From: Erythrobacter sp.
GTDB lineage: Bacteria > Pseudomonadota > Alphaproteobacteria > Sphingomonadales > Sphingomonadaceae
Direction of reading: 5' to 3'
Assembly: GCA_030148605.1 (NCBI GenBank)
Contig: JASBTD010000016.1
Coordinates: forward strand, 8,006 to 72,005
Length of the DNA stretch: 64,000 nt
Below are positions 1 to 64,000 of this stretch, one piece after another. Under the pieces are notes generated by a model that saw only the letters and a program-made list of their open reading frames with translations, ran no database searches and was not told the origin of the DNA. How positions within the stretch are numbered: position 1 is the first letter of the stretch; the number at the start of each line of letters is the position of its first letter. The position numbers were made by a program, and so were the translations under genes.

Positions 1-1098
1 ATCAATTCCGGGTCCAGCGCAGGCTTTGGCATCCGGCTGGGTTATGACACAGTCAACAACCGCGTATTCGTGCTTGAAGCCTATGAGAATGCGCCGGGTC
101 TTACCGCCGGGATGGATCGCGGGACTGAACTGCTCGCGATCGGGACCAACAGCACCAACCTGCAATTGGTCAGCACTTTGATGGCATCGGGCGGCCCGCA
201 AGCCGTAATCAATGCTTTGGGCCCCACCGATGCCGGCATCACACGTGTGATCCAGTTCCGCACGGCCGCCGGCGTCGCCACTGAATCCAGCATCACCAAA
301 GCCGATTTCTCGCTCGACCCCGTGTCCGATCGCTATGGCGTGCGCATTATCGACGATGGCGGCAAGAAGGTCGGCTATCTCAATCTGCGCACCTTTATCG
401 TTGCGAGCGCGGAAGATGATCTGCGCGCAGCCTTCCAGCAGTTCCGGACTGAAGGCATCACCGAACTGATCATCGATTTCCGCTACAATGGCGGCGGGCT
501 GGTCCGGATCGCGGACCTGATGGGCGATTTGATGAATAACGGTAGAGCGGGCCAGGTCTGGTCGAAAACCATCCTGCGCGATTCCAAGGCTGCCGAATTC
601 AACGAGACAACCAATATCCTTTCACAGCCTGAAGCGCTCACCCCCACCAAGGTCGCATTCATTGGCCGCGGCGGAACGGCATCAGCCAGCGAGCTGGTGA
701 TCAATTCCATGCTGCCGTATCTGGGCAACAATGTCGCGCTGATCGGTGCCAATACGTTCGGCAAGCCTGTCGGGCAAAGCCCATTTAGCCGCGCCGAATG
801 CGATGACCGCTTGCGGGCTGTGACCTTCAAGACTGTCAATCGCGACGATCAGGGCGAGTATTTTGGCGGGCTGGCGGATGTGGTTCCCAACACCTGCCTC
901 GCCAATGATGACATATTCACGCAATTGGGCGAACCGAGCGAAGCCTCAATTGCAACCGCGCTCGATTTCCTGGCCGGGCGCAGTTGCACCGCGATTGCAG
1001 CCGAAGGTGTCAGGACAACGCAGTCTGCTGCGACAAGGCAGCTGCTACAACCCGATCAACCCAATGCGGCGCAATATCAGATTCCGGGGCTGTTCTAG
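1..1098 (+). CDS. S41 family (tail-specific/C-terminal processing) peptidase, 5' end outside window
   Basis: Frame is open from base 1 ([13 protein letters not shown]...). It has a PDZ-like segment, [12 protein letters not shown], catalytic Ser in TASASE and Lys in TFGKPVGQ. Confidence 0.85.
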
Positions 1099-1123
1099 GG
1101 TCAGCGAAGGAGGCAGAGTTTCA

Positions 1124-1456
1124 ATGGCGCGTGAATATACCAGCTTCGCCGAATTCTGGCCGTTTTACCTGCGCGAACACAGCAAGCCGCAAACGCGCGC
1201 CTTGCATTACATCGGCACTAGCCTGGTGGTGGCGATCGCAGTGTATTCGCTTCTAACCGGGAGCTGGCTGTTGCTGATCGGGCTGCCTGTGGCAGGTTAC
1301 CTCTTCGCATGGGTCGCGCATTTCATGATCGAACGGAACCGCCCCGCGACCTTCACATATCCGCTGTGGTCGCTGGTCGCCGATTTCCGCATGTGGGCCC
1401 TATGGTTGACCGGACGGATCAAGCCCGAACTGGAGCGCGCCGGAGTATCCCGCTAG
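1124..1456 (+). CDS. DUF962/Mpo1-like membrane protein
   Basis: [32 protein letters not shown] ... [19 protein letters not shown] is typical of DUF962. GGAGG lies upstream of ATG 1124. Confidence 0.85.
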
Positions 1457-1460
1457 CGCG

Positions 1461-1868
1461 CTAAAGCGTGTCAGGCACAGTCTCAAAGCCGGGGATACCG
1501 CCCAGATCGACCCAATCCTGCTTGCTCTTGGTGTAGCAATGGAAGCTGGGCTTGAGGCTTGATGTGTCATCCAGCGTTCCAGCCTTGATGAACATCACGC
1601 CGGGCGGATGCGCAACCTGCGTGAACACGGGTGATCCGCAGTTCTCGCAGAACTGGCGTCCCACGGTTGCGCCGCTATCGCCGGTATCATTGTAAGTCTT
1701 GACTTCGCCTTGCACTTCGACCGAACCTTGCGGCACCCCGATGATGATCGAAAGCGCGCTGCCGGCCTGTCGCTGGCAGTTCTTGCAGTGGCAGGTCACG
1801 CACATCAGCGGATCGGTTGTAAGCTCGTAGCGGACATTGCCGCACAAGCAGCCACCGGTGAGGCCCAT
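1461..1868 (-). CDS. GFA (CENP-V/glutathione-dependent formaldehyde-activating) family zinc protein
   Basis: GGCLCGNVRY, CHCKNCQR and FCENCGSP cysteine motifs. Confidence 0.9.
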   Translation of the reverse strand: MGLTGGCLCGNVRYELTTDPLMCVTCHCKNCQRQAGSALSIIIGVPQGSVEVQGEVKTYNDTGDSGATVGRQFCENCGSPVFTQVAHPPGVMFIKAGTLDDTSSLKPSFHCYTKSKQDWVDLGGIPGFETVPDTL

Positions 1869-1870
1869 AT

Positions 1871-2278
1871 CTATTCTCCCTCACCTTGCGTCGCGCTGGT
1901 ACCGTCAAGGCCATCGGGCAAGTCACCATGGGTGAACAGGAAGACCAGGAAGCCAAAAGCAAACAGCGCATCCCCCGCCAGAACAGCCGAGATCAGAGTG
2001 CTGCCGGTTGGTCCGAATTCGCCGGGGCCGAGCAAGGCGACGACGCCGACCTTGCCGAGGATACCCGCCCACAGCACCGGCCCGAAACGGCGCGGATCGC
2101 GCGCGACCTGCATGTAAACAATGCCGAAGGCGAACACGAGCAAGCCGATCGTGCGCCCGTCAATGGTGGCTTCGGGAACGAGCATGCCCGCCAGCCCGAT
2201 CGCGAAATTGAATGCTGCTGCAACCCAGAAGAAAGTCTTCCAGCCGCGCGCTGTTTCACCGTATTTGCTCATGCTCAA
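1871..2278 (-). CDS. Hypothetical multi-pass membrane protein
   Basis: Four hydrophobic segments; tightly packed with neighbours (4-bp overlap upstream, 2-bp gap downstream). Confidence 0.7.
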   Translation of the reverse strand: MSMSKYGETARGWKTFFWVAAAFNFAIGLAGMLVPEATIDGRTIGLLVFAFGIVYMQVARDPRRFGPVLWAGILGKVGVVALLGPGEFGPTGSTLISAVLAGDALFAFGFLVFLFTHGDLPDGLDGTSATQGEGE

Positions 2279-2760
2279 GGTGTCTCCTCACCGCTAAAAC
2301 CCTGCTGATCCGTATAGCCGCAGCCATTGAGCTGCGCTTCGCCAATTGTGACTGTGACGGTATAGGGATAGGTCCGGTCACTCATCCCGTCCGAACATTC
2401 GCCCGGCGTGATCGCCATCTGCAGCGCAGCGCCTTCGAGCTCGCCTGAAATGCCCAAGCCGCCATTGCCGGAAAAACGCGTGATGTCGATCGCTGTGCCT
2501 TCGATATTGTCAGGCGTCGACCATGTCAGCCGCTCGCCTTCCACCACCCCGCTCCAGAACGGTTCGGTTCCCAGCGCAGTGATCACTTCGCTATCGCCTA
2601 TGCCTTCGAATGCCGGAACATCGCCTGGCTGGTCTTCACCTCCGCCAAAGCAAGCGTAAAGCCCCATCGAAGCAAAGGCAGCGATGAGCAGCCGTGTGCC
2701 GAACTCTTTACCTATCATCGGCCAATTCTCCCCCTGACCGGGAACGGTGATAGACCGCAC
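2275..2760 (-). CDS. COG3650-like exported/membrane protein (start may be near 2718)
   Basis: ALGTEPFWS and ITPGECSDGMSDRTYPYTV...LNGCG motifs; N-terminal hydrophobic stretch ending in Cys. Confidence 0.75.
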   Translation of the reverse strand: MRSITVPGQGENWPMIGKEFGTRLLIAAFASMGLYACFGGGEDQPGDVPAFEGIGDSEVITALGTEPFWSGVVEGERLTWSTPDNIEGTAIDITRFSGNGGLGISGELEGAALQMAITPGECSDGMSDRTYPYTVTVTIGEAQLNGCGYTDQQGFSGEETP

Positions 2761-2836
2761 TTGCTGCCCTTGTCACGCCCCTGTGTTGGCCTGATGCGAG
2801 ATGATCCCGCGCTGAAGCAGCCCCAGCGCAGCGGGC

Positions 2837-3181
2837 CTACATCACCTTGTCAGGGCGCGGATCATGCTTGTGGCGCGATTCCCTGCCAAAATGGCGATCA
2901 AGCCGCTCGAACAGGATATTGCCCGCCTTGCGCGCGGCATCATCCACTTTTGAGGCATGCGCTGTCACGCCCAGCGGCCTGCCACCGCGCGGGCGAGCCT
3001 CGATCGTACACGTCTTGTCATCGGCCCCGTGCTTATGCGCGTTCTCGTCCGAAACATGCACTTCGATCCGGGTCAGCCGGTCTTCATAGCGCGCCAGGCG
3101 ATGGCGCAAATGCGCTTCGATCCGCTCGGCGACGTTTTCCGTGCCCATCACGCTGCTGTCGGAGTTGAACTGGAATTGCAT
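2837..3181 (-). CDS. HPF/RaiA-family ribosome-associated protein
   Basis: MQFQFNSD ... LTRIEVHVSDENAHKHGADDKTCTIEARPRG. Confidence 0.85.
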   Translation of the reverse strand: MQFQFNSDSSVMGTENVAERIEAHLRHRLARYEDRLTRIEVHVSDENAHKHGADDKTCTIEARPRGGRPLGVTAHASKVDDAARKAGNILFERLDRHFGRESRHKHDPRPDKVM

Positions 3182-3427
3182 ATCGGGTGCTCCTCTCGGT
3201 TTCTCTTCGCTTGCATCCAAGATGGGAATTGGCGGCGCCAAGTCCAGCGAAATCGACTCTGTTTTTCCTACAGGATGGAACACATGGAACACAGTCCATG
3301 GAGCAAAAACAGCGCGCGCCGATCCGGCCTGTGAAGCCCGCGAAAACCGCGCATATTCAAGGTGTTTGCATGCATCCATCGGTGAACGAATAGTCCCTGC
3401 GCGCGATGTAGGAAAGCGCGCGAGGCC

Positions 3428-4054
3428 CTACCCCTCGATCAGCACGATGTCCCATTGGTAGCGATGATCGCCCAGAGCCTTCGCCACCGAAGTTGGCGCG
3501 CCTTCGTCCAGCGACTGATACAGCGGATCCTGGCGGTTCGCCGCTTCATCTTCCGGAAAATACATTTGCAGGATCTGCCGAGAGGACATTCCGCTCGCAT
3601 CCATATGGATATGCGGCGGGCGATTGCCCACCGGGCTGTCATAGGCTGCAGGTTTGATCGTGGTCAGCTTCCAGTTGCCATCCCTTCCGGTATGGATCGA
3701 GGCATAGCCCTGGAAATTGGGATCGAGCGGCATCACAGCCGGGTCTTCGGGATGGTCATACCGTCCAAAGGCATTGGCTTGCCAGATATCGAGCCGCGAA
3801 CCCACAATGGGGTTGCCGTGCCGGTCAAGCACGCGGCCCATCACTTCGATCACCTGGCCCTGGGCCCGCTCTGCGCCTGCGCCAATCCGCGTCAGGTCAG
3901 CATCGGTTTCACCGCGATAGCCGGTGGGGAAGAACGGCCCCAGCGGCGATCCGGCGGTGATCGTTTGTGCTGCCACGCTGCTGGCACCTGCGGCTGTTGC
4001 AAGCGCGCCCGCGGTGAACATGCGGCGCGTGATCGGATGGTATTTGTGAGACAT
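3428..4054 (-). CDS. Intradiol ring-cleavage dioxygenase (protocatechuate 3,4-dioxygenase beta-like) with Tat-type signal
   Basis: WQANAFGRYDHP, TIKPAAY and RPPHIH supply the Tyr/Tyr/His/His iron ligands. N-terminus is TRRMFTAGALA. The longer 513-aa ORF call is a read-through artefact. Confidence 0.8.
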   Translation of the reverse strand: MSHKYHPITRRMFTAGALATAAGASSVAAQTITAGSPLGPFFPTGYRGETDADLTRIGAGAERAQGQVIEVMGRVLDRHGNPIVGSRLDIWQANAFGRYDHPEDPAVMPLDPNFQGYASIHTGRDGNWKLTTIKPAAYDSPVGNRPPHIHMDASGMSSRQILQMYFPEDEAANRQDPLYQSLDEGAPTSVAKALGDHRYQWDIVLIEG

Positions 4055-4174
4055 GGCTGGGCCCCTCCGGCAATTTCCGGCGACCCATGCAGTCCGAACT
4101 ACCCGCACGACCAAGCGATGTCCACACAGGTGTTTGCAAGCCGGGCTTAATCGGGCATATCCGCAGCATGGGTC

Positions 4175-4945
4175 GTGCGCACAAGGGGGATTTGCGCGAT
4201 GGACCCGCGTTTTGCGACAAGGCATGCTTTCGACAGCCGTTTCTGGGCACTGATCTGGCTTTACATTCTCGTCATTGTTCTGGTGGGTTTCAGTCCACCG
4301 GTTCAGGACCGCTTCTTCGACGATTTTCAGGAACCTGCTTCCATTGCGCTGCAACTGCATGTGTGGAGCTTTGGCGCTTGGATGGTGCTGCTCGCCACGC
4401 AGGCCTGGTTCGCCAGCACAGGGCGGATGGAACGACACCGGATGTTCGGCAACGCGATGCTGCCGCTCGCGGCGGTGATGGTGCTGTCGGCAGGGATAGC
4501 CGAGCTGCAATTCCACCAAAGAGTGATTGCCAATGGCGGCAATGAGGCGGGCTTCACCGCAATCAGCGGCACCTATCTGCTGCCTTTCTGCGTGCTCGTG
4601 CCAATGGCATGGATCGCGCGCAAAGACCCGCCTGCGCACAAGCGGCTGATCCTGATGGCGACCGCTACTATCTGCGCCGGTGCGCATTTGCGCGCGGTCA
4701 GCATCTTCTCGCCAGAGGCGTTCTGGCGCAGCGATGCCTATCTCAACCATCTGGTGTTCGGCTTTGGCGGATCGATGCTGATCATCGCGATGGGCATGGC
4801 TTATGACCTCTATTCCAGAGGGAGCTTGCACCCGGTCTACCGCAAGGTCGCACCGGCGCTGTTCGTGCTCTATGTCGTGGCGGCCTGGGCCTATGGCAGC
4901 GAGGGCTATGCCGACATCGCGCGGCGAGTGATCGAAGCGCTTTAG
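4175..4945 (+). CDS. Hypothetical multi-pass membrane protein with His-containing helices
   Basis: About 7 hydrophobic segments; LQLHV, RHRMFG and AHKRLILMAT motifs. Confidence 0.7.
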   Translation: MRTRGICAMDPRFATRHAFDSRFWALIWLYILVIVLVGFSPPVQDRFFDDFQEPASIALQLHVWSFGAWMVLLATQAWFASTGRMERHRMFGNAMLPLAAVMVLSAGIAELQFHQRVIANGGNEAGFTAISGTYLLPFCVLVPMAWIARKDPPAHKRLILMATATICAGAHLRAVSIFSPEAFWRSDAYLNHLVFGFGGSMLIIAMGMAYDLYSRGSLHPVYRKVAPALFVLYVVAAWAYGSEGYADIARRVIEAL

Positions 4946-5000
4946 GCTCGCAAGTCCAACATTCATCACCCGGCATCACAAGGATCCAGGTGGAATGGTT

Positions 5001-5216
5001 TTACTGGCTTTCCAGCTCTTCAGCGGCGCGGCGCTGGGCGCGCGCTTCTTCCGCCTCGGCGCGATCGGTCGCAACCTTGCGCGCCTGCGCCGCCAGCCCG
5101 CGCCAGGTCTTCTCCGCTCGCAGCTCGCGCTCGCGCACATTTTCAAGCTCCGCCTCTTTCGCCCTTACAGCGGCTTCTTCCGCGCGTTCGTGATAGAGTT
5201 CGTAAGTCTGGGCCAT
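5001..5216 (-). CDS. Small coiled-coil hypothetical protein
   Basis: MAQTYELYHERAEEA...ENVRERELRAEKTWRGLA; Glu/Ala/Arg-rich; GGAG precedes the ATG. Confidence 0.7.
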   Translation of the reverse strand: MAQTYELYHERAEEAAVRAKEAELENVRERELRAEKTWRGLAAQARKVATDRAEAEEARAQRRAAEELESQ

Positions 5217-5307
5217 GGGCGGTTCCTGTGTGCGTGGGTTTAAAAGATCAGCGGGCGAGAAAGGGTGGAGCCGGCATGTGCACGGCCCCACCCCGTTCCG
5301 ATTGCGA

Positions 5308-5520
5308 TCAGTCAGCAGCCGAAAGGTTGACGGCGCTTTCCTTGCCATTGCGGCCCATTTCCACGTCATAGTTAAGGCGCTGGTCCTTATCGAGCGTGGT
5401 CATGCCGCCTGCCTGCACGGCAGAGATATGGACGAAGCTGTCGCTTGAGCCATCGTCGGGCTGGATAAAGCCATAGCCCTTGTCGGTGTTGAAGAATTTT
5501 ACTGTGCCAGTCTTGGCCAT
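5308..5520 (-). CDS. cspA: Cold-shock protein
   Basis: GTVKFFNTDKGYGFIQP (RNP1) and FVHISAV (RNP2). Confidence 0.95.
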   Translation of the reverse strand: MAKTGTVKFFNTDKGYGFIQPDDGSSDSFVHISAVQAGGMTTLDKDQRLNYDVEMGRNGKESAVNLSAAD

Positions 5521-5799
5521 GATGCGTTCCTTTCAAGAACGTGAGTGTTGCCCGCGCGGCAGGGTGCCGGGCGGGTGGTGCGTCAATTCGTTCAGATGAA
5601 AGGAATTCGTCGTCCGGTTAACGCCGGGGGTGTTGGACACCAAACGGCGGAGCGCAAATTTCAAGTTCCGTCGCAAATTCCGACGTCAGCAAGCAGGCTT
5701 ATAGCAGGGAATGGCTGAATCGCCTAATTATTACTGCGGCGCGCAATTTTTGAAGGTTGAGAGGACGCGCGATCAGCTGCCTCAATCGGCAAAAATCTT

Positions 5800-5892
5800 C
5801 CGTTCACCCTGAGCCCGTCGAAAGGTTGTCCTTTTTCTGGAGGCCCGTTGCCAAACTGAAGTGCAGAGCTTCGACAAACTCAGCCCAAGCGG
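5800..5892. repeat. REP-like paired palindrome (CCGTTC...TGAGCCCGTCGAA / TTCGACAAACTCAG...CGG type)
   Basis: ccgttcaccctgagcccgtcgaaagg ... gcttcgacaaactcagcccaagcgg form imperfect inverted arms, just downstream of ethD. Confidence 0.7.
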
Positions 5893-5900
5893 CACTGTAT

Positions 5901-6278
5901 TTAGATCACTTCATTCGCCCGTGTGATGAAGGCGCGGGATCGGACGAAGTCGATAAAGTTCTTCTCATCCTCGAACAGGATCACGGCGTGCCTGTGCCCC
6001 TCTTCAGTGGCAGCGGCGGCGGCGACGGCCTCCTCGCTGTCGAACCACAACTCGGCCACGCCGTCAAAATCCTCACCATCGCCATAGGGGATGCCGCGCC
6101 CTGCATTGTTCGCGGCCGCGATTGGACTGTCGACGGTATGCTGCTGGATATAGCGGCGAATGCCCAGTGCCTCACGCGCGTCCTCGACCAGCGGGGCGTG
6201 CGTGTTGCGCCAATAGTCCTGGAACTGCGCGCGGGAGAGCGAAGGGAGACGATGCAGGCAGTACGTGAGTTTGATCAT
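5901..6278 (-). CDS. EthD-domain protein (dimeric alpha/beta barrel)
   Basis: F..YW...HAPLV, FDGVAELWFDS and DEKNFID motifs; the start overlaps the doc stop (ATGA). Confidence 0.9.
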   Translation of the reverse strand: MIKLTYCLHRLPSLSRAQFQDYWRNTHAPLVEDAREALGIRRYIQQHTVDSPIAAANNAGRGIPYGDGEDFDGVAELWFDSEEAVAAAAATEEGHRHAVILFEDEKNFIDFVRSRAFITRANEVI

Positions 6279-6281
6279 GGA
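6085..6281. repeat. 197-bp direct repeat, copy 1 (5' half of ethD)
   Basis: Aligns without gaps to 7099-7295 with 13 mismatches by manual count. Confidence 0.95.
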
Positions 6282-6673
6282 TCTTTCTCCAGATGCTCGC
6301 GGAACCAGTCGGTCAGCTCTTCTTCTGACAATTCGCCAGCGGCCAGGGAAAGCACACAGCCAATCGCCTCACGTGGTTCGAAAGCAAGGCTCATCCCATT
6401 CAGCCGCAGAAATAGGCGCGCAAAGACCCACGCCGTTCGTTTGTTTCCATCGACGAAGGGATGGTTGCGGGCGATCCCATTGGCATAGGCCGCGGCAAGA
6501 GTGCACAGATCATCCTCGCCATAATTCCATCGGTTGACCGGACGTGCGAGCGCGCTTTCAAGCGCCCCTTGGTCGCGCACACCGGTGGGTCCGCCATGCT
6601 CGGACAGTTGGCGGTCATGAACCGCAAGCGCTACGTCGAGAGAAAGCCATTCCGGCTCGGTGCGAGAGCTCAT
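6275..6673 (-). CDS. doc: Doc/Fic-family type II toxin (death-on-curing)
   Basis: HPFVDGNKRTA Doc-type Fic motif; EHGGPTGVRD..LESALARP N-terminus. Confidence 0.92.
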   Translation of the reverse strand: MSSRTEPEWLSLDVALAVHDRQLSEHGGPTGVRDQGALESALARPVNRWNYGEDDLCTLAAAYANGIARNHPFVDGNKRTAWVFARLFLRLNGMSLAFEPREAIGCVLSLAAGELSEEELTDWFREHLEKDP

Positions 6674-6679
6674 GCTACT

Positions 6680-6785
6680 CCCCTCCCGTATACGGGAGGG
6701 GTCGGGGGTGGGCATGGGCCAGAACGGCCCACCCCGCTGCGACTAGCGAGCAGGCTCGCTGCCCCTCCCGCGAGCGGGAGGGGAT
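6680..6785. mobile_element. Gene-less composite palindromic element (REPIN/MITE-like) between antitoxin and toxin
   Basis: Hairpins cccctcccg-tata-cgggagggg (6680-6701) and cccctcccg-cgag-cgggagggg (6762-6783), with inner arms ggggtgggc/gcccacccc. Confidence 0.75.
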
Positions 6786-7013
6786 TCACTTCGCCAATTC
6801 GCGCAGGATATCGCGATCCTCACGCATGATCGCCTCGGCCGCTTCCATCTTGGTGGCAAAGTCCGGATCGACAGCGGTCAGCCGCACACCATCAGGCGCT
6901 TCGGTGAGATACAGCTGATCCCCCGGCCCAACCCGCAGGCGCGCCAGCACCTCCTTGGGCAGGACGATCCCGGCGGAATTGCCGATCTTGGTGATCTTGA
7001 GCGGCTTGTTCAT
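6786..7013 (-). CDS. AbrB/MazE/SpoVT-family antitoxin
   Basis: LKITKIGNSAGIVLPKEVLARL...GD.LYL; ends MREDRDILRELAK; lies upstream of doc. Confidence 0.9.
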   Translation of the reverse strand: MNKPLKITKIGNSAGIVLPKEVLARLRVGPGDQLYLTEAPDGVRLTAVDPDFATKMEAAEAIMREDRDILRELAK

Positions 7014-7016
7014 ACG

Positions 7017-7030
7017 GGTGTTATAACGCA
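7017..7030. promoter_or_regulatory. Probable TA autorepression operator
   Basis: Palindrome GTTATAAC (7020-7027) a few bases upstream of the antitoxin ATG. Confidence 0.5.
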
Positions 7031-7097
7031 CGTATGAGCGACAAGCAAGTGAGTGGGATTTGGTGCACCGAAATTGAGTGCACTGTCACTGTAATTT

Positions 7098-7293
7098 CTA
7101 GGGGATGCCGCGCCCTTCATTGTTGGCCGCCGCAATCGGGCTGTCGACGGTGTGCTGCTGGATATAGCGGCGAATGCCCAGTGCCTCACGCGCGTCCTCG
7201 ACCAGCGGGGCGTGCGTGTTGCGCCAATAGTCCTGAAACTGAGCGCGGGAGAGCGAAGGGAGCCGGTGAAGGCAGTAAGTGAGTTTGATCATG
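7098..7293 (-). pseudogene. Truncated ethD 5' fragment (direct repeat copy 2)
   Basis: MIKLTYCLHRL...NNEGRGIP then TAG, where the intact copy continues TAT GGC. Confidence 0.9.
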
Positions 7294-7355
7294 GAAAGAG
7301 CGCTACAATCAGGATTGAAGTTTTTTGGAAACAAATATTGAAGTAACATTCTATA

Positions 7356-7979
7356 ATGGAACTTCTTCAGGATCATCCATTGGCATTTGTGATCGTGCTG
7401 GTGCTCGGTGCTATTATTGGCATGGCGGTCGAACGCTTTGTCGAGACGCAAGACAAGGAGAGGCGCAAGGCCTACTGGCGGGGTCGGAACGCGCGCAAGA
7501 ATGGCCCCAACCTCAAGACGATTGAGCGCGCCGAGCGCAAGCAAGCGATTGCAGCCGATTTCTCGACCAATCAGTTGAAGACAGTGATGGCAGCCGCGTT
7601 TGATTCCCGCCCGCTGCTCAACCGGCCGGAGGCCAAGGTGTTTCTGGCACTCGACCAAGCAGTGATTTCGCGCAATTCGGGTTGGCAAGTAATGGCGCAA
7701 GTGTCGTTAGGCGAATTCCTCTCCAGCAAGGACAAGGATGCCTATCTCGCAATCAATTCAAAGCGGGTCGATTTCGCCCTGATGGATGAGAATTGCTGTG
7801 TGATCCACGCGCTCGAGTATCAAGGCAATGGCCATCATCAAGGTACCGCTGCCGCGCGCGATGCAGTGAAAAAGGAAGCGTTGCGGAAAGCGGGCATCGG
7901 GTATCACGAGATCGTGGCGGGTCACACCACACCAGCCGAACTGCGGGCGCTGGTGGAGAAATTGGTTCCGGGAGGTTAG
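7356..7979 (+). CDS. DUF2726-like protein (restriction-endonuclease-like fold) with N-terminal membrane anchor
   Basis: TM helix LAFVIVLVLGAIIGMAV; LLNRPE, MAQVSLGEFL, KRVDFALMD, LEYQGNGH and RDAVKKEALRKAGI. Confidence 0.8.
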   Translation: MELLQDHPLAFVIVLVLGAIIGMAVERFVETQDKERRKAYWRGRNARKNGPNLKTIERAERKQAIAADFSTNQLKTVMAAAFDSRPLLNRPEAKVFLALDQAVISRNSGWQVMAQVSLGEFLSSKDKDAYLAINSKRVDFALMDENCCVIHALEYQGNGHHQGTAAARDAVKKEALRKAGIGYHEIVAGHTTPAELRALVEKLVPGG

Positions 7980-7991
7980 GTTTTCCCAATT

Positions 7992-8020
7992 CGTCATCCT
8001 GAACTTGTTTCAGGATGACG
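7992..8020. repeat. CGTC-tagged palindrome, probably a bidirectional terminator
   Basis: cgtcatcctgaa-cttgt-ttcaggatgacg is a perfect 12-bp stem between convergent genes. Confidence 0.8.
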
Positions 8021-8047
8021 GAGGATGCAAGCCGGTAGTTTGGACGA

Positions 8048-8520
8048 TCACCCCTTCACCGCCCAGCATTCCAGCTCGACCCGCCGCGCGCCTAGCGCGA
8101 GGCCGTTCGTGCCAAAGGCTGAGCGTGCGGGGTAGCGGCCCTCCTTGAAATGCTCTGCATAGACCGCGTTGAAGGCGGGCCATTCGCTCATATCCGCCAG
8201 CATCACTGTGCATTTGAACACATCATCAAACGTCAGATCATGCCGCGCCAGCCGCGCTTCCATCCGCTGGAAGATGCGGCGCGTTTCCGCTTCCACCCCG
8301 CCCGGCACCACGCCGGTGCCCGCATCATTCGCGCCGATATCGCCTGACAAGTAGAGCACGCCGCTGACCTCCACCGCGTCAGAGAAGGGATAGGGCAATT
8401 CGGAGGCGTGATAGACCGCGCCGTCTGCTTTGGCCGCCGCGTCCTCACCCTCACCCGTTTTGATCGAGCAGCCGCCGAGCGCGAGGCCTGCTGCGAGCAC
8501 TACAAGAGCAGCTGATCGCA

Positions 8521-8521
<1 letters not shown>
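8048..8521 (-). CDS. RidA/YjgF/UK114-family protein with lipoprotein signal
   Basis: PFSDAV...LYLSG, FNAVYAEHF, YPARSAFG and VELEC. N-terminus is MRSAALVVLAAGLALGGC. The ATG overlaps the thiC stop (TGATG). Confidence 0.85.
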
Positions 8522-10645
<2,124 letters not shown>

Positions 10646-10731
10646 CAGGTCCTACCCGTTAGGGCGGACAAGGTAAAGCCGTCGCGCGCCATGATTGACT
10701 CGCGCCACACGCCGCTTCATGCCTTTGCACC

Positions 10732-11415
10732 ATGCCGCTTCCCGAACCCAAGGTTTCAGTCCGCCAAATGGGCCGCGAAGGTGAGCCGCTGGTTGTGATC
10801 GACAGTTTCAGCGGCAAGGTAGAGGAGCTGCGCGAAGCCGGTTATGCCGCACAATATCAGGATGCAGGCGCTCACTATCCGGGTCTGAGATCCTGGGCCG
10901 ATCCGGGCTATCTGGACCTGCGCAGGCCCTTGATGATCCAGATCATGCAACGGGTTTTCGGCCTCACACGCGGCGTACAAATGGATGCCTCTACCTTTTC
11001 GCTTGTCACCCTGCCTGAAGAGGAGCTGAGCCCCCAGCAGCGCATCCCGCATTATGATCACGAGAGCGACAAGGTCATCGGGATCATGCATTACCTGCTG
11101 GGCCCGGAAAGTGGCGGCACTGCGTTCTACCGGCACCGGCGCACCGGCTTCGAAGCGATCACGCCCGAGCGCATGCAAGCTTTCTTCGCGGGCCTTGCCG
11201 ATGACGAGAGCGAGTTCGGGATGATCCCGCCGCGCTATCACCATGGCGACAATGACTGGTTCCAAATGATCGACGAAGTCGAGGCGCAGCCCGACCGGAT
11301 GATCATCTATCGCGGGCGGCAGCTGCATTCCGGCATCATTCCAGATCCCGCCGCGCTATCTGCTGATCCGCGCAAGGGCCGGTTGACGATCAATATGTTT
11401 ATCCGCGGTCGTTGA
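10732..11415 (+). CDS. DUF6445-family protein (2OG-Fe(II) oxygenase-like)
   Basis: PLVVIDSF, YPGLR, QRIPHYD (HxD), GGTAFYRHRRTGFEAIT, YRGRQLHSG and RLTIN. Confidence 0.75.
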   Translation: MPLPEPKVSVRQMGREGEPLVVIDSFSGKVEELREAGYAAQYQDAGAHYPGLRSWADPGYLDLRRPLMIQIMQRVFGLTRGVQMDASTFSLVTLPEEELSPQQRIPHYDHESDKVIGIMHYLLGPESGGTAFYRHRRTGFEAITPERMQAFFAGLADDESEFGMIPPRYHHGDNDWFQMIDEVEAQPDRMIIYRGRQLHSGIIPDPAALSADPRKGRLTINMFIRGR

Positions 11416-11496
11416 GCAGATCATTCGTCCAACGAGGGATGACACCTTTCGCAAGCTGTGCGAGCATCGCGTAAAGATGCAGGAGAGGGAATCGCT

Positions 11497-12735
11497 ATGG
11501 CAAGCATGGCAATTGAACGCGAACGGCCGGTCACTCCGATCGACCTTAGCGAGAACACACTCTACACCGAAAATCGTTGGCACGCGCCATTCACTGAGCT
11601 GCGCAAGACCGCACCACTTAGCTTTCGCGAGGAGAGCCCGTTTGGGCCATACTGGTCGGCGGCAACGTATGACCTGATCCAGCAGGTAGAGCTAGATTGG
11701 GAAACCTGGTCGTCCAGTTGGCAGCGCGGCAACATCACCATTGCTGACTCGGTCAACGAGATCGAGTTTCCCAATTTCATCGCGCAGGACCCGCCGATCC
11801 ACACCGCACAGCGCAAGGTCATTTCTCCAGCATTCGCGCCAAGCCAGATGACGACACGCGAACAGCAAGTGCGCGCGCGCTGCAAGAAGCTGCTCGACGC
11901 ATTGCCCGAAGGCGAAACCTTCGACTGGGTCGAGCGGCTATCGATCCCGATGACGCTGGGCATGCTTTTGATCCTGTTCGACATGCCGTTTGAGGAATGG
12001 CGCGATCTCAAGCGCTGGTCCGACTGGGCGAGCGGCGTGTCTGCTGACAATCTCAACGATGAGTATCGCGCGGAATTCCTCGAACAGATGGGGCAAATGC
12101 TCCAGCGTTTCGACCGCGAGTTGGAAGACCGTCGCGCCAAACCGCCAAGCGACGATCTGCTCAGCCGAATGATCCATTCTGAAGCCATGGGAAATATGAG
12201 CGCGATGGAACGGATCGCCAATATCGCGCTGTTGATCGTGGGCGGGAACGATACCACGCGCAATTCGATGAGCGGGTTGGTCGAAGCCTTGCACCTGTTC
12301 CCTGACCAGCTCGATGCATTGCATGAAGAACGCTCGCTGATCCCTAACGCGGCGCAGGAAATCATTCGCTGGCAATCGCCCGTCACGCATATGCGGCGCA
12401 CCGCAACGCGCGATACCGAGCTTGCAGGGCAAGCGATCCGCGAAGGCGAAAAGATCATCCTGTGGTATATCTCGGCCAATCGCGACGAAAGCGTGTTTCC
12501 CGATGGCGATCGCTTTGACGTGCGGCGCGAGAATGCACGCAGGCACCTGGCATTCGGGCATGGCATTCATCGCTGCGTCGGAGCGCGCCTCGCCGAAATC
12601 CAGATCGCTACGCTGATCGAGGAAATCGTCGAGCGAAATTGGCGCATCGTGCCGCAAGGCGCACCGACCCGCCTCGCCAGCCCATTCCTGCATGGCTTTA
12701 CCGAGATGCCGGTGAAGATCGAGATGCGGAGCTGA
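11497..12735 (+). CDS. Cytochrome P450, CYP153-like
   Basis: I-helix [20 protein letters not shown] (ExxR) and heme motif [10 protein letters not shown]. Confidence 0.9.
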
Positions 12736-12740
12736 ACGCC

Positions 12741-13721
12741 ATGTACACACTCTATGGCGCGATCGCTTCGCCCTATTCGATGAAGATGCGCAGCCTGCTG
12801 CGCTATCGCCGGATACCGTTCGTGTGGATTGATGGCGAAGCCGTGGCCGAAGCGCTGAAGCACGTGCGCGCGCCGGTGATCCCCGTGCTCGAATATCCCG
12901 ATGGCCACTTTGCCAATGATTCGACCCCGCTGATCTATGACCTCGAAGCGCGCCATGCAGGGCGCAGCGTGGTGCCGCGCGATCCGGCGCAGGCATTCCT
13001 CGCGCATCTGCTGGAGGATTTCGCTGACGAGTGGATGACCAAGCCGATGTTCGGCTATCGCTGGCTGGAGGATGTCGACCAGATCCAGATGAGCCGCTGG
13101 CTGGCGTTTGACCGGCTGCACGGCGGGGGCATTGCCCGCAGCCAGTCCGAAGCGGAAGCGTTTCGCGCCCGGCAGGTGGGCCGCATGTCGATCGTCGGCT
13201 GCACGCGTGAGAACTTCCCGCTGATCGAAGCGTCTGCGCGCGCTGTGCTTACCGCGCTGGAAGCCCATGTGACCGATAGCTTCTTCCTGTTCGGCTCGCG
13301 CCCGAGCCTGGCCGAATTCGCGCTTTACGGCCAGCTTTCGCAATTGGGCACAGACCCTACACCGCAAGCGATGATGCGCGCCGAATATCCCTATGCCTAC
13401 CGCTGGCTCGCGCATATGGATGACCTCTCCGGCCACGAAGGCGAGTGGTCAGGCGAGCCTTCCGCTTGCGCGCTGGAGCTCGTGCGGATTTCCGGCGAAG
13501 TCTACGCGCCGTTCCTCGCTGCCAATGCCGCAGCCATCGAAGCGGGCGACAGCGAGTTTGGCTTTGAAGCGCTGGGCCACAGCTATGCCCAGGGCACCTT
13601 CAAATATCAGCTCAAATGCCTGGCTGACTTGCGCGCACGCTATGCCGCGCTGTCGGACGCGGATCGCGTGCGCGCCGACGCATGGATTGGCGCCGCGTGG
13701 AGCGAATTGCTGGGCGGATAG
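12741..13721 (+). CDS. Glutathione S-transferase family protein
   Basis: YTLYGAIASPYSMKMRSLLRYRRIPF, IPVLE, NDSTPLI and FLFGSRPSLAEFALYGQL. Confidence 0.85.
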   Translation: MYTLYGAIASPYSMKMRSLLRYRRIPFVWIDGEAVAEALKHVRAPVIPVLEYPDGHFANDSTPLIYDLEARHAGRSVVPRDPAQAFLAHLLEDFADEWMTKPMFGYRWLEDVDQIQMSRWLAFDRLHGGGIARSQSEAEAFRARQVGRMSIVGCTRENFPLIEASARAVLTALEAHVTDSFFLFGSRPSLAEFALYGQLSQLGTDPTPQAMMRAEYPYAYRWLAHMDDLSGHEGEWSGEPSACALELVRISGEVYAPFLAANAAAIEAGDSEFGFEALGHSYAQGTFKYQLKCLADLRARYAALSDADRVRADAWIGAAWSELLGG

Positions 13722-13737
13722 GATAGTCCGGCCTGCA

Positions 13738-14394
13738 CTAGCCTGCAGGCTGAGGGCGATAGGTTTCGCGCAAGTGCTTGAGCCCGGCTGATACGAATTC
13801 TGCCGCTTGCGGGGCCAGATCTTCCAGCTTCCCGCCGAGCCGCCCGTTGCGCCATTGATGGCACAGCAGTTCTGCCGGGCCCAGCATGAAAGACTGGATC
13901 ATCGCCGGGGGCAGCATCGGCAAGCGCCCTTCGGCCAGATGCGGCATCGCCCACTGCATCACCGGCTGCTCGATCTCGACTGCCAACTCGCTCCACATCG
14001 CCTTGTTCTGCGCGAGCCATTCCGAATGGCTGAATTGCGAGATCAGGCGGAAGTGGCGCTGCGGATCGCGCGCCTGAAACAGGATCGCCCCGCGCGCGCC
14101 CTCACCCATCGCATCGCAGGGGTCGCCCTTGTGGCTGATGATACATTGCCCGACATAGCCAAGATACTCGCTGCGCTCGCGCACGAAGATCGCTTCAAGC
14201 ACACCGTCTTTCGAACCGAAATGATGGAATATCGAGCCGTTCGAAACGCCTGAGCGATCGACCAGCTCTTTCATCGAGACATTTTCATGCCCCACTTCGA
14301 CCACGAGTTCGCTGGCGGCTTCCAGCACCTTTTCCCGTGTCGGTTTGCTCCGTGCCTGAACCATGTTTCGCCTGTGGCCTATTCGCTTGCTCAT
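13738..14394 (-). CDS. TetR/AcrR-family regulator (start may be about 10 codons downstream)
   Basis: VLEAASEL...VSMKELVDRSGVSNGSIFHHFGSKDGV helix-turn-helix. Confidence 0.9.
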   Translation of the reverse strand: MSKRIGHRRNMVQARSKPTREKVLEAASELVVEVGHENVSMKELVDRSGVSNGSIFHHFGSKDGVLEAIFVRERSEYLGYVGQCIISHKGDPCDAMGEGARGAILFQARDPQRHFRLISQFSHSEWLAQNKAMWSELAVEIEQPVMQWAMPHLAEGRLPMLPPAMIQSFMLGPAELLCHQWRNGRLGGKLEDLAPQAAEFVSAGLKHLRETYRPQPAG

Positions 14395-14399
14395 GTCAC

Positions 14400-14454
14400 T
14401 CTAGATTTATTTTCTAGATTGATGCTCTAGACTATCGATCTATTTTTGTCTAGA
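14400..14454. promoter_or_regulatory. TAGA-N7-TCTA operator array (4 x TCTAGA)
   Basis: TCTAGA at 14400, 14413, 14426 and 14449, in the intergenic region between the divergent tetR and repeat-protein genes. Confidence 0.65.
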
Positions 14455-14522
14455 GGGTGATTCGTTCGCGACGCAAAGCGCGACTGATTCGAAACGACAG
14501 AGAGACATTTGGAGAGAGACCC

Positions 14523-15452
14523 ATGACCAGTAATACAAAGACCCGTTCGCACCTCACGCTGCTGCTGGCAGGCGTTGCCATGGCCGGGGCTGCGGCCACG
14601 CCGGCGCAGGCCGGCCCGTTCGATTTCATCAAGCGCGCGGTCAAACAGGAACTGAAAGAGACATTTGAAGCGACGACGGAAAGCGTGGTTGAAAGCGCAA
14701 TGCAGACTGCGGTCGAGACCACTTTCAAGGTCGAGAAAGGCGAGCAGGCACAGGCAAGCCGCGAAGGCTTCCGTCAGGAAGGCCACACCACTGTCGGCAC
14801 TGCAGATGATATCCAGGCGCCCGAGCTGGCTCAGGCACAGGTCGGTCGCGGCCGCACTCAGGCACGCGCCGGCATCGGTGAAGCCATGACCAGCCAGAAC
14901 GGCACCACGGTGGAAACTGCCAGCGAAGTGCAGAGCGATCCAGCTGCGACAGCTGCCGATGCTGAGCCGCAGGACGCCTTCATGACCTTTAACGGCCCAG
15001 ATGCAGCTGCGCGTTCAAGTGTGCAGTATCCGTATCGGCTTGAAAACAAGATGAGCCAGAACGGAACCACGGTTGAAACCGCCAGCGAAGTGCAAGCTCA
15101 ACAGCGCCCGCAGGCTGTCCCGCCCTCTCAAACCAAGGGCAAAGTGGAAGCCACTTGGAAGTTAGAAGAGGGCGAAGCCGCGGCAGCCGGTGGCGGTGCT
15201 GCCGGCGCCGGGAAGGCAACGTTCAAGGAGTATCGAACGAACCCGGCTCGCGCCCGGATGAGCCAGAACGGCACCACGGTTGAAACCGCCAGCGAAGTGC
15301 AGGCTCCGCAGGCCGAACAGGCAGGACTGTTGCTACCTGCTGTTCAAGCCAATCGCGCGGCTTCACGCCCGCAACGTGGCAAGCTGAGCCAGAACGGCAC
15401 AACCGTCGCCACGGCAAACGAAGTGCAGGCGCCAAATCGCGAACGCGATTGA
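14523..15452 (+). CDS. Secreted repeat protein of unknown function
   Basis: Signal peptide ending AQA. Four SQNGTTV(E/A)TA(S/N)EVQ repeats plus one degenerate copy. Followed by a terminator. Confidence 0.8.
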   Translation: MTSNTKTRSHLTLLLAGVAMAGAAATPAQAGPFDFIKRAVKQELKETFEATTESVVESAMQTAVETTFKVEKGEQAQASREGFRQEGHTTVGTADDIQAPELAQAQVGRGRTQARAGIGEAMTSQNGTTVETASEVQSDPAATAADAEPQDAFMTFNGPDAAARSSVQYPYRLENKMSQNGTTVETASEVQAQQRPQAVPPSQTKGKVEATWKLEEGEAAAAGGGAAGAGKATFKEYRTNPARARMSQNGTTVETASEVQAPQAEQAGLLLPAVQANRAASRPQRGKLSQNGTTVATANEVQAPNRERD

Positions 15453-15475
15453 TCTGCGAGCCAGCTGCGCAAGAT

Positions 15476-15506
15476 AAAGGGGCCTCGCCAAGCGCGGGGC
15501 CCCTTT
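15476..15506. terminator. Bidirectional intrinsic terminator
   Basis: aaaggggcc...ggccccttt stem between convergent genes. Confidence 0.7.
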
Positions 15507-15511
15507 CACAT

Positions 15512-15913
15512 TCACACGAAACGCATCATCCCTGCGCCCGCGAGAACCCAGCCGATCACCAGCGTGACCAGCGGCCAACCGCGCCGCATCGCCGCAAGGT
15601 TCTTGAGCCAGGTCTGGAAGTAAAGGTCCGATATCGCCATCACCACCAGCGCCTCAGCCATCATCAAGCCGCCGATCGTTTTCATCACCATCGACAGGAT
15701 GTCAGCCGAATCCCACGGATTGATGAGGTAAATCGCCGCACCGATAAAAAGTTCTGCAAAACCGCATAGCAATTGCAGCGCGGGCGAGGCTTCGATCTCG
15801 TCTACCATCTTGGCCCAGATGCCCGGCTGACGCAGCGCGCCGATGGCAACGGCAATCGCAAAGGCACCCAGCAAGGTCGCGCTCCAGGCGACTGTATCGA
15901 ATGTCGTTTCCAT
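15512..15913 (-). CDS. Hypothetical 4-TM membrane protein
   Basis: Hydrophobic helices; GGAGAG precedes ATG 15913. Confidence 0.7.
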   Translation of the reverse strand: METTFDTVAWSATLLGAFAIAVAIGALRQPGIWAKMVDEIEASPALQLLCGFAELFIGAAIYLINPWDSADILSMVMKTIGGLMMAEALVVMAISDLYFQTWLKNLAAMRRGWPLVTLVIGWVLAGAGMMRFV

Positions 15914-15941
15914 CGCTCTCCCCCCTTTCCGCGAGCGCGCC

Positions 15942-17498
15942 CTAACGCGCTGCCTCCAACTCGATCTTCCGCCGCGTTTCGCTGCAGCGCGGAGTATAGA
16001 CGAATTCCGCCGCGCTATAATCGATATGCGGGATCTCGTCCTTCTCGCGCCAGTAATCCTGATTGTGGCGCCATTCGGGCTTGTCACCGCGGCGCGGCAA
16101 TTGATCGAGCCCGCGCATCAGATAGCCGGGATTGAAATTGTCCGCTTCGATCCAGGGGTGGAGCTCCATCGCTTCATCTTCCGGCCGCAATGCCACTTCG
16201 ACCCGCGCCGCGTGCTCCTGGTCCATATGATTGAGCAAGCCGCAGACGAAATCGCCCAGCATGTCGACCCGCAAGGTCCAGCTGGCGCGGAAATAGCCGA
16301 ATACCCATGCCATATTGGGCACGCCGGTGAACATCATCCCGCGATAGGTGACTGTATCGTGCCAGTTCACTCGCTCGCCATCGACGAAGAAGGGGATGTC
16401 GCCCATCACCGACAGATGAAAGCCAGTCGCTGCCACGATCAGGTCAGCTTCGATGTCCTCGCCAGACGCGGTCCGCACGCCGCTTTCGGTAAAGCGGTCA
16501 ATCGTGTCTGTCACAACGGTCAGCTTGCCTTCCACTGCGGCGCGAAACACGTCGCCATCAGGGCAGAACGCCAGCCGCTGCTGCCACGGGCGGTATTTGG
16601 GGGTGAAGTGCGGTTCGAATTCAAAGTCCGGCTTGCCGGTGAATGCGCGGATCAACTCGCGCAGTTCCTCTACCACAACGTCCGGTTCTTCCTGACAGCG
16701 TTTGGTGAGCACATCCTGGTCATGCATGATTTGTGCGCGCACCACGCGGTGGATAGTCGGCTCGTCAATCCCCACTTCGCGCAAGCGATCAGCCAGCTCG
16801 TTCTTGTTCTCGCTGCAATAGAAATAGGTTGGCGAGCGCTGCAGCATGGTCACATGCGCGGCTTTCTCGGCAAATTCGGGCACCACCGTGGCCGCGGTCG
16901 CGCCAGAGCCGATCACCAGCACGCGCTTGCCGGCATAGTCATAATCCGGGTCCCACAGCTGGGCATGCACGAAATCGCCGCGGTAGTCTGACAGGCCTTT
17001 CTCCTGCCATTCAGGCGGTATGTACGGCGTTTCGTGATCGTAATAGCCCTGGCACATCCACAGGAAGTGGCAGGTGAAAGTGAAGCTGGCTCCATCCTCC
17101 AGCCGCTCGGCCTCGACTGTCCAGAGATTGGTCTCGCGCGAAAACGCACAGCTGGTGATCCGGTGACCATAGCGGATGTGATCGCCGATCCCGTTCTCTT
17201 CGATCACTTCGCCCATATATTTCAGGATCTCGTCCGCACTGGCGATCGGCGGGCCGATCCACGGCTTGAAGCGATAGCCGAAAGTGTAGAGATCACTGTC
17301 CGAGCGCACACCGGGATACTTGTGCGTTTCCCAAGTTCCGCCGAAGGTATCCTTCATTTCCAGGATGGCGTAGGTCTTGCCCGGGCATTGCTCCTGCAAA
17401 TGGTAGGCCGATCCGATCCCGGAAATCCCGGCTCCTGCAATCAGCACATCGAAATGCTGCGGGGCTGCATCCGGCCCGATACGTTCCATCGCGTTCAT
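15942..17498 (-). CDS. Flavin-containing monooxygenase (EthA/Baeyer-Villiger type)
   Basis: GAGISG, GGTW...YPGVRSDS, YRGDFVHAQLWDP (FxGxxxHxxxW variant) and GSGATA. Confidence 0.9.
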   Translation of the reverse strand: MNAMERIGPDAAPQHFDVLIAGAGISGIGSAYHLQEQCPGKTYAILEMKDTFGGTWETHKYPGVRSDSDLYTFGYRFKPWIGPPIASADEILKYMGEVIEENGIGDHIRYGHRITSCAFSRETNLWTVEAERLEDGASFTFTCHFLWMCQGYYDHETPYIPPEWQEKGLSDYRGDFVHAQLWDPDYDYAGKRVLVIGSGATAATVVPEFAEKAAHVTMLQRSPTYFYCSENKNELADRLREVGIDEPTIHRVVRAQIMHDQDVLTKRCQEEPDVVVEELRELIRAFTGKPDFEFEPHFTPKYRPWQQRLAFCPDGDVFRAAVEGKLTVVTDTIDRFTESGVRTASGEDIEADLIVAATGFHLSVMGDIPFFVDGERVNWHDTVTYRGMMFTGVPNMAWVFGYFRASWTLRVDMLGDFVCGLLNHMDQEHAARVEVALRPEDEAMELHPWIEADNFNPGYLMRGLDQLPRRGDKPEWRHNQDYWREKDEIPHIDYSAAEFVYTPRCSETRRKIELEAAR

Positions 17499-17567
17499 CG
17501 CACGCCTCTCCCTTTATCTCATCGCCCGATGAGTGGCAGAGCGCAGCCTATCATTCCTTGATCGGAA

Positions 17568-19394
17568 TCAAAAAACCTCTTCGAACCGGCTGCGATCGAC
17601 GGACTCGGGCCAGCCGAACCTCTCCCACACTTGCGGCATGCCCAGTTCGCGCGCGAAGGCGGGGAATTCAGGATGCGCACGCAGCTCGCGCGCTTCCTTC
17701 GTATTGCCCCACAGATGCACCAGCGCGCCGGGCAGGTAAGTGGTCGAAACCTTGCGCGCGGCATGCATGAACAGCTCTGGCCGCCCGATCATGATCGGCA
17801 CCAGCAAAGCGCCTGAATTGGGCTGCACCTCGCCGGCATCGATCCGTTGGCGCATTGCAGCTGCAAGCGTGTCACGCGCCGCATCATCGCGGTCAACAAT
17901 CGCGCGCGAGACGCGGCCGAGGCTGGCTTCAGAGCCGAACAGGTTTTCAAGCAGCGGGGCAAGCTTGGCAAAATGCTTCTCAAGGAAGTCCAGCGCCTCT
18001 GCCTGTTTGGCGCGATCGGTCTGCAGCCAGGCGACGATCAGCCCCGCCGGCAACACGCCATTGCCGAACGCTTCGAGATAGGCGTGCTCCGAATTGTCCT
18101 CATCGCCCAGGATATGGCGCGCCGAGCTGAGCAGCGATTGCCCGGCATAGGACATCGGCTCGGCCTGCATCGCGTGTTCCAGATGCGCGAGCCCTTGCCG
18201 CATCAACCCGCACCCCACAAGAATGGTCGACAGATGAAATTCCGCCAGCGACTGCCCCGGCATCCGTTCTGACAGTGCTTCCACCAGCTGCGCATGCGCA
18301 TCCAGCCGCCCTTCATGCGCGGCGGCAAACAGCCGCGGCACTGTGGTGGTTGGCGCATCGGGCGCGAGCGCCACCGCTTGCGCGGTGGCATGCCGCGCTT
18401 GTTCAAGGTGATGCCGCCAATCGGGCGTGTGCTGGTATTCGAGCATGAAATAATGCGCGATTGCCAGGAATGCCCAGGCTTCAGGGAAAGTCGGATCACG
18501 CTCGACAACCTTGCCCAGCAGGTCGATTGCCAGTGGCAGAGAGCTTTCACCATCGCGCCGGTGCGTCGCCGCGCGCCCTTCCAGGAACATATCGAACAGA
18601 TCATGCTCGCGATGATCGGAGGCGGGATGGTCACCCTCGTGCTCCAGATCGAGTGCGCGCGAGATATTGGTAACGCTTGATTTGGCCACGCGATCATAGA
18701 GCGCGAAAAGCTCTTTCGCGCTGCCGTCAAACTCTTCCGACCAGCGATGGAAGCCGTCACTGGCATTGATCAATTGCGCGGTGATGCGCGTTACCTCGCC
18801 TGCTTGCCGAACCGAGCCTTCGACCACGAAAGCGACGTTGAGCTTTGCTGCAATGTCGCGGAATTCCACCTCTGCCCGCGCCAAGGCGAAGCTGGAGATC
18901 CGCCCCGCCACATGCAGCCCGTCAACATGCGCCAGCGAGTTGATGATCTCCTCTGCGATCCCGTCACCGATATATTGCTGGTCACGCCCGTTCGCGGTCA
19001 TCACGTCAAACGGCAAGACCGCCACCGAATGCGGCGAGATGGCCGGGCGCAATCGATCTTCTGGCGCGCTTGAGCGCGCGGCATCAGGTGCTTCAACGGG
19101 AGCCACCAACCTATAGCCATGCTTGGGGATCGTCTCGATGCAGGATTGCTTGCCCGCGCTGTCATCCAAGGCATGGCGAAGGATAGAGATTGCGCGCGAC
19201 AAGCGCTCATCGCCGCCATAACGCACATCCCATATGTCTGCGATCAATGCTTCGCGCGATACCACTTCGCCCGCATGATCGGCCAGCATGCGCAGCACCG
19301 CCATCACCTTGGGCTCGACGGTAACGGCATCGGAACCGCATTCAACGATCCGCGCCGCGAAATCGACATGTGCATCGCCGATGGAAATCCGCAT
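17568..19394 (-). CDS. OmpR/PhoB winged-helix + TolB-like + TPR transcriptional regulator
   Basis: VEPKVMAVLRMLA...VSREALI..IW and IETIPKHGYRL; SVAVLPF, DGIAEEIINSL and VVEGSVRQAG. Confidence 0.85.
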   Translation of the reverse strand: MRISIGDAHVDFAARIVECGSDAVTVEPKVMAVLRMLADHAGEVVSREALIADIWDVRYGGDERLSRAISILRHALDDSAGKQSCIETIPKHGYRLVAPVEAPDAARSSAPEDRLRPAISPHSVAVLPFDVMTANGRDQQYIGDGIAEEIINSLAHVDGLHVAGRISSFALARAEVEFRDIAAKLNVAFVVEGSVRQAGEVTRITAQLINASDGFHRWSEEFDGSAKELFALYDRVAKSSVTNISRALDLEHEGDHPASDHREHDLFDMFLEGRAATHRRDGESSLPLAIDLLGKVVERDPTFPEAWAFLAIAHYFMLEYQHTPDWRHHLEQARHATAQAVALAPDAPTTTVPRLFAAAHEGRLDAHAQLVEALSERMPGQSLAEFHLSTILVGCGLMRQGLAHLEHAMQAEPMSYAGQSLLSSARHILGDEDNSEHAYLEAFGNGVLPAGLIVAWLQTDRAKQAEALDFLEKHFAKLAPLLENLFGSEASLGRVSRAIVDRDDAARDTLAAAMRQRIDAGEVQPNSGALLVPIMIGRPELFMHAARKVSTTYLPGALVHLWGNTKEARELRAHPEFPAFARELGMPQVWERFGWPESVDRSRFEEVF

Positions 19395-19629
19395 CAAGCC
19401 TGCCCCCTGAAGCGCTTCGCAAAACGCTGACTTGCACTGGAAGAATGCAACAAATCTCCCAGCAATCATGCGACCTTAGGCCACCCTAAGAAAAGCCTCA
19501 ACTTTCGGGAAGGACTAATTTCTCCAGGCGTCCGAAGAATGGCAGCGCGGATCAGGACGCAGTTCAATGACCCATCATTGCTGGGGGTCTGATCAGCAGC
19601 ATTGAAAACTGATCAACAGGGGAACCTTC

Positions 19630-20106
19630 ATGACTTACGCAAAGAGATTCACACGCGCCGTGGCAGCGGCAACGCTGGCCGCCGGCGCTTTCGCTCTCAC
19701 AACGCCAGCGGCTGCGCAAATGGTGCCATTCGAAGATTACGAAGCATCAGATGCGGTTTATGAAATGGTCACTGTCGATATCGAACCCGGCGAGTTCGAG
19801 ACCTATCTCGAAAACCTCAAGAATACCTGGGTGGCAGCGAATGAAGTGGCCAAGCGCCTTGGCCATATCGAGGATTACGCGATTTACAGCAACACTAATG
19901 GCGCAGGCGATGACTTCGACCTGCTGCTGGTGATCAAATACGCCAGCACGGCTGACCTGACGCCAAGCCGCGAGCGCTATCTCGAATTCATGGAAGCCTG
20001 GGGCAACCAGAATGAAGACAGCAACCAGCGCACTGTGCGCGAAGTCTACAACAAGATCCGCGAACTGACCGGCCAATGGCACGTTCGCGAAATCACTCTC
20101 AAGTGA
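19630..20106 (+). CDS. Exported hypothetical protein
   Basis: Signal peptide ending AAA-Q; host-like codon usage; divergent from the wHTH-TPR regulator. Confidence 0.8.
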   Translation: MTYAKRFTRAVAAATLAAGAFALTTPAAAQMVPFEDYEASDAVYEMVTVDIEPGEFETYLENLKNTWVAANEVAKRLGHIEDYAIYSNTNGAGDDFDLLLVIKYASTADLTPSRERYLEFMEAWGNQNEDSNQRTVREVYNKIRELTGQWHVREITLK

Positions 20107-20197
20107 TCCCGAGTTCCCTGGCTTTCTGCGACCCGGCCGGGGGAAAACGTAGCACCGGGCAATGACGGTGCTGCACACTCGACACCACCGTGTCGAT

Positions 20198-20239
20198 GGG
20201 CTGACTGGCTCCTGATCTGGCCAGTCAGCCCACTTTTTT
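20198..20239 (+). terminator. Intrinsic terminator
   Basis: gggctgactggc...gccagtcagccc 12-bp stem followed by a T6 run. Confidence 0.8.
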
Positions 20240-20317
20240 GCCCCTGCCAATTGCGCTACTCGGAATTGCGCGCCAGCAAGGCTATCGGCTGTGCAAACTT
20301 GTTCGGGGGAGAAGACT

Positions 20318-21436
20318 ATGCCGTTCCGCATGACAGAGATGGTGGGATGCGAATTCCCGCTGTTTGCCTTTTCGCATTGCCGCGACGTGGTCGCCGCGGT
20401 CAGCCGTGCGGGCGGCTTTGGCGTGCTGGGCGCGGTCAGCTTTACGCCTGAACAGCTTGAGACAGAGCTCAAGTGGATCGACGATAATATCGACGGCAAG
20501 CCTTACGGCGTAGATGTGCTGATCCCCGAAGTTCAGGCAGTCGGCCATTCCGTCACAGCAGACGAAGTGGTCGCAGCGATCCCGCAGCAATACCGCGATT
20601 TTACCCGCCAGATCCTGCGCGAAGCAGGTTTGGACGAAGCGGGCGCGACGCCGCTGGGCGGATCTCAACAGCCCAATACGTCGCTGGGGCAGGAATTGCT
20701 GGAGGTGAGCTTCAATCACCCCGTGCGGCTGATCGCCAATGCGCTGGGCACCGCCCCGCCGCAAATGATCGAAGCCGGCAAACGTCACGGCATTCCCGTC
20801 GCTGCGCTGGTCGGCGCGAAAGAGCATGCGATGAAACAGATCGACGCAGGGGTCGATATCATCGTCGCGCAAGGCGGCGAAGGCGGCGGGCATTGCGGCG
20901 AAGTCTCCACCATTGTGCTGATTCCGGAGGTGCTTCAGGCGATCGAGGAAGCTGGCGCGGACATCCCCGTGCTGGCCGCAGGCGGCATCATGAATGGCAA
21001 GCAGATGGCGGGCATGATGGCGATGGGGGCCGCGGGTGCATGGTGCGGCAGCGTGTGGCTCGCCACGACTGAAGCCGAAACGCACGAAGTTTTCCGCGAG
21101 AAGATGGTGGCCGCCACCAGCCGCGACACGATCCGCTCGAAACACCGCACCGGCAAATATTCGCGCCAGCTGCGTTCGGGCTGGCACGCGATGTGGGAAG
21201 AAGCGGGCTTGCCTGCACTGCCCATGCCGCTGATGATGCTGCTGTCCGAACCTGCCTTGCGCACGATCGACAAGGCGGCGGTGAACGGCAATCCGAAAGC
21301 GCAGGAGCTATGCTCATACTTTGTCGGCCAAGGCGTGGGCCTGGTGCGCGAAGTGACCTCCGCCGGACAGGTAGTGCAGGATTTCAAGGAAGATTTCGCC
21401 GCCGGGTTCGAGAACCTTGCCGGAGCGCTTGAATGA
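20318..21436 (+). CDS. Nitronate monooxygenase / 2-nitropropane dioxygenase family flavoenzyme
   Basis: SRAGGFGVLG, AQGGEGGGHCG, VLAAGGI and AGAWCGSVWL. Confidence 0.88.
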   Translation: MPFRMTEMVGCEFPLFAFSHCRDVVAAVSRAGGFGVLGAVSFTPEQLETELKWIDDNIDGKPYGVDVLIPEVQAVGHSVTADEVVAAIPQQYRDFTRQILREAGLDEAGATPLGGSQQPNTSLGQELLEVSFNHPVRLIANALGTAPPQMIEAGKRHGIPVAALVGAKEHAMKQIDAGVDIIVAQGGEGGGHCGEVSTIVLIPEVLQAIEEAGADIPVLAAGGIMNGKQMAGMMAMGAAGAWCGSVWLATTEAETHEVFREKMVAATSRDTIRSKHRTGKYSRQLRSGWHAMWEEAGLPALPMPLMMLLSEPALRTIDKAAVNGNPKAQELCSYFVGQGVGLVREVTSAGQVVQDFKEDFAAGFENLAGALE

Positions 21437-22758
21437 GCGGTCTGCCTAAAGTCTGCATTATCGGTGCTGGCTGTTCGGGCTTCACCACCGCCAAGCGGCT
21501 GAAGGATTACGGCATCCCCTTCGACGTATTCGAAGCGTCCGACGATATCGGCGGCACCTGGTATTACGGCAATCCGAACGGCATGTCGGCCTGCTATCAG
21601 AGCCTGCATATCGACACCTCGAAATGGCGGCTCGCGTTCGAGGATTATCCGGTGCCGAAAGACTGGCCCGACTATCCGCACCACGCGCAATTGCTGCAAT
21701 ATTTCCACGATTACGTCGACCATTTCGGCTTGCGCGGAAACATCACTTTCAACACGCGCGTCGAACTAGCGCACAGGCGCGCCAGCGGCGGATGGGACAT
21801 CACGCTCTCGACCGGTGAAACCCGCCAGTATGACGCGCTGGTGGTCGCCAATGGTCACCACTGGGCGGCGCGCATTCCGGACTATCCCGGCGAGTTTACC
21901 GGTGAACAGTTCCACTCGCACAGCTATCGCAGCCCGTTCGAGCCCGCCAATTGCGTGGGCAAGCGCGTGCTGGTGGTGGGTATGGGCAATTCGGCGATGG
22001 ATATCGCCAGCGAGCTCTCGCAGCGCCCGATTGCCGAGCAGCTGTTCGTCTCGACGCGCCGCGGCGTGTGGATTTTCCCGAAATACTATCGCGGCCAGCC
22101 GCTCGACAAGAACCCGGCCCCGGCCTGGATGCCCAAGCGGGTGCGCCAGTGGATCGGTGGGAGGATCATCCGCAAGCTGGTGGGCCGGATGAGCGATTAT
22201 GGCCTGCCCGAGCCCGAGATCGGCCCGTTCGAAAGCCATGGCACTGTCTCGGGCGAATTCCTGCTGCGCGCGGGTTCGGGCGACATCACCATGAAAGGTG
22301 CAATCGAGCGGCTTGATGGCGATGGCGTCGTCTTCGCCGATGGTTCGCGCGAACAGGTTGACGTGATCATCTGGGCGACCGGCTATGACATCGCCTTCCC
22401 CTTCTTTGACGAACCATCGTTCAAGGCTGATGCCGACAATCGCCCGCCGCCGCTGTTCAAGCGGATCATGAAGCCCGATGTCCCGGACCTGTTCTATCTC
22501 GGCCTGGCCCAGCCATTGCCCACGCTGGTGAATTTCGCCGAGCAACAGTCAAAGCTGGTCGCCGCTTTCCTTGCAGGCCAATATGCCCCGCCTTCAGCGG
22601 ACGAGATGCACCGCATCATCGAGGCAGATGAAGAATATCACACCGGGCAATATTACAAGGCGCGGCGGCACACGATCCAGCTCGACTTTGACCACTATGT
22701 GCGTGACTTGCTGAAAGAGATCGAGCGCGGCGAGCGAAGGGCAAAGGTCGCCGCCTGA
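21433..22758 (+). CDS. Flavin-containing monooxygenase (FMO)
   Basis: IIGAGCSG, GGTW, FTGEQFHSHSYR (FxGxxxHxxxY) and VGMGNSA; ATGA overlap with the upstream gene. Confidence 0.9.
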   Translation: MSGLPKVCIIGAGCSGFTTAKRLKDYGIPFDVFEASDDIGGTWYYGNPNGMSACYQSLHIDTSKWRLAFEDYPVPKDWPDYPHHAQLLQYFHDYVDHFGLRGNITFNTRVELAHRRASGGWDITLSTGETRQYDALVVANGHHWAARIPDYPGEFTGEQFHSHSYRSPFEPANCVGKRVLVVGMGNSAMDIASELSQRPIAEQLFVSTRRGVWIFPKYYRGQPLDKNPAPAWMPKRVRQWIGGRIIRKLVGRMSDYGLPEPEIGPFESHGTVSGEFLLRAGSGDITMKGAIERLDGDGVVFADGSREQVDVIIWATGYDIAFPFFDEPSFKADADNRPPPLFKRIMKPDVPDLFYLGLAQPLPTLVNFAEQQSKLVAAFLAGQYAPPSADEMHRIIEADEEYHTGQYYKARRHTIQLDFDHYVRDLLKEIERGERRAKVAA

Positions 22759-22767
22759 GACATGTGA

Positions 22768-23556
22768 TCAACCGGCCGCAATGTCCAGCGGGCGCTGTTG
22801 CTGCGAGCTGTCTTCGCTCCATTCGAGCTTGCGATAATCGAACTGCGCTTCAAGCATTGGTTTGACGACTCTGAAATACGGCGAAACGTCAAAATCGCGC
22901 GGCGTGAACAGGCTGTGGTGTCGGATATGCAGGATCTCGCGCGCGCAATCGGCGCAGTCCGGATCGTCACCCCGATAAAGTTCGAGATGCGGCAGGATCG
23001 GATAGCGGATCGACTGGAATGCCTGCGCAATCAGAGTGGAACAGATAGCCTTGGTTGGCTCGCCACTACCAAAGGCGATCATCCTGCGCCGCCACGCCGT
23101 GGGCACCGGCGGTGTCGGCAGAAGGTAGCGCGCCAGATCGATCACATTGGCCAGATCATATTCATCGCCAATCCGATCAGTGACGAATTTCACCACCGCG
23201 TCCACTTCTGCCGCGGTCAGCCCGACAGGTCGGCAAAGCCTGCTATGCAGGCCGGCAAATTCAGAAAGTGAGACTTGCCGCACCCCGTCCTTGACATCGG
23301 CCTCCACGAATTGCGGCAGAAGGCCCGCAGCCTCGTCGCCTTGCGAAACGCAAATCGCGGCATGGGACCAGGTCGATTGCGTAAGGTACTTGATTGCAGT
23401 GCTGATCCGGTGCCGCCCTTCGACCAGCAGCACGTCGGCAGGTCTGACCGCACGGGCCAACACCCCCATATCGGTCGGCATGCTGGCGCTTGGGGTGGAT
23501 GCCGGAGCAGTCAGGAACCCGGCCAGCCAGCGGCCCAGGGGGCGGGACACATCCAT
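22768..23556 (-). CDS. Permuted papain-like NlpC/P60 (YiiX/YebB-like) hydrolase
   Basis: PADVLLVEG, STWSHAAI (His), YDLANV and AICSTLIAQAF (Cys). Confidence 0.8.
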   Translation of the reverse strand: MDVSRPLGRWLAGFLTAPASTPSASMPTDMGVLARAVRPADVLLVEGRHRISTAIKYLTQSTWSHAAICVSQGDEAAGLLPQFVEADVKDGVRQVSLSEFAGLHSRLCRPVGLTAAEVDAVVKFVTDRIGDEYDLANVIDLARYLLPTPPVPTAWRRRMIAFGSGEPTKAICSTLIAQAFQSIRYPILPHLELYRGDDPDCADCAREILHIRHHSLFTPRDFDVSPYFRVVKPMLEAQFDYRKLEWSEDSSQQQRPLDIAAG

Positions 23557-23559
23557 GCG

Positions 23560-24015
23560 TCAGGCCGATGACATACAGATATGCGATCGCGCCATGTCGC
23601 GCAGCACATCGGTTTCAAGCCGCGCGCTCGCCAAGAGGCTCGCAACCAGGTCGCCAAGCGACACAATGCCGACAACGCGCCCGTCGGCGTGCTGCACGAC
23701 CGAATGCCGTTGCTTGCGGCTGGTCATGCGGTCCATCACCAGCGCAACATCATCGCTGCAGCGGCAATAGAGCATGTTGCGGTACATGAAGTCGCCCGCC
23801 GGCCGGGATAACGCTTCGCTGCCCAATCGTGCCAAAGCACCAATCAATTCACCCTGCGATAGCAGCCCGACGATGCGGTTGCCATCATTGCCGGTGATCG
23901 CGACCGATCCGATCTTTTCACGCTCCATCGTGGCGACGGCCAGCGCAAGGGGATCGCCTTCCCCAAGCACTGCCAAAGCGTTTCCCTTGCGATCGACGAT
24001 CTCGGAAATTTTCAT
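23560..24015 (-). CDS. CBS-domain protein
   Basis: Tandem CBS repeats (IGSVAI...IVGLLSQGEL; RHSVV...VVGIVSLGDLV). Confidence 0.85.
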   Translation of the reverse strand: MKISEIVDRKGNALAVLGEGDPLALAVATMEREKIGSVAITGNDGNRIVGLLSQGELIGALARLGSEALSRPAGDFMYRNMLYCRCSDDVALVMDRMTSRKQRHSVVQHADGRVVGIVSLGDLVASLLASARLETDVLRDMARSHICMSSA

Positions 24016-24150
24016 GGCAAGCTCCTTAAATACCGGGCCCTCATACGGAAATTCGCCGATTGAGAGCCTACGGTTACAGATGGCGCTTGCATCTCGCGCG
24101 TCAGCGCGACGGCGCTTTGACGCTTGGCCAGATTTGGCTAGTCTAGTGCA

Positions 24151-25044
24151 ATGCTGAAAATCGCCCCCCTGTTTGCTGCAATTGCGTTGGTCGCCACGCC
24201 TTCGCTCAATGCCGAACATCCGCGCGTGATCGACAAGCTGCCTGTGCTGGCCGACACCGAGCACATCGAGCATCTCTCCCCCGCGCTTGAACGCCCGTTC
24301 CAGATATTCATCAAGCGCCCTGACATCGCACCGCCCGAAGGCGAGCCAGTGCCGGTAATCTACGTGCTTGACGCGGATCAGGCCTTCCCGCTGCTGGCGA
24401 GCTACAGCTGGTCGCTCACTTTCAGCGAGGAAATGCCGCCATCGGTGATCGTGGGCATCGGCTATGGATCGATCGAGAGCGGCGTCAATTTCCGCAGCAA
24501 GGATTACACCGTTCCACGCGAAGACAATGATTTTGCCGGCGGCGCTGAAGCCTTTCTTGGCATGGTAGAAACCGAAATCATGCCGCTGGTCGAGAGCAAG
24601 CTGGGCGCTGAGGTTGGCAAGCGCACGCTGGTCGGCCAGTCATTGGGCGGGCATTTCGTGCTTTACCAGGCGCTGAGCAAACCCGGCCTGTTTGACCTGG
24701 GCGTTGCGATCAATCCCGCGATCCATAACAGTCCCGAATGGTTCATGGAAAAGCTCGATGAGCTCGAACCGTCACAGCCCGCGCAATCACTGTTCATCTC
24801 CATGGCTGACAATGATGTACCGCGCTTTGCTGTGCCCGGGCGAGCCTTTGTGAGTGCATTGGCGGACAAGCAGGATTTGCCGTTTTGTGTCCGAGCGGAA
24901 TGGCTCAGTGATCACATGCATTTGACCAGCATGCCACGCGCCTTCCGCCAGGCGATGCGGTGGCAAGGCCGGGCGGAGCCGGAATGCGGCATGATCGATC
25001 CGGAAATCATCGCAGCGCACGCGCGCGATGCAGCGAGCGAATAG
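24151..25044 (+). CDS. Exported alpha/beta-hydrolase (putative esterase, IroE/Fes-like)
   Basis: PVIYVLDAD, VIVGIGY, RSKDYT and nucleophile GQSLGG. Confidence 0.8.
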   Translation: MLKIAPLFAAIALVATPSLNAEHPRVIDKLPVLADTEHIEHLSPALERPFQIFIKRPDIAPPEGEPVPVIYVLDADQAFPLLASYSWSLTFSEEMPPSVIVGIGYGSIESGVNFRSKDYTVPREDNDFAGGAEAFLGMVETEIMPLVESKLGAEVGKRTLVGQSLGGHFVLYQALSKPGLFDLGVAINPAIHNSPEWFMEKLDELEPSQPAQSLFISMADNDVPRFAVPGRAFVSALADKQDLPFCVRAEWLSDHMHLTSMPRAFRQAMRWQGRAEPECGMIDPEIIAAHARDAASE

Positions 25045-25047
25045 GCC

Positions 25048-26871
25048 TTAGCCCCCCACCCAGATCGGCGAACTCCAGGCGCGTTCCTGGACGGATAGCG
25101 GCAGGTCCTCGCGCACCGGCATGCCCAACCGGTTCGCTTCCCAGGTCGACCAGCGACAGGTCGGGCGCTCGATCACACGCAGGTAGTAAAAGGCACGGCG
25201 CGCCGGATCATAGTCCGGGTCCTGCCAGCGTATCTTGAGCTGCGCCGCGCCATAATTCTGCGGAATTGCGCATGTGGCGGGATCAAGCGTTGCGCCTTGC
25301 GAAGCGCAACGATGCGTGCGGCTGTCAGGCGCTCCAACGGCACAGGCAATGTCATAGACCTGCTCGCGCAGCTCGCCATCGCCATCCACCCAGCCGCGAA
25401 CGACCTGCAGCCGTTCAAGCCCGGCGCTGTCCGGATCTTTCATCGCTTCGGCAAGGAAGGTTGGAGCACCCTCGCCGCGCCCTTTCAGGTCGCCGCCCAT
25501 CGGCACCCCACCGGCATAGGCAAGGCGCGCGAAATCCGCGCGCTCAAAGATGTCGGCTGGGTAACCATGCCCTGCAAACAGCCGCGCCATGATGCGCGGG
25601 CCGGAAGTCGCAAAAGTCTCTTTGCGGCGAAAAGCGGCGTAGATATCCTCGCGGTTGTTCTGCTCGGCCCAGACGCCGGCAAGCCCCGCCGCGCTCCATT
25701 TGTAAAACGGCGTAGCGGCGGACCCCTGCAGCTGATCTTCGCCTTCGAACACCACCGCACGGCGCCCTTCAGGCGTGCCGTCAAGCGCGCCGGTCTTGCC
25801 GAAGAAGTTCTCTTCATCGAGCGGGCCGCCGCCATTATGTGTGTCAGACGATCCGATCAGCCCGAATTTGTAGGGGTTCACCCCCAGCTGCTGCTCCAGC
25901 GTAAGCCCGCGCTGCAAGGCTTCGCGAACATAGCTGCCGCTGGTCTTGCCTTGGCGCAAAGTGCCAATCAGCGTCTCATAGACTTCGAAATTGGCCCATT
26001 CGTCATTGGGCGACAGCATGGGATGCGTTTCCGATGTGCCTTTGACCTGGCTCATCTCGACAATCGGCTCGTTGCGCATCCGCGTGGCGGCATATTCGGC
26101 TGTGATCGGGCCGCCATCATAGGTCGTCATCTCGAACATCTTGCCGTTCGAAACGTTCGAATTGTGCGGGATAGCCAGCCCTTCGATGCCCTTGGCACAC
26201 AAAGCATCGAGCCACGCCCACATATCCTCCGGATTGCGCGAATCGAACATGCTATAAGGCAGATCGGGGGTGTTCACCCCGCGGAACAGCACGATCCGGT
26301 GCAGGTTCTGGTAATCGGGCGCAGAAGTATATTCATAACCGTGGAAGGTGGTGAATTTGCCCGGCTCGTAATGGCGTTCAGTCGCGGCCTTTGTCTCTGC
26401 CCAGGTTGCGCGCATCACATCCTTGTTGTTGAGCTCTTCCAGCGGCTTGCCATCGCGCATGCTGCTGACGACGCGGTCGAAAGCTGCCGCGATCTTGCTG
26501 CGAACGGTCGAGAACATGTCAGCGGCATATTCGATCAACGACATCGGGCTGGCCGGATCGTGCATCGCGGGCAGCACGCCGATATATTCAGCGTGATCAG
26601 TCACAGCGTAAAAGTCGAGCGCGCCGCCTTTGAGCGCGATCTCATAGCCGGCCATATGGCGGATCTTCTCGCCGCGCGCGAAGCGATAGGCATCGTCTGG
26701 GTTTGCGCGGATTCCGAAGATATAGGCGTCAAACGAATTGCGTGTGTGCACATGCACATCGCCAAACAGCGCTTGCCTGCGTTCGGGCGTGTCCGCCTGC
26801 GCAGGAAATGCCGGTGCCAGCAGAGCCGCCCCTGCCAGCAAACCGCCGATCAAACGCATCCTGTGCGCCAT
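25048..26871 (-). CDS. DUF3604-domain protein (PHP-like metalloprotein), exported
   Basis: ALFGDVHVHT..SFDAY, LDFYAVTDHAE, NLHRIVLF, IPHNSN, GSSDTH and QERAWSSPIW. Confidence 0.85.
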   Translation of the reverse strand: MAHRMRLIGGLLAGAALLAPAFPAQADTPERRQALFGDVHVHTRNSFDAYIFGIRANPDDAYRFARGEKIRHMAGYEIALKGGALDFYAVTDHAEYIGVLPAMHDPASPMSLIEYAADMFSTVRSKIAAAFDRVVSSMRDGKPLEELNNKDVMRATWAETKAATERHYEPGKFTTFHGYEYTSAPDYQNLHRIVLFRGVNTPDLPYSMFDSRNPEDMWAWLDALCAKGIEGLAIPHNSNVSNGKMFEMTTYDGGPITAEYAATRMRNEPIVEMSQVKGTSETHPMLSPNDEWANFEVYETLIGTLRQGKTSGSYVREALQRGLTLEQQLGVNPYKFGLIGSSDTHNGGGPLDEENFFGKTGALDGTPEGRRAVVFEGEDQLQGSAATPFYKWSAAGLAGVWAEQNNREDIYAAFRRKETFATSGPRIMARLFAGHGYPADIFERADFARLAYAGGVPMGGDLKGRGEGAPTFLAEAMKDPDSAGLERLQVVRGWVDGDGELREQVYDIACAVGAPDSRTHRCASQGATLDPATCAIPQNYGAAQLKIRWQDPDYDPARRAFYYLRVIERPTCRWSTWEANRLGMPVREDLPLSVQERAWSSPIWVGG

Positions 26872-26956
26872 GTCCCCTCTCCCCTTTGTCTCCCGCGCCA
26901 TTGGTGCGCTGCGAATGCGCGAATGTCCAGCGTCGCGCACCCGGCAGTTTATGTGA

Positions 26957-28231
26957 TCATTCGATCACGCGGCCGCGCACCATCACCCAGTCGACATTTT
27001 CCAGCACCGCCACATCATCAAGCGGATTGCCTTTCACCGCGATGATATCTGCCGAATAGCCCGGCGCGATCCGCCCGATCTCTTTCTCCATGCCCAGCAC
27101 TTCAGCCGCATGGCTTGTCGCGCTGGCGAGCACTTCCTTGTTGCTCATCCCGCCCTTGCGCATCAGCGCGAGCTCGCCTGCGTTGAGCCCGTGCTCGAAC
27201 ACGCCGGCATCGGTGCCGAAAGCCACCTTCACATCATACATCAGCGCGCGTTCGACAATGCTTTCGGCAAAGGCGGAAACCTGGCGCACTTTCTCTTCCA
27301 CAACGGGTGTGTAGATGCCTTGGCCGAGCCGCTGCTTGATGCCCTGGAATGCCATCAAGGTCGGCACCAGGATCGTGCCGTTCTCGCGCATCGCCTTGGC
27401 TGCGGCTTCGTCAATATAAGTGCCGTGTTCGATCGTATGCACACCTGCGCGTGCCGCCGCTTCGATCCCGCGCGCGCCGTGCGCATGCGCGGCGACCTTA
27501 AGGCCCAGCGATTGCGCGGTGGCAACAATGCTGCGCATCTCCTGATCGCTGAAATGCGCTTCCAACCCGCGCCCCTGCTGGCTCAGCACGCCGCCAGTGG
27601 CAGTGATCTTGATCAGGTCCGCACCATACTTCGAAGCCAGCCGCACTTTTTCAGCGCATTCAACGGGACCGGTGCAGGAGAAATCATTGTCCAGCGCATC
27701 ATTCACATGCTCGCTAAAGCCGTTCACGTCGCCATGCCCGCCAACAATCGCAATCGTGCGCGCAGAGGTGACGATGCGCGGCCCCGGAATGAAGCCTTCT
27801 TCGGTCGCCCGGCGCAATGACTGCGTGACCTGGTCTGACCGTGAGCCAAGATCGCGCACAGTGGTGAAGCCTGCCAGGGCGGTGATCCGTGCATTCTTGG
27901 CGGCGATGAAGGAATACCATTCAGCCGGATAGACCGCTGCGTTGCGATAATCGGTGCCGGGATCGCCCGACAGATGGGTATGCAGATCGATCAGGCCCGG
28001 CAGCACGATATGCTCGTCAAGATGAACCATGGTCGCGCCTTCGGGCGTAGGCGTGAAGCCATCTTCGATGCTCACGATCTTGCCATCTGTGACAGTGATC
28101 GTTGCAGGGCCAGTCGGCTGGCTCGAAGCATCGGTCAGCACCCCGCCAGCGTGGATGATAGTTGTATCCGCCACCGCCGGCACAGCTGCAAGCGCTGCCG
28201 CAGCAGCAATCAATCCTGAAAATACGCGCAT
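26957..28231 (-). CDS. Amidohydrolase family protein (Xaa-Pro dipeptidase-like), exported
   Basis: PGLIDLHTH, GFTTVRDLG, VAAHAHG, TIEHG, FGTDAG and ADIIAV.GNPL. Confidence 0.88.
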   Translation of the reverse strand: MRVFSGLIAAAAALAAVPAVADTTIIHAGGVLTDASSQPTGPATITVTDGKIVSIEDGFTPTPEGATMVHLDEHIVLPGLIDLHTHLSGDPGTDYRNAAVYPAEWYSFIAAKNARITALAGFTTVRDLGSRSDQVTQSLRRATEEGFIPGPRIVTSARTIAIVGGHGDVNGFSEHVNDALDNDFSCTGPVECAEKVRLASKYGADLIKITATGGVLSQQGRGLEAHFSDQEMRSIVATAQSLGLKVAAHAHGARGIEAAARAGVHTIEHGTYIDEAAAKAMRENGTILVPTLMAFQGIKQRLGQGIYTPVVEEKVRQVSAFAESIVERALMYDVKVAFGTDAGVFEHGLNAGELALMRKGGMSNKEVLASATSHAAEVLGMEKEIGRIAPGYSADIIAVKGNPLDDVAVLENVDWVMVRGRVIE

Positions 28232-28370
28232 ATAATCCTCTCTTTCGGGACCTGTGATGCGCTTTATGCATTGATCACACAAGAGTGCGTTGAACCGGCT
28301 TCGCATTGAATTTCACAGCGCAGCCGTTATCAGGCCGCGTAACAGTCAAACACGAGAGGACAATTTTCCC

Positions 28371-30443
28371 ATGAACCGCCTTGCGCTTTCTGCTGCGACA
28401 CTTTTCGCTTCTGTCTCAATCGCTGCGACTGCCGCAGCGCGACCGATGACGCCGGAAGACGTCGCCAAGCTTGAGAGTGTGGGTGCCATCGCTGTGTCGC
28501 CTGACGGCTCGCGGATTGCTTTTACCACGGCAAGCCTGCCTGATGTGACGGAAGGCGAAGACAATGGCGGTTTCGAACAGGTCCTGAAGGTGGCCGCCGG
28601 ACCTGATCAGGCGACAGTCTATCTGCCGGACGATGTCAGCCCTTCCGGTGTGCAGTTCTCGCCTGATGGCAGCATGGTGAGCTTTACCTGGGCCGCGGAA
28701 GATGAAGACCGTGCAGTCTGGGCTGTGCCTGTCGCCGGCGGTACCTATCGCAAGCGGGCGGAAGTCGAAGACAGCGATGTCCTGTCCTATGTCTGGGGGC
28801 CAGACGGCAACAGCATCTTCCTGCTCGCCAGCGCGGCGGAAGACAAGCAGCGCACCAAACAGCGCAAGGCCGGTTTCAACTCAGTCGTTTATGAAGAGGA
28901 AGCGCGCCTGCGCCGCCTGTTCGAAGCCCGGATCGGCGAGGAAATTGACGCGGAGCCGCGCGAGATCCCTGTCCCTGCTTACGTTACCGCGTTTGACATT
29001 ACCCCTGATGGCAAGACCGGCATCGTGCAGAGCAAGCCGACCCCGCAAATCGATGACACTTACACATCGCTGCGCGTCCACATCATCGACCTGGCAGACG
29101 GCAATGTAAAAGCGATCGTGCCGACACCGGGCAAGCTGGGCGATGTCGAAGTGTCGCCTGACGGCACGCAGCTTTCCATGATCGCCGGGGTCGACAAGAA
29201 TGACCCGGCAGAAACCACGCTGCATCTCGTCGATGTCGCAACCGGCCAATATCGCGCGCTGAACGAAGGTGCAGCCGAAGCGACCGTGGATGCCGAATGG
29301 ATGACCAACGGACGCCTTGCCACGGTAATCCATGTTGGTGCGCAAAGCCTGCTGCGCATTTACAATGCCGATGGCAGCGTGTGGCGCGAAGTCGATCCGG
29401 GCGCGCTGATCCTGACCAGCGTCGAATCTGCGGGAGGCCGGCTTGCTGTTTCAGCCAATGCGCCAACGCATCCGACCGAATTGTTTGTCTGGAATCCCAG
29501 AGCCCGTTCGAATGCATTCGAGCGCTGGACCACGCATAACCCGTGGCTGTCCGAAATCACTTTCGGCACGCAGCGCACCTATAGCTACACCGCGCGAGAC
29601 GGGCAGCAGATCGAAGGCGTGCTGATCGAGCCGGTCGGTGGCATACCGGAAGGCGGCGCGCCGACCATCATGAATGTCCACGGCGGGCCTGAAGCGCATG
29701 AATCAAACGGTTGGCAAACCGCCTATTCGAAGCCCGGACATGTAGCCGCGGCTCAGGGTTATGCCGTGTTCCTGCCGAACTATCGCGGCTCGACCGGCTA
29801 CGGCACGGCCTTCTCCAAGCAGCACCAGGGCAATTACACCGATCCCGAGTTCACCGATATCGTCGATGCCAAGCGCGCGCTGGTTGCAGAAGGGATCACC
29901 GATCCTGACCGCACCGGCATCACCGGCGGTTCATACGGCGGCTATGCCAGCGCCTGGGGCGCGACATACCATTCAGACGAATATGCCGCATCGGTGATGT
30001 TCGTGGGCATTTCCAACCAGGTCAGCAAATTCGGCACAGGCGACATCCCATACGAGATGTACAACGTTCACAGCCGCGCCTGGCCATGGGATGACTGGAT
30101 GAAGATGCTTGAAGTTTCACCTGTCTATCACGTCGATAAGGCCAATACGCCTACGCTGATCATGCATGGCGAGGAAGACACCCGCGTTGATCCGGGCCAG
30201 AGCCTTGAGCTGTATCGGGCTCTGAAGGTTCGCAAGCCGGATGTGCCGGTGCGACTGGTGTTCTACCCTGGCGAAGGCCACGGCAACCGCATGGCTGCGG
30301 CGCGTTATGACTATAACCTGCGCATGATGGAATGGTTCGACACCTATTTGAAGACCGGCGATCGCAAGGCGCAAATGCCCGCCCCGCGCCCGCAACTGGC
30401 CGAAGGTGCCAAAGGCGCAAAACCGGAAAGCGACGAAGACTAA
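28371..30443 (+). CDS. S9 family (prolyl oligopeptidase/acylaminoacyl) peptidase, exported
   Basis: Beta-propeller repeats, VHGGP, PNYRGSTGYG, GGSYGG, HGEEDTRV and YPGEGHG. Confidence 0.92.
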   Translation: MNRLALSAATLFASVSIAATAAARPMTPEDVAKLESVGAIAVSPDGSRIAFTTASLPDVTEGEDNGGFEQVLKVAAGPDQATVYLPDDVSPSGVQFSPDGSMVSFTWAAEDEDRAVWAVPVAGGTYRKRAEVEDSDVLSYVWGPDGNSIFLLASAAEDKQRTKQRKAGFNSVVYEEEARLRRLFEARIGEEIDAEPREIPVPAYVTAFDITPDGKTGIVQSKPTPQIDDTYTSLRVHIIDLADGNVKAIVPTPGKLGDVEVSPDGTQLSMIAGVDKNDPAETTLHLVDVATGQYRALNEGAAEATVDAEWMTNGRLATVIHVGAQSLLRIYNADGSVWREVDPGALILTSVESAGGRLAVSANAPTHPTELFVWNPRARSNAFERWTTHNPWLSEITFGTQRTYSYTARDGQQIEGVLIEPVGGIPEGGAPTIMNVHGGPEAHESNGWQTAYSKPGHVAAAQGYAVFLPNYRGSTGYGTAFSKQHQGNYTDPEFTDIVDAKRALVAEGITDPDRTGITGGSYGGYASAWGATYHSDEYAASVMFVGISNQVSKFGTGDIPYEMYNVHSRAWPWDDWMKMLEVSPVYHVDKANTPTLIMHGEEDTRVDPGQSLELYRALKVRKPDVPVRLVFYPGEGHGNRMAAARYDYNLRMMEWFDTYLKTGDRKAQMPAPRPQLAEGAKGAKPESDED

Positions 30444-30470
30444 GCCGCTTCAAGCTCGCTGATTTATCGG

Positions 30471-30501
30471 AAGGGCCGCCGACAGTGCGGCCCTTTCTTT
30501 T
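30471..30501. terminator. Intrinsic terminator
   Basis: aagggccgc...gcggcccttt followed by a T-run, between convergent genes. Confidence 0.75.
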
Positions 30502-30509
30502 TGGCCAAT

Positions 30510-31421
30510 TCAAAAGGTGTAGGCCATGCCCAAAGCGATGAAGTACTGGTTCGGATCGCCGCGCAGCGAAGTATAGGGTGTGTCCTTCGCATCGCCGACC
30601 AGCCTCGAATAGCCGGTGATTGAGACTGCGCTCCACCCGCCGTTCAAGGCATTGCCATCAAGGTCGAACACGGACAGCAACGAAACGCCCAGGCTCTTGA
30701 GCCCGCCATCGGCGCTGAATTCCGGCAGGCCGCTGGCTGCGCTTTGCGCCGGGCTGACCGAATAATAATAGTCCGCAAAACTGTCATCGACGAACTCTGC
30801 ACTGACACTCAATGACATGAAAGTGCCGCGGCTGAGCGGGCGCGAATAACCGATCGAAGGCTGCACCACCATGCCATCATGCGCACCGGCCACATCCCAG
30901 CTTGCGCCGAGATCGAATGACAGGCTGTCATTGCGGCCCAGCACGCCGGACAGGCTGTAGCTGGCGGCGATCCCGACTTCGAAAGCGGTGTCCAATTCAC
31001 CCGCAAGCTTGACGACATTGTCTTCAATACGGTTCGCGCGATCATTGCGAAACCGCACGCTCGGCCCGATGGCAAAATCGGCCTGGCCGCGCGGTGCTTC
31101 AGGGGTCAAATCAAGCGCGATCCCGGCTGGCTGCGGGCTGATCCCGATGCCGCCCAGGCGCCCCTGGATGACTGGCGCAGGTATCACAACATAATCGTTC
31201 GAGCCGCTGTAACTGGTCGAGTATCCCGCACCCACGCCGACTGTCAGCCAGTCACCTTCGAACACATTCTCGCCATCACGCACGCCCGGCGGCGGCCCGC
31301 CTTGCCCGCTTTCCACTCCGGGCGGGGGGCCGGATTGGTCGGGGCTTTGCCCGTCCTGTGCCGACAGTGGCATGGCGACGCATGCGAGCATTGAAGTGAT
31401 TGCAAGATTGAGTGTTTTCAT
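30510..31421 (-). CDS. MipA/OmpV-family outer membrane protein
   Basis: VGVGAG..SYSGSNDY..IPAP; beta-strand pattern; C-terminal AYTF. Confidence 0.85.
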   Translation of the reverse strand: MKTLNLAITSMLACVAMPLSAQDGQSPDQSGPPPGVESGQGGPPPGVRDGENVFEGDWLTVGVGAGYSTSYSGSNDYVVIPAPVIQGRLGGIGISPQPAGIALDLTPEAPRGQADFAIGPSVRFRNDRANRIEDNVVKLAGELDTAFEVGIAASYSLSGVLGRNDSLSFDLGASWDVAGAHDGMVVQPSIGYSRPLSRGTFMSLSVSAEFVDDSFADYYYSVSPAQSAASGLPEFSADGGLKSLGVSLLSVFDLDGNALNGGWSAVSITGYSRLVGDAKDTPYTSLRGDPNQYFIALGMAYTF

Positions 31422-31486
31422 GCGGGGGAATATTCTCCGATTCCCCCTTACAACGCAGCTATCGCTGCGCTGTTCCGCTCAAGCTG

Positions 31487-32074
31487 TCACCCGCCCGCCT
31501 GCCACTGAGCGATCGCATCGATCGGGAACAGCAGCATGATGACCGTCAGCGTCAAGCCGTCTCGCACCACCAGCCCGGCGACAACTTCACCGATAATCGC
31601 AAGCACGATAGTGAGCTTTATCGGCAATCGCATCGCCAGATAGAAACCCACAGCCATCCAGCCGATATCGGCAAAGGAATTGAGCACGCTGTCGCCCGAA
31701 TAACCCCAATTGGCCGTTACCGAACGAAAGCGATCGATCACGAAGGGCGTGTTCTCCAGCACTTCCCATGCAGCTTCCAGGAAGACAGCGAATGGCAGGC
31801 CCCATTTGACCGCAGTTTCGCCGCCGATCTTCCATTTGTGGAACAGCAACCAGCCAAAGGCATAAAAGATCGGGCCATGGATGATGTGGCTGGGCGTGTA
31901 CCAGTCGGCGATATGCTGGCTATTGCCCATCGAGTTTATGTCGCCGTGCCACAGCTTCACATATCCGCATTCGCACATCGGCGGGCGATCCATCGCCAGC
32001 AGGATGACAACCGCGACGATCGAGATAGCGACGGATGCCAGTATCGCGTTGCGGTTCGGAGCCAATGTTCCCAT
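31487..32074 (-). CDS. DUF2585 (UPF0314) membrane protein
   Basis: MDRPPMCECGYVKLW, NSQHIADWYTPSHIIHG, WEVLENTP and YSGDSVLNS. Confidence 0.88.
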   Translation of the reverse strand: MGTLAPNRNAILASVAISIVAVVILLAMDRPPMCECGYVKLWHGDINSMGNSQHIADWYTPSHIIHGPIFYAFGWLLFHKWKIGGETAVKWGLPFAVFLEAAWEVLENTPFVIDRFRSVTANWGYSGDSVLNSFADIGWMAVGFYLAMRLPIKLTIVLAIIGEVVAGLVVRDGLTLTVIMLLFPIDAIAQWQAGG

Positions 32075-32189
32075 GGGAGAGGAGAGTGAATCAGCCTTGC
32101 GGATCGCACAAGCCATGGGTGCGAAGACGCTGGGGATAGCTTACCGCGCCATTGCCGCCGCGCGCGCTCTGGCCTAGGGCATAGCCGCA

Positions 32190-33398
32190 ATGAGCGGGCG
32201 CGAAACCGATGTAGCAATAGTGGGCGGCGGCTTGGCCGGGGGCCTCATCGCGCTTGCCTTGCACAAGGCGCAACCGCAATGGCGCATCCAGCTGATCGAA
32301 GCGGGCGCAACGCTGGGCGGGAACCATCGCTGGAGCTGGTTCGACAGCGATCTGTCACCGGCAGGCGAAGCATTGCTCGAACCCTTCCGCAAGGTTGAAT
32401 GGGACAGCGGCTATGACGTGGCTTTTCCTAAACATCGCCGCACTCTCAAGGCCGATTACCGTTCGCTCGCCTCTGCCGATTTTCACAGCGGCCTGACGCG
32501 CGAATTGCCGACTGAAGCGATCCGGCTAAACACGCACGTCGCATCGCTTGATGCAGAAGGGGTCACGCTGGAGGACGGCGAGCGAATTGCAGCACGCTCC
32601 GTGATCGATTGCCGCAACTTCACCCCGTCACCGCACCTTTTGGGCGGATGGCAGATCTTCATGGGGCGGCATATCCGGCTTGACGAGCCGCACTCCGTCG
32701 AACGCCCGGTGATCATGGATGCCAGCGTTACCCAGCATGCTCCGGCTGGCAATCGATGCGCCTACCGCTTCATGTATGTGCTGCCGCTTGCCCGCGACGA
32801 ACTGTTCTTCGAAGATACCTATTACGACGAGACACCGGTGATGGACCGGGATCTGCTGAGTCGCCGGATCGCTGGTTATGCCAGCGACATGGGGTTTCCC
32901 GATGGCGAGGAAATTGGGCGCGAGGCCGGAATTCTGCCGGTGATTACCGGCGGCAATTTCAAAGCCTATCTGCGCTCGATCCGCATTCCCGGTGTGGCGA
33001 CGGCGGGGGCACGCGGCGGTTTCACCCATCCGCTCACCAGCTATACTGTGCCGATCGCAGTCGAAAACGCGCTCGCGATTGCCGAACGCAGCGATCTGTC
33101 CGGCCAGCAGCTCGCCGCATGGTGCGAAAATCGCGCGCGGGCACATTGGCGCAAGACTGCGATCTATCGCGCATTGGGGCGGATGCTGTTCAAGGCCGCG
33201 GAACCGGATCGCCGCGTAGACATTTTTCAAAGGTTCTACCGGCTTCCAGAGGAGCTGATCGAACGTTTCTATGCGTGCCGCACAAGCTTGCCTGACCAGG
33301 CGCGCATCCTCATGGGCAGGCCGCCCGTATCTATACCGCGTGCAATCCGCGCGCTTGCGAGCAAGGGTGAACCCTTGACCATGGAGACACCGCAATGA
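32190..33398 (+). CDS. crtY: Lycopene beta-cyclase
   Basis: IVGGGLAG, GGNHRWSW, RFMYVLP, EDTYY, FTHPLTSYTVP and IFQRFYRL. Confidence 0.93.
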   Translation: MSGRETDVAIVGGGLAGGLIALALHKAQPQWRIQLIEAGATLGGNHRWSWFDSDLSPAGEALLEPFRKVEWDSGYDVAFPKHRRTLKADYRSLASADFHSGLTRELPTEAIRLNTHVASLDAEGVTLEDGERIAARSVIDCRNFTPSPHLLGGWQIFMGRHIRLDEPHSVERPVIMDASVTQHAPAGNRCAYRFMYVLPLARDELFFEDTYYDETPVMDRDLLSRRIAGYASDMGFPDGEEIGREAGILPVITGGNFKAYLRSIRIPGVATAGARGGFTHPLTSYTVPIAVENALAIAERSDLSGQQLAAWCENRARAHWRKTAIYRALGRMLFKAAEPDRRVDIFQRFYRLPEELIERFYACRTSLPDQARILMGRPPVSIPRAIRALASKGEPLTMETPQ

Positions 33399-34960
33399 CC
33401 GCGCAGACCGGGATTACGCAAACGCCGCCGCGCGCGCAGCAGAAGATCGATCCGGCCAGTTATGACGGCAAGAGCGCTTGCGTGATCGGATCGGGCTTTG
33501 GCGGCATGGCGCTGGCGATAAGGCTGCAATCGGCGGGCATCGCGACGACTGTGGTGGAAGCGCGAGACAAGCCCGGTGGGCGCGCCTATTTCTGGGAAAA
33601 GGAAGGTTTCACCTTTGATGGCGGGCCGACTGTTGTCACTGATCCCGATTGCCTGAAGGAACTGTGGCAATTGACCGGGCATGACATGGCTGAAGATGTC
33701 GAACTGATGCGGGTAATGCCCTTCTACCGGCTCAACTGGCCCGACGGCACGAATTTCGATTACTCGAATGACGAGGAAAGCCTCAATGCAGAGATCGCCA
33801 AGCTCGATCCGGCTGACGTAGCTGGCTATGCCGAGTTCCTCGAGTATTCCGCAGGCGTCTATGAAGAAGGCTATTTGAAGCTTGGCACTGTGCCATTCCT
33901 CGATTTCAAGAGCATGCTCAAGGCGGCCCCCGCGCTGATCAAGAAGCAGGCCTGGCGCAGCGTCTATTCCATGGTCTCAAGCTTCGTGAAGAGCGAGAAG
34001 CTGCGTGAGGCGCTCTCGTTCCACACGCTGCTGGTCGGCGGCAATCCGATGAACACCAGCGCAATCTACGCGCTGATCCACAAGCTCGAAAAAGACGGCG
34101 GCGTGTGGTGGACACGCGGCGGCACCAATCGCCTGATCGCAGGCATGGTGCGCCACTTCGAGCGACTGGGCGGCACCATGCGCGTTGGCGATCCGGTGGT
34201 GCAGGTCCACACGATCGGCAGCAAGGCATGCGAAGTCGAAACGCAAAGCGGCTGGAAACAGCGCTTTGATGCGGTCGCCAGCAATGCCGACATCATGCAC
34301 AGCTATCGCGATCTGCTGAGTGGCACCAAGCGCGGGCAGGACTATGCCAAGTCGCTTTCACGCAAAAGCTTCAGCCCCGGGCTGTTTGTGGTGCATTTCG
34401 GGCTGGAAGGGACTTGGCCGGGCATACCGCATCACATGATCCTGTTCGGTCCGCGCTACAAAGGGCTACTGGACGATATATACAAGCAAGGCGTATTGCC
34501 GCGGGACTTCAGCATTTACCTGCATCACCCGACCGTCACCGATCCGAGCATGGCGCCCAAGGGCAAGAGCACTTTCTATGCGCTGGTCCCCGTCGCGCAT
34601 ATGGGCAAGCTGGCAGTCGATTGGGACAAGGTCGGGCCAATGCTGGAGAAGCGCATTCTCGACGAGATCGGGCGGCGTCTGATCCCTGACATCCATGACC
34701 GGATCGTGACCAAGTTCAGCTATGCGCCAAAGGATTTTGCGCATGATCTGAACGCGCATCTGGGCAGTGCGTTCAGCTTGGAGCCGGTGCTGTGGCAAAG
34801 CGCCTATCTGCGCGGCCACAACCGCGATGATGTGATCGACAATTTCTACCTCGTCGGCGCTGGCACGCACCCGGGCGCAGGGATTCCCGGGGTCGTCGGC
34901 AGTGCAAAAGCGACTGCGGGCTTGATGCTCGAAGACTTGGCAAGGAAATCCTCCCCGTGA
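33395..34960 (+). CDS. crtI: Phytoene desaturase
   Basis: IGSGFGG, RDKPGGRAY, FTFDGGPTV and VGAGTHPGAGIPGVVGSAKATA. Confidence 0.96.
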   Translation: MTAQTGITQTPPRAQQKIDPASYDGKSACVIGSGFGGMALAIRLQSAGIATTVVEARDKPGGRAYFWEKEGFTFDGGPTVVTDPDCLKELWQLTGHDMAEDVELMRVMPFYRLNWPDGTNFDYSNDEESLNAEIAKLDPADVAGYAEFLEYSAGVYEEGYLKLGTVPFLDFKSMLKAAPALIKKQAWRSVYSMVSSFVKSEKLREALSFHTLLVGGNPMNTSAIYALIHKLEKDGGVWWTRGGTNRLIAGMVRHFERLGGTMRVGDPVVQVHTIGSKACEVETQSGWKQRFDAVASNADIMHSYRDLLSGTKRGQDYAKSLSRKSFSPGLFVVHFGLEGTWPGIPHHMILFGPRYKGLLDDIYKQGVLPRDFSIYLHHPTVTDPSMAPKGKSTFYALVPVAHMGKLAVDWDKVGPMLEKRILDEIGRRLIPDIHDRIVTKFSYAPKDFAHDLNAHLGSAFSLEPVLWQSAYLRGHNRDDVIDNFYLVGAGTHPGAGIPGVVGSAKATAGLMLEDLARKSSP

Positions 34961-35414
34961 CGGGGAGGGGGACCGCGACGCGAAGCGGCGGGGTGGAGGG
35001 GCATTGACCACGCAACTCAGTGAAGCTTGCTCGCAAGCTGCGCAGCGAAATGTCGCTACCAGAGGTCTTGCTTTGGCGAGAATTGCGCAAGCGTCCGGGT
35101 GGTTTCAAGTTCCGGCGACAACACGCCGCAGGCCCGTTTGTGCTGGATTTCTACTGCGCCAGCGCTCGGCTTGATCTCGAAATCGATGGTGTTACGCATG
35201 ACACCGCACCAGCCGTGAAAAGGGACCTGGCGCGATCCGGATATTTGCGATCGCGTGGCATTGCCACCACGCGCGTTCCGGCCAGCTTGGTGCTTGAAGA
35301 TATCGAAGCGGTGGTTATGCGGGTAGTGGAGATATGTAACCAACGAACGGAGTCCGCCATGGCGCCCCTCCACCATCCTGCGGATGGTCCCCCTCCCCTT
35401 GCAGGGGAGGATTT
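34946..35414. mobile_element. DUF559 nuclease cassette bounded by composite inverted repeats
   Basis: Three perfectly complementary segment pairs: 34946-56/35404-14 (11 bp), 34962-74/35386-98 (13 bp) and 34992-35002/35364-74 (11 bp). Each end also carries its own CCTCCCC-N5-GGGGAGG hairpin. Confidence 0.8.
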
Positions 35415-35418
35415 GTGA
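35020..35418 (+). CDS. DUF559/Vsr-like endonuclease-domain protein
   Basis: ARKLRSEMSLPEVLLWRELR, FRRQH..GPFVLDFYC and LEIDGVTHD. GTG start; the N-terminus may be truncated. Confidence 0.85.
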   Translation: MKLARKLRSEMSLPEVLLWRELRKRPGGFKFRRQHAAGPFVLDFYCASARLDLEIDGVTHDTAPAVKRDLARSGYLRSRGIATTRVPASLVLEDIEAVVMRVVEICNQRTESAMAPLHHPADGPPPLAGEDL

Positions 35419-35996
35419 ACCGTCTTGCAGTCTATTGCGGCTCTGCCACACCACAGGACCCGCGCTACATCGAACTCGCCACTGAAGTAGGACGCAGCCT
35501 CGCCTTGCGCGAGATCGGCGTGGTCTATGGCGGCGGCAGGCTGGGCTTGATGGGCGCAGTGGCGCGCGGCGCACTCGACGCAGGCGGCGAAGTGATCGGT
35601 GTGATCCCCGAAGCGCTCGCCAATAGCGAAGTCGCCAACCACGATTGCACCGAGCTTTACACCGTATCCGGCATGCATGAGCGCAAGCAGCGCTTCACTG
35701 ACCTGTCTGACGGCTTCATCACCATCCCCGGCGGGGTGGGCACGATGGACGAGCTGTGGGAAGCGATGAGCTGGGCGCAGCTTGGTTATCACTCGAAACC
35801 CGTTGGCTTGCTCAATGCGATGGGCTTTTTCGACCATCTGATCGCGTTCAACGAAAAGATGGCGGAAGTCGGCTTTGTCCGCGCGGCGCATCAGAATATC
35901 CTGATCCATTCAGACACCATGGGCGATTTGCTCGACAAGATGGCCGCGTATGAACCGCACACGCCGATCTTCCGCATGAAAGCGGAGGATTTGTGA
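35415..35996 (+). CDS. LOG-family nucleotide phosphoribohydrolase (TIGR00730)
   Basis: AVYCGS, VYGGGRLGLMG, MHERK and PGGVGTMDELWE. Confidence 0.92.
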   Translation: MNRLAVYCGSATPQDPRYIELATEVGRSLALREIGVVYGGGRLGLMGAVARGALDAGGEVIGVIPEALANSEVANHDCTELYTVSGMHERKQRFTDLSDGFITIPGGVGTMDELWEAMSWAQLGYHSKPVGLLNAMGFFDHLIAFNEKMAEVGFVRAAHQNILIHSDTMGDLLDKMAAYEPHTPIFRMKAEDL

Positions 35997-36022
35997 GCAT
36001 TTTTGGCTTCGGACCCATGCCA

Positions 36023-36094
36023 GCCCGCGCCCTCCACCCTTCCACCCGGAGCCTACCGGGTAATCATCCGGGTGGAAGGGTGGAGGGTGCGGGC
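36023..36094. repeat. Long palindrome, copy 1 (28-bp arms, 16-nt loop)
   Basis: gcccgcgccctccacccttccacccgga ... tccgggtggaagggtggagggtgcgggc, with one mismatch. Confidence 0.9.
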
Positions 36095-36108
36095 GGCGCA
36101 GGCTCGCA

Positions 36109-37110
36109 ATGAACAAGGAATCGAATGTTATCGTCCCGCCGCATACGATACGCCCCACCCCGCGCAAGCCGGGCGGCGGGCGCAATCGCGCGCCGCTGGT
36201 CGAGAAAAGCCGCTTGGCAATCAAGCAGGGTTCGAAAAGCTTTTCCGCCGCCAGCCGCTTGTTCGACCGCACCACGCGCGAGCGGGTGTGGATGCTCTAC
36301 GCCTGGTGCCGCCGCTGTGACGACTTGACTGACGCGCAGGACATGGGCGGCGAACTGGGCGATCAGGCGGGCATTGAAGAACGGGTCAAACATATCCGCG
36401 TGCTGACGCAGGCTGCGCTTGACGGGCAGCCCACCGCCGATCCGGCGTTCGATGCCTTCGGACTGGTAGCAAGCGAGGTCGGCCTGACCATGGACGATGC
36501 CGAAGCGGTGATCGCGGGTTTCCAGCTTGATGCCGAAGACTGGCGCCCGCGCAGTGAAGCGGATCTGATGCGCTATTGTTGGCATGTCGCGGGCGCAGTC
36601 GGCGTGATGATGGCGCTGGTGATGGGCGTTGACCGCGCAGACGAGGATACGCTGGATCGCGCGTGCGACCTGGGCCTTGCGTTCCAGCTCGCCAATATCG
36701 CGCGCGACGTGGTGGAAGATGATGCCGCCGGGCGCTGCTACCTGCCCGCCGAGTGGCTGGTCGAGGAAGATATCGAACCCGGCCAGCACACCAAGCCGCA
36801 TCACCGGCAGGAACTGGCTGACATGGCGGCGCGGCTGGTGCGGCGGATGGAAGTGCACGCGAAATCCTCGCGGATCGGCGCAAGCAGGTTGCCGTTCCGC
36901 AGCCGCTGGGCGATCCTGTCTGCTGCGCGCATCTACACTGCGATCGGGCGTGAAGTGCTGGCGAAAGGTCGCGCCGCATGGGACCACCGCGTCTACACCT
37001 CGAAAGCGCAGAAGATCGGCCATGCGCTGGCCGCGTTTTTCGAAGCGCTGGTGAACCGCCCGCCTGCTCTTGATGACGAACCGCGTTGGAGACGCGCGGA
37101 TCTTGCTTAG
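36109..37110 (+). CDS. crtB: Phytoene synthase (exact start uncertain)
   Basis: GSKSFSAAS, LYAWCRRCDD, YCWHVAGAVG, LGLAFQLANIARDV.EDD..GRCYLP. Confidence 0.93.
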   Translation: MNKESNVIVPPHTIRPTPRKPGGGRNRAPLVEKSRLAIKQGSKSFSAASRLFDRTTRERVWMLYAWCRRCDDLTDAQDMGGELGDQAGIEERVKHIRVLTQAALDGQPTADPAFDAFGLVASEVGLTMDDAEAVIAGFQLDAEDWRPRSEADLMRYCWHVAGAVGVMMALVMGVDRADEDTLDRACDLGLAFQLANIARDVVEDDAAGRCYLPAEWLVEEDIEPGQHTKPHHRQELADMAARLVRRMEVHAKSSRIGASRLPFRSRWAILSAARIYTAIGREVLAKGRAAWDHRVYTSKAQKIGHALAAFFEALVNRPPALDDEPRWRRADLA

Positions 37111-37151
37111 CAATCTTGCGGAGAATGCCGCCAGCGCGTAGCGCTGCGCAC

Positions 37152-39029
37152 ATGATTTCAAAGCTCCTGATTGCCAATCGCGGCGAGATCGCCTGCCGCA
37201 TCATCCGCACCGCGCGCGCGATGGGGATCGCCACGGTCGCGGTCTATTCGGACGCCGACGCGAAGGCGCTGCATGTGCGCCAAGCCGACGAGGCGGTGCA
37301 TATCGGCCCCTCGCCCGCGGCCGAAAGCTATCTTGTGGGCAAGAAGATTATCGAAGCCGCGAAGCAAACCGGGGCCGAGGCGATCCATCCGGGATACGGC
37401 TTCCTGTCAGAGAACGCCGGTTTCGCGCAAGCGGTGATCGACGCAGGGCTGATCTGGGTCGGGCCGAAGCCGAGCAGCATCGAGGCGATGGGGCTGAAGG
37501 ACGCGGCCAAGAAGTTGATGCGCGCGGCAGGCGTGCCGGTCACTCCGGGCTATGAAGGCGAGGACCAGTCGGTCGAGCGCCTGACCAAGGAGGCCGACGC
37601 GATCGGCTATCCCGTCCTGATCAAGGCGGTCGCGGGCGGCGGCGGCAAGGGGATGCGGAAGGTCGATGCAGCGGCGGACTTCGAAGCTGCGCTCGAAAGC
37701 TGTCGGCGCGAGGCCAAGGCCAGCTTCTCCAACGACGAAGTATTGCTCGAAAAGTGGATCACCTCGCCCCGCCATATCGAAGTGCAGGTGTTCGGCGACA
37801 GCCACGGCAATGTCGTCCACCTGTTCGAACGCGACTGCTCGCTGCAACGCCGCCACCAGAAGGTGATCGAGGAAGCCCCCGCTCCCGGAATGGACGAGGC
37901 GACCCGCGAAGAAATCTGCGCCGCCGCCGTGCGCGCCGCCAAGGCGGTCGATTACGAAGGCGCGGGGACGATCGAATTCATCGCGGATGCCAGCGAAGGC
38001 CTGCGCGCCGACCGCATCTTCTTCATGGAGATGAACACACGGCTGCAGGTCGAGCATCCGGTGACCGAGGAAATCACTGGGGTGGACTTGGTAGAGTGGC
38101 AGCTGCGCGTCGCGAGCGGCGAGCCGATCCCGCTCAAGCAGGAGGAGCTGAGCATCAAAGGCTGGGCTATCGAAGCGCGGCTCTATGCGGAAGACCCGGC
38201 GAAGGGGTTTTTGCCGAGCACGGGGCGGTTGGAAATCTTTGAGATATACGGAGACCGCATCGAAACTGGAGTTTCGCAAGGGGACTCAATTTCTCCGTTC
38301 TATGATCCGATGATCGCGAAGCTGGTGGTTCATGGCTCTGACCGCGAGGAGGCCATCGATCACCTTGCGTCGGCATGTGCAGACACCTGCGTTTGGCCGG
38401 TCGCTACCAACGCTACTTTTCTGGCGTGCTGCTTGGTTCATCGCGAATTCCGTGCCGGCGAAATTTCTACCGGTTTCATCGCAGAGCACGAAAGCTTGCT
38501 GACCAATTTCGGTCCGATGCGAGAGCAGCTTCACGATGCGGTTGGTTCGGCAATCCTCTCCACAACAGCGAGGAAGTATCCTGCGGCCGATGGTTTTCGC
38601 CTAAACGCCAACTCAAAACTTCGGGTATTCGCCGACGTTGGCGAGGGAACGCAATCGTTCGTGACTTCCTTCGCGCTCGAAGATTCATTCATTCAGACAT
38701 TCCCCGTTTCCGATGGCCTAGTCCTTTTCGAGAAAGGGCAGCCACTCCATGCCGTTACATCCGTCCACGGCACCGGCCACGCCTCCGCCGCCGATGGTGC
38801 GATCATTGCCCCCATGCCGGGCAAGGTCATCGCGGTCGATGTGGCCGAAGGCGATGCGGTTACCGCTGGCCAGCGGCTTATGGTGCTCGAGGCGATGAAG
38901 ATGGAACACGCCCTCACCGCGCCGTTTGACGGGAACGTGACCGGCCTCTCGGTCGAGCAGGGTTCGCAGGTGCAGGTCGAGGCGGTGCTGTGCGTCGTGG
39001 AGCCAGGCGCGGCGGAGCCTGCTGAATGA
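37152..39029 (+). CDS. Biotin-dependent acyl-CoA carboxylase alpha subunit (biotin carboxylase + BCCP); substrate not assignable
   Basis: KLLIANRGEIA, IHPGYGFLSEN, RDCSLQRRHQK, EMNTRLQVEHPVTE and biotin site EAMKM. Confidence 0.93.
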   Translation: MISKLLIANRGEIACRIIRTARAMGIATVAVYSDADAKALHVRQADEAVHIGPSPAAESYLVGKKIIEAAKQTGAEAIHPGYGFLSENAGFAQAVIDAGLIWVGPKPSSIEAMGLKDAAKKLMRAAGVPVTPGYEGEDQSVERLTKEADAIGYPVLIKAVAGGGGKGMRKVDAAADFEAALESCRREAKASFSNDEVLLEKWITSPRHIEVQVFGDSHGNVVHLFERDCSLQRRHQKVIEEAPAPGMDEATREEICAAAVRAAKAVDYEGAGTIEFIADASEGLRADRIFFMEMNTRLQVEHPVTEEITGVDLVEWQLRVASGEPIPLKQEELSIKGWAIEARLYAEDPAKGFLPSTGRLEIFEIYGDRIETGVSQGDSISPFYDPMIAKLVVHGSDREEAIDHLASACADTCVWPVATNATFLACCLVHREFRAGEISTGFIAEHESLLTNFGPMREQLHDAVGSAILSTTARKYPAADGFRLNANSKLRVFADVGEGTQSFVTSFALEDSFIQTFPVSDGLVLFEKGQPLHAVTSVHGTGHASAADGAIIAPMPGKVIAVDVAEGDAVTAGQRLMVLEAMKMEHALTAPFDGNVTGLSVEQGSQVQVEAVLCVVEPGAAEPAE

Positions 39030-39610
39030 GCGACTGGCTGCGGGCGGCGATATGGGCGGTGGTCCTCATGCCGCTTGGCATCGTTCTGCACGAAGCCGCG
39101 CACTACGCCGGTTATCTCGCATACAACTTGCCCAATCCGACACTCTCCTACGCTTCGGGCGGATTTTCAGGCATGCGCGACTACTGGATCATGCTGCGCG
39201 AAGGCGAACGCGCCGCTGCCGAAGCGATTGCACCGATCCGCGAAGTCGGCATGGCGGCGCTGTATGGGCCGTTGCTGACCATCGTAGTCGGCGCGCTTGG
39301 CCTGCTCCTCGCATGGCGCGGATCGCTGTTCGGCGGAGTGCTCGCCTTCACTGCCTTTTTCCGCATCGTGCCGATCACGGTCATCTATGCCCTTGGCACG
39401 AGCGAGCACACTGACGAAGCGCACATCGCGCTGACCCTTGGCATTCCCGACCTTTTGCTGGTCGCACTACAGCTGGCAGGATTTGTGGGATCGGGCTGGT
39501 TGCTCGTTCGACGATGGAATTGGAAAGTGGCACTGGCGGCGCTTCTCGGCACGATTGCCTCGCTCGCGATCTGGATGACGGCGCTGGGGCCGCTGGTGCT
39601 GCCCGAATGA
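39026..39610 (+). CDS. Membrane protein with HExxH motif (putative M50-like metallopeptidase)
   Basis: LHEAAHY inside the first TM segment; later HTDE; 5-6 hydrophobic helices. Confidence 0.6.
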   Translation: MSDWLRAAIWAVVLMPLGIVLHEAAHYAGYLAYNLPNPTLSYASGGFSGMRDYWIMLREGERAAAEAIAPIREVGMAALYGPLLTIVVGALGLLLAWRGSLFGGVLAFTAFFRIVPITVIYALGTSEHTDEAHIALTLGIPDLLLVALQLAGFVGSGWLLVRRWNWKVALAALLGTIASLAIWMTALGPLVLPE

Positions 39611-39620
39611 GGTTAGGATA

Positions 39621-41171
39621 ATGACCTGGGCCAAGGAACTCGAAGAACTGCGCCGCCGCGAAGAACTCGCCGAAGCGATGGGCGGGCCGGACAAGGTCTC
39701 GCGCCAGCATGGCCGCGGCAAGATGGATGCCCGCGCGCGGCTCGCGGCGCTGGTCGATGACGGCAGCTTTCGCGAGATCGGCAAGATTGCGGGCAAGGCC
39801 AGCTATGACGAGAGCGGCGATCTCGAAAGCATCCTTCCTGCCCCCTTCCTGTTCGGCAAAGCCACCATCAACGGCCGCCCGGTGGTGGCCACGGCAGACG
39901 ATTTCACCATTCGCGGCGGCGCGGCCGATGCCGGGATCAGCCGCAAGATGGTGCAGGCCGAAAAGATGGCGCATGAGCTGAAGCTGCCGCTGATCCGCAT
40001 GATCGATGGCACCGGCGGCGGCGGCTCGGTCAAGACGCTGGAGATGATTGGCGCGACCTATATCCCCGCCGTGCCCGGCTGGGGGGACGTGGTCGAGAAC
40101 CTCGACACGGTACCGGTCGTCGCGCTCGCGCTCGGGCCGACAGCGGGCCTGGGCGCGGCGCGCACTGTCGCCAGCCATTATTCGATCATGGTGCGCGGCC
40201 TCAGCCAGATTTTCGCTGCCGGCCCCGCCGTGGTCGACGGGCTGGGCGAGAAGTACAAGAGCGCCGCCGATCACCAGCAAGCCAAGGAAGAGCTGGGCGG
40301 ATCGAGCATCCACACCCGCAATGGCGTGGTCGATGATGAAGTTTCGAGCGAGGCCGAAGCCTTTGCCCGCGCGCGCCATTTCCTTTCCTTCATGCCCGAA
40401 CATGTCGGCCAGCTGGCGCGGCGATCCAACTGCACCGATCCGGTTCACCGCAAGGAAGAGGCACTGCTGAGCCTGGTGCCGCGCGATCCCAAGGCGGTCT
40501 ATTCGATGCGCCGCTGCATGGACATGGTGTTTGACCAAGGCACTGTGTTCGAAATCGGCAAGATGTGGGGCCGCGCCGCGATCACCGCGCTCGCCCGGCT
40601 CGACGGCTGGCCGGTGGCGGTGGTGGCAAGTGATCCCAGCTTCCTGGGCGGTTCATGGGAAGCGAAGACGAGCGAGAAGGTAGAGCGCTTCGTGAAGCTG
40701 GCTGACCAGTTCCGCCTGCCGGTCGTCCATCTGGTCGACAATCCCGGCTTCATGATCGGCAAGGAAGCGGAGATGGCGGGCACGATCCGCTATGGCGTCA
40801 ACGCGATGAACGCGATCTACAAGGCCACCGTGCCACTTGCCTCGATCGTGTTGCGCCGCGCCTATGGCATTGCAGGCAGCGCGATGAGCAATGCGGAGAG
40901 ATACCAGTACCGCTATTGCTGGCCCTCGGGCGACTGGGGTTCCCTCCCCATCGCGGGCGGGCTGGAAGTGGCGTACAAGTCCGAGCTCGAAGCAGCCGAG
41001 GATCCCGCCGCGATGCTGGAGGAAATCCGCGCGCGGCTCGACAAGGTGACTTCGCCGTTCCGCAGTGCCGAGCGCTTCAATGTCGAAGACATCATCGACC
41101 CGCGCGACACGCGGCCCTTGCTGTGCGAATTTGCGGACTTGGCCTGGCGCAAGCTTCAAAGCGAAGTCTAG
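39621..41171 (+). CDS. Acyl-CoA carboxylase carboxyltransferase (beta) subunit
   Basis: ARARLAALVD, DFTIRGGA, GPTAGLGA, LARLDGWPV and LVDNPGFMIG. Confidence 0.92.
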   Translation: MTWAKELEELRRREELAEAMGGPDKVSRQHGRGKMDARARLAALVDDGSFREIGKIAGKASYDESGDLESILPAPFLFGKATINGRPVVATADDFTIRGGAADAGISRKMVQAEKMAHELKLPLIRMIDGTGGGGSVKTLEMIGATYIPAVPGWGDVVENLDTVPVVALALGPTAGLGAARTVASHYSIMVRGLSQIFAAGPAVVDGLGEKYKSAADHQQAKEELGGSSIHTRNGVVDDEVSSEAEAFARARHFLSFMPEHVGQLARRSNCTDPVHRKEEALLSLVPRDPKAVYSMRRCMDMVFDQGTVFEIGKMWGRAAITALARLDGWPVAVVASDPSFLGGSWEAKTSEKVERFVKLADQFRLPVVHLVDNPGFMIGKEAEMAGTIRYGVNAMNAIYKATVPLASIVLRRAYGIAGSAMSNAERYQYRYCWPSGDWGSLPIAGGLEVAYKSELEAAEDPAAMLEEIRARLDKVTSPFRSAERFNVEDIIDPRDTRPLLCEFADLAWRKLQSEV

Positions 41172-42430
41172 CCTCTCAGAATATCGTGCAATTCCATATA
41201 TCGCCGCGCCTGGTTCGGGCGGCGGAAAAGCTTGCCGCGCACGCTGTAAAGCACCAACGCCAGCGCGGTAGACGCACATAGCGTCATGGCGATGCCCAGC
41301 GGCAGTGCCGTGCCATCATAGGCTTGCCCGATCAGCGCGCCGAGCACCGCGCCCGTTACCATGCGCACGCTGGTTTGCGCGGAAGAGGCCGCGCCCGCGA
41401 TCTGCTGGAACGGTTGCATCGCGATCGAGCTGAAATTCGCCCCGACAAAGCCCAGCATGGTCATGTTGAGCGCCAGCAGCGGCACGAATTCCCACAGCGT
41501 CTGGCCATCCTGGCTGGCTGAGAGAACCTGCAGCAGGCTGACAATCAGGAAGCCGATCAGCGCGGTATGGCTCACTCGGCGCGCGCCGAATTTCTCGACG
41601 ATGCGCGAATTGGTGAAGCTGGCGATTACCATGCCGATGATCGACGCGCCGAATATCAGCGCGAAATAATTGCCCGCGCCAAAGCTTTCCGCGATCAGCT
41701 GCTGGCTCGAGTTCAAGAAACCGAACAGCGATCCGAACACCAGCGCGCTGCCGATCACATAACCGACAGAAACGCGGTTGGAGAGCGACTGGCCCATGTT
41801 CTTCAGGATCGTAAGCGGATCGATCTGCTGGACATTCTCTTGCGTAAGGCTTTCCGGCAAACGCAGCCAGGTCCACAACCCGATGATCACACCCATCAGT
41901 GCCATACCGTCAAATATCGCGCGCCAGTCAAAGAAGAACAGGATCAACTGACCGATCGCTGGCGCAACAATCGGCACGGCAAGGAAGATCATGATGATCA
42001 GGCTCATCATCCGCGCCATGCGGTCGCCGCCCACCCGGTCACGCACAATCGCAGTCGGCACCACGCTGAGCCCGGCACAGGCAATTCCCTGCACCAGCCG
42101 CAGGAACAGCAAGGTTTCGAAATCCTGCACCCATGAGCACGCGAGCGACAGCACGATGTAAGAGATCAGGCCAGCGAACAGGACCGGTCGCCGCCCGAAC
42201 CGATCCGCGAATGCACCCGGAAAAAACGCGCCAATCCCTGCGCCCAGGAAATAGGCGCTGATCACATATTGCCGATCATTCCCGCCAGCGCCCAGCTCGT
42301 CTGCCATCACGCCAAGAGCAGGCAGCATCGAATCGATGCCGAAAGCCTGCAGGCTCATCAGCGAAGCCATAAGGACAATCAGCTCGCGCTCGCCAAACGG
42401 GCGGGAAGTAGAGGGAGCCGGAGAGGACAT
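41168..42430 (-). CDS. Bcr/CflA-family MFS efflux transporter
   Basis: GIDSMLPAL, GAFADRFGRRPV, RLVQGI and VPIVAPAIG; about 12 TM helices. Confidence 0.9.
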   Translation of the reverse strand: MSSPAPSTSRPFGERELIVLMASLMSLQAFGIDSMLPALGVMADELGAGGNDRQYVISAYFLGAGIGAFFPGAFADRFGRRPVLFAGLISYIVLSLACSWVQDFETLLFLRLVQGIACAGLSVVPTAIVRDRVGGDRMARMMSLIIMIFLAVPIVAPAIGQLILFFFDWRAIFDGMALMGVIIGLWTWLRLPESLTQENVQQIDPLTILKNMGQSLSNRVSVGYVIGSALVFGSLFGFLNSSQQLIAESFGAGNYFALIFGASIIGMVIASFTNSRIVEKFGARRVSHTALIGFLIVSLLQVLSASQDGQTLWEFVPLLALNMTMLGFVGANFSSIAMQPFQQIAGAASSAQTSVRMVTGAVLGALIGQAYDGTALPLGIAMTLCASTALALVLYSVRGKLFRRPNQARRYMELHDILRG

Positions 42431-42542
42431 GGCAATGCCCTTGCGCCCATATGTCCGCCAAGGAAAGCCGCCTTTTTGATCAGGGCCCAATTCGCATGCA
42501 GGCGTGCTTTCACTGCATCGCTGCCGCGACTATGATCGCGCC

Positions 42543-43673
42543 ATGTCCGAACATAGCGACAGCGATGATGCAAATGAAGGCAGCGAGTCGCGCGGCCTCA
42601 GGAAGATCATCCATGTCGATATGGACGCCTTCTTTGCCAGCGTGGAACAGCGCGACAATCCGGAATTGCGCGGCAAGCCAGTGGCGGTGGGCGGTGCAGG
42701 CGGGCGCGGCGTGGTTGCCGCCGCCAGCTATGAAGCGCGCACATTCGGCGTGCGCAGCGCCATGCCTTCAGTCACCGCCAAGCGGCTGTGCCCTGACCTG
42801 ATCTTCGTGCGCCACCGCTTCGATGCCTATAAGGAAGCGAGCCGCACGATCCGCAAGATCTTCGAGCACTATACCCCGCATGTCGAACCACTGAGCCTGG
42901 ATGAAGCCTATCTCGATGTGACAGACGATTTGCTGGGGATCGGCAGCGCCACACGCATTGCCGAGCTGATCCGGCAGGAAATCAAAGCCAAGACCAGGCT
43001 GACGGCCAGCGCCGGGGTGAGCTACAACAAGTTCCTTGCCAAGATTGCGAGCGACCAGAACAAGCCCGATGGCATGTGCGTGATCCGCCCGGGGCAAGGT
43101 GCGGATTTCGTTGCGGGCCTGCCGGTGCGGCGGTTCCACGGGGTCGGGCCCAAAGGCGCGGAGAAAATGGCGCGGCTTGGAATCACCACTGGCGCAGACC
43201 TCGCGGCGAAAGACATCGCCTTCCTGCGCCAGCATTTCGGCAGCCAGGCCGATTACCTTTATCGCGCCGCGCGCGGAATCGACCTGCGCCCGGTGCGTGC
43301 CCACCGCATCCGCAAGTCAGTTGGCGGCGAACGCACATTCAGCGAGGATATCTCGTCCGGCCCGGCGCTGCGCGAAACGCTCGACACTATCATCGACATT
43401 GTCTGGGACAGTATCGAGAAGACCGAGGCCAAGGGCCGAACCATCACGCTGAAGATGAAATATACCGATTTCCAGAATGTGACGCGCGCGAAAACGATCG
43501 ACCATCCGGTTGCCGAAAAGGCAGAGTTTGCCCGCATCTCGCGCGCGCTGCTTGACGAATTGCTGCCGCTGCCACTTCCAATCCGGCTGATGGGGCTGAC
43601 GCTGTCAAAGCTGGAAGGCGACGGAAGCAAGCCGGAACACCCGCGCGACGAGGCTCAGCTCTCGCTGCTTTAG
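42543..43673 (+). CDS. dinB: DNA polymerase IV
   Basis: IIHVDMDAFFASVEQRD, AASYEAR, SLDEAYLD and NKFLAKIASD..KPDG. Confidence 0.96.
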   Translation: MSEHSDSDDANEGSESRGLRKIIHVDMDAFFASVEQRDNPELRGKPVAVGGAGGRGVVAAASYEARTFGVRSAMPSVTAKRLCPDLIFVRHRFDAYKEASRTIRKIFEHYTPHVEPLSLDEAYLDVTDDLLGIGSATRIAELIRQEIKAKTRLTASAGVSYNKFLAKIASDQNKPDGMCVIRPGQGADFVAGLPVRRFHGVGPKGAEKMARLGITTGADLAAKDIAFLRQHFGSQADYLYRAARGIDLRPVRAHRIRKSVGGERTFSEDISSGPALRETLDTIIDIVWDSIEKTEAKGRTITLKMKYTDFQNVTRAKTIDHPVAEKAEFARISRALLDELLPLPLPIRLMGLTLSKLEGDGSKPEHPRDEAQLSLL

Positions 43674-44149
43674 CGTCGCTTGCGCCAGTGCTCCAGCGCA
43701 CGACGGGTCGCCCCGCCGAGCGGTTCGGGCAGCGAATGCAAGGGAAAGAAGCGCGCTTCGAGCACCTCGCGCCTGTCAGGCCGCGGACGCTGATCCACGA
43801 TCGCTGCGAACAGGTGCATAGTGTGCGGCGAGTCGGAGATTGTCCCTTCCAATTCGCCGATCGGCTTGAGCGATGTCACCGCAAGGCCCAGCTCTTCGTC
43901 AAGCTCGCGCCGCGCCGCGTCGACGGGTTGTTCACCCCGATCCACGCCCCCGCCCGGCAACTGCCAATCCTGCGGGCCATAGCTGTGCTTGAGCAGCAGG
44001 ATCTCACCGCGAAAATCGGTCAAAATCACATTGCACCCGTGGATTGGCACTTTGCGCCATTTCCGCCAGCGATGCCGCAGCGGAAAGATAAGCTGCAGCG
44101 CCAGCCGGTGCAGCGGCGCAGGCATCATGCGTTCGATCAGGCGAAGCAT
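43670..44149 (-). CDS. NUDIX hydrolase
   Basis: WQLPGGGVDRGEQPVDAARRELDEELGL Nudix box. Confidence 0.9.
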   Translation of the reverse strand: MLRLIERMMPAPLHRLALQLIFPLRHRWRKWRKVPIHGCNVILTDFRGEILLLKHSYGPQDWQLPGGGVDRGEQPVDAARRELDEELGLAVTSLKPIGELEGTISDSPHTMHLFAAIVDQRPRPDRREVLEARFFPLHSLPEPLGGATRRALEHWRKRR

Positions 44150-44760
44150 GTGGCTTTCTGGCTTGTCGCGCCGAGCAGCCGCGCGATCGGCAAATCATGC
44201 TCGCTCGCCACAGCCGCATCGAACACTTCGCGTTTGTCGCTCGCGCCGCCCAAAGTGAACAGCAACGCATCCGAGTTCAGCAGCGCGGGAATAGTCAGTG
44301 TGATCCGGTCAAACGGCGCATGCGGCGGCAAGGGATCGGGAGTGAGGCGGCGCACGAGTTGCGCGTCGTCAACTCGCGGATCGGTATTGGGAAAGAGCGA
44401 GGCAATATGGCCATCTCCGCCCATGCCCAACCAGGCGACCGCAAAATGCGGCGGTCGTGCGTCTTCGCTGAGAGCGTGGATGCGCGCGCCGACCGGCTCG
44501 AACAGCGCGCGTATCTTGCCGGTATTGGAAGCTTCGTGGTCTTCAGGCACGATCCGGTCATCGCCCGGCCACACTACAAGCCGTGACCAGTCGAGATCGC
44601 GCGCAACCAATTGCTCCATGATCGGAAACGGGGTCGAACCGCCTGGAACAGTGATCGCCACTTCACCTTCGCATGCTGCCATCGCTTCCGCGAGGCGAGC
44701 TTCGAGCCAGTCCGCAATCGCACCCGCATCGGCGCCTTCAATGATCGTCACGTCTGCCAT
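44137..44760 (-). CDS. pgl: 6-phosphogluconolactonase
   Basis: PGGSTP, GDDRIVP..HEASN, LGMGGDGHIASLFP and RITLT. Confidence 0.88.
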   Translation of the reverse strand: MADVTIIEGADAGAIADWLEARLAEAMAACEGEVAITVPGGSTPFPIMEQLVARDLDWSRLVVWPGDDRIVPEDHEASNTGKIRALFEPVGARIHALSEDARPPHFAVAWLGMGGDGHIASLFPNTDPRVDDAQLVRRLTPDPLPPHAPFDRITLTIPALLNSDALLFTLGGASDKREVFDAAVASEHDLPIARLLGATSQKATCFA

Positions 44761-44774
44761 AAACCCCTGATAGC

Positions 44775-44809
44775 AAAAGGGCCGCTCCCGGCTACCCGGA
44801 AACGACCCT
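44775..44809 (-). terminator. Intrinsic terminator after dps
   Basis: Minus strand: agggtcgtttccggg...cgggagcggccc followed by tttt. Confidence 0.6.
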
Positions 44810-44850
44810 GTCGCATATGTATTCTTGGTCAGGCTCACGCCTGAACGCGA

Positions 44851-45315
44851 TCAGTTCTCAAGCAGCGAGTTCAGGAACCACACGCGTTCTTCCGCCATGT
44901 CGGTCCAATCGTCGATCAGGCCATCGGTCGCATTGTCACGTGCTTCTTCGGCCAGTTCCTTCATGCCCTTCAAGCGCTCAACCAGTTTGCGATTATCGTC
45001 GCGCAATTCAGCGATCATCTGTTCCGCGCTCAGCGTGGTGCTGTCCTGGTCCTTGATCTGGGTGTGCTGGGCAATCGCGCCAACCGATGTCAGCGTATCG
45101 CCGCCATTCTTGCGCACGCGTTCGCCAATAGCATCGATCTGGCCCTGGATTTCAAGCGCTTGCTCGTCAAACAGCAAGTGCAGATCACGGAAGCGCGGCC
45201 CCTTCACATGCCAGTGGAAATTCTTAGTCTTCAGGTAGAGCGCGAAATGGTCTGCCAGCAGGGCATTGATCTCTACATTGAGTGCAGTCAGCGAATTATT
45301 GTTGGGGTCCAACAT
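44851..45315 (-). CDS. dps: Dps DNA-protecting ferritin-like protein
   Basis: LYLKTKNFHWHVKGPRFRDLHLLFDEQ and DAIGER. Confidence 0.95.
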   Translation of the reverse strand: MLDPNNNSLTALNVEINALLADHFALYLKTKNFHWHVKGPRFRDLHLLFDEQALEIQGQIDAIGERVRKNGGDTLTSVGAIAQHTQIKDQDSTTLSAEQMIAELRDDNRKLVERLKGMKELAEEARDNATDGLIDDWTDMAEERVWFLNSLLEN

Positions 45316-45393
45316 GTCAAAACTCCTTTCAATTGCGGCGCGATCAATCCGATAGGCTTCGGAGCTCGCCGCCGTGTGAATGTCTGTATATAT

Positions 45394-45418
45394 AATGGCT
45401 TACGCGGAAATTTGTTCC
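45394..45418 (-). promoter_or_regulatory. Putative sigma-EcfG (general stress response) promoter of dps
   Basis: Minus strand reads GGAAC-N16-CATT, matching the alphaproteobacterial EcfG/SigT consensus GGAAC-N16/17-(C)GTT or ATT. dps is a usual member of this regulon. Confidence 0.55.
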
Positions 45419-45512
45419 GACTAATGCAGGTCACATTGATCGACTTAAGCGATCATTTGGATATTATTTAAACGAAACAAACGATTAGAGAGATGGCTTG
45501 AGCGGAAAAACT

Positions 45513-46076
45513 CTAAGCACCGTGGCTGCCCGCGATCCAGATAACGAAACCACCCGCCAGCAACGCCAACGCCGCCAAAATCCAACGCATGACTCGGACC
45601 CATTTGGCCTCGCTATCGAATGCGGGAAACTGCCATGCAGCGAGCAGCGCCATGGCGCTTCCGAACCAGACGGCGAACCCTGCCTCGATCGGCGCCTGCG
45701 TGGCTGCGGCAGCCGCAAAGCCCAGCCAGCGCGGCGCATCGAACAATTGTTTCGCCAACATGGCCAGTGTGATCGCGCCGATCGAGCGCGTCGGTTCCGC
45801 GATGGTCACTCGTCGCACTGGCCACAGCAGCTCGATTGCAGCGAGGCCAAGGCCTCCAGCGATGAGCATCGCGCGCGACAGTCCGATCAGCTGCCCTGCA
45901 AGCCACGCGCCAAGAATTGCCATGACGAATGCTGTAATGACGCTTGAGAATACAGCTGTATTCGGGAGCAGCGCCGAACGCTGAAGGCTCTGATCGAGCG
46001 CCGAGACCAGAACTTGCGCGCGGCCACCCATGGTCGCGGCAAAACTTGCCAGCAGCAGGAAGATCGCAAGGTCCAT
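45513..46076 (-). CDS. Hypothetical 6-TM protein, possibly a degenerate UPF0016/GDT1 homolog
   Basis: Two-repeat TM layout. MGGRAQVL sits where UPF0016 has ExGDKTQL, so the canonical motif is not conserved. Confidence 0.5.
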   Translation of the reverse strand: MDLAIFLLLASFAATMGGRAQVLVSALDQSLQRSALLPNTAVFSSVITAFVMAILGAWLAGQLIGLSRAMLIAGGLGLAAIELLWPVRRVTIAEPTRSIGAITLAMLAKQLFDAPRWLGFAAAAATQAPIEAGFAVWFGSAMALLAAWQFPAFDSEAKWVRVMRWILAALALLAGGFVIWIAGSHGA

Positions 46077-46167
46077 TGCCCTTGCCATGCACCATTTGAG
46101 GAGGCGATATAAGCCAGCAATTCGGCCTATCGAACCGATCGAAGTCAATTTTCCATGGGAGCAGGCA

Positions 46168-46962
46168 ATGAAACTCGAACAAGGCATGGCAGCAGTCGTC
46201 ACAGGCGGCGCATCGGGATTGGGCCGCGCCAGCGCGCAAGCGCTTGCCGATCAGGGGCTGAAAGTCGCGATCTTCGACATCAATCACGAGGATGGCGAAG
46301 CGCATGCCAAGGCGATCGGCGGCACTTTCCACCATGTCGACATCATGGATGAGCAATCGGTCGAAGCCGGCTTTGCCGCCGCGCGCTCAGCCAATGGTCA
46401 GGAACGCGTGACAGTCCATTGCGCCATGGCATCTCGGCGCGGAAAGACGCTGGGCTGGGACAAGGAAAACGGCTGCTACAAACGCTTGCCGACTGAGGAT
46501 TACGCCTTTGGCGCAGAGGGTATCCTGGTGGCCAGCTATCGCATTGCCAGCATTTCCGCGCTGGGCATGGCGAACAGCGAACCGCTCAATGAAGATGGCG
46601 AGCGCGGCTGCATTACCCTCACCGCCAGTGTCGCCGCGCAAGACGGGCAGATCGGCCAGGTGATCTACGGCAGCTGCAAGTCTGGCGTGAACGGGTTGGT
46701 CCTTCCCATGGCGCGCGACCTGATGGATATCGGCATCCGCGTGAATTCGGTGATGCCGGGCATCTTCGCCACCCCTCTGATGCTGGGGATGAAGGATCGC
46801 AATCCGGCGATGTGGGCGCAATTGAACGCCAGCGTGCCCTTCCCCAAGCGGCTTGGCCATCCGGAGGAATTCGCTTCGCTGATCTGCGAGATTGCGCGCA
46901 ACACATATATCAACGGGCACCAGTTCCGGCTCGACGGCGCGATCCGGATGCCGCCGAAGTAG
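46168..46962 (+). CDS. SDR oxidoreductase (3-hydroxyacyl-CoA dehydrogenase type II-like)
   Basis: VTGGASGLG, TASVAAQDGQIGQVIYGSCKSG, PMARDL and FPKRLG.PEEFA. Confidence 0.9.
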   Translation: MKLEQGMAAVVTGGASGLGRASAQALADQGLKVAIFDINHEDGEAHAKAIGGTFHHVDIMDEQSVEAGFAAARSANGQERVTVHCAMASRRGKTLGWDKENGCYKRLPTEDYAFGAEGILVASYRIASISALGMANSEPLNEDGERGCITLTASVAAQDGQIGQVIYGSCKSGVNGLVLPMARDLMDIGIRVNSVMPGIFATPLMLGMKDRNPAMWAQLNASVPFPKRLGHPEEFASLICEIARNTYINGHQFRLDGAIRMPPK

Positions 46963-46980
46963 GGTGTTAAAGACCTGATC

Positions 46981-47072
46981 CGTCATTGCGAGGAGGCCCG
47001 AACCTGTTTCGGGGCGACGCGGCAATCCAGCAAGCGACGGATATGGATTGCTTCGCTACGCTCGCAATGACG
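46981..47072. repeat. CGTC-tagged REP dimer
   Basis: cgtcattgcgag ... ctcgcaatgacg terminal inverted repeat, with inner gcaatcca/tggattgc arms. Confidence 0.85.
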
Positions 47073-47086
47073 AGGAAGGAAAACAA

Positions 47087-48157
47087 ATGACCACAGCAAC
47101 CAATGAATACCCGACCAAGGCCTATGGCGCGACCGCGCCTGACAGCGGCGTAGGGCCGATGGAGATCGTGCGGCGGGGCCTGCGCCATGACGATGTGCTG
47201 ATCGACATCACCCATTGCGGCATCTGCCATTCAGACCTGCACACTGCTCGCAATGACTGGGGCCGCACGACCTATCCGATCGTGCCTGGCCACGAAATCG
47301 TGGGCACAGTTGCCGCAATTGGCGAGAGCGTGACCCGCCATGAAGTGGGTGACAGAGTGGCCATTGGCTGCCTCGTCGACAGCTGCATGGAGTGCAAGCA
47401 CTGCGACGCTGACCTTGAGCAATATTGTGTCGAAGGCGGCGCTACCGGCACATACAACAGCAAGGACCGGCGCGACGGCTCGCCCACTCATGGCGGCTAT
47501 TCAGAGCGAATCGTGTGCCGCGAAGAATTCGTGCTCAAGGTGCCCGACAACTTGCCGATGGCGGAAGCCGCACCGCTGCTATGCGCGGGGATCACCAGCT
47601 ATTCGCCGCTCAAGACCTGGAAGATCGGCCCGGGCAGCAAGGTGGCGGTCGCAGGGCTGGGCGGGCTCGGCCATATGGGAGTGAAGCTGGCGGCGGCGAT
47701 GGGCGCGGAAGTAACTGTGCTCAGCCGCAGCGAAAGCAAGCGCGAGGACGCGGAAAAGCTTGGCGCGCATGATTTCCTCAACACGTCAGACAAAACCGCG
47801 ATGAAAGGCAAGACCGGCTATTTCGACATGGTGCTCAACACCATTCCGGTGCGCCACGATGTCACGCCATACCTGCACCTGTTGCGCATCGACGGGGTGC
47901 AAGTGCTGGTGGGCATGATCGACATGATGCCTGAAGTGCACACCGGGATCCTTCTGGGCCGCAAGGTCCTCACCGGAAGCGGGATCGGCGGGCTCGCCGA
48001 AACACAGGAAATGCTGGAGTTCTGCGCCGAACACGGGATTGTGCCCGATATCGAAGTGATCCCGATGCACGACATCAACCACGCTTATGAACGGATGGAA
48101 GCGAGCGATGTAAAGTATCGCTTCGTGATCGATATGGAGAGCTTGCGCGAAGGGTAA
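47087..48157 (+). CDS. Zn-dependent NAD(P) alcohol dehydrogenase (cinnamyl/YahK-like)
   Basis: CGICHSD, GHEIVG, CMECKHC...C, APLLCAGIT and GLGGLGHMG. Confidence 0.92.
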   Translation: MTTATNEYPTKAYGATAPDSGVGPMEIVRRGLRHDDVLIDITHCGICHSDLHTARNDWGRTTYPIVPGHEIVGTVAAIGESVTRHEVGDRVAIGCLVDSCMECKHCDADLEQYCVEGGATGTYNSKDRRDGSPTHGGYSERIVCREEFVLKVPDNLPMAEAAPLLCAGITSYSPLKTWKIGPGSKVAVAGLGGLGHMGVKLAAAMGAEVTVLSRSESKREDAEKLGAHDFLNTSDKTAMKGKTGYFDMVLNTIPVRHDVTPYLHLLRIDGVQVLVGMIDMMPEVHTGILLGRKVLTGSGIGGLAETQEMLEFCAEHGIVPDIEVIPMHDINHAYERMEASDVKYRFVIDMESLREG

Positions 48158-48169
48158 ACCGAAAGTCAG

Positions 48170-48769
48170 CTATGCGCGGCCTTTGGGCTGGTCGGCAATC
48201 CTTGCTTCGATCAATTCTGCAAGAAGATCAGCCGTCTCCACAATCGGGCGCCGGTTGCGTTCCACGCGCGCCTGAACGAGGCTTCCCTGCATCGCATTGG
48301 TGCACAGCATCGCAAGCCGCTCCGCATCACCGTCGCTCATGCCATCGGCGCGCAATTTCTCCGCAAGCACCTCGTGACGTGCGGCAAAAGCATGTCGGCC
48401 AGCTTCTGCGACCTCGAAATTGCCCGGAGCGAGCTCGAGCAACACCGTTGTCATCGGGCAACCGTCTCTGAAACCGGATTTCTCCATCCACCCTGCGAGC
48501 AAGGCAGCGTGACTGCGCAAGAGATCGCCGGTCGAACCGGATTTTCCCGCCAGTGTTTCAAGCGTTTCAACGACCCGGCGGCCTGCCTCTTCGACTGCAG
48601 CCACCGCGATGGATGGCTTCCCCTCGGGGAAATAGTGATACATTGAACCCTTTGGCGAACCGCTCTCATCGACCAGTTCGTTGAGCCCGGTTGCGGCATA
48701 GCCTTGTTGCCGGAACAGGCGAACCGCCGCATCAATGATCGGCTGCCGGTGTTTTGCCTTGCCTGCCAT
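48170..48769 (-). CDS. TetR/AcrR regulator, LmrA/YxaF/NemR-like
   Basis: FRQQGYAATGLNELV..SGSPKGSMYHYFPEGK and GCPMTTVLLE. Confidence 0.9.
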   Translation of the reverse strand: MAGKAKHRQPIIDAAVRLFRQQGYAATGLNELVDESGSPKGSMYHYFPEGKPSIAVAAVEEAGRRVVETLETLAGKSGSTGDLLRSHAALLAGWMEKSGFRDGCPMTTVLLELAPGNFEVAEAGRHAFAARHEVLAEKLRADGMSDGDAERLAMLCTNAMQGSLVQARVERNRRPIVETADLLAELIEARIADQPKGRA

Positions 48770-48856
48770 AGCTTCTCCTGCCGCGATTCCATCAATTCCT
48801 GAGCGACAGCGGCCTTGCGGTCAAGCCAGGCAAGGACGCAAACCGGCTCCGGAATA

Positions 48857-48874
48857 ATTATATTGACTGGTCTA
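48857..48874. promoter_or_regulatory. Probable operator of the adjacent TetR
   Basis: ATTATATTGACTGGTCTA lies between divergent genes and resembles the LmrA/YxaF box as I recall it (AWTATAtagaNYGgTCTA). Confidence 0.55.
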
Positions 48875-48919
48875 TATCATTTTGCCAGATCTGCGTCGAA
48901 CGAACAAGGTGATTCGACA

Positions 48920-49615
48920 ATGACTGATGCAGTGACTTATGAATTCGGAGACGGGCAGGCGACGATCACGATCGACGATGGCAAGGTCAATGTCATGACT
49001 GTCGGCTTGCTTGATCAATTGTGCGCCGCCGTTGCGCGGGCAGAGGCCGACGAAGCGATGATTGTGCTGCGGTCAGGGCGTGAGAAGGTCTTTTCAGCAG
49101 GTTTCGACGTCAAGCCGCTGGCAAGCCGCGATGTCGAGGCAAGCCGCATGCTGCTGGAAGCCGGGGTCAAAGCGATCCTTGCGCTGCTCCAGCACCCGTT
49201 CCCGGTTGTAACCCTGTGCCATGGGCATGCCTATCCGATGGGCGCATTCCTGCTGCTGGCTTCGGACGTGCGGATCGGCACCCGGGGCGATTATCGCATC
49301 GGCATGAACGAAGTTGCAATCGGCATCGCCGTGCCCGATTTCGCACTTGAGCTGGCGCGGCACCGCCTGTTGCCATCATGGCTGCACCGTACGGCCGCGC
49401 TGGGCCAGATGCTGGAACCCCCAGAAGCGGTGGAGGCTGGTTTTCTCGATCTGTTGGTCGAACCGGCCATGCTTCATGCCACCGCCAAACAGATTACCGC
49501 GCAACTGAAACAGATCGACATGGCGGCTCATGCCTCCACCAAGCGGCGCCTGCGCGCCGATATCGTCTCCGCAATTGGCACTGCCGCAAGCGAAAGGTTG
49601 ATGGCGAGTGTCTAG
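48920..49615 (+). CDS. Crotonase/enoyl-CoA hydratase family protein
   Basis: IDDGKVN, FSAGFD, GHAYPMGAFLLLASDVRIG and IGMNEVAIG. Confidence 0.88.
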   Translation: MTDAVTYEFGDGQATITIDDGKVNVMTVGLLDQLCAAVARAEADEAMIVLRSGREKVFSAGFDVKPLASRDVEASRMLLEAGVKAILALLQHPFPVVTLCHGHAYPMGAFLLLASDVRIGTRGDYRIGMNEVAIGIAVPDFALELARHRLLPSWLHRTAALGQMLEPPEAVEAGFLDLLVEPAMLHATAKQITAQLKQIDMAAHASTKRRLRADIVSAIGTAASERLMASV

Positions 49616-49709
49616 AGTGGTTCGGAGCTGCCGCTTGAGGGCCATCTCCATGTCGTTCGCGATGTCTTTCGGGTCGCTGGCAGCTCCGGACATTTTCGAG
49701 GATTGAACG

Positions 49710-50546
49710 ATGAACGGGCTTGCAGGGCCACATGCGCCTCAGGCGCAAGCGGAAGAATTCTTCCGTGCTATGACCAGCCAGCCGCCGGTCAACCTTCCCC
49801 TGCGTTCAGCCGATGCAGCAGCTCTTTCAGAGGCTGAAAGCTTTCGCTTCGGGCCCGAAGGCAGGCTTGCTGCATGGCGGTTTGGCGCAGGAGCCGGGGC
49901 GTGTGTGGCGCTGGTGCATGGATGGGGCGGTCAAGGCACTCAATTCCTGCGCATGGCTACCGCATTGGCCGACGCGGGTTTTGAAGTGATCGTGATCGAT
50001 GCAGGCAATCACGGCCAGTCGGCTCCGACACCGATGGGCTTTGATCGCTTCATGCTCGACGCGCGCACGCTCGCAGATCACCTTGGCACGATGCCCTTCG
50101 CCTGGGTCGCACATTCCGCCGCCGCTCTGGCCATCCTGTCGGCTCGCCGCACCCATGCGATCTCGGCTCAAGCCTATGTGACTCTAGCCGCTCCCTTTGT
50201 GCCTTATGTACCGCTCAATCGCTTTCGCCAGATGGGCGCGTCGGAGCAGATGGTGGACTTCGTCAAACCCATGCTTGCCCGGCAGTTCGATGCAGAGTGG
50301 CGTGCGCTGGAAGACGGGCTCGCGTGGCAGCGCGATCCAGCCTCGCAACTCTTGGCCATCTATGATCTCGATGATCCGATGGTCGATGCCGGGGATGCTG
50401 GCCGCATTCGCCAGGTCTGGCCCGACTGCCACACGCTTCAGACCCGGGGGTTGGGACACAATCGCCTGCTTGGGGCAAGTGAAGTCATCACGCAAACAGT
50501 GGCATTTCTTTCGAAAATCGCCGAGTCAGATGTCGCCCATCGTTGA
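49710..50546 (+). CDS. Alpha/beta-fold hydrolase
   Basis: LVHGWGG, IDAGNHGQS, atypical nucleophile AHSAA, DLDD and GLGHNRLL. Confidence 0.8.
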   Translation: MNGLAGPHAPQAQAEEFFRAMTSQPPVNLPLRSADAAALSEAESFRFGPEGRLAAWRFGAGAGACVALVHGWGGQGTQFLRMATALADAGFEVIVIDAGNHGQSAPTPMGFDRFMLDARTLADHLGTMPFAWVAHSAAALAILSARRTHAISAQAYVTLAAPFVPYVPLNRFRQMGASEQMVDFVKPMLARQFDAEWRALEDGLAWQRDPASQLLAIYDLDDPMVDAGDAGRIRQVWPDCHTLQTRGLGHNRLLGASEVITQTVAFLSKIAESDVAHR

Positions 50547-50597
50547 TCCGTCCCGCACCTGAAGATCGGCTAACAAGCTGAATCGCGCAGGCGGCGC

Positions 50598-50613
50598 TGG
50601 AGCGGGTGAAGGG
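50598..50613 (-). repeat. 16-bp duplication of the tRNA-Gly 3' end (att-like)
   Basis: tggagcgggtgaaggg is identical to 50677-50692. Confidence 0.8.
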
Positions 50614-50676
50614 GAGTCGCAGACGAACGAGCGCAGCGAGAACAATCTAACCCTCGTTTCGTGCGCAGGCACGAAA

Positions 50677-50750
50677 TGGAGCGGGTGAAGGGAATCGAAC
50701 CCTTGTCGTCAGCTTGGGAAGCTGCTGCTCTACCATTGAGCTACACCCGC
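50677..50750 (-). tRNA. tRNA-Gly (anticodon CCC)
   Basis: GCGGGTGTAGCTCAATGGTAGAGCAGCAGCTTCCCAAGCTGACGACAAGGGTTCGATTCCCTTCACCCGCTCCA folds as a cloverleaf with encoded CCA. Confidence 0.97.
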
Positions 50751-50917
50751 ATCATGCGCGGAAGCGCGCATCTGCCTGATCGCGAAGTAATGGTCAATCA
50801 GATAGGTGAAGCCTGTTGTCGCCGCGCGTATCAGGCGCATCGACCGGGCTCTGGTTGGATTCGCTATCGCGACAGGGTAGAGTCCGCGACAGATTCGAAC
50901 GCTCGGAAGGTATAAAC

Positions 50918-52414
50918 ATGCGGCAGGTTGATCATTTCATTGTTGGCGGTGCAGGTGGCGGTTCAGGCCGCAAGCACCAGATCTGGAACCCGTCGACCGG
51001 TGAAGTGCAGGCCGAAGTTGCGCTGGGCGATGCCGCACTGCTCGATAAGGCTGTTGCCACCGCGATGAAAGTGCAGCCTGAGTGGGCCGCGACCAATCCG
51101 CAGAAGCGCGCGCGGGTGATGTTCAAGTTCAAGGAATTGATCGAAGCCAACATGCAGGAGCTCGCCGAGTTGCTCAGCTCCGAACACGGCAAGGTGATCG
51201 ACGACGCCAAGGGCGATGTGCAGCGCGGTCTGGAAGTGATCGAGTTTGCCTGTGGCATCCCGCAAGCGCTTAAGGGCGAATACACTCAAGGCGCAGGACC
51301 CGGGATCGATGTCTATTCGATGCGCCAGCCGCTCGGCATCGGTGCAGGGATCACTCCGTTCAACTTCCCGGCGATGATCCCGATGTGGATGTTCGGCATG
51401 GCGATTGCCGCAGGTAACGCCTTTGTCCTCAAGCCCAGCGAGCGCGATCCAAGCGTGCCGATACGCTTGGCCGAATTGTTCCTTGAAGCGGGTGCGCCCG
51501 AGGGGCTGCTGCAAGTCGTCCATGGCGATAAGGAAATGGTCGATGCCATCCTCGACCACCCGGATATTCCGGCGATCAGCTTTGTCGGCAGCTCAGACAT
51601 CGCGCATTACATCTATCAGCGCGGCGCGCAGAATGCGAAGCGGGTGCAGGCATTTGGCGGGGCGAAGAACCACGGCATCGTGATGCCTGATGCTGACCTT
51701 GACCAGGTGGTGAACGATCTGGCCGGTGCAGCATTTGGCTCGGCTGGCGAACGCTGCATGGCACTGCCCGTGGTCGTCCCCGTTGGCGAAGACACCGCCG
51801 AGCGCTTGAAGGAAAAGCTGATCCCGGCGATTCACGCCCTGCGCGTGGGGGTCTCGACCGATCCCGAAGCGCACTACGGCCCCGTCGTAACGCCCGAGCA
51901 CAAGGCGCGGGTCGAACAATGGATCACCACTGCCGAGGAAGAAGGGGCAGAGATCGTGATCGACGGGCGCGGCTTCAGCCTGCAAGGCCATGAGAAAGGC
52001 TTCTTCATCGGGCCAACACTGATTGACCGCGTTACCCCGCAGATGAAGAGCTATCAGGAAGAGATCTTTGGCCCGGTATTGCAGATCGTGCGTGCGAACG
52101 ACTTCGAAGATGCGGTTCGCCTGCCAAGCGAGCACCAATATGGCAATGGAGTCGCGATCTTCACCCGCAACGGCCACGCCGCGCGCGAATTTGCATCCCG
52201 CGTGAACGTTGGCATGGTCGGCATCAACGTGCCGATCCCGGTGCCGGTCAGCTATCACAGCTTCGGCGGGTGGAAGCGCTCGGGCTTTGGCGACATCGAC
52301 CAATACGGGATGGAAGGCCTCAAGTTCTGGACGAAGCACAAGAAGATCACCCAGCGCTGGCCCGATGGCGGTGGAGACGGCTCCAACGCCTTCGTCATCC
52401 CGACGATGGGGTAA
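50918..52414 (+). CDS. mmsA: CoA-acylating methylmalonate-semialdehyde dehydrogenase
   Basis: ITPFNFPAMIP, LKPSERDP, GGAKNH, AGERCMA, EEIFGPV and FGGWKRS. Confidence 0.95.
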   Translation: MRQVDHFIVGGAGGGSGRKHQIWNPSTGEVQAEVALGDAALLDKAVATAMKVQPEWAATNPQKRARVMFKFKELIEANMQELAELLSSEHGKVIDDAKGDVQRGLEVIEFACGIPQALKGEYTQGAGPGIDVYSMRQPLGIGAGITPFNFPAMIPMWMFGMAIAAGNAFVLKPSERDPSVPIRLAELFLEAGAPEGLLQVVHGDKEMVDAILDHPDIPAISFVGSSDIAHYIYQRGAQNAKRVQAFGGAKNHGIVMPDADLDQVVNDLAGAAFGSAGERCMALPVVVPVGEDTAERLKEKLIPAIHALRVGVSTDPEAHYGPVVTPEHKARVEQWITTAEEEGAEIVIDGRGFSLQGHEKGFFIGPTLIDRVTPQMKSYQEEIFGPVLQIVRANDFEDAVRLPSEHQYGNGVAIFTRNGHAAREFASRVNVGMVGINVPIPVPVSYHSFGGWKRSGFGDIDQYGMEGLKFWTKHKKITQRWPDGGGDGSNAFVIPTMG

Positions 52415-52419
52415 GGATC

Positions 52420-52731
52420 ATGCGAATTTTCGTGACACCTATTCTGGCACTGCCTCTGATGGCTTGTGCAGGATCTGCAGCGCCAGAGGCGCCAGCCGCA
52501 CCGCCCGCGCAACCTTCGCCGGCGAACTACATCTGTGACGCTGCCCCGGTGCAATATCACATCGGGCATGACGCCACGCAGGGCATGGGTGCAGCGATCC
52601 TGAAGGAAAGCGGCGCGCGCAGCTTGCGCTGGGGTCCGCCCAATTCGACCTGGACGATGGACTATCGCGACGACCGCGTGAACGTGCGCTATGACGAGAA
52701 CATGAAGATCACTGCGATCACTTGCGGGTAA
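52420..52731 (+). CDS. I78-family peptidase inhibitor lipoprotein
   Basis: Lipobox LMAC; C...G...TMDYRDDRVNV...ITAITCG. Confidence 0.85.
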   Translation: MRIFVTPILALPLMACAGSAAPEAPAAPPAQPSPANYICDAAPVQYHIGHDATQGMGAAILKESGARSLRWGPPNSTWTMDYRDDRVNVRYDENMKITAITCG

Positions 52732-53123
52732 TGACACGGCAACACGCCAGCTCCGGCTCGCCCTTTGAAGCGCAATTCGGCTTCGCCCGCGCAGTGCGAG
52801 AAGGCAATCGCATTGTGGTGGCCGGAACAGGCCCGGTTGAGCCAGACGGCTCGACCACTCCGGGCGGCGTGGCGGAACAAGCCGCGCGCTGTTTCGAAAT
52901 CATCGTCGCCGCGATCGAGGAACTGGGCGGCTCAGCCAGCAATGTCGTGCGCACGCGCATGCTGCTGACCGATCCGGCAGATCAGGATGCGGTTGGCGCG
53001 GTCCACGCGCGCTTTTTCGGCGACACACGGCCAGCCGCAACAATGGCCGGTGTGGCATGGCTGTGCCGGCCGGAATGGAAAGTCGAAGTGGAAGCCGAAG
53101 CGATTATCGGCAACGAAGGCTAG
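52731..53123 (+). CDS. RidA/YjgF family protein (Rid4-7 type)
   Basis: SSGSPFEAQFGFARAVR, VAGTGP, NVVRTR, RPAATM and VEVEAEA. Confidence 0.85.
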   Translation: MTRQHASSGSPFEAQFGFARAVREGNRIVVAGTGPVEPDGSTTPGGVAEQAARCFEIIVAAIEELGGSASNVVRTRMLLTDPADQDAVGAVHARFFGDTRPAATMAGVAWLCRPEWKVEVEAEAIIGNEG

Positions 53124-53515
53124 GCCGCGAGCGCCGCATCCTTGCGCTCTGCCAGTCGTTGCTGCGTCAGTGCTATCAGCTCATTCACATCTTCCAGCGC
53201 GTCAAGCTCGTCCTTGCCGATAAGAACTTCGGGCATCGCCCCCGCTTTGCGCACAAGAATAGCGGGCAACGCTATTTCGTGGCCTGGATAGGCCTCGGCG
53301 AAATCATCCTTGTGGTGGAACACCACTTCATAGGACAGCGACTTGAGATATTTCCGCCAAGGGGTGTGCATCGAAACAAGGCCGTAAGACACCGCACAAA
53401 GCGAGCATGGATAAGTATCCGGCGACACAACCTTGTGAATGCCATCTGCAACCATGTTAAAAATGCCGCCGTCGGCATTATAGACGATCAGAAATTTCGG
53501 TGCGTGTTGTCCCAT
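53120..53515 (-). CDS. Hypothetical protein with CxxC
   Basis: LIVYNADGG, YPCSLCAVSYG and FHHKDDF; coherent ORF converging on ridA. Confidence 0.7.
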   Translation of the reverse strand: MGQHAPKFLIVYNADGGIFNMVADGIHKVVSPDTYPCSLCAVSYGLVSMHTPWRKYLKSLSYEVVFHHKDDFAEAYPGHEIALPAILVRKAGAMPEVLIGKDELDALEDVNELIALTQQRLAERKDAALAA

Positions 53516-53619
53516 GACAGGTCATTCGGCGAAAGCCTGCGAAGAGTTACGCAGACCTGACAAAAATCGCATATCTCGCGCCCTTTCCATAAGCCGCACC
53601 GGGGGCTATTGCGCCCACT

Positions 53620-54765
53620 ATGACAGGACAATTTGCACTCACGGATGACCAGCTGGCGATCCAGGAAATGGCGCAGCGGTTCACCGCAGACAACATCACC
53701 CCCTATGCCGCCGAGTGGGATGAAAAGAGTCACTTCCCGCGCGACGTGATTCAGCAGACGGGCGAGCTTGGCTTTGGCGCAATCTACGTGTCGGAGGAAT
53801 CGGGCGGAATCAATCTGGGTCGATTGGAAGCTGCGCTGATCATGGAAGCCATGGCTTATGGCTGCCCCGCTACATCCGCCTATATCTCGATCCACAACAT
53901 GGCTGCGTGGATGATCGACCGTTTCGGTTCGGACGAGGTCAAGCAACGTTTCTTGCCCAGACTGGTGACGATGGAACACATCGCCAGCTATGCGTTGACT
54001 GAACCGGGCTCGGGCTCTGACGCAGCAGGCCTCAAGACCAGCGCCGTGCTGGATGGTGACCACTACGTATTGAATGGCACCAAGCAGTTCATTTCAGGCA
54101 GCGGGTTCAACGATATCTATGTCGTGATGGTCCGCACCGGCGAGCACAAGTCCAAGGGCATCACATGCCTGGTGATCGAGAAAGACACGCCGGGCCTCAG
54201 CTTCGGCAAGCCTGAGAAGAAGCTCGGCTGGAACGCTTCACCCACCGCGCAGCTCATCTTCGAGGATTGCCGCGTGCCCGTGGCGAACCGGGTTGGCGCA
54301 GAAGGTGAAGGCTTCCGATTTGCCATGGCGGGCTTAGACGGCGGACGTTTGAATATCGGCGCATGTTCGCTCGGCGGTGCGCAGCGCTGCTTGGACGAAG
54401 CGGTGAAATACACCAAGGAACGCAAGCAGTTTGACCAGCCGGTGGCCGATTTCCAGAACACGCAGTTCATGCTCGCCGACATGGCGACCGAGTTGGAGGC
54501 GGCGCGGGCGCTGCTCTATCTCGCGGCGGTAAAGGTGACGGAAAACGCGCCTGACAAGACACGCTTTTCTGCCATGGCCAAGCGGCTGGCAACCGATAGC
54601 GGATCGAACGTGGTCAATAATGCGCTGCAGCTGTTCGGCGGCTACGGTTATCTGAAGGAATATCCGATCGAGCGTTTCTGGCGCGATTTGCGCGTGCATT
54701 CGATCCTTGAAGGCACCAACCAGGTCATGCGGATGATCGTAGGACGGGATTTGCTGCGCCAATGA
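53620..54765 (+). CDS. Acyl-CoA dehydrogenase (isobutyryl-CoA dehydrogenase-like)
   Basis: YALTEPGSGSDAA, LNGTKQFISG, LDGGRLNIGACS and ILEGTNQVMR; sits in the valine-catabolism context. Confidence 0.92.
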   Translation: MTGQFALTDDQLAIQEMAQRFTADNITPYAAEWDEKSHFPRDVIQQTGELGFGAIYVSEESGGINLGRLEAALIMEAMAYGCPATSAYISIHNMAAWMIDRFGSDEVKQRFLPRLVTMEHIASYALTEPGSGSDAAGLKTSAVLDGDHYVLNGTKQFISGSGFNDIYVVMVRTGEHKSKGITCLVIEKDTPGLSFGKPEKKLGWNASPTAQLIFEDCRVPVANRVGAEGEGFRFAMAGLDGGRLNIGACSLGGAQRCLDEAVKYTKERKQFDQPVADFQNTQFMLADMATELEAARALLYLAAVKVTENAPDKTRFSAMAKRLATDSGSNVVNNALQLFGGYGYLKEYPIERFWRDLRVHSILEGTNQVMRMIVGRDLLRQ

Positions 54766-54785
54766 GGATAGACGCATCCATCATC

Positions 54786-54853
54786 CCGTTCGGTTCGAGC
54801 CCGGTCGAGAACCGCTCGCGCCAATGTGTCTTGACTATGCTCGACACGAACGG
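54786..54853. repeat. REP-like paired palindrome (CCGTTC...TCGAG / CTCGAC...GAACGG type)
   Basis: ccgttcggttcgagcccggtcgaga ... tcttgactatgctcgacacgaacgg, inside an operon. Confidence 0.7.
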
Positions 54854-54861
54854 AGTTCCTT

Positions 54862-55905
54862 GTGACTGACGAAGTATTGATTTCCATCGAAGGCGCGGCG
54901 GGCAAGCTCTCGCTCAACCGGCCCAAGGCGCTGCATTCGCTCACGCTCGACATGTGCCACGCGATGAGCGCGGCGCTGAGTAAATGGGCGAATGATGACG
55001 CGGTGAAAGCCGTAATACTCGACCATGCCGAAGGGCGAGGTTTCTGTGCGGGCGGGGACATCAACCTGCTGCGCAATTCGGCGCTCAATGATGGCGGCGT
55101 GTCAGGGCGCAAATTCTTCCATGACGAGTACCAGCTCAACCATCAGATGTTCACCTATGACAAACCGATCGTGGCGTTCATGGACGGCATCACCATGGGC
55201 GGCGGCGTGGGAATCTCACAGCCGTGCAAATTCCGCGTTGCGACGGAAAATACCCGCTTTGCCATGCCGGAAACGGGCATTGGCCTGTTCCCTGATGTGG
55301 GCGGCGGATGGCATCTTTCGCGGCTTGGCGGTCGGCTCGGGCAGTTCCTCGCACTCACCGGCGCGCGGCTCGACGGGGCGGAATGCCTTTGGACCGGGCT
55401 CGCAACGCATTACTTGCCGTCAGACAAGCTCGAAGAAGCGAAGGAACGCATCGCGGCCGGGCATGAGCCGGGCGGCGTGTTGTCTGCCTTGTCCGAACAT
55501 CCGCCCGAAGCGCGGATCGAAGGTAATGCGGGCCTGATCCGCAAGCATTTCGCCAGCGACCGCTATGAAGATATCCTCGCCTCGCTCGAAGCTGATGACA
55601 GCGAATGGGCGGCAAAGGAGCTGGCGACACTACGCACCAAGAGCCCGCAAACATGCAAGGTTGCGCTGCGCCAACTCGCCGAAAGCGAACAGCTTGATGA
55701 TTTCGCGGACAATATGCGCATGGAATACCGCATCGCCTCGCGCGTGCTGACCCGGCCCGATTTTGCCGAAGGCGTGCGCGCAGTGATCGTCGACAAGACC
55801 AATGATCCCAAGTGGGATCCCGCAACCCCCGAAGGCGTCAGCGAAGAACTGATCGACAGCATTTTTGCTCCGCTTCCCGCTGAAGAAGAATGGATACCCC
55901 TATGA
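54862..55905 (+). CDS. 3-hydroxyisobutyryl-CoA hydrolase-like enoyl-CoA hydratase/isomerase
   Basis: LNRPKALHSL, FCAGGDI, MDGITMGGGVG, AMPETGIGLFPDVG and DFAEGVRAVIVDK. Confidence 0.9.
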   Translation: MTDEVLISIEGAAGKLSLNRPKALHSLTLDMCHAMSAALSKWANDDAVKAVILDHAEGRGFCAGGDINLLRNSALNDGGVSGRKFFHDEYQLNHQMFTYDKPIVAFMDGITMGGGVGISQPCKFRVATENTRFAMPETGIGLFPDVGGGWHLSRLGGRLGQFLALTGARLDGAECLWTGLATHYLPSDKLEEAKERIAAGHEPGGVLSALSEHPPEARIEGNAGLIRKHFASDRYEDILASLEADDSEWAAKELATLRTKSPQTCKVALRQLAESEQLDDFADNMRMEYRIASRVLTRPDFAEGVRAVIVDKTNDPKWDPATPEGVSEELIDSIFAPLPAEEEWIPL

Positions 55906-56696
55906 GTTTTGAAACCATCCTCGTCGAAAAGAATGCGCAAGGCACAAAGGGTGTCACGCTGATCACGCTCAATCGCCCGCAGGCATTGAACGCGCTCAAC
56001 TCCAAGGTTCTCGAAGAGCTGATCGCCGCCTTTGCCGATTATCAGGCGGACGAAACTCAGCTGTGCGCGGTGCTGACCGGCAGCGGCGAGAAGGCCTTTG
56101 CCGCGGGCGCAGACATCAAGGAGATGAGCGAGAAAGCCGCGGCCGATTTCTATCTCGATGATTTCTTTGCGCCGTGGACCAGCGAGATCGTGAAAAAGAC
56201 CCGCAAACCATGGATCGCAGCGGTCAACGGCTTTGCGCTGGGCGGCGGGTGCGAGCTGGCCATGATGGCGGACTTCATCATTGCGTCAGACAACGCGAAA
56301 TTCGGTCAGCCCGAAATCAAGCTGGGTGTCGCCCCCGGCATGGGCGGATCGCAGCGGCTGACCCGCGCGATCGGCAAGTCGAAATCGATGGAAATGTGCC
56401 TGACGGGCCGGATGATGAGCGCCGAGGAAGCCGAACGCGCGAACCTGATCGTGCGCGTGGTGCCGCAAGCCGATCTGATCACCGAAGTGCTCAAGACCGC
56501 CGCGACCATTGCTGCCATGCCACCCATGGCGACGATTGCGAACAAGGAGATGGTCAATTCGGCCTTCGAGATGACGCTCGATCAGGGACTGATCGTCGAG
56601 CGCCGCATTTTCCAGATACTGACCGCCTCCGAAGACAAGGCCGAAGGCATGGCCGCCTTTATCGAGAAGCGCGAAGGCCAGTGGAAGGGACGCTAG
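55902..56696 (+). CDS. Enoyl-CoA hydratase
   Basis: LNRPQALNAL, AFAAGADIKEM, ALGGGCELAM and FGQPEIKLG. Confidence 0.93.
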   Translation: MSFETILVEKNAQGTKGVTLITLNRPQALNALNSKVLEELIAAFADYQADETQLCAVLTGSGEKAFAAGADIKEMSEKAAADFYLDDFFAPWTSEIVKKTRKPWIAAVNGFALGGGCELAMMADFIIASDNAKFGQPEIKLGVAPGMGGSQRLTRAIGKSKSMEMCLTGRMMSAEEAERANLIVRVVPQADLITEVLKTAATIAAMPPMATIANKEMVNSAFEMTLDQGLIVERRIFQILTASEDKAEGMAAFIEKREGQWKGR

Positions 56697-56712
56697 TTTT
56701 AGATTGAACCTG

Positions 56713-56793
56713 GCCACCCGCGCCCTCCACCCTTCCACCGGTATCGTAACCCGGTGTGATAATCCGGGTGGAAGGGTGGAGGGCGCGGGTGGC
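56713..56793. repeat. Long palindrome, copy 2 (27-bp perfect arms)
   Basis: gccacccgcgccctccacccttccacc ... ggtggaagggtggagggcgcgggtggc; same family as 36023-36094. Confidence 0.9.
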
Positions 56794-56816
56794 ACGGAAC
56801 CGAAGGAGAGAACTCC

Positions 56817-57683
56817 ATGAAAATCGCATTTATCGGCCTCGGCAATATGGGCGGCGGGATGGCCGCGAACCTTGTGAAGGCGGGTCACCACGTCCGCGCA
56901 TTCGACCTCAGCGAAGACGCACTGGCCCGCGCCAGGGAGGCCGGGTGCGAGACATTCACTAACGTGCGCGATGCGGTGCGAGACGTGGAAGCGGTCGTCT
57001 CCATGCTGCCCAACGGCGCTATCGTGAAAGATGTCTACACCAAGGACGTGATCGGCCACACGCCGCATGCCGCGACGCTGATCGACTGCAGCACAATTGA
57101 TGTCGCAACCGCACGCGAAGTGGCGGATGCGGCGCATGCCGAGGGCTACAAGATGGTCGATGCGCCCGTTTCCGGCGGGATTGCGGCGGCCAATGCCGGC
57201 ACGCTCACCTTCATGGTCGGCGGCGAAATCCATGCATTTGAAGCGGCCAAGCCGGTGTTGGAAGCGATGGGCAAGGCAGTGATCCACGCAGGCGGGATCG
57301 GCAATGGCCAGGCCGCCAAGATCTGCAACAACATGCTGCTGGCGATCCACATGATCGGCACATGCGAGGCGTTCCAGATGGCGCAGAAGCTGGGGCTCGA
57401 TCCGCAAACCTTCTTCGACATTTCCAGCGTGTCATCTGGTCAGAACTGGTCCATGACCAGCTATTGCCCTGTCCCCGGCGTGGGACCGCAAAGCCCGTCA
57501 GACAATGATTACCAGGGTGGATTTGCCACTGCGCTGATGCTGAAGGACTTGAAGCTGGCAATGGAAGCCGCGCAAACGTCGGGCAGCTCGACTCCGCTGG
57601 GCAAACACGCGCAGGAGCTTTACGAGGCTTTCGCCGCGGAAAACGGCGGGCTCGATTTCTCGGCAATTATCAAGACGCTTTGA
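56817..57683 (+). CDS. mmsB: 3-hydroxyisobutyrate dehydrogenase
   Basis: FIGLGNMGGGMAANL, DCSTID, DAPVSGG and KICNNM. Confidence 0.95.
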   Translation: MKIAFIGLGNMGGGMAANLVKAGHHVRAFDLSEDALARAREAGCETFTNVRDAVRDVEAVVSMLPNGAIVKDVYTKDVIGHTPHAATLIDCSTIDVATAREVADAAHAEGYKMVDAPVSGGIAAANAGTLTFMVGGEIHAFEAAKPVLEAMGKAVIHAGGIGNGQAAKICNNMLLAIHMIGTCEAFQMAQKLGLDPQTFFDISSVSSGQNWSMTSYCPVPGVGPQSPSDNDYQGGFATALMLKDLKLAMEAAQTSGSSTPLGKHAQELYEAFAAENGGLDFSAIIKTL

Positions 57684-58398
57684 TCTCGTCCACGATCCCC
57701 GCCAGCCAATCGCGCGGGGCCTGCCTGCGCCCGATCTCGGCGACGAATTCCTGCCCGCGCGCCACGCTGCGCAGCTTGCTGCCGCGCAGCCAGCGTTCGG
57801 GCTTGTCATGATAGCTTAGCCCGCCGCGCTTGAGCCATTCAGGCCGGTTCCACAGCGTCACCGGCCCGCCGGGCACAGTCAGTCGCAAGGCATTGGATGC
57901 ACGCGCCGCCATGCACCCCGGCCCGCGATAGATCACGTCATTCCTGTGGTGCATCGCAAGCGCATGCGGATGCGCTATATCGATCAACTCTCGCGGGGCA
58001 CCATCCGACAGCGGGACGATCTCAGCCACTTCCAGATAGCCGAAGAACCGGTGGTGCGGCTCGCCGCCCTGCTCCCAGTCTCGGAACAGCCCGAAAAACA
58101 GGAACACATCGCCTTCGCGCACACCTTGCCGTTCGAGATGCGTTTGCGCCGCCCCGCATTGGCCGAACAGGCATTCACCATCTTCAGTGAACATCGGATC
58201 ATGATGGCAGAAGTCATCTGCGCCCAGCTTGCCGCGGCTTGACCGCGCCGCATGCTCGCCAAGCCCCAGCTCGCCATAGGTCGTGTTCGAAGCCGCGCCC
58301 GCCGGGATCGGCAGCGTTACTGGCCTGCCATCGACAATCGGCGAAGGTCCGCCACCAGACCCGCTGTCAAAACCCTTGCGTGAGAAGATGATCCGCAT
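57670..58398 (-). CDS. Nmad3-like (nucleotide modification associated domain 3) protein
   Basis: IIFSRKGFDSGSGG.PSPI, LPIP, HHDP, FGQ..AAQTHL..QGV..GDVFLFFGLF, FGYLEV and GQEFV. Confidence 0.75.
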   Translation of the reverse strand: MRIIFSRKGFDSGSGGGPSPIVDGRPVTLPIPAGAASNTTYGELGLGEHAARSSRGKLGADDFCHHDPMFTEDGECLFGQCGAAQTHLERQGVREGDVFLFFGLFRDWEQGGEPHHRFFGYLEVAEIVPLSDGAPRELIDIAHPHALAMHHRNDVIYRGPGCMAARASNALRLTVPGGPVTLWNRPEWLKRGGLSYHDKPERWLRGSKLRSVARGQEFVAEIGRRQAPRDWLAGIVDEIKAS

Positions 58399-58408
58399 GG
58401 CCGCGGGA

Positions 58409-59977
58409 TCAGCCTTCGCTCCACGTCAGCTTGGGCTTGCGCGCGGCGAGCGTTTCATCAAGCCGCCTGCGCGGCGCGTAATAGGGCGCCTGCTTCATCG
58501 TCTCATCGCCTGCATTGGCGCGTTCTGCCAGATGGCGGAACGCGGCGATAAACTGATCCAGCGCGGCTTTGCTCTCTGTTTCCGTTGGTTCGACCAGCAT
58601 TGCCCCGTGCACCACCAGCGGGAAATACATCGTCATCGGATGATAGCCTTCATCGATCAGCGATTTCGCCAGATCGAGCGTGGACAGTTCGCCGCCAAAC
58701 CCTTTGTCGCCGAACAGCGCTTCATGCATGCACGGGCCGCTTGCCGCGTAAGGCGCGTGGAGCAAATCCTCCATGCTGCGCAGGATATAATTGGCGTTGA
58801 GCACGGCATCCTCTGCCACCTGCTTCAAGCCATCGGCACCATGGCTGAGAATATAGGTCAGTGCGCGGGTGAACATACCCATCTGGCCGTGGAACGCCGT
58901 CATCCGGCCAAAGGCCTGCGAATGGCCGAATTCTTCGGCGCTTTCTTCCTCCACCAGATGCACCACGCCATCGGCAGTCCTCGCGGTGAAGGGAAGCGGG
59001 CCGAAGGGGCTGAGCGCTTCCGACAACACTACCGGGCCAGAACCCGGCCCGCCGCCGCCATGCGGGGTGGAGAAGGTCTTGTGCAGATTGATGTGCATCG
59101 CATCAACGCCGAGGTCACCCGGGCGCACCTTGCCCACGATGGCGTTGAAATTCGCGCCGTCGCAATAGACGAAGCCGCCCGCTTCATGCACAGCGTCCGA
59201 AATCGCCTTCATGTCGCGTTCGAACAAGCCGCATGTGTTGGGGTTGGTGATCATGACAGCGGCGACATCAGGGCCAAGGCGGGCCTTCAGCGCCGCAAGA
59301 TCAACCCGGCCTTCATCTGTCGCGGGGATGTCTTCCACCCGGTATCCGGCAAAGGCGGCCGTCGCAGGATTGGTGCCATGCGCGCTTTCAGGCACCAGCA
59401 CCACTTCGCGGGCATCGCCGCGCGCTTCCAACGCGGCACGGATGCAAAGGATGCCGCACAGCTCGCCATGCGCGCCTGCCTTGGGGCTCATCGCAACGCC
59501 GTGCATGCCCGTAAGCTCGATCAGCCAGTGCGCCAGCTCGTTGATCACTTCATACGCACCGCGCACCGTTTCCTGCGGCTGCAAGGGATGCACATCGGCA
59601 AAGCCAGGCATGCGTGCGACTTTCTCATTAAGGCGCGGGTTATGCTTCATGGTGCAACTGCCGAGCGGGAAGAAGCCGAGGTCAATGCCGTAATTCTGGC
59701 GGCTTAGCCGCGTGTAGTGTCGCACGGTTTCAGGCTCGGTCAGGCCGGGCAAGCCGATCGGCTCCGCGCGGTCCAGACCGCCCAGGCGGTTGGGCGCATC
59801 GGCGCTTGGCTCGGGCAGGTCCACTCCGGTCACATCTGCGCGACCGATCTCGAACAGCAGCCGCTCTTCCAGCATCAGCGCGCGCTTGCCGGTTGTGGTT
59901 GCAGGGCCATTATTGAGGCTGTCATCGCTGGCTCGGCTCATTTCAGGCTTCCAGCCGGATTGGTTGGGTGCGTTCAT
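58409..59977 (-). CDS. gcvPB: Glycine dehydrogenase (decarboxylating) subunit 2
   Basis: [41 protein letters not shown] and EPTETES. Confidence 0.96.
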
Positions 59978-61341
59978 GGCAGCACCTCCTCAAGCGCGGT
60001 CGCAAGCGCTTCGATATCCTCCACGCTGGTCGTCTCGGTAACAGCGACCAGCAGGCATTGGGAAAGGCGCTGCGCGCCCGGATAGAGCCGCCCGAGCGAT
60101 ACGCCGCCCAGCACGCCTTTTGCTGCTAGCTTGTGCACCACTTCACGCGCATCCTGCCCCAGCATCAGTGTGAATTCATTGAAGTAATTGTCATTCAGCA
60201 CGGAAACACCCGGCACCTTCGCCAGGCGATCCGCCGCAAGGCAGGCCAGCCGGTGGTTGTCTGCCGCCAATGCCCGCAGGCCTTTCTCGCCCAGCAAGCT
60301 CATGTGCACGTTGAACGCCAGCGCGCAGAGCCCGCTGTTGGTGCAGATGTTGGAGGTCGCTTTCTCGCGCCGGATATGCTGCTCGCGGGTGGACAATGTC
60401 AGCACGAAGCCACGCTTGCCCTCTGCGTCCACGGTCTCGCCGCATAGTCGCCCCGGCATCTGGCGCACATGCTTGGGATCGCGCACCGCGAACAGGCCCA
60501 GATATGGCCCGCCAAATTGCAGTCCCACGCCCAGCGCCTGCCCTTCGCCAACCACGATATCCGCGCCCATCTCGCCGGGCGCCTTGATCGCTCCCAGCGC
60601 TACAGGCTCGGTATTGACCACTACTAGCAGCGCGCCCTTGGCATGCGCAGCCTCGGCAATCGGTCCAAGGTCAGTGATGCGGCCAAGAATGTCGGGATAT
60701 TGCACGACAACACAGCTCGTCTCGTCATCGATCCGCGAAATCAGCCCTGCATTGTCTGGCGCAGGCTGGATCGCAGGCTCGGCATCGGCGATCTCATCCT
60801 GCGTGAACTTCGCCATGGTGCGCACAACCTCGGCGTAGTGCGGGTGCAATGCGCCTGACAGCACAACGCGGTTCTTGCGCGTGACACGTCCGGCCATGGC
60901 CACCGCTTCCCAGCACGCGGTCGAGCCATCGTAGAGCGAGGCATTAGCCACCGCGCAGCCATAGAGCCTTGCCACCTGCGTCTGGAATTCGAACAGCATC
61001 TGCAGCGTGCCCTGCGCGATCTCGGGCTGGTAGGGCGTATAGGCGGTCAGGAATTCACCGCGCTGGATGATATGATCGACGCTGGATGGAACATGATGGC
61101 GATAAGCTCCTGCGCCGAGGAAGAACGGCGCGTCAGCCGCGGCGAGGTTCTTCTTCGAAAGCGCGCGCATATGCTTCTCGACCGCCATTTCGCTGGCGTG
61201 CATGGGCAATCCGCGAATGGGGCCATCGAGCCGCGCCTCTTCCGGCACGTCAACAAACAGATCGTCAATCGAGCTTGCACCGATAACGCTGAGCATTTCG
61301 CCGCGATCGGCATCGGTCAGGGGGAGGTATCGCATTGTCAT
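59974..61341 (-). CDS. gcvPA: Glycine dehydrogenase (decarboxylating) subunit 1 (start 61341 or 61335)
   Basis: [30 protein letters not shown] and [18 protein letters not shown]. Confidence 0.96.
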
Positions 61342-61347
61342 CTCTTT

Positions 61348-61429
61348 CGTGATCCCCCGCGAAAGCGGGGGTCTCTTGCGGCCCGAGCACCGCTATCTGC
61401 GGCCGGTCCCCGCCTGCGCGGGGACTCGC
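61348..61429. repeat. Degenerate CGTC-type REP dimer
   Basis: Hairpins cccccgc-gaaa-gcggggg and gtccccgc-ctgc-gcggggac between gcvH and gcvPA. Confidence 0.7.
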
Positions 61430-61435
61430 TCTCGA

Positions 61436-61807
61436 TCAAAGCCCGTCAACAAACGCCTTATAGGCTTTGTCGTCCATCAGCTCTTCCAGCTGCGACGGGT
61501 CAGCCACGGTCATCTTGAAGAACCAGCCGCCTTCTTCCGGGTCGGTGTTGACCAGTGCGGGATCCTCTTCAAGGTCTTCGTTCGCTTCGATCACCTTGCC
61601 GTCAATCGGTGCGTAGACATCGCTTGCGGCCTTCACGCTTTCGACCACGGCCGCATCGCCGCCCTGATCAAGGTTGGTTCCCACAGTCGGCAATTCGACG
61701 AAGACAATATCGCCCAGCTGCTCTTGTGCGTAATCAGTGATCCCGACTGTGGCGGTGGAGCCTTCGACATCAATCCATTCATGTTCATCGGTGAAGTAAC
61801 GCGGCAT
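61436..61807 (-). CDS. gcvH: Glycine cleavage system H protein
   Basis: [27 protein letters not shown] and lipoyl site VESVKAASD. Confidence 0.96.
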
Positions 61808-61811
61808 CAAA

Positions 61812-62972
61812 TCAGCTCCCTCGATAATAGCGGTGCGGAACAAAAGGCATGGGTGTGACGGTTGCAGCCAAGCGCTTGCCCCGCACTTCGATTTCCAGCG
61901 CAGTGCCATCTGCGGCATGCGCTCCAGCGATATAAGCCATGGCGATAGGTTGCTCGAGCGTGGGTGAAAAGCCGCCGCTGGTAACCATGCCAACCTTGGT
62001 CTCGCCTGCGAAGACTTCGGCCCCTTCGCGTGCGGGCATGCGGCCATCCAGCTTGAGGCCCACGCGGCGCTGTGCCAGCGTGCCTGCTTCATCTTCGGCA
62101 AGCCGGGCCATCACTGCCTTGTGCCCGAAATAGCCGCCTTCGCTGCGACGCTTCTTCGAGATCGCAAAGCCCAGGTCTGCACTGATCGGATCAGTGTTCT
62201 CGCTCAGGTCATGCCCGTAGAGCGGCAAGCCCGCCTCCAGCCGCAAGTTGTCGCGCGCGCCCAACCCGGCCGGTTGCACGCGTTCATCCGCCACCAGCGC
62301 GTCAGCCAGTGCTTCAACCTTGCTTTCATGCACAGCAATTTCGAAACCGTCTTCGCCGGTATAGCCCGCCCGGCTGACCCAGAGATGCGTGGCGTTCCAT
62401 TCGAACAGGCCCGCCGTCATAAATGTCAGCGCGCCGGTGCCGGGGATCAATGCTTCAAGCACATCGCCCGCTTTCGGCCCTTGCAATGCGAGCAGCGCGA
62501 AATCGTCAAAATGGGTGAGCGTGATTTCATCGGGCAGATGCTCGCGCAGATGGGCAATATCGTCCCACTTGCACGCGCCGTTCACCACCAGCGCGATATG
62601 CGCACCGGTATTAGTGACCATCAAATCGTCTATGATTCCGCCCGCTTCGGTCAGCAGCAGCGAATAACGCATCTTGCCGTGCTTGAGGTTCGAAATCGCG
62701 CCGGGAACAAGCTTCTCCAGCTCATGCGCCGCGCCGTCACCTCTCAGCGCGAGCTGGCCCATATGCGACACATCGAACAGGCTGGCGCTTTGGCGGGTCC
62801 AGTTATGCTCGGCGACGATGCCCCCAAACGGACCGGCGTACTGGATCGGCATTTCATAGCCCGCAAACGGCACCATGCGCGCGCCACGCTCGCGATGCCA
62901 GCCGTCAAGCGGCAGCTTCTCTAGCGGCAGTTCTTCGATTGGTTCGTCGTCGCTCAAAATCAGTCCCCGCAC
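61812..62972 (-). CDS. gcvT: Glycine cleavage aminomethyltransferase T (TTG start at 62957 possible)
   Basis: [31 protein letters not shown] and [18 protein letters not shown]. Confidence 0.96.
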
Positions 62973-63010
62973 AGAAGGCGCAAAGCTTCGCCTCGAAGCC
63001 TTGATCCGTA

Positions 63011-63202
63011 CCCCCTCTGTCGGGTGACCTGAGAGCTTAGCCCGCTGATCTGGCGGGCGTTCCCCTTCGGTGGTTCATGCCAGCCGCAAGAACGCTTTCC
63101 AGAGTGCCTACACACAAGCGGTCCATTTGCCTGAGAGTTTCCGGGGTGGTTGCTCCTTCGGCGTCGATTGGCCCCGAGGGGCTTCACGAACTCTCCCGCT
63201 GA
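63011..63202 (-). ncRNA. Tandem glycine riboswitch
   Basis: Two aptamers: GGGAGAG...GCCGAAGGAGCAA...CTCTCAGGC and TCTGGAAAG...CACCGAAGGGG...CTCTCAGGT...GACAGAGGGG. Confidence 0.93.
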
Positions 63203-63281
63203 TGTGTCTGCAGAATCGCTCCTGCAGCAGCCCCTTTGCTCTGCGCGATTCCTCGGAAAGCGTCAATTGGCGAACTTGGCG

Positions 63282-64000
63282 CTAGCCCCAATTAAGCCAC
63301 AGCAAATAGAGCGCAGAGCCGACAATCCAGATCGCGCCATAGGTCTTGAGCTTTCGCGGGCCGAGCCACAGTGCAATCGGCCGTGCGAGGAAAGCGCCCA
63401 GCATAGCGCCGGGTGCAGCCAGCAGCACAACTTCCCATTGCACTGTGCCAGCCTCGACATGCCAGACCAGGCCTGCCGCAACGCTGACGGCGGAGATCAC
63501 GCAAGCGGTGCCGACACTAAGCAGGATCGGGTAGTGCCGCAAAAAGAGATAGAAGGCGACAAGCTCGCCAATTCCCACTGAAAACAAAGCGGTAATCGCG
63601 CCGCCGGGGATCGAGATCAGCGCCAGAATGGCGATGTCGACTGGCTCCAGTTTCGTGCGTTCCGGAAGGTTGCGATTGAAGGTCCAGGTCGCGACGAGCA
63701 GCGCCAGACCCAGCACAATCGAGAAGCCCTTGTACCCCATCAGCACCGCATGCCCGTCAAACGCGAACAGCCGCTGGGTGGCGAGCAGGGCCGGCACTGA
63801 CAAGGCGATCACCAATGCGCATACAAGCCAGTAATCGCGCGCGTTGGTCTGCGCTTCCAGCAGTGCCGGCGGCTTCTGGTGATAGAGCCGGTCAGTCCAG
63901 CGCAGTGCCCCCACGCTCATGCCAAAGGCCTGGATGCCCATCGAGACGGCAGTGACCCGGATCGGGTCCAGCTCCATCACTCCATGGTCACGCAAGGCGT
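63282..64000 (-). CDS. TauE/SafE (sulfite exporter-like) membrane protein, 5' end outside window
   Basis: Multi-TM protein; SMGIQAFGM, GGAITALFSVGIGEL and APGAMLGAFLA. Confidence 0.75.
   Translation of the reverse strand, partial: ALRDHGVMELDPIRVTAVSMGIQAFGMSVGALRWTDRLYHQKPPALLEAQTNARDYWLVCALVIALSVPALLATQRLFAFDGHAVLMGYKGFSIVLGLALLVATWTFNRNLPERTKLEPVDIAILALISIPGGAITALFSVGIGELVAFYLFLRHYPILLSVGTACVISAVSVAAGLVWHVEAGTVQWEVVLLAAPGAMLGAFLARPIALWLGPRKLKTYGAIWIVGSALYLLWLNWG

Follow-up and report, generated by a model that had tools for sequence, protein, structure and literature searches.

Two copies of an ethD 5' end around an AbrB-Doc pair in Erythrobacter sp.: a probable recombination scar within a small replacement islet

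How does a toxin-antitoxin (TA) pair come to lie between two diverged copies of the same gene start? The question is raised by a locus in a 64,000-nucleotide stretch of Erythrobacter sp. contig JASBTD010000016.1 (hereafter the window), where an AbrB-Doc pair is bracketed by an intact ethD gene and a fragment of its 5' half. We consider the locus to be probably a recombination scar within a small replacement islet of an Altererythrobacter-like chromosome (Erythrobacteraceae), in which two arrangements were joined at ethD codon 65.

Anatomy of the locus

The features of the locus are listed below in window positions.

5901-6278, minus strand: intact ethD, 125 aa; PF07110 (8e-23), TIGR02118 above cutoff
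6085-6281, minus strand: repeat copy A, 3 nt upstream plus intact ethD codons 1-65 (first two bases)
6275-6673, minus strand: doc toxin gene, 132 aa, Fic/DOC fold, motif HPFVDGNKR
6283-8008: variable slot, the sole stretch within 1-11408 where collinearity with the close relative L117 is lost
6679-6784: two REP-like palindromes, CCCCTCCCG-N4-CGGGAGGGG, filling the 112-nt antitoxin-toxin spacer
6786-7013, minus strand: AbrB/MazE-type antitoxin ('doc_partner'), 75 aa; PF04014, TIGR02609
7014-7052, minus strand: predicted TA promoter/operator region, palindromic box GTTATAAC at 7020-7027
7053-7098: 46-nt flank between ethD fragment and TA promoter; putative illegitimate joint at 7098/7099
7098-7292, minus strand: ethD' ORF, codons 1-64 plus a TAG made at the joint
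7099-7295, minus strand: repeat copy B, from repeat search and direct reading
7293-7355: ancestral divergent promoter region of ethD and DUF2726, with homology to the spacer between these two genes in L141
7356-7979, plus strand: DUF2726 gene, 207 aa; PF10881
7993-8019: REP-like hairpin GTCATCCTGAACTTGTTTCAGGATGAC, with the right-hand edge of the slot in its loop

The repeat search returned a gap-free direct repeat of 197 nt (6085-6281 and 7099-7295), the copies of which are 93% identical and 1014 nt apart. Read on the minus strand, they differ at 13 positions: 12 are synonymous third-position changes (codons 5, 8, 9, 10, 17, 19, 47, 51, 52, 53, 55 and 56), and one is GCA/GAA (Ala59/Glu59). 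Directly past the repeat, the TAT (Tyr65) of intact ethD becomes TAG in the upstream copy. Homology sets in 3 nt ahead of the ATG (TCCATG) and breaks off sharply after codon 64, ending within one base at 7098/7099 and 6084/6085. An earlier sequence-only reading had described the copies, their mismatches and the TAG, and our re-reading agreed on each; its bracketing of the TA pair by an ethD 5' fragment and intact ethD was confirmed by repeat search, minus-strand reading and profiles.

The intact protein covers positions 2-95 of the 96 in the EthD profile with 81.8 bits and thus has a full EthD domain. The ethD' fragment covers only positions 2-44 of 96 and hence is no complete family member; judged from the sequence, it is the displaced 5' fragment remaining at the ancestral position. 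Intact ethD has no promoter of its own, and its ATG overlaps the doc stop (ATGA, 6275-6278), an overlap that can be read directly in the sequence. We infer that ethD is transcribed as the third cistron of an autoregulated TA operon and is translationally coupled to doc. There might also be read-through from the old ethD promoter over the 64-codon fragment.

Doc matched PF02661 (1.6e-18, 67.8 bits, cutoff 24) and TIGR01550 (68.2 bits, cutoff 38.65), and its translation ARNHPFVDGNKRTAW carries the Fic/DOC catalytic motif, which in Doc proteins is HxFx(D/N)(A/G)NKR; toxicity is predicted from the sequence. The antitoxin lies directly upstream of doc on the same strand, with 37.4 bits for PF04014 and 83.6 bits for TIGR02609 (cutoff 55.9). 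The spacer between the two genes is 112 nt, against about 3-25 nt usual in other AbrB-Doc loci; it folds at -77.7 kcal/mol (z = -4.3), and the doc ribosome-binding site lies inside its last hairpin. The box GTTATAAC is conserved in L007, L033-L035 and L046. Homology to other TA contexts stops at 7027/7028; strain R (the dominant strain in runs X4, X5, X7 and X8) and an X10 contig diverge at 7028. Exact-protein look-ups with EthD and the 75-aa antitoxin returned no match. In PADLOC, matches for Doc were only weak, and DUF2726 was not assigned to any defence system. A donor carrying the window-type TA or the 46-nt flank did not turn up, which counts against a scar; the closest AbrB is 85% and the closest Doc 71% identical.

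The 46-nt flank (7053-7098) is presumably donor sequence carried along. It had no match in genome contigs; among the fetched loci, it had a 23-nt match in L046 only, plus 18-19-nt matches after DUF2726 in L202 and L217. Its 21-nt palindrome had no exact match in GTDB genomes, and the promoter-ethD' junction had no exact-pattern match in JGI metagenomes.

A duplication of this kind could also be false, if the ethD alleles of two co-occurring strains had been stitched together during assembly. Metagenomes X4-X8 do contain close strains side by side that differ in arrangement, and one tract (7263-7293) is unique to the window assembly. However, Logan contigs from three ballast-water metagenomes repeat the junctions. 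A single 949-nt contig spans both the doc|ethD and the ethD'|TA-flank junctions and recurs unchanged in three independent samples (L116, 100% identical to the window over 6234-7182). The promoter-ethD' junction is found on separate contigs from the same samples, and contigs L113-L115 extend from the upstream copy as far as DUF2726. In addition, the shared core has about twofold depth. An artefact is therefore extremely improbable, and we rejected it because independent contigs reproduce the junctions.

A variable slot and two parental arrangements

Compared with L117, the window is 97.15% identical without gaps over 1-6282 and 94.9% identical over 8009-11408. In the slot between, L117 carries an unrelated 1.6-kb cassette, composed of a 286-aa ORF and a 2OG-Fe(II) oxygenase (whose 2OG domain gave a domain-level match in PADLOC), which is joined to ethD by the same ATGA. 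Elsewhere, ethD is preceded by ridA (L220), a dioxygenase-like gene (L002, L121) or a 150-aa ORF (L003, L004), making at least six different upstream neighbours among close relatives. On the other side, DUF2726 is a conserved thiC neighbour in Sphingomonadales, the two occurring together in 57 of 80 loci. Several close relatives have it truncated or lost, with remnants in strain R, L003 and L004.

The border gene itself is marked by a sharp SNP peak. Between 6103 and 6282 the window differs from L117 at 21 positions, and over the remaining 6102 nt at 158 (p = 3e-8); this amounts to 11.7% SNPs, mostly synonymous, in the opening 180 nt of ethD versus about 2.6% elsewhere. Four amino-acid changes were counted among the 20 coding differences, and the peak ends 18 nt short of the repeat end. 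Peaks of this mostly synonymous kind have been published as the hallmark of island replacement through homologous recombination (PMC4033161). With differing content at one locus, conserved boundaries and a synonymous border peak, as in replacement flexible genomic islands, the stretch from ridA to the ethD start codon is, on these sequence comparisons, a small replacement islet.

No integrase and no attC or att sites were seen in the slot, whose contents are DUF2726, ethD', AbrB and Doc only. An integron cassette or other site-specific element was rejected, as an integrase is absent, the flanks are collinear with L117 and the inverted repeats are only REP-like hairpins. An IS or transposon target duplication was also rejected: a transposase is absent, 6282 and 7098 have no terminal inverted repeats, and the repeat is 197 nt long and 93% identical. 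The suggestion that the ethD 5' end may be an exchange hotspot without an integrase is supported in that the ethD start borders a variable slot, with diverse upstream neighbours and the SNP peak.

Both arrangements that meet in the window were found on their own in relatives. DUF2726 is divergent from a full-length ethD in L221, L222 and L141. L120, L219, L124 and strain R have AbrB-Doc-ethD but no ethD', and all four show the same ATGA junction (sequence ...GACTGGTTCCGCGAGCATCTGGAGAAAG..CCATGATC). The TA module of strain R lies directly against a 3' remnant of DUF2726, and one deletion (7029-7850) separates this arrangement from that of the window; in their cores, the TA genes of the window type and the R type share only about 70% identity. 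Among 80 other Doc loci, EthD was adjacent to Doc in none, doc having its own stop and an intergenic region there, and thus the doc-ethD junction is clade-specific and inherited rather than a general cassette. A scan for EthD in JGI metagenomes gave two close relatives only. Since both parental arrangements exist separately, an ethD-anchored merger, as originally put forward, is the simplest history. It should be pointed out that strain R could also derive from a window-like ancestor via an 800-bp deletion; the duplicated form would then be older than assumed, which speaks against a scar.

The order of events that we infer from these arrangements would be as follows. The ancestral order was probably csp <- ethD <- P -> DUF2726 -> <- ridA <- thiC, and related strains have the AbrB-Doc TA directly upstream of ethD, with the doc stop over the ethD ATG. 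One homologous exchange in ethD and one illegitimate joint would then suffice to give the window order, namely the native promoter with codons 1-64 (copy B), the joint at 7098/7099 making the TAG, the 46-nt foreign flank, and then the TA promoter with AbrB and Doc, followed by ethD in full (copy A). Two routes could have led there, namely homology-facilitated illegitimate recombination of linear DNA or single-crossover (Campbell-type) integration of a circle carrying the TA and ethD 1-195. As expected for illegitimate recombination or a single crossover, the locus has one homologous border and one joint without homology, and the two parental configurations occur independently of each other. 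In E. coli, single crossovers of circles with partial homology gave duplications of 109-950 bp (PMC3240628). Later short-tract exchange, by homologous recombination or gene conversion among both copies and the ethD alleles of other strains, would account for the identical 83-nt core and the clustered differences, nearly all of them synonymous.

Differences between the ethD copies and competing histories

Under neutrality, the probability of 12 or more synonymous changes among 13 is 4e-7, and dN/dS between the copies is about 0.02. The mismatches are clustered, with six in coding positions 15-57, none in 58-140 and seven in 141-176; an identical run of at least 83 nt has a probability of 0.008. 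Over 58-140, copies A and B are identical and have common derived states (D33), which is equally expected from a local duplication and in that respect counts against a scar.

The differences sit largely in short tracts. Copy A has a foreign-looking tract at coding positions 141-176 (6103-6138), where 7 of 36 nt set it apart from every close relative. In copy B, the window differs from the X1-X3 strains (L115) by 5 SNPs in 31 nt (7263-7293), with no further difference in the L115 contig or in L116. Because the strains lacking this tract are otherwise identical, it arose after the duplication. When the tracts at 24-30 of copy B and 141-176 of copy A are left out, about three differences remain between the copies.

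Allele type was found to be independent of context. Promoter-linked copy B is closest to the doc-linked alleles of other strains (7-8 differences from those of R and L219) and has 30 differences from the DUF2726-linked L221 allele; that similarity does not track context also counts against a scar. Naming the recipient partner from allele similarity failed, the alleles being mosaic. A 125-nt double-depth contig, with A-type sites 51/57 in X1 and B-type in X2 and X3, was considered as strain-specific conversion and set aside, being equally well a popped assembly bubble; the 24/27/30 tract of copy B, tied to the promoter by k-mers, is the sole robust case.

These results qualify the earlier claim that the copies are functional alleles from different lineages: the substitutions must have arisen in working ethD alleles, 12 of the 13 being synonymous, but the 83-nt identical core with common derived states means that the divergence does not show the copies to be old, separate-lineage alleles over their full length. 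The use of divergence as evidence against a recent local duplication does not hold, since the differences lie in short tracts, one of them post-duplication, and a phylogeny of each ethD half, recommended at the time, yielded a three-way mosaic instead of a tree. From the sequence pattern, we regard the 13 differences as having no dating value for the duplication.

The same tracts bring a duplication in situ into consideration. By this account, the TA pair entered the resident ethD once and about 197 bp were duplicated, so that the copies were initially identical; short conversion tracts from other strains' ethD alleles were written in later, and the strains that have doc-ethD but lack ethD' (R, L124, L219, L120) arose from it by deletion. 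The identical core with its derived states, the small remainder of about three differences, the demonstrably post-duplication tract and the single deletion (7029-7850) between strain R and the window form all agree with it. However, such an event must copy exactly -3 to +195 of ethD and set the doc stop on the ATG, and we know of no transposase-free insertion mechanism that yields a 197-bp target duplication. A second replacement event is required anyway because the window-type and R-type TA cores differ so widely, and the ATGA junction is common to the unrelated L117 cassette. We thus consider a duplication in situ unlikely.

It is also conceivable that the locus is a reversible device. The ethD start would be a selected, integrase-free docking site to which unrelated cassettes (AbrB-Doc, the 2OG-oxygenase pair) are repeatedly joined via the ATGA overlap; RecA-dependent loop-out across the 197-bp repeats would restore promoter-ethD, and post-segregational killing by Doc would penalise loss of the module and hold the insert in place. 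Stabilisation of chromosomal segments by TA pairs is an established idea. Repeats of such length and identity are RecA substrates, short-tract exchange is documented there, and the ATGA is shared by three final genes that are unrelated to one another, although this overlap arises automatically as ethD begins with ATGATC. The depth of the TA contig is 0.8-0.85 of its flanks in X1 and X2, but such differences are within noise (X3 flanks, 31 and 62). A low-depth 397-nt contig from X11 reads AbrB, TA promoter, joint, ethD(195..1) and doc 3' end, the order of a reciprocal circle or tandem junction, and could be the excised circle or a tandem intermediate. However, its depth is 3.45 and it spans a 125-nt exact repeat at k = 31, so it is possibly an assembly chimera. 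No deletion product was seen among the k-mer contigs, which break inside the repeat, and ordinary homologous replacement fully accounts for the slot variability and the synonymous SNP peak. A reversible device is accordingly quite improbable, and a recombination scar remains our preferred reading.

Significance and comparison with known systems

The locus is a clear natural example of known processes, and no new kind of element or mechanism is required. It is a compact case in which both products of recombination-driven change in gene content can be read at single-nucleotide resolution: the clean cassette replacement in the flanks, and the rarer one-sided illegitimate event that leaves a gene-fragment scar. 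It also shows that two repeats may diverge almost purely at synonymous sites without this giving an age for the duplication, since short conversion tracts from other strains can introduce the divergence later. Meanwhile, the 197-bp repeats around a Doc module, together with the otherwise identical ballast-water strains, make a directly testable system, which could show whether chromosomal TA pairs protect their own insertion from recombinational loss.

The module resembles phd-doc of phage P1 and chromosomal AbrB-Doc type II modules in its antitoxin-then-toxin order, Fic fold, HxFx(D/N)(A/G)NKR motif, 'doc_partner' AbrB-type antitoxin and palindromic box at the promoter. It differs in the 112-nt REP-like insertion that parts the two genes and in the unrelated third gene, ethD, translationally coupled to the toxin. 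The prophages e14 and phage 21 insert into the coding gene icd of E. coli and bring a replacement gene end. As at ethD, the insert-borne end keeps the gene intact and the duplicated ends differ almost only synonymously, but there a site-specific integrase acts and the 3' end is duplicated, whereas here an integrase is absent and the 5' end is duplicated.

Like replacement flexible genomic islands (PMC4033161), the slot holds different genes at one locus in 95-97% identical strains, with a sharp, mostly synonymous SNP peak in the border gene and no mobility genes. Unlike them, it is only about 1.7 kb long with 2-4 genes, far below the size of O-antigen or glycosylation islands. In place of surface-structure genes it holds a TA pair, DUF2726 or an oxygenase pair, and a gene fragment remains as the scar of one exchange. 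As with the displaced 'orphan' modules of T6SS effector-immunity arrays and Rhs/CDI loci (PMC5361080), a module enters via a conserved anchor gene, and the old gene end is displaced and kept beside a toxin/antidote pair. There, however, the 5' part is conserved and used again, with 3' ends accumulating downstream, whereas here the 5' fragment lies upstream and the anchor gene is outside the toxin system.

Homology-facilitated illegitimate recombination, for which PMC5361080 and PMC3240628 cite de Vries & Wackernagel 2002, Prudhomme et al. 2002 and Meier & Wackernagel 2003, likewise combines one homologous anchor, here ethD, with one non-homologous joint, here 7098/7099, and uses no integrase or transposase. 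Its typical products delete anchor-adjacent recipient DNA; here the anchor is duplicated, and the event is deduced from comparative data. As for Campbell-type integration, a circular intermediate for the 1-kb TA-plus-ethD' unit is not known, but the lacZ duplications of E. coli (PMC3240628) share with this locus the order of truncated copy, insert and complete copy and a repeat length equal to the homology carried, the 197 bp falling within their range of 109-950 bp.

The duplicated ethD locus

Every gene of this finding is carried on the minus strand, and the transcription order is ethD', antitoxin, doc and ethD. The features are as follows.

7356-7979, plus strand: DUF2726 gene
7293-7355 (63 nt): divergent promoter region common to ethD' (minus) and DUF2726 (plus)
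7292..7098, minus strand: ethD', 64 codons followed by TAG
46-nt stretch between ethD' and the TA (toxin-antitoxin) promoter: origin not assigned
TA promoter, minus strand: contains a GTTATAAC box
7013..6786, minus strand: AbrB/MazE-type antitoxin gene
6674-6785 (112 nt): antitoxin-toxin spacer, occupied by two REP-like palindromes
6673..6275, minus strand: doc toxin gene
6278..5901, minus strand: complete ethD, its ATG overlapping the doc TGA

The repeat search returned a single gap-free direct repeat of 197 nt with 93% identity between 6085-6281 (copy A, within the complete ethD) and 7099-7295 (copy B, carrying ethD'). The sequence-only reading had described this repeat exactly: of the 13 mismatches between the copies, 12 are synonymous and at third positions, the other is Ala59/Glu59, and the base directly past the repeat turns TAT into TAG. 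The synonymous excess far exceeded chance (P = 4e-7, dN/dS about 0.02), and the mismatches fell into two clusters, coding positions 15-57 and 141-176, on either side of an 83-nt core without any difference (P = 0.008). The duplicated structure is real. Among the Logan contigs of three ballast-water metagenomes (X1-X3), both novel junctions were present on one 949-nt contig 100% identical to the window, and the promoter-ethD' junction was found on other Logan contigs of the same metagenomes. These contigs, built with k = 31, break within the repeat as this k predicts.

The complete ethD appears to have lost its own promoter and to have become the TA operon's third cistron, ATGA-coupled to doc, with GGAGAAAG located 7-14 nt upstream of its ATG. 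The old promoter probably still drives the 64-codon ethD' fragment, and read-through beyond ethD' may occur; no terminator-like site was found between ethD' and the antitoxin gene. Both the AbrB antitoxin and Doc scored above the curated family cutoffs, and the Doc catalytic motif is present.

The spacer 6674-6785 is longer than usual (112 nt vs 3-25 nt between antitoxin and toxin genes) and consists of two REP-like palindromes (CCCCTCCCG-N4-CGGGAGGGG) plus inner hairpins, and its fold is strong, at -77.7 kcal/mol (z = -4.3). Within the 3' arm of the last hairpin is the doc ribosome-binding site, GGAGG, and the AbrB-Doc spacers of two other loci (L007 and L046) hold similar palindromic insertions. 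The palindromes might reduce translation of the toxin or make the antitoxin portion of the mRNA more stable. In the 46-nt flank, 23 nt at 7073-7095 (ATTGAGTGCACTGTCACTGTAAT) matched L046 at 22/23 positions about 190 nt upstream of AbrB, and, more weakly, L202 and L217 directly past their DUF2726 stop; these matches are a possible clue to the donor context.

The variable slot upstream of ethD

Among species representatives, the nearest were Altererythrobacter and other Erythrobacteraceae; their EthD is 82-85% identical and their ThiC about 92%. An EthD with 96% identity (P0001) led to a much closer relative, represented by loci L117-L119 from one JGI metagenome and from two Logan assemblies. 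Two window blocks, 1-6282 (97.15%, ungapped) and 8009-11408 (94.9%), are collinear with L117, which has between them an unrelated ORF of 286 aa together with a 2OG-Fe(II) oxygenase, whose stop overlaps the ethD ATG in an ATGA identical to the doc-ethD overlap of the window. Hence, window 6283-8008 is a variable slot, with its edges at the ethD start codon and in the loop of a REP-like hairpin, 7993-8019 (GTCATCCTGAACTTGTTTCAGGATGAC). At 6348-6370, L117 keeps one arm and the loop of this hairpin in the opposite orientation, after which its own cassette begins, and the palindrome may be the slot breakpoint. In this alternative cassette (L117 6533-8004), the 286-aa ORF has no family match and the AlkB-like oxygenase has a hit (5.6e-43) to the 2OG portion of the PADLOC model 'CARF_2OG'.

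Upstream arrangements of ethD among relatives (EthD identity in brackets)
(i) DUF2726 divergent from full-length ethD: L221 and L222 (86%), L141 (60%)
(ii) AbrB-Doc-ethD, junction sequence as in the window: L120 (96%), L219 (92%), L124 (84%), strain R
(iii) 286-aa ORF and 2OG-Fe(II) oxygenase cassette: L117
(iv) ridA, then a 66-nt spacer: L220
(v) 209-aa dioxygenase-like gene: L002, L121
(vi) 150-aa ORF: L003, L004

With at least six upstream arrangements among relatives, the proposal of a variable slot without an integrase at the ethD start holds. In L141, homology to window 7293-7355 is recognisable in the ethD-DUF2726 intergenic sequence. In strain R, dominant in the aquatic metagenomes X4, X5, X7 and X8, the TA promoter adjoins a DUF2726 3' remnant and there is no ethD'. 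As arrangements (i) and (ii) both exist separately in relatives, the window is the two fused at ethD codon 65, which supports the suggested arrival of a cassette anchored on ethD.

DUF2726 and thiC are conserved neighbours, occurring together in 57/80 Sphingomonadales loci. AbrB-Doc pairs stood directly beside DUF2726, on either side, in 9 of the 80 (L139-L218): divergent upstream in three (L148, L170, L177) and between DUF2726 and thiC in six (L147, L171, L191, L192, L204, L207). The surroundings of thiC and DUF2726 are a repeated landing place of the AbrB-Doc family. EthD adjoined doc in 0 of 80 Doc loci sampled across bacteria, where doc has its own stop codon and an intergenic region after it.

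Several further observations concern the surroundings. In two Altererythrobacter species, a DUF2726 C-terminal remnant lies convergent just past ethD (L003 5391-5471, L004 1384-1518), and ethD sits between thiC and ridA, an order unlike that of the window; the neighbourhood has been repeatedly rearranged. About 145 nt directly downstream of ethD (5756-5900) are present in L117 and absent from strain R and L124 (joint 5755->5995), and have the appearance of an inserted repeat element (TTCACCCTGAGCCCGTCGAAAGG...CTTCGACAAACTCAGCCC). Over much of thiC (8400-10400) the window differs from L117 by 7-14 per 100 nt, against 0-3 per 100 nt at 10400-11408, a pattern resembling a further recombination tract, on the opposite side of the slot. 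A freshwater-sediment metagenome (X12) holds many ethD-core variants at depths up to about 800x (loose ends at window 7293 and 7001); still different sequences lie upstream of the ethD start there, along with different AbrB promoters. Slot diversity exceeds the present sample.

Allele mosaics and short tracts

Copy A differs from L117 at 20 sites in its first 195 nt and at only 5 in the remaining 180. Within the collinear 6.3-kb block, 6103-6282 accounts for 21 differences and the other 6102 nt together for 158 (p = 3e-8), and the dense block stops 18 nt short of the repeat end. At replacement islands a mostly synonymous substitution peak marks the borders (PMC4033161), and the ethD 5' peak shows this same signature.

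Copies A, B and L117 form a site-by-site mosaic. At positions 1-57 copy A clusters with L117; at 58-140 A equals B, with common derived states such as Asp33 that are absent from L117 and the outgroups; at 141-194 B clusters with L117, R and L219, while A carries 7 private changes within 36 nt (141-176). Allele type does not track gene context: counted from the promoter-linked copy B, the doc-linked R and L219 alleles are 7-8 differences away and the DUF2726-linked L221 allele is 30 away. In L120 the doc end is R-type and the ethD is L117-type, the 3' end of R-type ethD derives from a more distant allele, and the TA genes of window type and R type share only about 70% identity in their cores and are identical in the last 40 nt of doc. 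These mosaics indicate frequent crossing-over within and near the ethD 5' end in this population.

The X1-X3 strains are identical to the window across 6234-7182 (949 nt). Their DUF2726-ridA contig is also identical except for five SNPs in 31 nt (7263, 7266, 7269, 7278, 7293) at the 5' end of copy B, where coding sites 24, 27 and 30 of their copy B have the A-type bases, tied by single k-mers to the B-specific promoter. The tract 7263-7293 is a short recombination tract younger than the duplicated structure. Without it and the 141-176 tract of copy A, about three A/B differences are left. Therefore, the near-pure synonymous divergence shows only that the differing bases originated in functional ethD genes somewhere; it neither dates the duplication nor shows A and B to be old alleles over their full length. 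The sequence-only reading of two old alleles thus stands as regards where the differing bases evolved, while for the full-length copies, with an 83-nt identical core and a younger tract, it is an over-reading.

Origin of the fused arrangement

The topology runs from a truncated ethD copy through the insert to a complete copy, and the A/B homology begins at the gene start on one side and breaks off within one base on the other. Exactly this topology would result from a single homologous exchange in ethD combined with one illegitimate joint, by either of two known routes: homology-facilitated illegitimate recombination of linear DNA, or single-crossover integration of a circle with partial homology. 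An in-situ duplication of the ethD 5' segment is an unlikely origin; it offers no mechanism to duplicate exactly -3 to +195 while setting the doc stop on the ATG.

The foreign-looking part of copy A stops at position 176, near the 195 break, which would suit a donor segment running out of homology at that point and is only suggestive. As to the recipient, copy B sits in the ancestral context; equally, a chromosome bearing the TA module and a shortened DUF2726, as in strain R, could have received DUF2726-promoter-ethD(1-195). Strain R may also have arisen by deletion from a window-like ancestor.

Concerning the possible loop-out, which the TA pair may guard against, all public runs with the locus were read as k = 31 contigs ending in the repeat. 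The depth of the TA contig was 0.8-0.85 of its flanks in X1 and X2, and in X3 the flank depths themselves differ two-fold. A 397-nt contig from run X11 has the order AbrB, TA promoter, joint, ethD(195..1) and doc 3' end, and maps to window 6967-7295 and then 6283-6350, the doc 3' end being reached through the repeat. It may be the junction of an excised circle or tandem duplication, or an assembly chimera (depth 3.45, spanning a 125-nt exact repeat).

Single crossovers of circles in E. coli duplicated the homologous segment, 109-950 bp in length (PMC3240628), and homology-facilitated illegitimate recombination was invoked for displaced gene remnants beside toxin/immunity modules (PMC5361080). 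The phenomenon is of known kinds: a homologous-recombination replacement islet plus one illegitimate or single-crossover integration scar, with later short-tract conversion.

Follow-up and report, generated by a model that had tools for sequence, protein, structure and literature searches.

The window, by which we mean the whole 64-kb stretch of DNA that was analysed, contains a gene for a repeat-and-cassette protein next to a divergent regulator gene. The features of the locus are the following:

13738–14394, minus strand: divergent TetR-family regulator (Pfam TetR_N, E 7e-14)
14396–14470, no strand assigned: TCTAGA-type half-site array with inverted repeats in the shared promoter region, candidate TetR operator
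14523–15452, plus strand: gene for the putatively exported repeat-and-cassette protein (309 aa, ATG start, stop codon included)
14523–14612, plus strand: Sec-type signal peptide, aa 1–30, read from the sequence, predicted cleavage AQA↓GP
14622–14699, plus strand: amphipathic helix after the signal, aa 34–59, FIKRAVKQELKETFE..., a helix in the AlphaFold model and kept in family alignments
14718–14744, plus strand: degenerate second Hcp C-terminal cassette, TTFKVEKGE, aa 66–74, a marginal match
14769–14822, plus strand: variant spacer repeat 'r' (FRQEGHTTVGTADDIQAP), the degenerate fifth copy, the same variant being found in 37/71 family members
14835–14870, plus strand: cassette AQVGRGRTQARA, apparent copy of the Roseobacter-type Hcp extended loop
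14889–14933, plus strand: spacer repeat R1 (TSQNGTTVETASEVQ), by DNA repeat comparison
14913–15074, plus strand: 162-bp present/absent unit (one repeat period, cassette 2 plus one repeat), from natural alleles
14934–15050, plus strand: cassette 2 (SDPAATAADAEPQDAFMTFNGPDAAARSSVQYPYRLENK), no assigned source, with an ADAEPQDAFM(Y/T)F motif in 6 members
15051–15095, plus strand: spacer repeat R2 (MSQNGTTVETASEVQ), by DNA repeat comparison
15129–15179, plus strand: cassette QTKGKVEATWKLEEGEA, apparent copy of the Pirellulales-type Hcp C-terminal strand, by BLAST, hhalign and shuffles
15189–15233, plus strand: GGGAAGAGKATFKEY, weak likeness to the Hcp extended loop plus beta3, by pairwise alignment to P0088
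15258–15302, plus strand: spacer repeat R3 (MSQNGTTVETASEVQ), by DNA repeat comparison
15324–15377, plus strand: cassette GLLLPAVQANRAASRPQR, apparent copy of a Planctomycete DUF1559-type pseudopilin alpha1-helix segment, by motif scan
15384–15428, plus strand: spacer repeat R4 (LSQNGTTVATANEVQ), by DNA repeat comparison
15476–15506, no strand assigned: 13-bp GC-rich hairpin between convergent genes, likely terminator (fold −30.2 kcal/mol, z-score −3.25)

The ORF at 14523–15452 is a genuine, probably regulated gene and, judging from its N-terminus, its product is exported. This N-terminus, MTSNTKTRSHLTLLLAGVAMAGAAATPAQA↓GPFDF (the arrow marks predicted cleavage), presents the n-, h- and AxA-regions of a Sec signal, and P27, A28, A30 and G31 vary little or not at all among 53 relatives, in agreement with the first-pass annotation of this DNA, which had proposed a secreted protein with a signal peptide. 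The signal is followed in the 309-aa product by the helix, four SQNGTTV(E/A)TA(S/N)EVQ repeats and one degenerate copy. The same annotation considered the protein an orphan, which has to be abandoned because homology searches found around 70 relatives, nearly all of them in Erythrobacteraceae, Sphingomicrobium and Novosphingobium-like bacteria (E 2.5e-144 to 1e-30 for the closest ones). All of these are putatively exported, and as a rule they have a divergent TetR gene with the conserved TCTAGA array at their side. Relatives were also sought with a degenerate DNA pattern, and the family sets used below comprise 71 members for cassette counts and 53 for Pfam, NCBIfam and signal conservation. 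The window protein has all four family features, namely a signal of the type ...PA(H/Q)A↓GP, the amphipathic helix, at least two QNGTTVxTAxEVQAP units and an LLLPAVQ cassette.

The TetR gene is directly upstream and divergent in L001, L002, L243 and L289 (the L289 orthologue is 60% identical) and is the sole neighbour retained across clades. The intergenic array, GTCACTCTAGA-N8/9-TCTAGATT-N5/6-CTCTAGAC-N6-CTCTA-N6/7-CTAGAGGGTGATTCGT, is conserved in four other genomes and is the likely operator, to which the TetR protein would bind. Tandem Repeats Finder reported only this operator region, and the protein repeats are absent from its output because they are interspersed and not tandem. A consensus promoter and terminator scan of the region gave no matches; the hairpin at 15476–15506 was not called because no T-run follows it on the plus strand. 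The Rfam scan of the region did not give any match either and an RNA element was rejected. A link to FMO and P450 genes was discarded as coincidental synteny, as the gene is found in only 1/80 FMO-syntenic loci and neither an FMO nor a P450 gene accompanies it in Sphingomicrobium, Q. vesicularis or the Novosphingobium-like contig; a link to an S9 peptidase, which is adjacent in 2/9 loci examined, is not conserved. The earlier statement that T6SS or pilus genes are not nearby is consistent with our finding no Hcp/T6SS gene in the 64-kb window, and none was found in the relatives' loci examined. Likewise, there are no csg-like or fap-like secretion genes among the window neighbours.

The DNA contains four in-frame repeats, beginning at 14889, 15051, 15258 and 15384, which share 68–86% identity in a 66-nt register. 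Three of them encode the same peptide, SQNGTTVETASEVQ, through synonymous changes (GGC/GGA, GTG/GTT, ACT/ACC, CAG/CAA) and the remaining one encodes SQNGTTVATANEVQ. The first-pass annotation had recognised the four repeats with their synonymous variation and the degenerate fifth copy, placing the first start at 14886; with the first unit starting at 14889 its linker lengths of 117, 162 and 81 bp are correct, and every linker peptide that it quoted is found. In the family the spacer unit has 15–24 aa, (PQRPQRAK)[ML]SQNGTTVxTAxEVQAP, with basic residues regularly before the repeat and a Pro after it, and the distance from one repeat to the next goes from 0 to >50 residues. No other element is as widespread in the family as the repeat (66/71 members), and three members, L024, P0054 and P0067, have repeats only, without cassettes. 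This pattern is far from chance, since it recurs in around 70 homologues and amino acids are kept over codons. In fact, across nine genes the mean amino acid identity of the repeats is 0.83 versus 0.48 identical codons at conserved degenerate residues. A CRISPR-like arrangement of repeats plus spacers was rejected because the repeats are in frame, vary synonymously and are separated by linkers of widely different lengths.

Regarding the linkers, three matches of the window protein to foreign proteins are supported by sequence comparison: KGKVEATWKLEEGE, AQVGRGRTQARA and LLLPAVQ. KGKVEATWKLEEGE is identical at 10/17 positions to the final 17 residues of a Novipirellula Hcp (pairwise E 1e-4), and the cassette QTKGKVEATWKLEEGEA aligned to Hcp with an hhalign E of 5e-4, was matched by 0/1000 shuffles and is present in 30/71 members. 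AQVGRGRTQARA is 10/12 identical to P0214, an Hcp of Litorisediminicola, only 1/1000 shuffles being as good against the Hcp profile, and its position corresponds to the beta2-beta3 loop of Hcp1 (PDB 1Y12); this cassette had been overlooked before. The LLLPAVQ cassette is found in 65/71 family members and is modelled by AlphaFold as a helix (residues 272–280) in the window protein. In the motif scan all listed loci but one belong to Planctomycetota, and LLLPAVQAAREAAR is located directly behind the prepilin motif F[TS]L[IV]EL[LM]VV in 126/133 occurrences.

Other segments of the window protein gave weaker results. GGGAAGAGKATF resembles the Hcp extended loop weakly (13/26 identical to GGGAGAGKVKFDK of P0088, pairwise E 63); cassettes of the GGGAAGAGKATFKEY type in P0028 and P0037 (GGAGGAGKVKFDRLSIKK) contribute to the T6SS_HCP match of these relatives, the likeness being weak in the window protein alone. 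TTFKVEKGE is marginal, as it matched the Planctomycete Hcp P0102 by BLASTP with E 0.06 and its similarity to Hcp profile positions 145–160 was equalled by 33/1000 shuffles. Cassette 2 had no significant Hcp likeness when profile scores were compared with shuffles and no PDB match in a sequence search. Therefore, the Hcp and pilin resemblance noticed in the first pass holds at the family level for KGKVEATWKLEEGE and LLLPAVQ and weakly for GGGAAGAGKATF, but it fails for DAFMTFNG and YPYRLEN, which had been read as Hcp segments: 147/1000 shuffles were as good against the Hcp profile and the PDB search returned no match. Taken by itself, the window protein offers two short cassettes of 7.5–7.8 bits each as evidence of Hcp likeness, and its four Hcp-like pieces, when joined, did not match any Pfam family.

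In the relatives, the foreign sources can be followed further. A search with Hcp-like cassettes joined into a composite recovers Hcp proteins of 160 aa, mainly from Pirellulales, Phycisphaera and Luteolibacter, and cassettes placed in Hcp order match Pfam T6SS_HCP with E 8.7e-14; as these composite queries were assembled by hand, their E-values indicate that the pieces are Hcp-like and not that any single protein is an Hcp. The relative P0028 is identical to a Novipirellula Hcp at 17/17 residues of the C-terminus, 11/14 of the N-terminus and 11/22 of the helix. At the DNA level, only 8/17 third positions of the 17/17 peptide coincide with the Hcp gene and a Ser codon family is switched. A recent horizontal transfer of Hcp DNA from the one donor tested was rejected on account of these scrambled synonymous sites, and the complete amino acid match that persists in spite of them argues for selection on the peptide. 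The Hcp sources belong to at least two subfamilies, a Pirellulales type and a Roseobacter type. The latter is the source of the cassettes LTGYLKIDDIPGES, AQVGRGRARARAQV and AGDEHEITYDIAAGV, and its gene in Shimia lies between tssBC and tssEFG, that is, in a genuine T6SS cluster. The elements taken from Hcp are the N-terminal strand, the extended beta2-beta3 loop and the C-terminal strand, and cassettes of both types come from the same structural positions. Further cassettes of relatives correspond to Hcp N-termini, the HKDWI strand, the start of the LDKASP helix, FG-GAP and RTX calcium loops and beta-helix-like GGGIYN/GGGLWN pieces, and some members stop exactly where Hcp stops (...YDIAAGV). 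A PDB sequence search with P0037 gave only weak integrin FG-GAP matches. Taking all this together, we consider it highly probable that the anatomy of the gene and the foreign-peptide origin of its cassettes are as described here.

Natural alleles show that the 45–66-nt DNA repeats are recombination sites at which cassettes are added, deleted and swapped. The JGI allele L004 has an exact 162-bp gap at 14913–15074, the corresponding joint (14912 to 15075) was found in the marine run X11 and also in the RNA run X26, and both forms occur together in run X8. Moreover, the cassette found in a given slot differs between close relatives, so that the modular design proposed at first is borne out, with repeats flanking interchangeable linkers. 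Purifying selection on the peptide maintains both the repeats and the cassettes: a near-identical allele differs by 8 synonymous and 4 non-synonymous codons, and LLLPAVQ is invariant in 12 instances from nine genes, with a fraction of identical codons of 0.40. The gene is present in natural marine and brackish populations, where low-depth RNA contigs span it, with DNA carry-over being possible. Phage carriage was also considered and rejected, a single chance-level match having been found in viral contigs.

According to AlphaFold2 the window protein has no confident fold (pLDDT 54, pTM 0.19) and P0028 has neither a confident fold nor a barrel (pLDDT 34, pTM 0.18). The window protein is apparently intrinsically disordered, as suggested by these models, in which shallow and shuffled alignments could be the cause of the low confidence instead of true disorder. 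Pfam gave no T6SS_HCP match for it and only a sub-threshold one to DUF6799 (PF20606; 24.3 bits, gathering threshold 26.8, positions 25–43 of 63); 31/53 members match DUF6799 at E<1, with a best E of 2.6e-5, and the repeat corresponds to profile positions 25–52. NCBIfam gave nothing meaningful for the window protein or the 53 members, the anti-phage defence models of PADLOC did not match the window protein, P0028, P0037 or P0011, and literature searches retrieved no papers on DUF6799 or on the peptide strings. No described family has such a design of foreign peptides strung between repeats.

To explain this design we tentatively favor, at somewhat short of even chances for the statement as a whole, an exported disordered cassette protein that acts as a linear-motif mimic or decoy. 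Its expression would be controlled by the divergent TetR through the conserved operator array, the family-specific repeats would be the string and the short copies of the best conserved peptides from exported machines of other bacteria the beads, and the protein, whether periplasmic or extracellular, would display the cassettes as linear-motif mimics. Any partner that recognises those segments in the T6SS tubes, cargo or pilus-like fibres of rivals might then meet a polyvalent decoy, competitor or binder. The protein would not assemble into an Hcp tube, pilus or amyloid, nor become a modified peptide. The functional part of this proposal, mimicry or a decoy role possibly in conflicts between bacteria, is doubtful. 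T6SS tubes assemble in the cytoplasm of the attacker, beyond the reach of an exported protein, which counts against a decoy. Furthermore, it has been argued that Hcp recognises its cargo by how well this fits the lumen of the folded ring and not by linear motifs (PMC8262886), which counts against linear-motif mimicry. Because repeat-only members exist, the repeat must also have a function beyond mimicry. A more specific version, which we find improbable, sees the family as a polyvalent collection of enemy epitopes encoded in the germline, made of ring-interface and lumen-lining peptides from the Hcp tubes of several rivals, to which pseudopilin and adhesin motifs are added. Once a T6SS attack has struck, such a decoy could bind incoming tubes or cargo in the periplasm, or these same components outside the cell, giving broad-spectrum protection from contact-dependent attack that is independent of immunity proteins, and recombination between spacer repeats would gain or lose cassettes as local competitors change.

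An unlikely alternative is that the repeat is the working part, for instance of a hydrophilic, disordered stress-induced protein of the periplasm that is associated with the envelope, broadly like E. coli Asr, the cassettes being tolerated passengers acquired by illegitimate recombination. The minimal members with just a signal peptide and tandem repeats (L024, P0054 and P0067), the wide distribution of the repeat and its sub-threshold DUF6799 likeness, the absence of a predicted fold and a TetR control suited to an inducible stress or xenobiotic response are all compatible with it. However, the cassettes show no decay, LLLPAVQ being invariant and the 17/17 Planctomycete Hcp peptide having been kept in spite of their divergent codons; moreover, random capture would not enrich in-frame conserved N- and C-terminal peptides, and the same Hcp elements come from two subfamilies. 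The protein could also be a multi-core precursor, as the first pass had offered with its repeat-delimited peptide precursor, cut by a protease after export at ...RPQRAK↓[ML]SQNG... and ...EVQAP↓ to free the cassettes as signals or inhibitors for neighbours, which seems to us a long shot. The conserved flanks and variable cores found here recall by analogy the layout of cyanobactin and ustiloxin precursors, the basic residues and the Pro around the repeat would suit processing, and a PD40 plus Peptidase_S9 gene is located directly downstream in Sphingomicrobium and ∼4 kb downstream in Altererythrobacter. On the other hand, an S9 peptidase is missing both beside the gene in L245 and from the predicted window genes that were examined from ∼5.7 to 28 kb, radical SAM, YcaO, cyclase and transporter genes are not conserved at the loci examined, the N-terminus is a Sec signal instead of a RiPP leader and the repeat-only members would be coreless.

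The exported location, the different cassette sets of close relatives and the coexistence of two alleles in one sample would also fit a polymorphic surface adhesin or kin-recognition protein whose variable cassettes provide homotypic or heterotypic adhesion specific to the strain and in which the Hcp and pilin likeness reflects a general preference for sticky strands and helices. We judge this very unlikely, as a lipobox, a C-terminal sorting signal or a beta-barrel that could serve as anchor is missing and general stickiness leaves the exact identity to specific foreign Hcp termini unexplained. The functional amyloid or self-assembling fibre with curlin-like Q-x-G...A...Q repeats that had been suggested in the first pass is highly improbable and did not withstand analysis: despite the regular Gln/Asn/Thr-rich repeats and a small predicted hairpin at the last one, Curlin_rpt or other amyloid families have no match in the 53 members, the AlphaFold models contain no beta-solenoid, the spacing of the repeats is irregular and curli-type or Fap-type secretion genes are not found nearby, so a curlin identity was rejected. 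Finally, a degenerate or divergent true Hcp, another T6SS component or a true pilin is hardly conceivable. T6SS_HCP does score above the Pfam cut-off in P0028 (28 bits), P0027 and P0037, and NCBI names P0051 'Hcp family T6SS effector', but those matches cover only profile positions 7–40 of 129, the pieces stem from two subfamilies and do not follow the Hcp order, and the Sec signal is at odds with the cytoplasmic Hcp. With no full-length profile match, no barrel model and no T6SS context, Hcp/TssD identity was rejected. The identity as a type IV pilin or DUF1559 protein was rejected as well, because only the post-motif segment is present: the window protein lacks the prepilin G↓F(T/S)L(I/V)E motif and the hydrophobic alpha1-N helix, and no DUF1559 (PF07596) domain was matched in the 53 members.

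If the displayed peptide mimic is correct, it would represent a new bacterial answer to the contact weapons of rivals, in which one secreted protein showing conserved weapon pieces replaces one cognate immunity protein per toxin and a built-in recombination scaffold updates the pieces displayed. Such an immunity-independent T6SS defence would be testable with culturable Qipengyuania or Altererythrobacter against T6SS-positive Shimia. Whatever the function, the family combines the cross-phylum conservation of exact 12–17-aa peptides inside an apparently disordered protein with a natural repeat-mediated shuffling of cassettes in a free-living bacterium. It is also an annotation trap, since one member bears the NCBI name 'Hcp family type VI secretion system effector' and yet none of the defining Hcp features tested applies to it.

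Several known systems share part of this design. The cassettes match the N-terminal strand, HKDWI, extended loop, LDKASP and C-terminal strand of Hcp/TssD (PF05638; PDB 1Y12) by up to 17/17 residues, but here they are pieces of 10–25 aa in disordered order, from at least two subfamilies and with unrelated repeats between them, in a protein that carries a Sec signal and has no beta-barrel model and no T6SS genes nearby. Similarly, the LLLPAVQ(A/K)(A/V)R(E)AA cassette is the segment that follows the prepilin motif in Planctomycete DUF1559/H-X9-DG prepilin-type proteins, although the window protein has an alphaproteobacterial host and lacks the cleavage and methylation motif G↓FTLIE, a DUF1559 domain and the helix's hydrophobic N-terminal half. 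As for Pfam DUF6799, the family repeat resembles profile positions 25–52 in 31/53 members, but all scores stay below the gathering cut-off and around one third of the 63-position profile is covered.

Multi-core RiPP precursors such as the cyanobactin PatE and the fungal ustiloxin UstA, the latter with an ER signal, also have conserved flanks that bound variable cores, of which different alleles have different numbers; in contrast, the window family has a Sec signal for a leader, no conserved maturation enzymes at the loci examined and cores that are conserved copies of foreign motifs and not hypervariable. In the Borrelia cassette-based variable surface protein vlsE, direct repeats also flank exchangeable segments and alleles differ by whole cassettes, whereas in our free-living marine hosts no silent cassette archive was seen and the change apparently takes place on an evolutionary or population timescale. 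Colicins and pyocins have unstructured translocation domains, and the TolB-binding epitope of colicin E9 mimics Pal. The window protein differs from them in having no toxin or receptor-binding domain, in carrying many motifs between a dedicated spacer repeat and in that these motifs would copy weapon or fibre subunits of rivals and not envelope proteins of the target. By analogy, it would share with colicins, pyocins and the linear-motif mimicry of pathogens the use of a disordered exported polypeptide whose short epitopes copy the proteins of another cell.

The repeat gene of the window codes for a protein of 309 aa (the window protein, SPECIFICALLY), whose N-terminus, MTSNTKTRSHLTLLLAGVAMAGAAATPAQA followed by GPFDF, reads as a Sec signal, and P27, A28, A30 and G31 show little or no variation in 53 relatives. 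The DNA repeat search found four copies of the spacer repeat in a 66-nt register (68-86% identity; at 14888, 15050, 15257 and 15383), in frame as TSQNGTTVETASEVQ, MSQNGTTVETASEVQ (twice) and LSQNGTTVATANEVQ, and the first three cores differ by synonymous changes only. The signal peptide, the four in-frame repeats with synonymous variation and the degenerate fifth described in the first-pass annotation were all recovered, and its coordinates, linker lengths and quoted peptides were correct on reading the ORF and the repeats.

Features in the window
8521-10554 (-): thiC
14396-14470: half-site array
14523-15452 (+): repeat gene, ATG-started ORF
14769-14822: degenerate repeat copy FRQEGHTTVGTADDIQAP, in-frame reading
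15476-15506: GC-rich 13-bp hairpin after the stop codon (-30 kcal/mol, z-score -3.25)
15512-16087 (-): small membrane-protein gene
50677-50750 (-): tRNA-Gly(ccc) gene
63109-63208 (-): glycine riboswitch

The same annotation had called the protein an orphan, which no longer holds, as those 53 relatives came out of 5.8 billion proteins searched with a word index; when 1.84 billion cluster representatives were searched exhaustively with a profile, 54 matches reached E<=1e-3, of which 41 also reached E<=1e-10. The repeat-and-cassette family is real but very small. Where a source is named, it is Altererythrobacter, Qipengyuania or Sphingomicrobium, and in species-representative genomes a degenerate DNA pattern for QNGTTVxTA gave multi-copy loci only in Qipengyuania, Erythrobacter, Altererythrobacter and Novosphingobium-labelled MAGs, besides unrelated Pseudomonas adhesin repeats; viral contigs gave one chance-level match. 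The gene is patchy, A. litoralis being the only carrier among 80 loci that share synteny around the adjacent flavin monooxygenase gene. The Pseudomonas fluorescens-type QNGTT(V/I)ETAV (loci L023 3470-3786, L035 2812-3394, L262 and L275), which recurs every 291 bp within 97-aa adhesin-like repeats, was rejected as a chance resemblance to the spacer repeat. Outside Sphingomonadales, the sole occurrence of the motif found was in P0063, a protein with a Planctomycete-type N-terminus (RFRIETMEARRLMA) and four copies of GLSQRGTTVETADEVLAPELETEPKPT. No paper mentioning the family motifs or DUF6799 was found in a literature search, and the DUF6799 score of the window protein was below the cut-off. The NCBI name of P0051 (Sphingomicrobium arenosum; L244 7001-8071), 'Hcp family type VI secretion system effector', is probably a mis-annotation, because the protein has nothing beyond a signal peptide, the spacer repeats and dispersed pieces of Hcp.

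When 71 members were split at the spacer repeat, repeat R (QNGTTVxTAxEVQAP) was present in 66 and the variant r (FRQEGGTTVPTADDVQAP) in 37.

Cassettes between spacer repeats, with the number of members (of 71) carrying each
LLLPAVQ: 65
GDVNGDG (FG-GAP-like): 32
KGKVEA(T/S)WKVEEGE: 30
QVGRGRxRARA: 14
GDEHEITYDIAAG: 11
(A/G)Y(I/L)K(F/I)DG(V/I)xGE: 11
GGGIYN: 10
GGGLWN: 9
GPHVKV(F/I)DG: 9
HKDWIII: 8
LDKASP: 6
GAGKVKF: 5
RTX: 3

PQD, WSR and KFR are further types, and minimal members (P0054, P0067 and L024) consist of a signal peptide and tandem 24-aa units PQRPQRAKMSQNGTTVATASEVQA without any cassette. Cassette order is collinear inside a clade and different between clades. Within the window's own clade, relatives carry different cassettes in one slot: the window R2-R3 slot, which is the slot after the first R in shorter relatives, is filled by KGKVEATWK in the window protein and in P0003; P0005 and P0009 have LLLPAVQ there, and P0006 has EWSRVKN. 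In the alignment, the Sphingomicrobium-type members P0025, P0027, P0028, P0035, P0037, P0042, P0071 and P0075 have two nearly invariant cysteines (…GPGLCKLVQNGTTV… and …ACxMAxLVQNGTTV…) bracketing one repeat and the WSR cassette; they may form a disulfide loop, which would suit an exported protein.

The JGI metagenome allele (L004) is 98% identical to the window gene; of the 12 codons that differ, 8 do so synonymously. One repeat period, exactly 162 bp (window 14913-15074), is missing from this allele. In Logan contigs, the long allele was found in ballast-water and lagoon runs, the 14912>15075 joint in one marine run, and both alleles together in one aquatic run, where depth went from ~20 to ~6 over the 162-bp unit. 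The spacer repeats mediate gain and loss of cassettes, as these alleles show.

Concerning the origin of the cassettes, the back-translated LLLPAVQAAREAAR pattern was found at at least 120 loci, all but one from Planctomycetota among the matches listed, and in 126 of the 133 occurrences among these matches F[TS]L[IV]EL[LM]VV precedes the motif, near the start of ORFs of ~370 aa. Because of this placement, the LLLPAVQ cassette, invariant within GLLLPAVQANRAASR of the window protein, is recognizable as an alpha1-helix segment of DUF1559-type pseudopilins, in agreement with the prepilin resemblance initially proposed. Outside the Sphingomonadales family, the motif also recurs as a repeated unit inside proteins, since P0077, P0081 and P0085, with Planctomycete-style N-termini (...FERLDDRLCLS), carry 4-7 tandem LIGLLLPAVQKVRDAAAR units in a non-pilin context with RTX-like repeats; Planctomycete-like proteins with tandem LLLPAVQKVRDAAAR or SQRGTTVETADEVLAPE units were also seen.

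A composite of the Hcp-like cassettes matched 324 proteins, with PF05638 in all of the 120 listed. Hcp type 1 (160 aa, starting with MAAYIKFDGVDGE and ending with KKKGNVEYSWKVEEGES) comes, by the named sources among the matches listed, mostly from Novipirellula, Stieleria, Pirellulaceae, Phycisphaera and Luteolibacter, and P0028 shares with the Novipirellula Hcp 17/17 residues at the C-terminus, 11/14 at the N-terminus and 11/22 at KELDKSSPKIAEA. The composite of the remaining cassettes led to Hcp type 2, 162-aa proteins of Shimia and Litorisediminicola that start with (A)LTGYLKI.DIPGES, contain SAAQVGRGRARARAQV and end with DDHSAGDEHEITYDIAAGV; among species genomes, exact GDEHEITYDIAAG occurs only in seven Rhodobacterales and one Puniceicoccaceae MAG, and the gene order in Shimia sp. 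MIT1388 is tssB-tssC-hcp-tssE-tssF-tssG. In the alignment of both types, KGNVEYSWKVEEGES and AGDEHEITYDIAAGV coincide as one C-terminal strand, and GRGRARARAQV and GGGAGAGKVKF as one extended loop, corresponding to residues ~150-163 and ~40-53 of P. aeruginosa Hcp1 (PDB 1Y12, E 1e-42). On this structure the loop lies between L28, A29, S31 and T59, inner-ring residues that matter for cargo binding (PMC8262886). P0008 and P0016 end with ...AGDEHEITYDIAAGV (...YDIAAGV), identical to the end of Roseobacter-type Hcp (P0208-P0221), and reproduce a free Hcp C-terminus, beyond an internal copy. In Novipirellula artificiosorum, the Hcp of the type donating termini (L247 5001-5483) is flanked by two giant genes (>1600 aa), one with faint VWA matches, and may lie outside any canonical T6SS, since no core genes were found within 5 kb.

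Multi-member cassettes in Hcp order matched Pfam T6SS_HCP at 8.7e-14 (positions 1-72 of 129), an order chosen by us, so that the match shows the pieces to be Hcp-like and not any single protein to be an Hcp; natural P0028, P0027 and P0037 exceed the cut-off over positions 7-40 only. FG-GAP was found by Pfam in 19-22 members and RTX in one. In the window protein, where each linker was shuffled 1000 times against a 14-sequence Hcp profile, the Hcp likeness first proposed stands best for the C-terminal piece QTKGKVEATWKLEEGEA (10/17, pairwise E 1e-4, hhalign E 5e-4, 0/1000 shuffles as good). AQVGRGRTQARA has 10/12 identical residues (1/1000), TTFKVEKGE is marginal (33/1000), the alignment of GGGAAGAGKATFKE to the loop is weak (13/26, pairwise E 63), and the likeness fails for the DAFMTFNG/YPYRLEN linker (147/1000, not significant, no PDB match).

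Among nine genes of different genera, amino-acid identity is 83% for the spacer repeat and 82% for the Hcp C-terminal cassette, against 48% and 63% identical codons, respectively; LLLPAVQ, invariant in 12 instances, has 40% identical codons at conserved degenerate residues. As amino-acid identity exceeds codon identity, it is the peptide that is preserved, in repeats and cassettes alike. The 17/17 peptide of P0028 and the Novipirellula Hcp has 38/51 identical bases; third positions agree in 8/17 codons and Ser switches codon family twice, which rules out a recent transfer of Hcp DNA from this one donor. AlphaFold2 gave the window protein (53 sequences) a pLDDT of 54 and a pTM of 0.19, with nothing beyond two helices, at 34-59 and, over the LLLPAVQANRAA segment, at 272-280, and a very small hairpin within the last repeat, and P0028 (10-sequence collinear alignment) a pLDDT of 34. 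The mature protein contains 17% Ala, 10% Thr, 10% Glu and 10% Gln, and few aromatic or large aliphatic residues. On these models, whose alignments are shallow, it is likely disordered.

The neighbourhood contains thiC, a DUF6445 gene, P450, GST, TetR (-), the repeat gene (+), the small membrane protein (-), FMO (-) and a large Trans_reg_C protein. The thiC neighbourhood is common to Altererythrobacter, Qipengyuania and Sphingomicrobium; no TPP riboswitch was found upstream of thiC (region 8521-10730) at the gathering threshold. The divergent TetR is the single conserved partner gene, and FMO, P450 and Peptidase_S9 genes showed no consistent adjacency across the loci compared. Between TetR and the repeat gene, four or five CTCTAGA/TCTAGAG half-sites followed by GGGTGATTCGT are found in at least four genera (also at L001 7840-7930, L002 7870-7950, L243 6900-6975 and L289 1430-1505). 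The array GTCACTCTAGA-N8/9-TCTAGATT-N5/6-CTCTAGAC-N6-CTCTA-N6/7-CTAGAGGGTGATTCGT is kept in five genomes, one of them represented by a Novosphingobium-like contig with a 60% identical TetR; it is probably the TetR operator and the start of the 5'UTR. The hairpin, missed by a consensus terminator scan, separates the convergent repeat and membrane-protein genes and is likely a bidirectional terminator. Low-depth metatranscriptome contigs covering gene parts, including the short-allele joint, hint at transcription. As first stated, there are no T6SS genes nearby: neither Hcp, T6SS gene nor paralogue was found within the 64-kb window.

All these data show that the window protein is selected, exported and modular, and that its linkers are copies of conserved peptides from foreign Hcp and Planctomycete pseudopilins. 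Of the modular self-assembling or precursor protein originally envisaged, modularity and export stand, and the amyloid or fibre finds no support. A true Hcp or pilin is refuted by membership tests, which looked for hallmarks of Hcp, prepilin/DUF1559 and curlin and found those tested to be absent. An amyloid and a polymorphic adhesin were weighed as rivals, together with a multi-core peptide precursor, against which conserved maturation genes were looked for at the loci and none found; the gene context of a RiPP precursor was absent too. A repeat-centred envelope or stress protein with cassettes as passengers is contradicted by the selection data.

We infer that the exported protein would display its cassettes as linear-motif mimics, which would serve as a polyvalent decoy or binder in interbacterial conflict, and that TetR would switch expression on. 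The mimic reading is suggested by the termini and extended loop collected from two unrelated Hcp lineages, by P0008 and P0016 ending exactly as the copied Hcp, and by the quickly changing cassette repertoire. However, T6SS tubes assemble inside the attacker, and this speaks against mimicry. So does the view that Hcp cargo recognition depends on a folded lumen (PMC8262886), and so do the repeat-only members, from which it follows that the spacer repeat has its own function beyond mimicry.

To our knowledge, in no system described so far are conserved pieces of the T6SS tube and pilin-like proteins of rivals lined up with a dedicated repeat as spacer. The nearest functional analogies are colicin translocation domains, which are likewise disordered and motif-mimicking, and the mimicry of short linear motifs by pathogens.

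Follow-up and report, generated by a model that had tools for sequence, protein, structure and literature searches.

A DUF559 nuclease gene within composite hairpin inverted repeats: a candidate REP/REPIN-RAYT-like cassette family built on a different enzyme

Between crtI and a LOG-family gene of an Erythrobacter sp., a gene for a DUF559, or Vsr-like, nuclease is bounded by composite inverted repeats that recur around its homologs in Sphingomonadales. Comparison of these homologs within the order, and of the site analysed here (a 64-kb stretch of 64,000 nucleotides, hereafter the window), established that the cassette is a discrete unit for which NTGA stop/start overlaps are the exact points of gain, loss or exchange, and that each nuclease paralog is matched to a dispersed repeat family of its own. 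With confidence slightly better than even, we interpret the window segment as a slightly damaged member of a cassette family that resembles the REP/REPIN-RAYT systems and is built on a different enzyme. Cassettes and gene-less mini elements together apparently constitute a widespread and undescribed family, as the element was not found in the literature on DUF559/ycjD, on Vsr-like nucleases with inverted repeats or on REPIN/RAYT systems in Sphingomonas.

The cassette is delimited by three nested complementary pairs, all of which had been recognized in a preliminary description of the window and all of which are perfect (Table 1). Equally borne out were the CCTCCCC-N5-GGGGAGG hairpins at the two ends, which fold locally as DNA (z = -3.4 and -2.7), and the contribution of the left repeat to crtI, whose terminal K-S-S-P-TGA falls within the left hairpin. 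These two hairpins are the only occurrences of the motif in the 64 kb, against an expectation of 0 from shuffled sequences, and no second copy of the cassette repeats exists elsewhere within the window. The repeats had also been said to enclose the ORF; the pairing is real, but the right repeat lies within the gene, where it makes up the final 18 codons of the DUF559 reading frame. The C-terminal tail that it encodes (PLHHPADGPPPLAGEDL) is disordered in the structural model (pLDDT 37-58). The neighbors of the ORF in the window are crtY, crtI, LOG, crtB and a biotin carboxylase gene. Rfam covariance models returned no match at E <= 1 across 34800-35600, and a second palindromic repeat of the window (36023-36094) has no plasmid matches.

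Table 1. Coordinates of the cassette, its repeats and the adjoining host genes, in window numbering.
Feature	Position	Strand	Remarks
crtI (phytoene desaturase), upstream host gene	33395-34960	+	last four codons and stop from left repeat
Cassette	34946-35414		469 bp; DUF559 ORF between two ~55-nt composite inverted repeats, two hairpins per repeat
Left terminal inverted repeat	34946-35002	+	57 nt; outer AAAT, hairpin 1, block A, hairpin 2, block B
Left hairpin 1	34950-34968	+	CCTCCCC-GTGAC-GGGGAGG; loop holds crtI stop TGA (34958-34960)
Block A	34962-34974	+	GGGGAGGGGGACC; no variation across family
Left hairpin 2	34972-34994	+	ACC-GCGACGCGAAGCGGCGG-GGT; GAA triloop
Block B	34992-35002	+	GGTGGAGGGGC; GGAGG inside is Shine-Dalgarno of intact DUF559 copies
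14-bp deletion site	35005-35006	+	CCCCGTGATCGGTG absent after 35005; kept in near-identical strains
Remaining DUF559/Vsr-like nuclease ORF	35020-35418	+	132 aa; start is an internal GTG
Right terminal inverted repeat	35364-35414	+	51 nt; block B', hairpin 2', block A', hairpin 1', ATTT
Right hairpin 2'	35372-35388	+	
Block A'	35386-35398	+	
Right hairpin 1'	35392-35410	+	
GTGA overlap	35415-35418	+	LOG start GTG with DUF559 stop TGA (35416-35418); GGAGG 4 nt upstream
LOG-family gene, downstream host gene	35415-35996	+	
Outermost pair	34946-34956 / 35404-35414		AAATCCTCCCC / GGGGAGGATTT; perfect complement
Block A pair	34962-34974 / 35386-35398		GGGGAGGGGGACC / GGTCCCCCTCCCC; perfect complement
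Block B pair	34992-35002 / 35364-35374		GGTGGAGGGGC / GCCCCTCCACC; perfect complement

As had been proposed, the DUF559 gene is the sole ORF of the full-length element: the protein matches PF04480 (E 1.9e-21; 76.4 bits vs a cut-off of 20.6; profile positions 5-108 of 109), and no DDE, HUH or serine/tyrosine recombinase is encoded in the element. A search of NCBIfam returned the generic DUF559 model alone, under its cut-off, and a PHROGs search gave no match. Residues D43, E54, D56 and H60 (window ORF numbering), which correspond to the Vsr-like catalytic residues, are invariant or nearly so among 23 sequences, and the DUF559 core is under purifying selection (dN/dS 0.03-0.2). The protein matches PDB 3HRL in both sequence (E 5e-20) and structure (TM 0.79), and Vsr (1VSR) in structure (TM 0.55). 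Intact relatives encode 140 aa with an N-terminus of M/V-I-T-G-P. The window copy, whose short GTG-started N-terminus had already suggested decay, is indeed damaged: a 14-bp deletion, evident from contigs of runs X8 and X9 and from alignment A2 with L347/P0001, took away its GTG start along with four codons. This copy is probably poorly expressed or silent.

The preliminary description had called for a search for the same inverted repeats around homologs elsewhere, and they flank 80 of 80 genomic homologs from Sphingomonadales (58-74% amino acid identity), the left-repeat module being found 5' of every one (80/80). Terminal inverted repeats with arms of 51-57 nt are conserved in 81 full copies. 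The cassette occupies at least six different operon junctions in both orientations, namely those of crtI-LOG, ETF-QO and ispE, ivd-mccB, ivd and a small ORF, mccB-mccA (both orientations) and, in Sphingomonas, pntAA-pntAB. At 66 of 69 family copies the nuclease stop overlaps the start of the next gene as NTGA, and in the window the right repeat places GGAGG 4 nt before the LOG GTG at 35415, so that the earlier proposal of ends that donate translation signals holds in the form of a Shine-Dalgarno sequence combined with a stop/start overlap. The outward-facing GGAGG and the overlap may render residence in operons harmless. Hairpin 1 would sequester the downstream Shine-Dalgarno sequence unless ribosomes traverse the nuclease ORF, an arrangement that may make translation of the downstream gene depend on an intact nuclease ORF. 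The NTGA motif is also a possible target or duplication, as it flanks many operon copies on both sides (L001, L003, L054; mini elements L017, L018, L051), and GCGCATGA stands on each side of the cassette in L024. At the window copy there is no target-site duplication, as originally stated, and none is consistent around the 23 complete mini elements from metagenomes. Immediately beyond the element ends, the bases are A/T-rich and partly complementary, possibly by chance.

The crtI-LOG junction exists in three states: empty, occupied by the full cassette, or occupied by a gene-less mini element. The full cassette is present in 28 species of many genera, and a 119-bp mini element occurs on one metagenome contig (L146). 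Empty sites, for which a search among relatives had been advised, take the form of an ATGA overlap and are found in the four closest LOG relatives of the window and on a ~98% identical contig (run X9), next to the occupied form; no other member of the window's crtI+LOG clade is occupied. The preliminary description had said that DUF559 stably present at this position in all relatives would contradict it; the position is instead empty in some relatives, and none of the other contradicting observations that it named, as far as these can be checked by computation, was made. From the original view of an inserted mobile element we retain a discrete unit that moved over evolutionary time, but not a recent insertion, because the junction is shared by 28 species. 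Comparison of DUF559 with the host genes, also advised at the outset, gave r = 0.77, and the crtI-LOG copies have been inherited mostly vertically. The L017 copy at this junction is 82-86% identical to ivd-site copies and ~66% identical to those of hosts 93% identical to it; this cassette is an inter-site replacement. Full copies that share one genome are 60-70% identical and cluster by site, and as old paralogs they give no sign of recent copy-and-paste. Given this sharing among species, vertical descent and old paralogy, the autonomous transposon first envisaged is a poorer description than a REPIN/RAYT-like or homing-like system. Assembled contigs of the window's strain (runs X1 and X3) contain no excision or inversion joints.

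Gene-less derivatives consist of two arms back to back or of solo arms, the latter forming mini-ORFs in L013 and L033. Mini elements lie in surroundings of every gene orientation and are not confined to operon junctions, and in the window's organism the metagenome depth of the arm is ~22x that of flanking sequence. The matching of nuclease to repeat is illustrated by Sphingomonas parapaucimobilis, which has three DUF559 paralogs, each within its own repeat type, with these types dispersed in at least 208, 95 and ~41 places. Mini elements of this species are 10-20% divergent, so no recent burst has taken place. A pattern search for block B gave 80 metagenome matches, 55 of them without the CCTCCCC hairpin and probably representing other repeat types.

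Outside Sphingomonadales, in other orders and phyla, 12-13 of 18 distant DUF559 genes have flanking hairpin inverted repeats of their own (z 7-79). Distant genes flanked in this way occur in Azospirillum, Sinorhizobium, Deinococcus and one cyanobacterium; the DUF559 genes of E. coli, N. gonorrhoeae, A. brasilense, Shinella and Photobacterium are without convincing flanking repeats. As independent statistical support for the REP/REPIN-RAYT-like interpretation, DUF559 genes are ~14-fold enriched among inverted-repeat-flanked 'inversion targets' (PMC9881135). The DUF559 family comprises >14,000 clusters (50% identity, E <= 1e-10). We tentatively put forward, at somewhat less than even confidence, the broader proposal that DUF559 is a second, non-HUH class of repeat-associated nucleases that makes and maintains GC-rich palindromic repeats in Alphaproteobacteria, Deinococcota and Cyanobacteria, with each nuclease housed in a copy of its own repeat and kept in essential operons via translational coupling between its reading frame and the next gene.

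The hairpins themselves are conserved as structures. For hairpin 1, 41 of 45 distinct loops close with a complementary pair (25% expected) and the eighth base pair covaries; for hairpin 2, 38 of 55 distinct inserts are perfect stems (~1 expected) with GNA loops, which are strand-specific and present in both arms. Because compensatory changes in the stems alter the amino acids of the C-terminal tail, it is the nucleic acid that is under selection. When folded as RNA, the whole element forms a long-range panhandle in which arm pairs with arm, which is not decisive because any inverted repeat would fold in this way, and local RNA hairpins do not differ significantly from those of shuffled sequences. 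In the REP/REPIN-RAYT-like interpretation, one or a few nuclease-bearing master copies would reside in housekeeping operons and descend mostly vertically, and many gene-less derivatives would be dispersed through the genome. The nuclease may recognize its own repeats in hairpin or cruciform form, specifically the G-rich strand with its GNA triloops, and may nick or cut them so that repeat-bounded DNA is excised, copied or gene-converted. DUF559 itself would, we infer, be the mobilizing enzyme; a 140-aa nuclease alone is incapable of strand transfer, and it would have to rely on host repair or some other factor.

An alternative that we consider unlikely is a homing-type selfish gene, for which a free-standing DUF559 would cut unoccupied junctions or mini elements and be copied in by homologous repair, the repeats serving as recognition site and/or homology arms and the mini elements spreading otherwise. 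The second-best structural match of the nuclease is the catalytic domain of I-Bth0305I (PMC3239194, PMC3384342; Foldseek TM 0.78), a Vsr-like 'EDxHD' homing endonuclease with the same catalytic fold, a selfish-gene-like character and presence/absence polymorphism at a fixed site. Also in keeping with homing, full copies are few and grouped largely by site, presence or absence at one site is precise among close and distant relatives, the L017 swap resembles gene conversion between repeat-bounded sites, and a 60-nt duplication of the mccA 5' end, found alongside composite copies, resembles a product of one-sided repair. However, I-Bth0305I resides in a group I intron of phage recA, has an extra DNA-binding domain and is without terminal inverted repeats or gene-less mini derivatives, both of which the cassette family possesses. 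Homing would moreover not explain why mini elements and solo arms are scattered in their hundreds over unrelated intergenic sites, why the hairpins of both arms covary and have strand-specific GNA loops, or why every paralog has a dispersed repeat family of its own. Besides NTGA, the junctions have no obvious common target.

Quite improbable, in our estimation, is the reading of DUF559 as a Vsr-like nuclease that serves the host in repair or surveillance and does not act on the hairpins, the latter being ordinary REP-type structural or regulatory elements (mRNA stabilizers, translational couplers or RNase III sites) that the host maintains or an unrelated enzyme has spread. Vsr and Caulobacter VsrA belong to the same superfamily and are likewise small stand-alone nucleases, and VsrA, which has a DUF559 domain, is an active nuclease tied to cytosine methylation (PMC12907096); a host function would also accord with the strong purifying selection and mostly vertical descent, with the role of the right arm in translation and with the capacity of the arms to pair as RNA. 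The cassette nuclease, in contrast to Vsr, belongs to PF04480 rather than PF03852, is bracketed by cognate dispersed repeats and has no adjoining cytosine methyltransferase gene in the window, other cassette sites likewise being metabolic operons. Nor would a role confined to RNA account for an untranslated left arm that mirrors the right, with GNA loops on the opposite strand. The joint absence of the gene and both arms from the closest relatives is equally unaccounted for, as are three paralogs of one genome in three different dispersed repeat families, and at about one element per 20-40 kb it is very unlikely that two arms of the same family would flank a gene by chance.

Very improbable is a passenger role for DUF559, as cargo such as an addiction or defense gene, between MITE-like transposon ends moved in trans by a conventional transposase. 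The terminal inverted repeats, the mini derivatives and the A/T-rich bases at the ends are compatible with such a role, as is a marginal similarity to the defense component DpdF (E 5e-4), the sole match in a PADLOC search. Bacterial MITEs such as the Neisseria Correia elements, ERIC and RUP are similarly non-coding elements of 100-170 bp with terminal inverted repeats, co-transcribed with their neighbors and possibly forming long mRNA hairpins. They nonetheless have links to DDE-type IS ends, or else no enzyme is known for them, and they generate defined duplications, e.g. TA, whereas the full-length cassette encodes a nuclease and a clear duplication is not established for it. Against cargo status, no full copy of any order or phylum carries cargo besides DUF559 and each has a lineage-specific repeat, the neighborhoods examined within +/-5 kb of the 80 loci contain no transposase, and no consistent target-site duplication was found. 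Scarcely credible, finally, is a programmed inversion switch in which recombination at the repeats inverts the DUF559 segment and toggles the nuclease or the downstream gene: DUF559 genes are enriched among predicted targets of programmed inversion (PMC9881135), and the cassette at mccB-mccA has one orientation in Sphingopyxis and Sphingorhabdus and the opposite one in four Novosphingobium species, a reversal seen solely between genera, but orientation is uniform at 28 of 28 crtI-LOG copies and all ispE-site copies, no recombinase or invertase gene lies near the window cassette, contigs aligned to the region from four runs show one orientation throughout with no strand-switch joints, and the empty sites and mini elements would go unexplained.

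The REP/REPIN-RAYT-like reading draws on several shared features, namely short GC-rich palindromes that are scattered between genes and frequently paired as inverted doublets; an enzyme gene that is present once, descends vertically under purifying selection and lies inside its own repeat type; and several cognate gene/repeat pairs per genome (PMC3116915, PMC5581495). Yet RAYT is an HUH Y1 (IS200-like) transposase and the cassette enzyme has a Vsr-like PD-(D/E)XK fold; because the flanked gene is DUF559, the cassette works like a REP/REPIN-RAYT system and is not a member of that group. In contrast to REP/REPIN sequences, the cassette is bounded by true terminal inverted repeats, each ~55 nt long and bearing two hairpins, and one of them is translated as the enzyme's C-terminal tail; the cassette masters lie inside operons with stop/start overlaps and carry no GTAG or CGTC tag. 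Rickettsia palindromic elements (RPEs) are palindromic repeats that are tolerated in coding sequence and translated as an extra peptide, much as the right arm is translated as a tail and solo arms yield small ORFs. To our knowledge, RPEs have neither an associated nuclease gene nor a stop/start-overlap architecture.

DUF559 is a large bacterial family of unknown function, and many palindromic repeat families lack a known mobilizing enzyme. If the pairing of DUF559 with repeats holds across phyla, it would provide a testable function for DUF559, extend the REP/REPIN paradigm to a second class of enzyme and account for many spurious proline/glycine-rich termini among annotated proteins. Additionally, the stop/start-overlap design suggests a route by which a selfish gene could reside harmlessly in essential operons for a very long time. 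For annotation of the window, the last four codons of crtI and the LOG ribosome-binding site are element-derived, and the nuclease gene is to be recorded as N-terminally truncated.

A direct reading of window 34700-35700, combined with a repeat finder, recovered all three perfectly complementary repeat pairs noted in the preliminary description of the 469-bp cassette (34946-35414; table). The CCTCCCC-N5-GGGGAGG hairpin ascribed to each cassette end is present and, within the 64 kb, is confined to these two ends (0 in 100 shuffles), and a second, inner hairpin lies at each end between the conserved blocks. The assignment of the ORF to DUF559 is supported by a PF04480 match (E 1.9e-21), and its gene neighbours are crtY, crtI, a LOG-family gene, crtB and biotin carboxylase. 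As also described, the last codons and stop of crtI (K-S-S-P-TGA) fall within the left hairpin, and GGAGG lies 4 nt upstream of the LOG GTG, which is overlapped by the DUF559 TGA. The placement of the nuclease gene between the repeats holds for the left repeat, which lies outside the gene, but not for the right, which forms the final 18 codons of the ORF. The LOG-family gene itself is embedded between crtI and crtB across Erythrobacteraceae, with the cassette present or absent.

Positions of cassette features and other repeats (window coordinates unless a locus is named)
Feature	Left or first copy	Right or second copy	Detail
Outer pair	AAATCCTCCCC 34946-34956	GGGGAGGATTT 35404-35414	perfectly complementary
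Block A pair	GGGGAGGGGGACC 34962-34974	GGTCCCCCTCCCC 35386-35398	perfectly complementary
Block B pair	GGTGGAGGGGC 34992-35002	GCCCCTCCACC 35364-35374	perfectly complementary
DUF559 ORF	35020-35418		
LOG-family gene	35415-35996		TIGR00730, cytokinin riboside 5'-monophosphate phosphoribohydrolase-like
Palindrome, 28-bp stem	36023-36094 (LOG-crtB spacer)	56713-56793 (between two same-strand genes)	GCCCGCGCCCTCCACCCTTCCACCCGGA ... TCCGGGTGGAAGGGTGGAGGGTGCGGGC
197-nt direct repeat	6085-6281	7099-7295	93% identity, ~1 kb apart
66-nt unit	14888-15448		four copies
Antisense cassette at mccB/mccA	around 4930-5400 of each		Novosphingobium L007, L019, L053, L077
Composite with mccA duplication	L026:737-1430; L067:4863-5540; L073:4768-5480; L074:4795-5480		Sphingorhabdus-type loci
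Solo right arms	L033:5380-5495; L013:5330-5400; L025 around 5336		tiny ORFs

A protein search returned thousands of homologs, the best of which (~140 aa, from Erythrobacteraceae and Novosphingobium) share the N-terminus MITGPRDTV and the C-terminal tail PLHHPADGPPPRxGED. All 80 homolog loci compared, drawn from representative genomes, lie inside matching repeats of one architecture, (A/T)TCCTCCCC-loop-GGGGAGGGGGACC-[variable hairpin]-GGTGGAGGGGC, located ~8 nt before the start codon, and the 3' end of every ORF is the mirror image of this 5' arm. The cassette occupies the junctions crtI/LOG (28 loci), ETF-QO/ispE (27), mccB/mccA (10, plus four Novosphingobium loci with the opposite orientation), ivd/mccB (four), ivd/small ORF (two) and, in Sphingomonas parapaucimobilis, pntAA/pntAB. 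Of the 69 copies whose downstream gene was recognised, 66 have the nuclease stop overlapping the start of that gene as NTGA, and the stop of the upstream gene usually coincides with the left end or closely precedes it.

At mccB/mccA the cassette is antisense to the operon in Novosphingobium and sense in Sphingopyxis and Sphingorhabdus, reflecting either independent insertions or inversion between the arms. At Sphingorhabdus-type loci, a second copy of ~60 nt from the mccA 5' end (ATG through ..IIRT) stands on the left side of a composite made up of [left arm-spacer-right arm], DUF559 and a further right arm. This left mccA copy is decaying, and the duplication resembles the mark that a one-sided repair or insertion event would leave 60 nt into the gene. 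Solo right arms, single and unpaired, form tiny ORFs (e.g. MGVPLYHLADGPPPPVGEE) whose start and stop codons each overlap neighbouring genes, and where a nuclease ORF has acquired an early stop its tail is re-initiated as a separate mini-ORF; these mini-ORFs keep the chain of translational coupling.

Empty sites are found among close relatives of the window. Cassette-free crtI/LOG overlaps of ATGA or GTGA occur in Altererythrobacter litoralis, GCA_003444655, a BRH_c3-like genome and Erythrobacter sp. HKB08, which carry the four closest homologs of LOG (90-93% aa), and contigs of metagenome run X9 contain, beside the occupied allele, an empty one that is ~98% identical over LOG and joins crtI to LOG via 16 nt ending GGCA/TGA. 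A tree built from crtI and LOG places the window as the sole occupied member of a clade with six empty loci, and the neighbouring clades are all occupied. Metagenome contig L146 carries at this junction a 119-bp mini element, a gene-less derivative. Among occupied genomes DUF559 identity follows host-gene identity (r = 0.77), and descent is therefore vertical for the most part. Erythrobacter sp. WG (L017) departs from this: its crtI/LOG copy shares 82-86% identity with ivd-site copies but ~66% with crtI/LOG copies of relatives with 93% identical host genes, a case of cassette replacement between sites. The two within-genome copies in Citromicrobium and in Erythrobacter PB2.004 are old paralogs grouping by site, and no recent copy-and-paste of full-length copies was seen. 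The empty, mini and swapped states speak for mobility at this very junction. Comparison of these loci shows the cassette to be a discrete unit, bounded by repeats, whose gain, loss, miniaturisation and exchange take place precisely at stop/start overlaps.

Near-identical strains (runs X8 and X9, and contig L347 encoding protein P0001, 97% aa) contain, after window 35005, 14 extra nt, CCCCGTGATCGGTG, that restore a GTG start and V-I-G-G codons; the window, like runs X1 and X3, has therefore lost 14 bp by deletion. With the start codon gone, the block-B Shine-Dalgarno is now 21 nt from the next in-frame GTG and the ORF, otherwise intact, lacks MITGPRDTV. The decay suspected from the short N-terminus is accordingly borne out, and the lesion is recent.

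Mini elements, in which a spacer of 20-110 nt separates a left arm from a right arm, occur among the fetched loci (e.g. after biotin carboxylase in four genomes of Erythrobacter) and in metagenome contigs in intergenic contexts of all kinds. More than 120 IMG/VR contigs carry mini elements or arms, and unpaired arms outnumber pairs; these contigs (including L227-L306) are classed as viral, and many are 15-20 kb. In metagenomes holding the window strain, arm depth is ~22 times flanking depth, and an arm is also present on six or more further contigs with the depth of the organism, including one at ETF-QO/ispE; no further copies lie inside the 64-kb window. The replicons of S. parapaucimobilis YK209 match a 136-bp mini element in at least 208 places and encode a single cognate DUF559. 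Two other DUF559 paralogs of that genome, at sufB/sufC (L097) and gatB-yqeY/dnaG (L098), each lie within another type of hairpin repeat, found dispersed at 95 and ~41 places of the genome, respectively. Every nuclease is thus matched by a repeat family of its own, and this three-for-three pairing is the strongest argument for a functional nuclease-repeat link, as for RAYTs with REPs. In L098 the long N-terminal extension of the annotated protein is simply translated left arm.

The hairpins are under constraint as nucleic acid, and the nuclease is under separate selection. The 179 arms contain 55 distinct inner-hairpin sequences, 38 of which form perfect stems of at least 3 bp, extended by flanking ACC/GGT, versus ~1 expected; the loops on the G-rich strand are almost always GCA, GAA, GTA or GGA. 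In 41 of the 45 distinct outer 'loops' the first and last bases are complementary; they add an eighth base pair, which covaries, and leave a triloop. In the right arm, compensatory stem changes alter the encoded residues (HHPADG, HQPAAG, HHAAHG, HQTASG), within a C-terminal tail that is disordered in the AlphaFold model (pLDDT 37-58) beside a confident core. The inner hairpins of one element often differ in sequence between its arms, so what is maintained is the local hairpin, not arm-to-arm pairing. The untranslated left arm mirrors the right, and the purine-rich loops switch strand from one end to the other, features that fit a readout of each end as DNA better than a role at the RNA level alone. 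The nuclease, too, has stayed functional over long time spans. Its core dN/dS is 0.03-0.2 in all but one of 15 pairs, with dS reaching 0.9; the remaining pair, near-identical (dS 0.024), has 0.64. The conserved arm blocks are invariant across the same distances.

Strong inverted repeats also bracket 12-13 of 18 distant DUF559 genes sampled from plasmid and chromid records, and share the design of the cassette arms, a C-rich/G-rich hairpin containing GGAG and a GGGGTGxGGG-type block. Sinorhizobium meliloti has arms of 114 nt (96% complementary), three Deinococcus species have flanks of 56 nt at 98%, with one cassette between paaD and paaZ (L091 of Deinococcus psychrotolerans is at this junction), and genes of Azospirillum lipoferum, Pseudanabaena, Novosphingobium, Sphingobium and Qipengyuania are also flanked; comparable repeats are absent from the E. 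coli, A. brasilense, Shinella and Photobacterium copies examined. Paralogs L097, L098 and L091 lie between essential or catabolic operon genes, each within its own repeat type. A published survey lists 'DUF559 domain-containing protein' as ~14-fold enriched among predicted inversion targets (genes overlapped by inverted repeats), with no further comment there (PMC9881135). The family is large, comprising 14,156 clusters at 50% identity (E <= 1e-10).

We somewhat favor a reading of the cassette family by analogy with REP/REPIN-RAYT systems, to which the element is similar in its manner of working but not in its enzyme, a Vsr-like PD-(D/E)XK fold rather than the HUH fold of RAYTs. The nuclease would recognize the hairpin or cruciform form of its own repeats and nick or cut there, and host repair would then complete excision, copying or conversion. 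The outward-facing GGAGG and NTGA overlap may enable the element to live inside operons, with the downstream Shine-Dalgarno presumably held in hairpin 1 until ribosomes traverse the nuclease tail; an inactivated nuclease ORF could then depress the downstream gene, a possible persistence mechanism. The nuclease matches PDB 3HRL on sequence, and its structural matches are 3HRL, the catalytic domain of the homing endonuclease I-Bth0305I, PvuRts1I and Vsr. A homing-type variant is consistent with this fold, but Vsr-like homing endonucleases are without the inverted repeats and mini derivatives of the cassette, and we consider it unlikely. Still less probable is a host nuclease accompanied by unrelated regulatory or REP hairpins; that DUF559 is the cargo of another transposase seems decidedly improbable, and an inversion switch is the reading to which we give very little credence. 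No description of DUF559 paired with dispersed hairpin repeats was found in the literature, and the pairing would count as a new category should the nuclease turn out to be the mobilizing enzyme.

Other repeats are present in the window. The palindrome with the 28-bp stem, unrelated to the cassette, has a block-B-like CCCTCCACC motif within that stem, is multi-copy in metagenomes (depth 194 vs 34) and has no matches in plasmids. The 197-nt direct repeat is present in two copies, and the 66-nt unit probably encodes a protein repeat.
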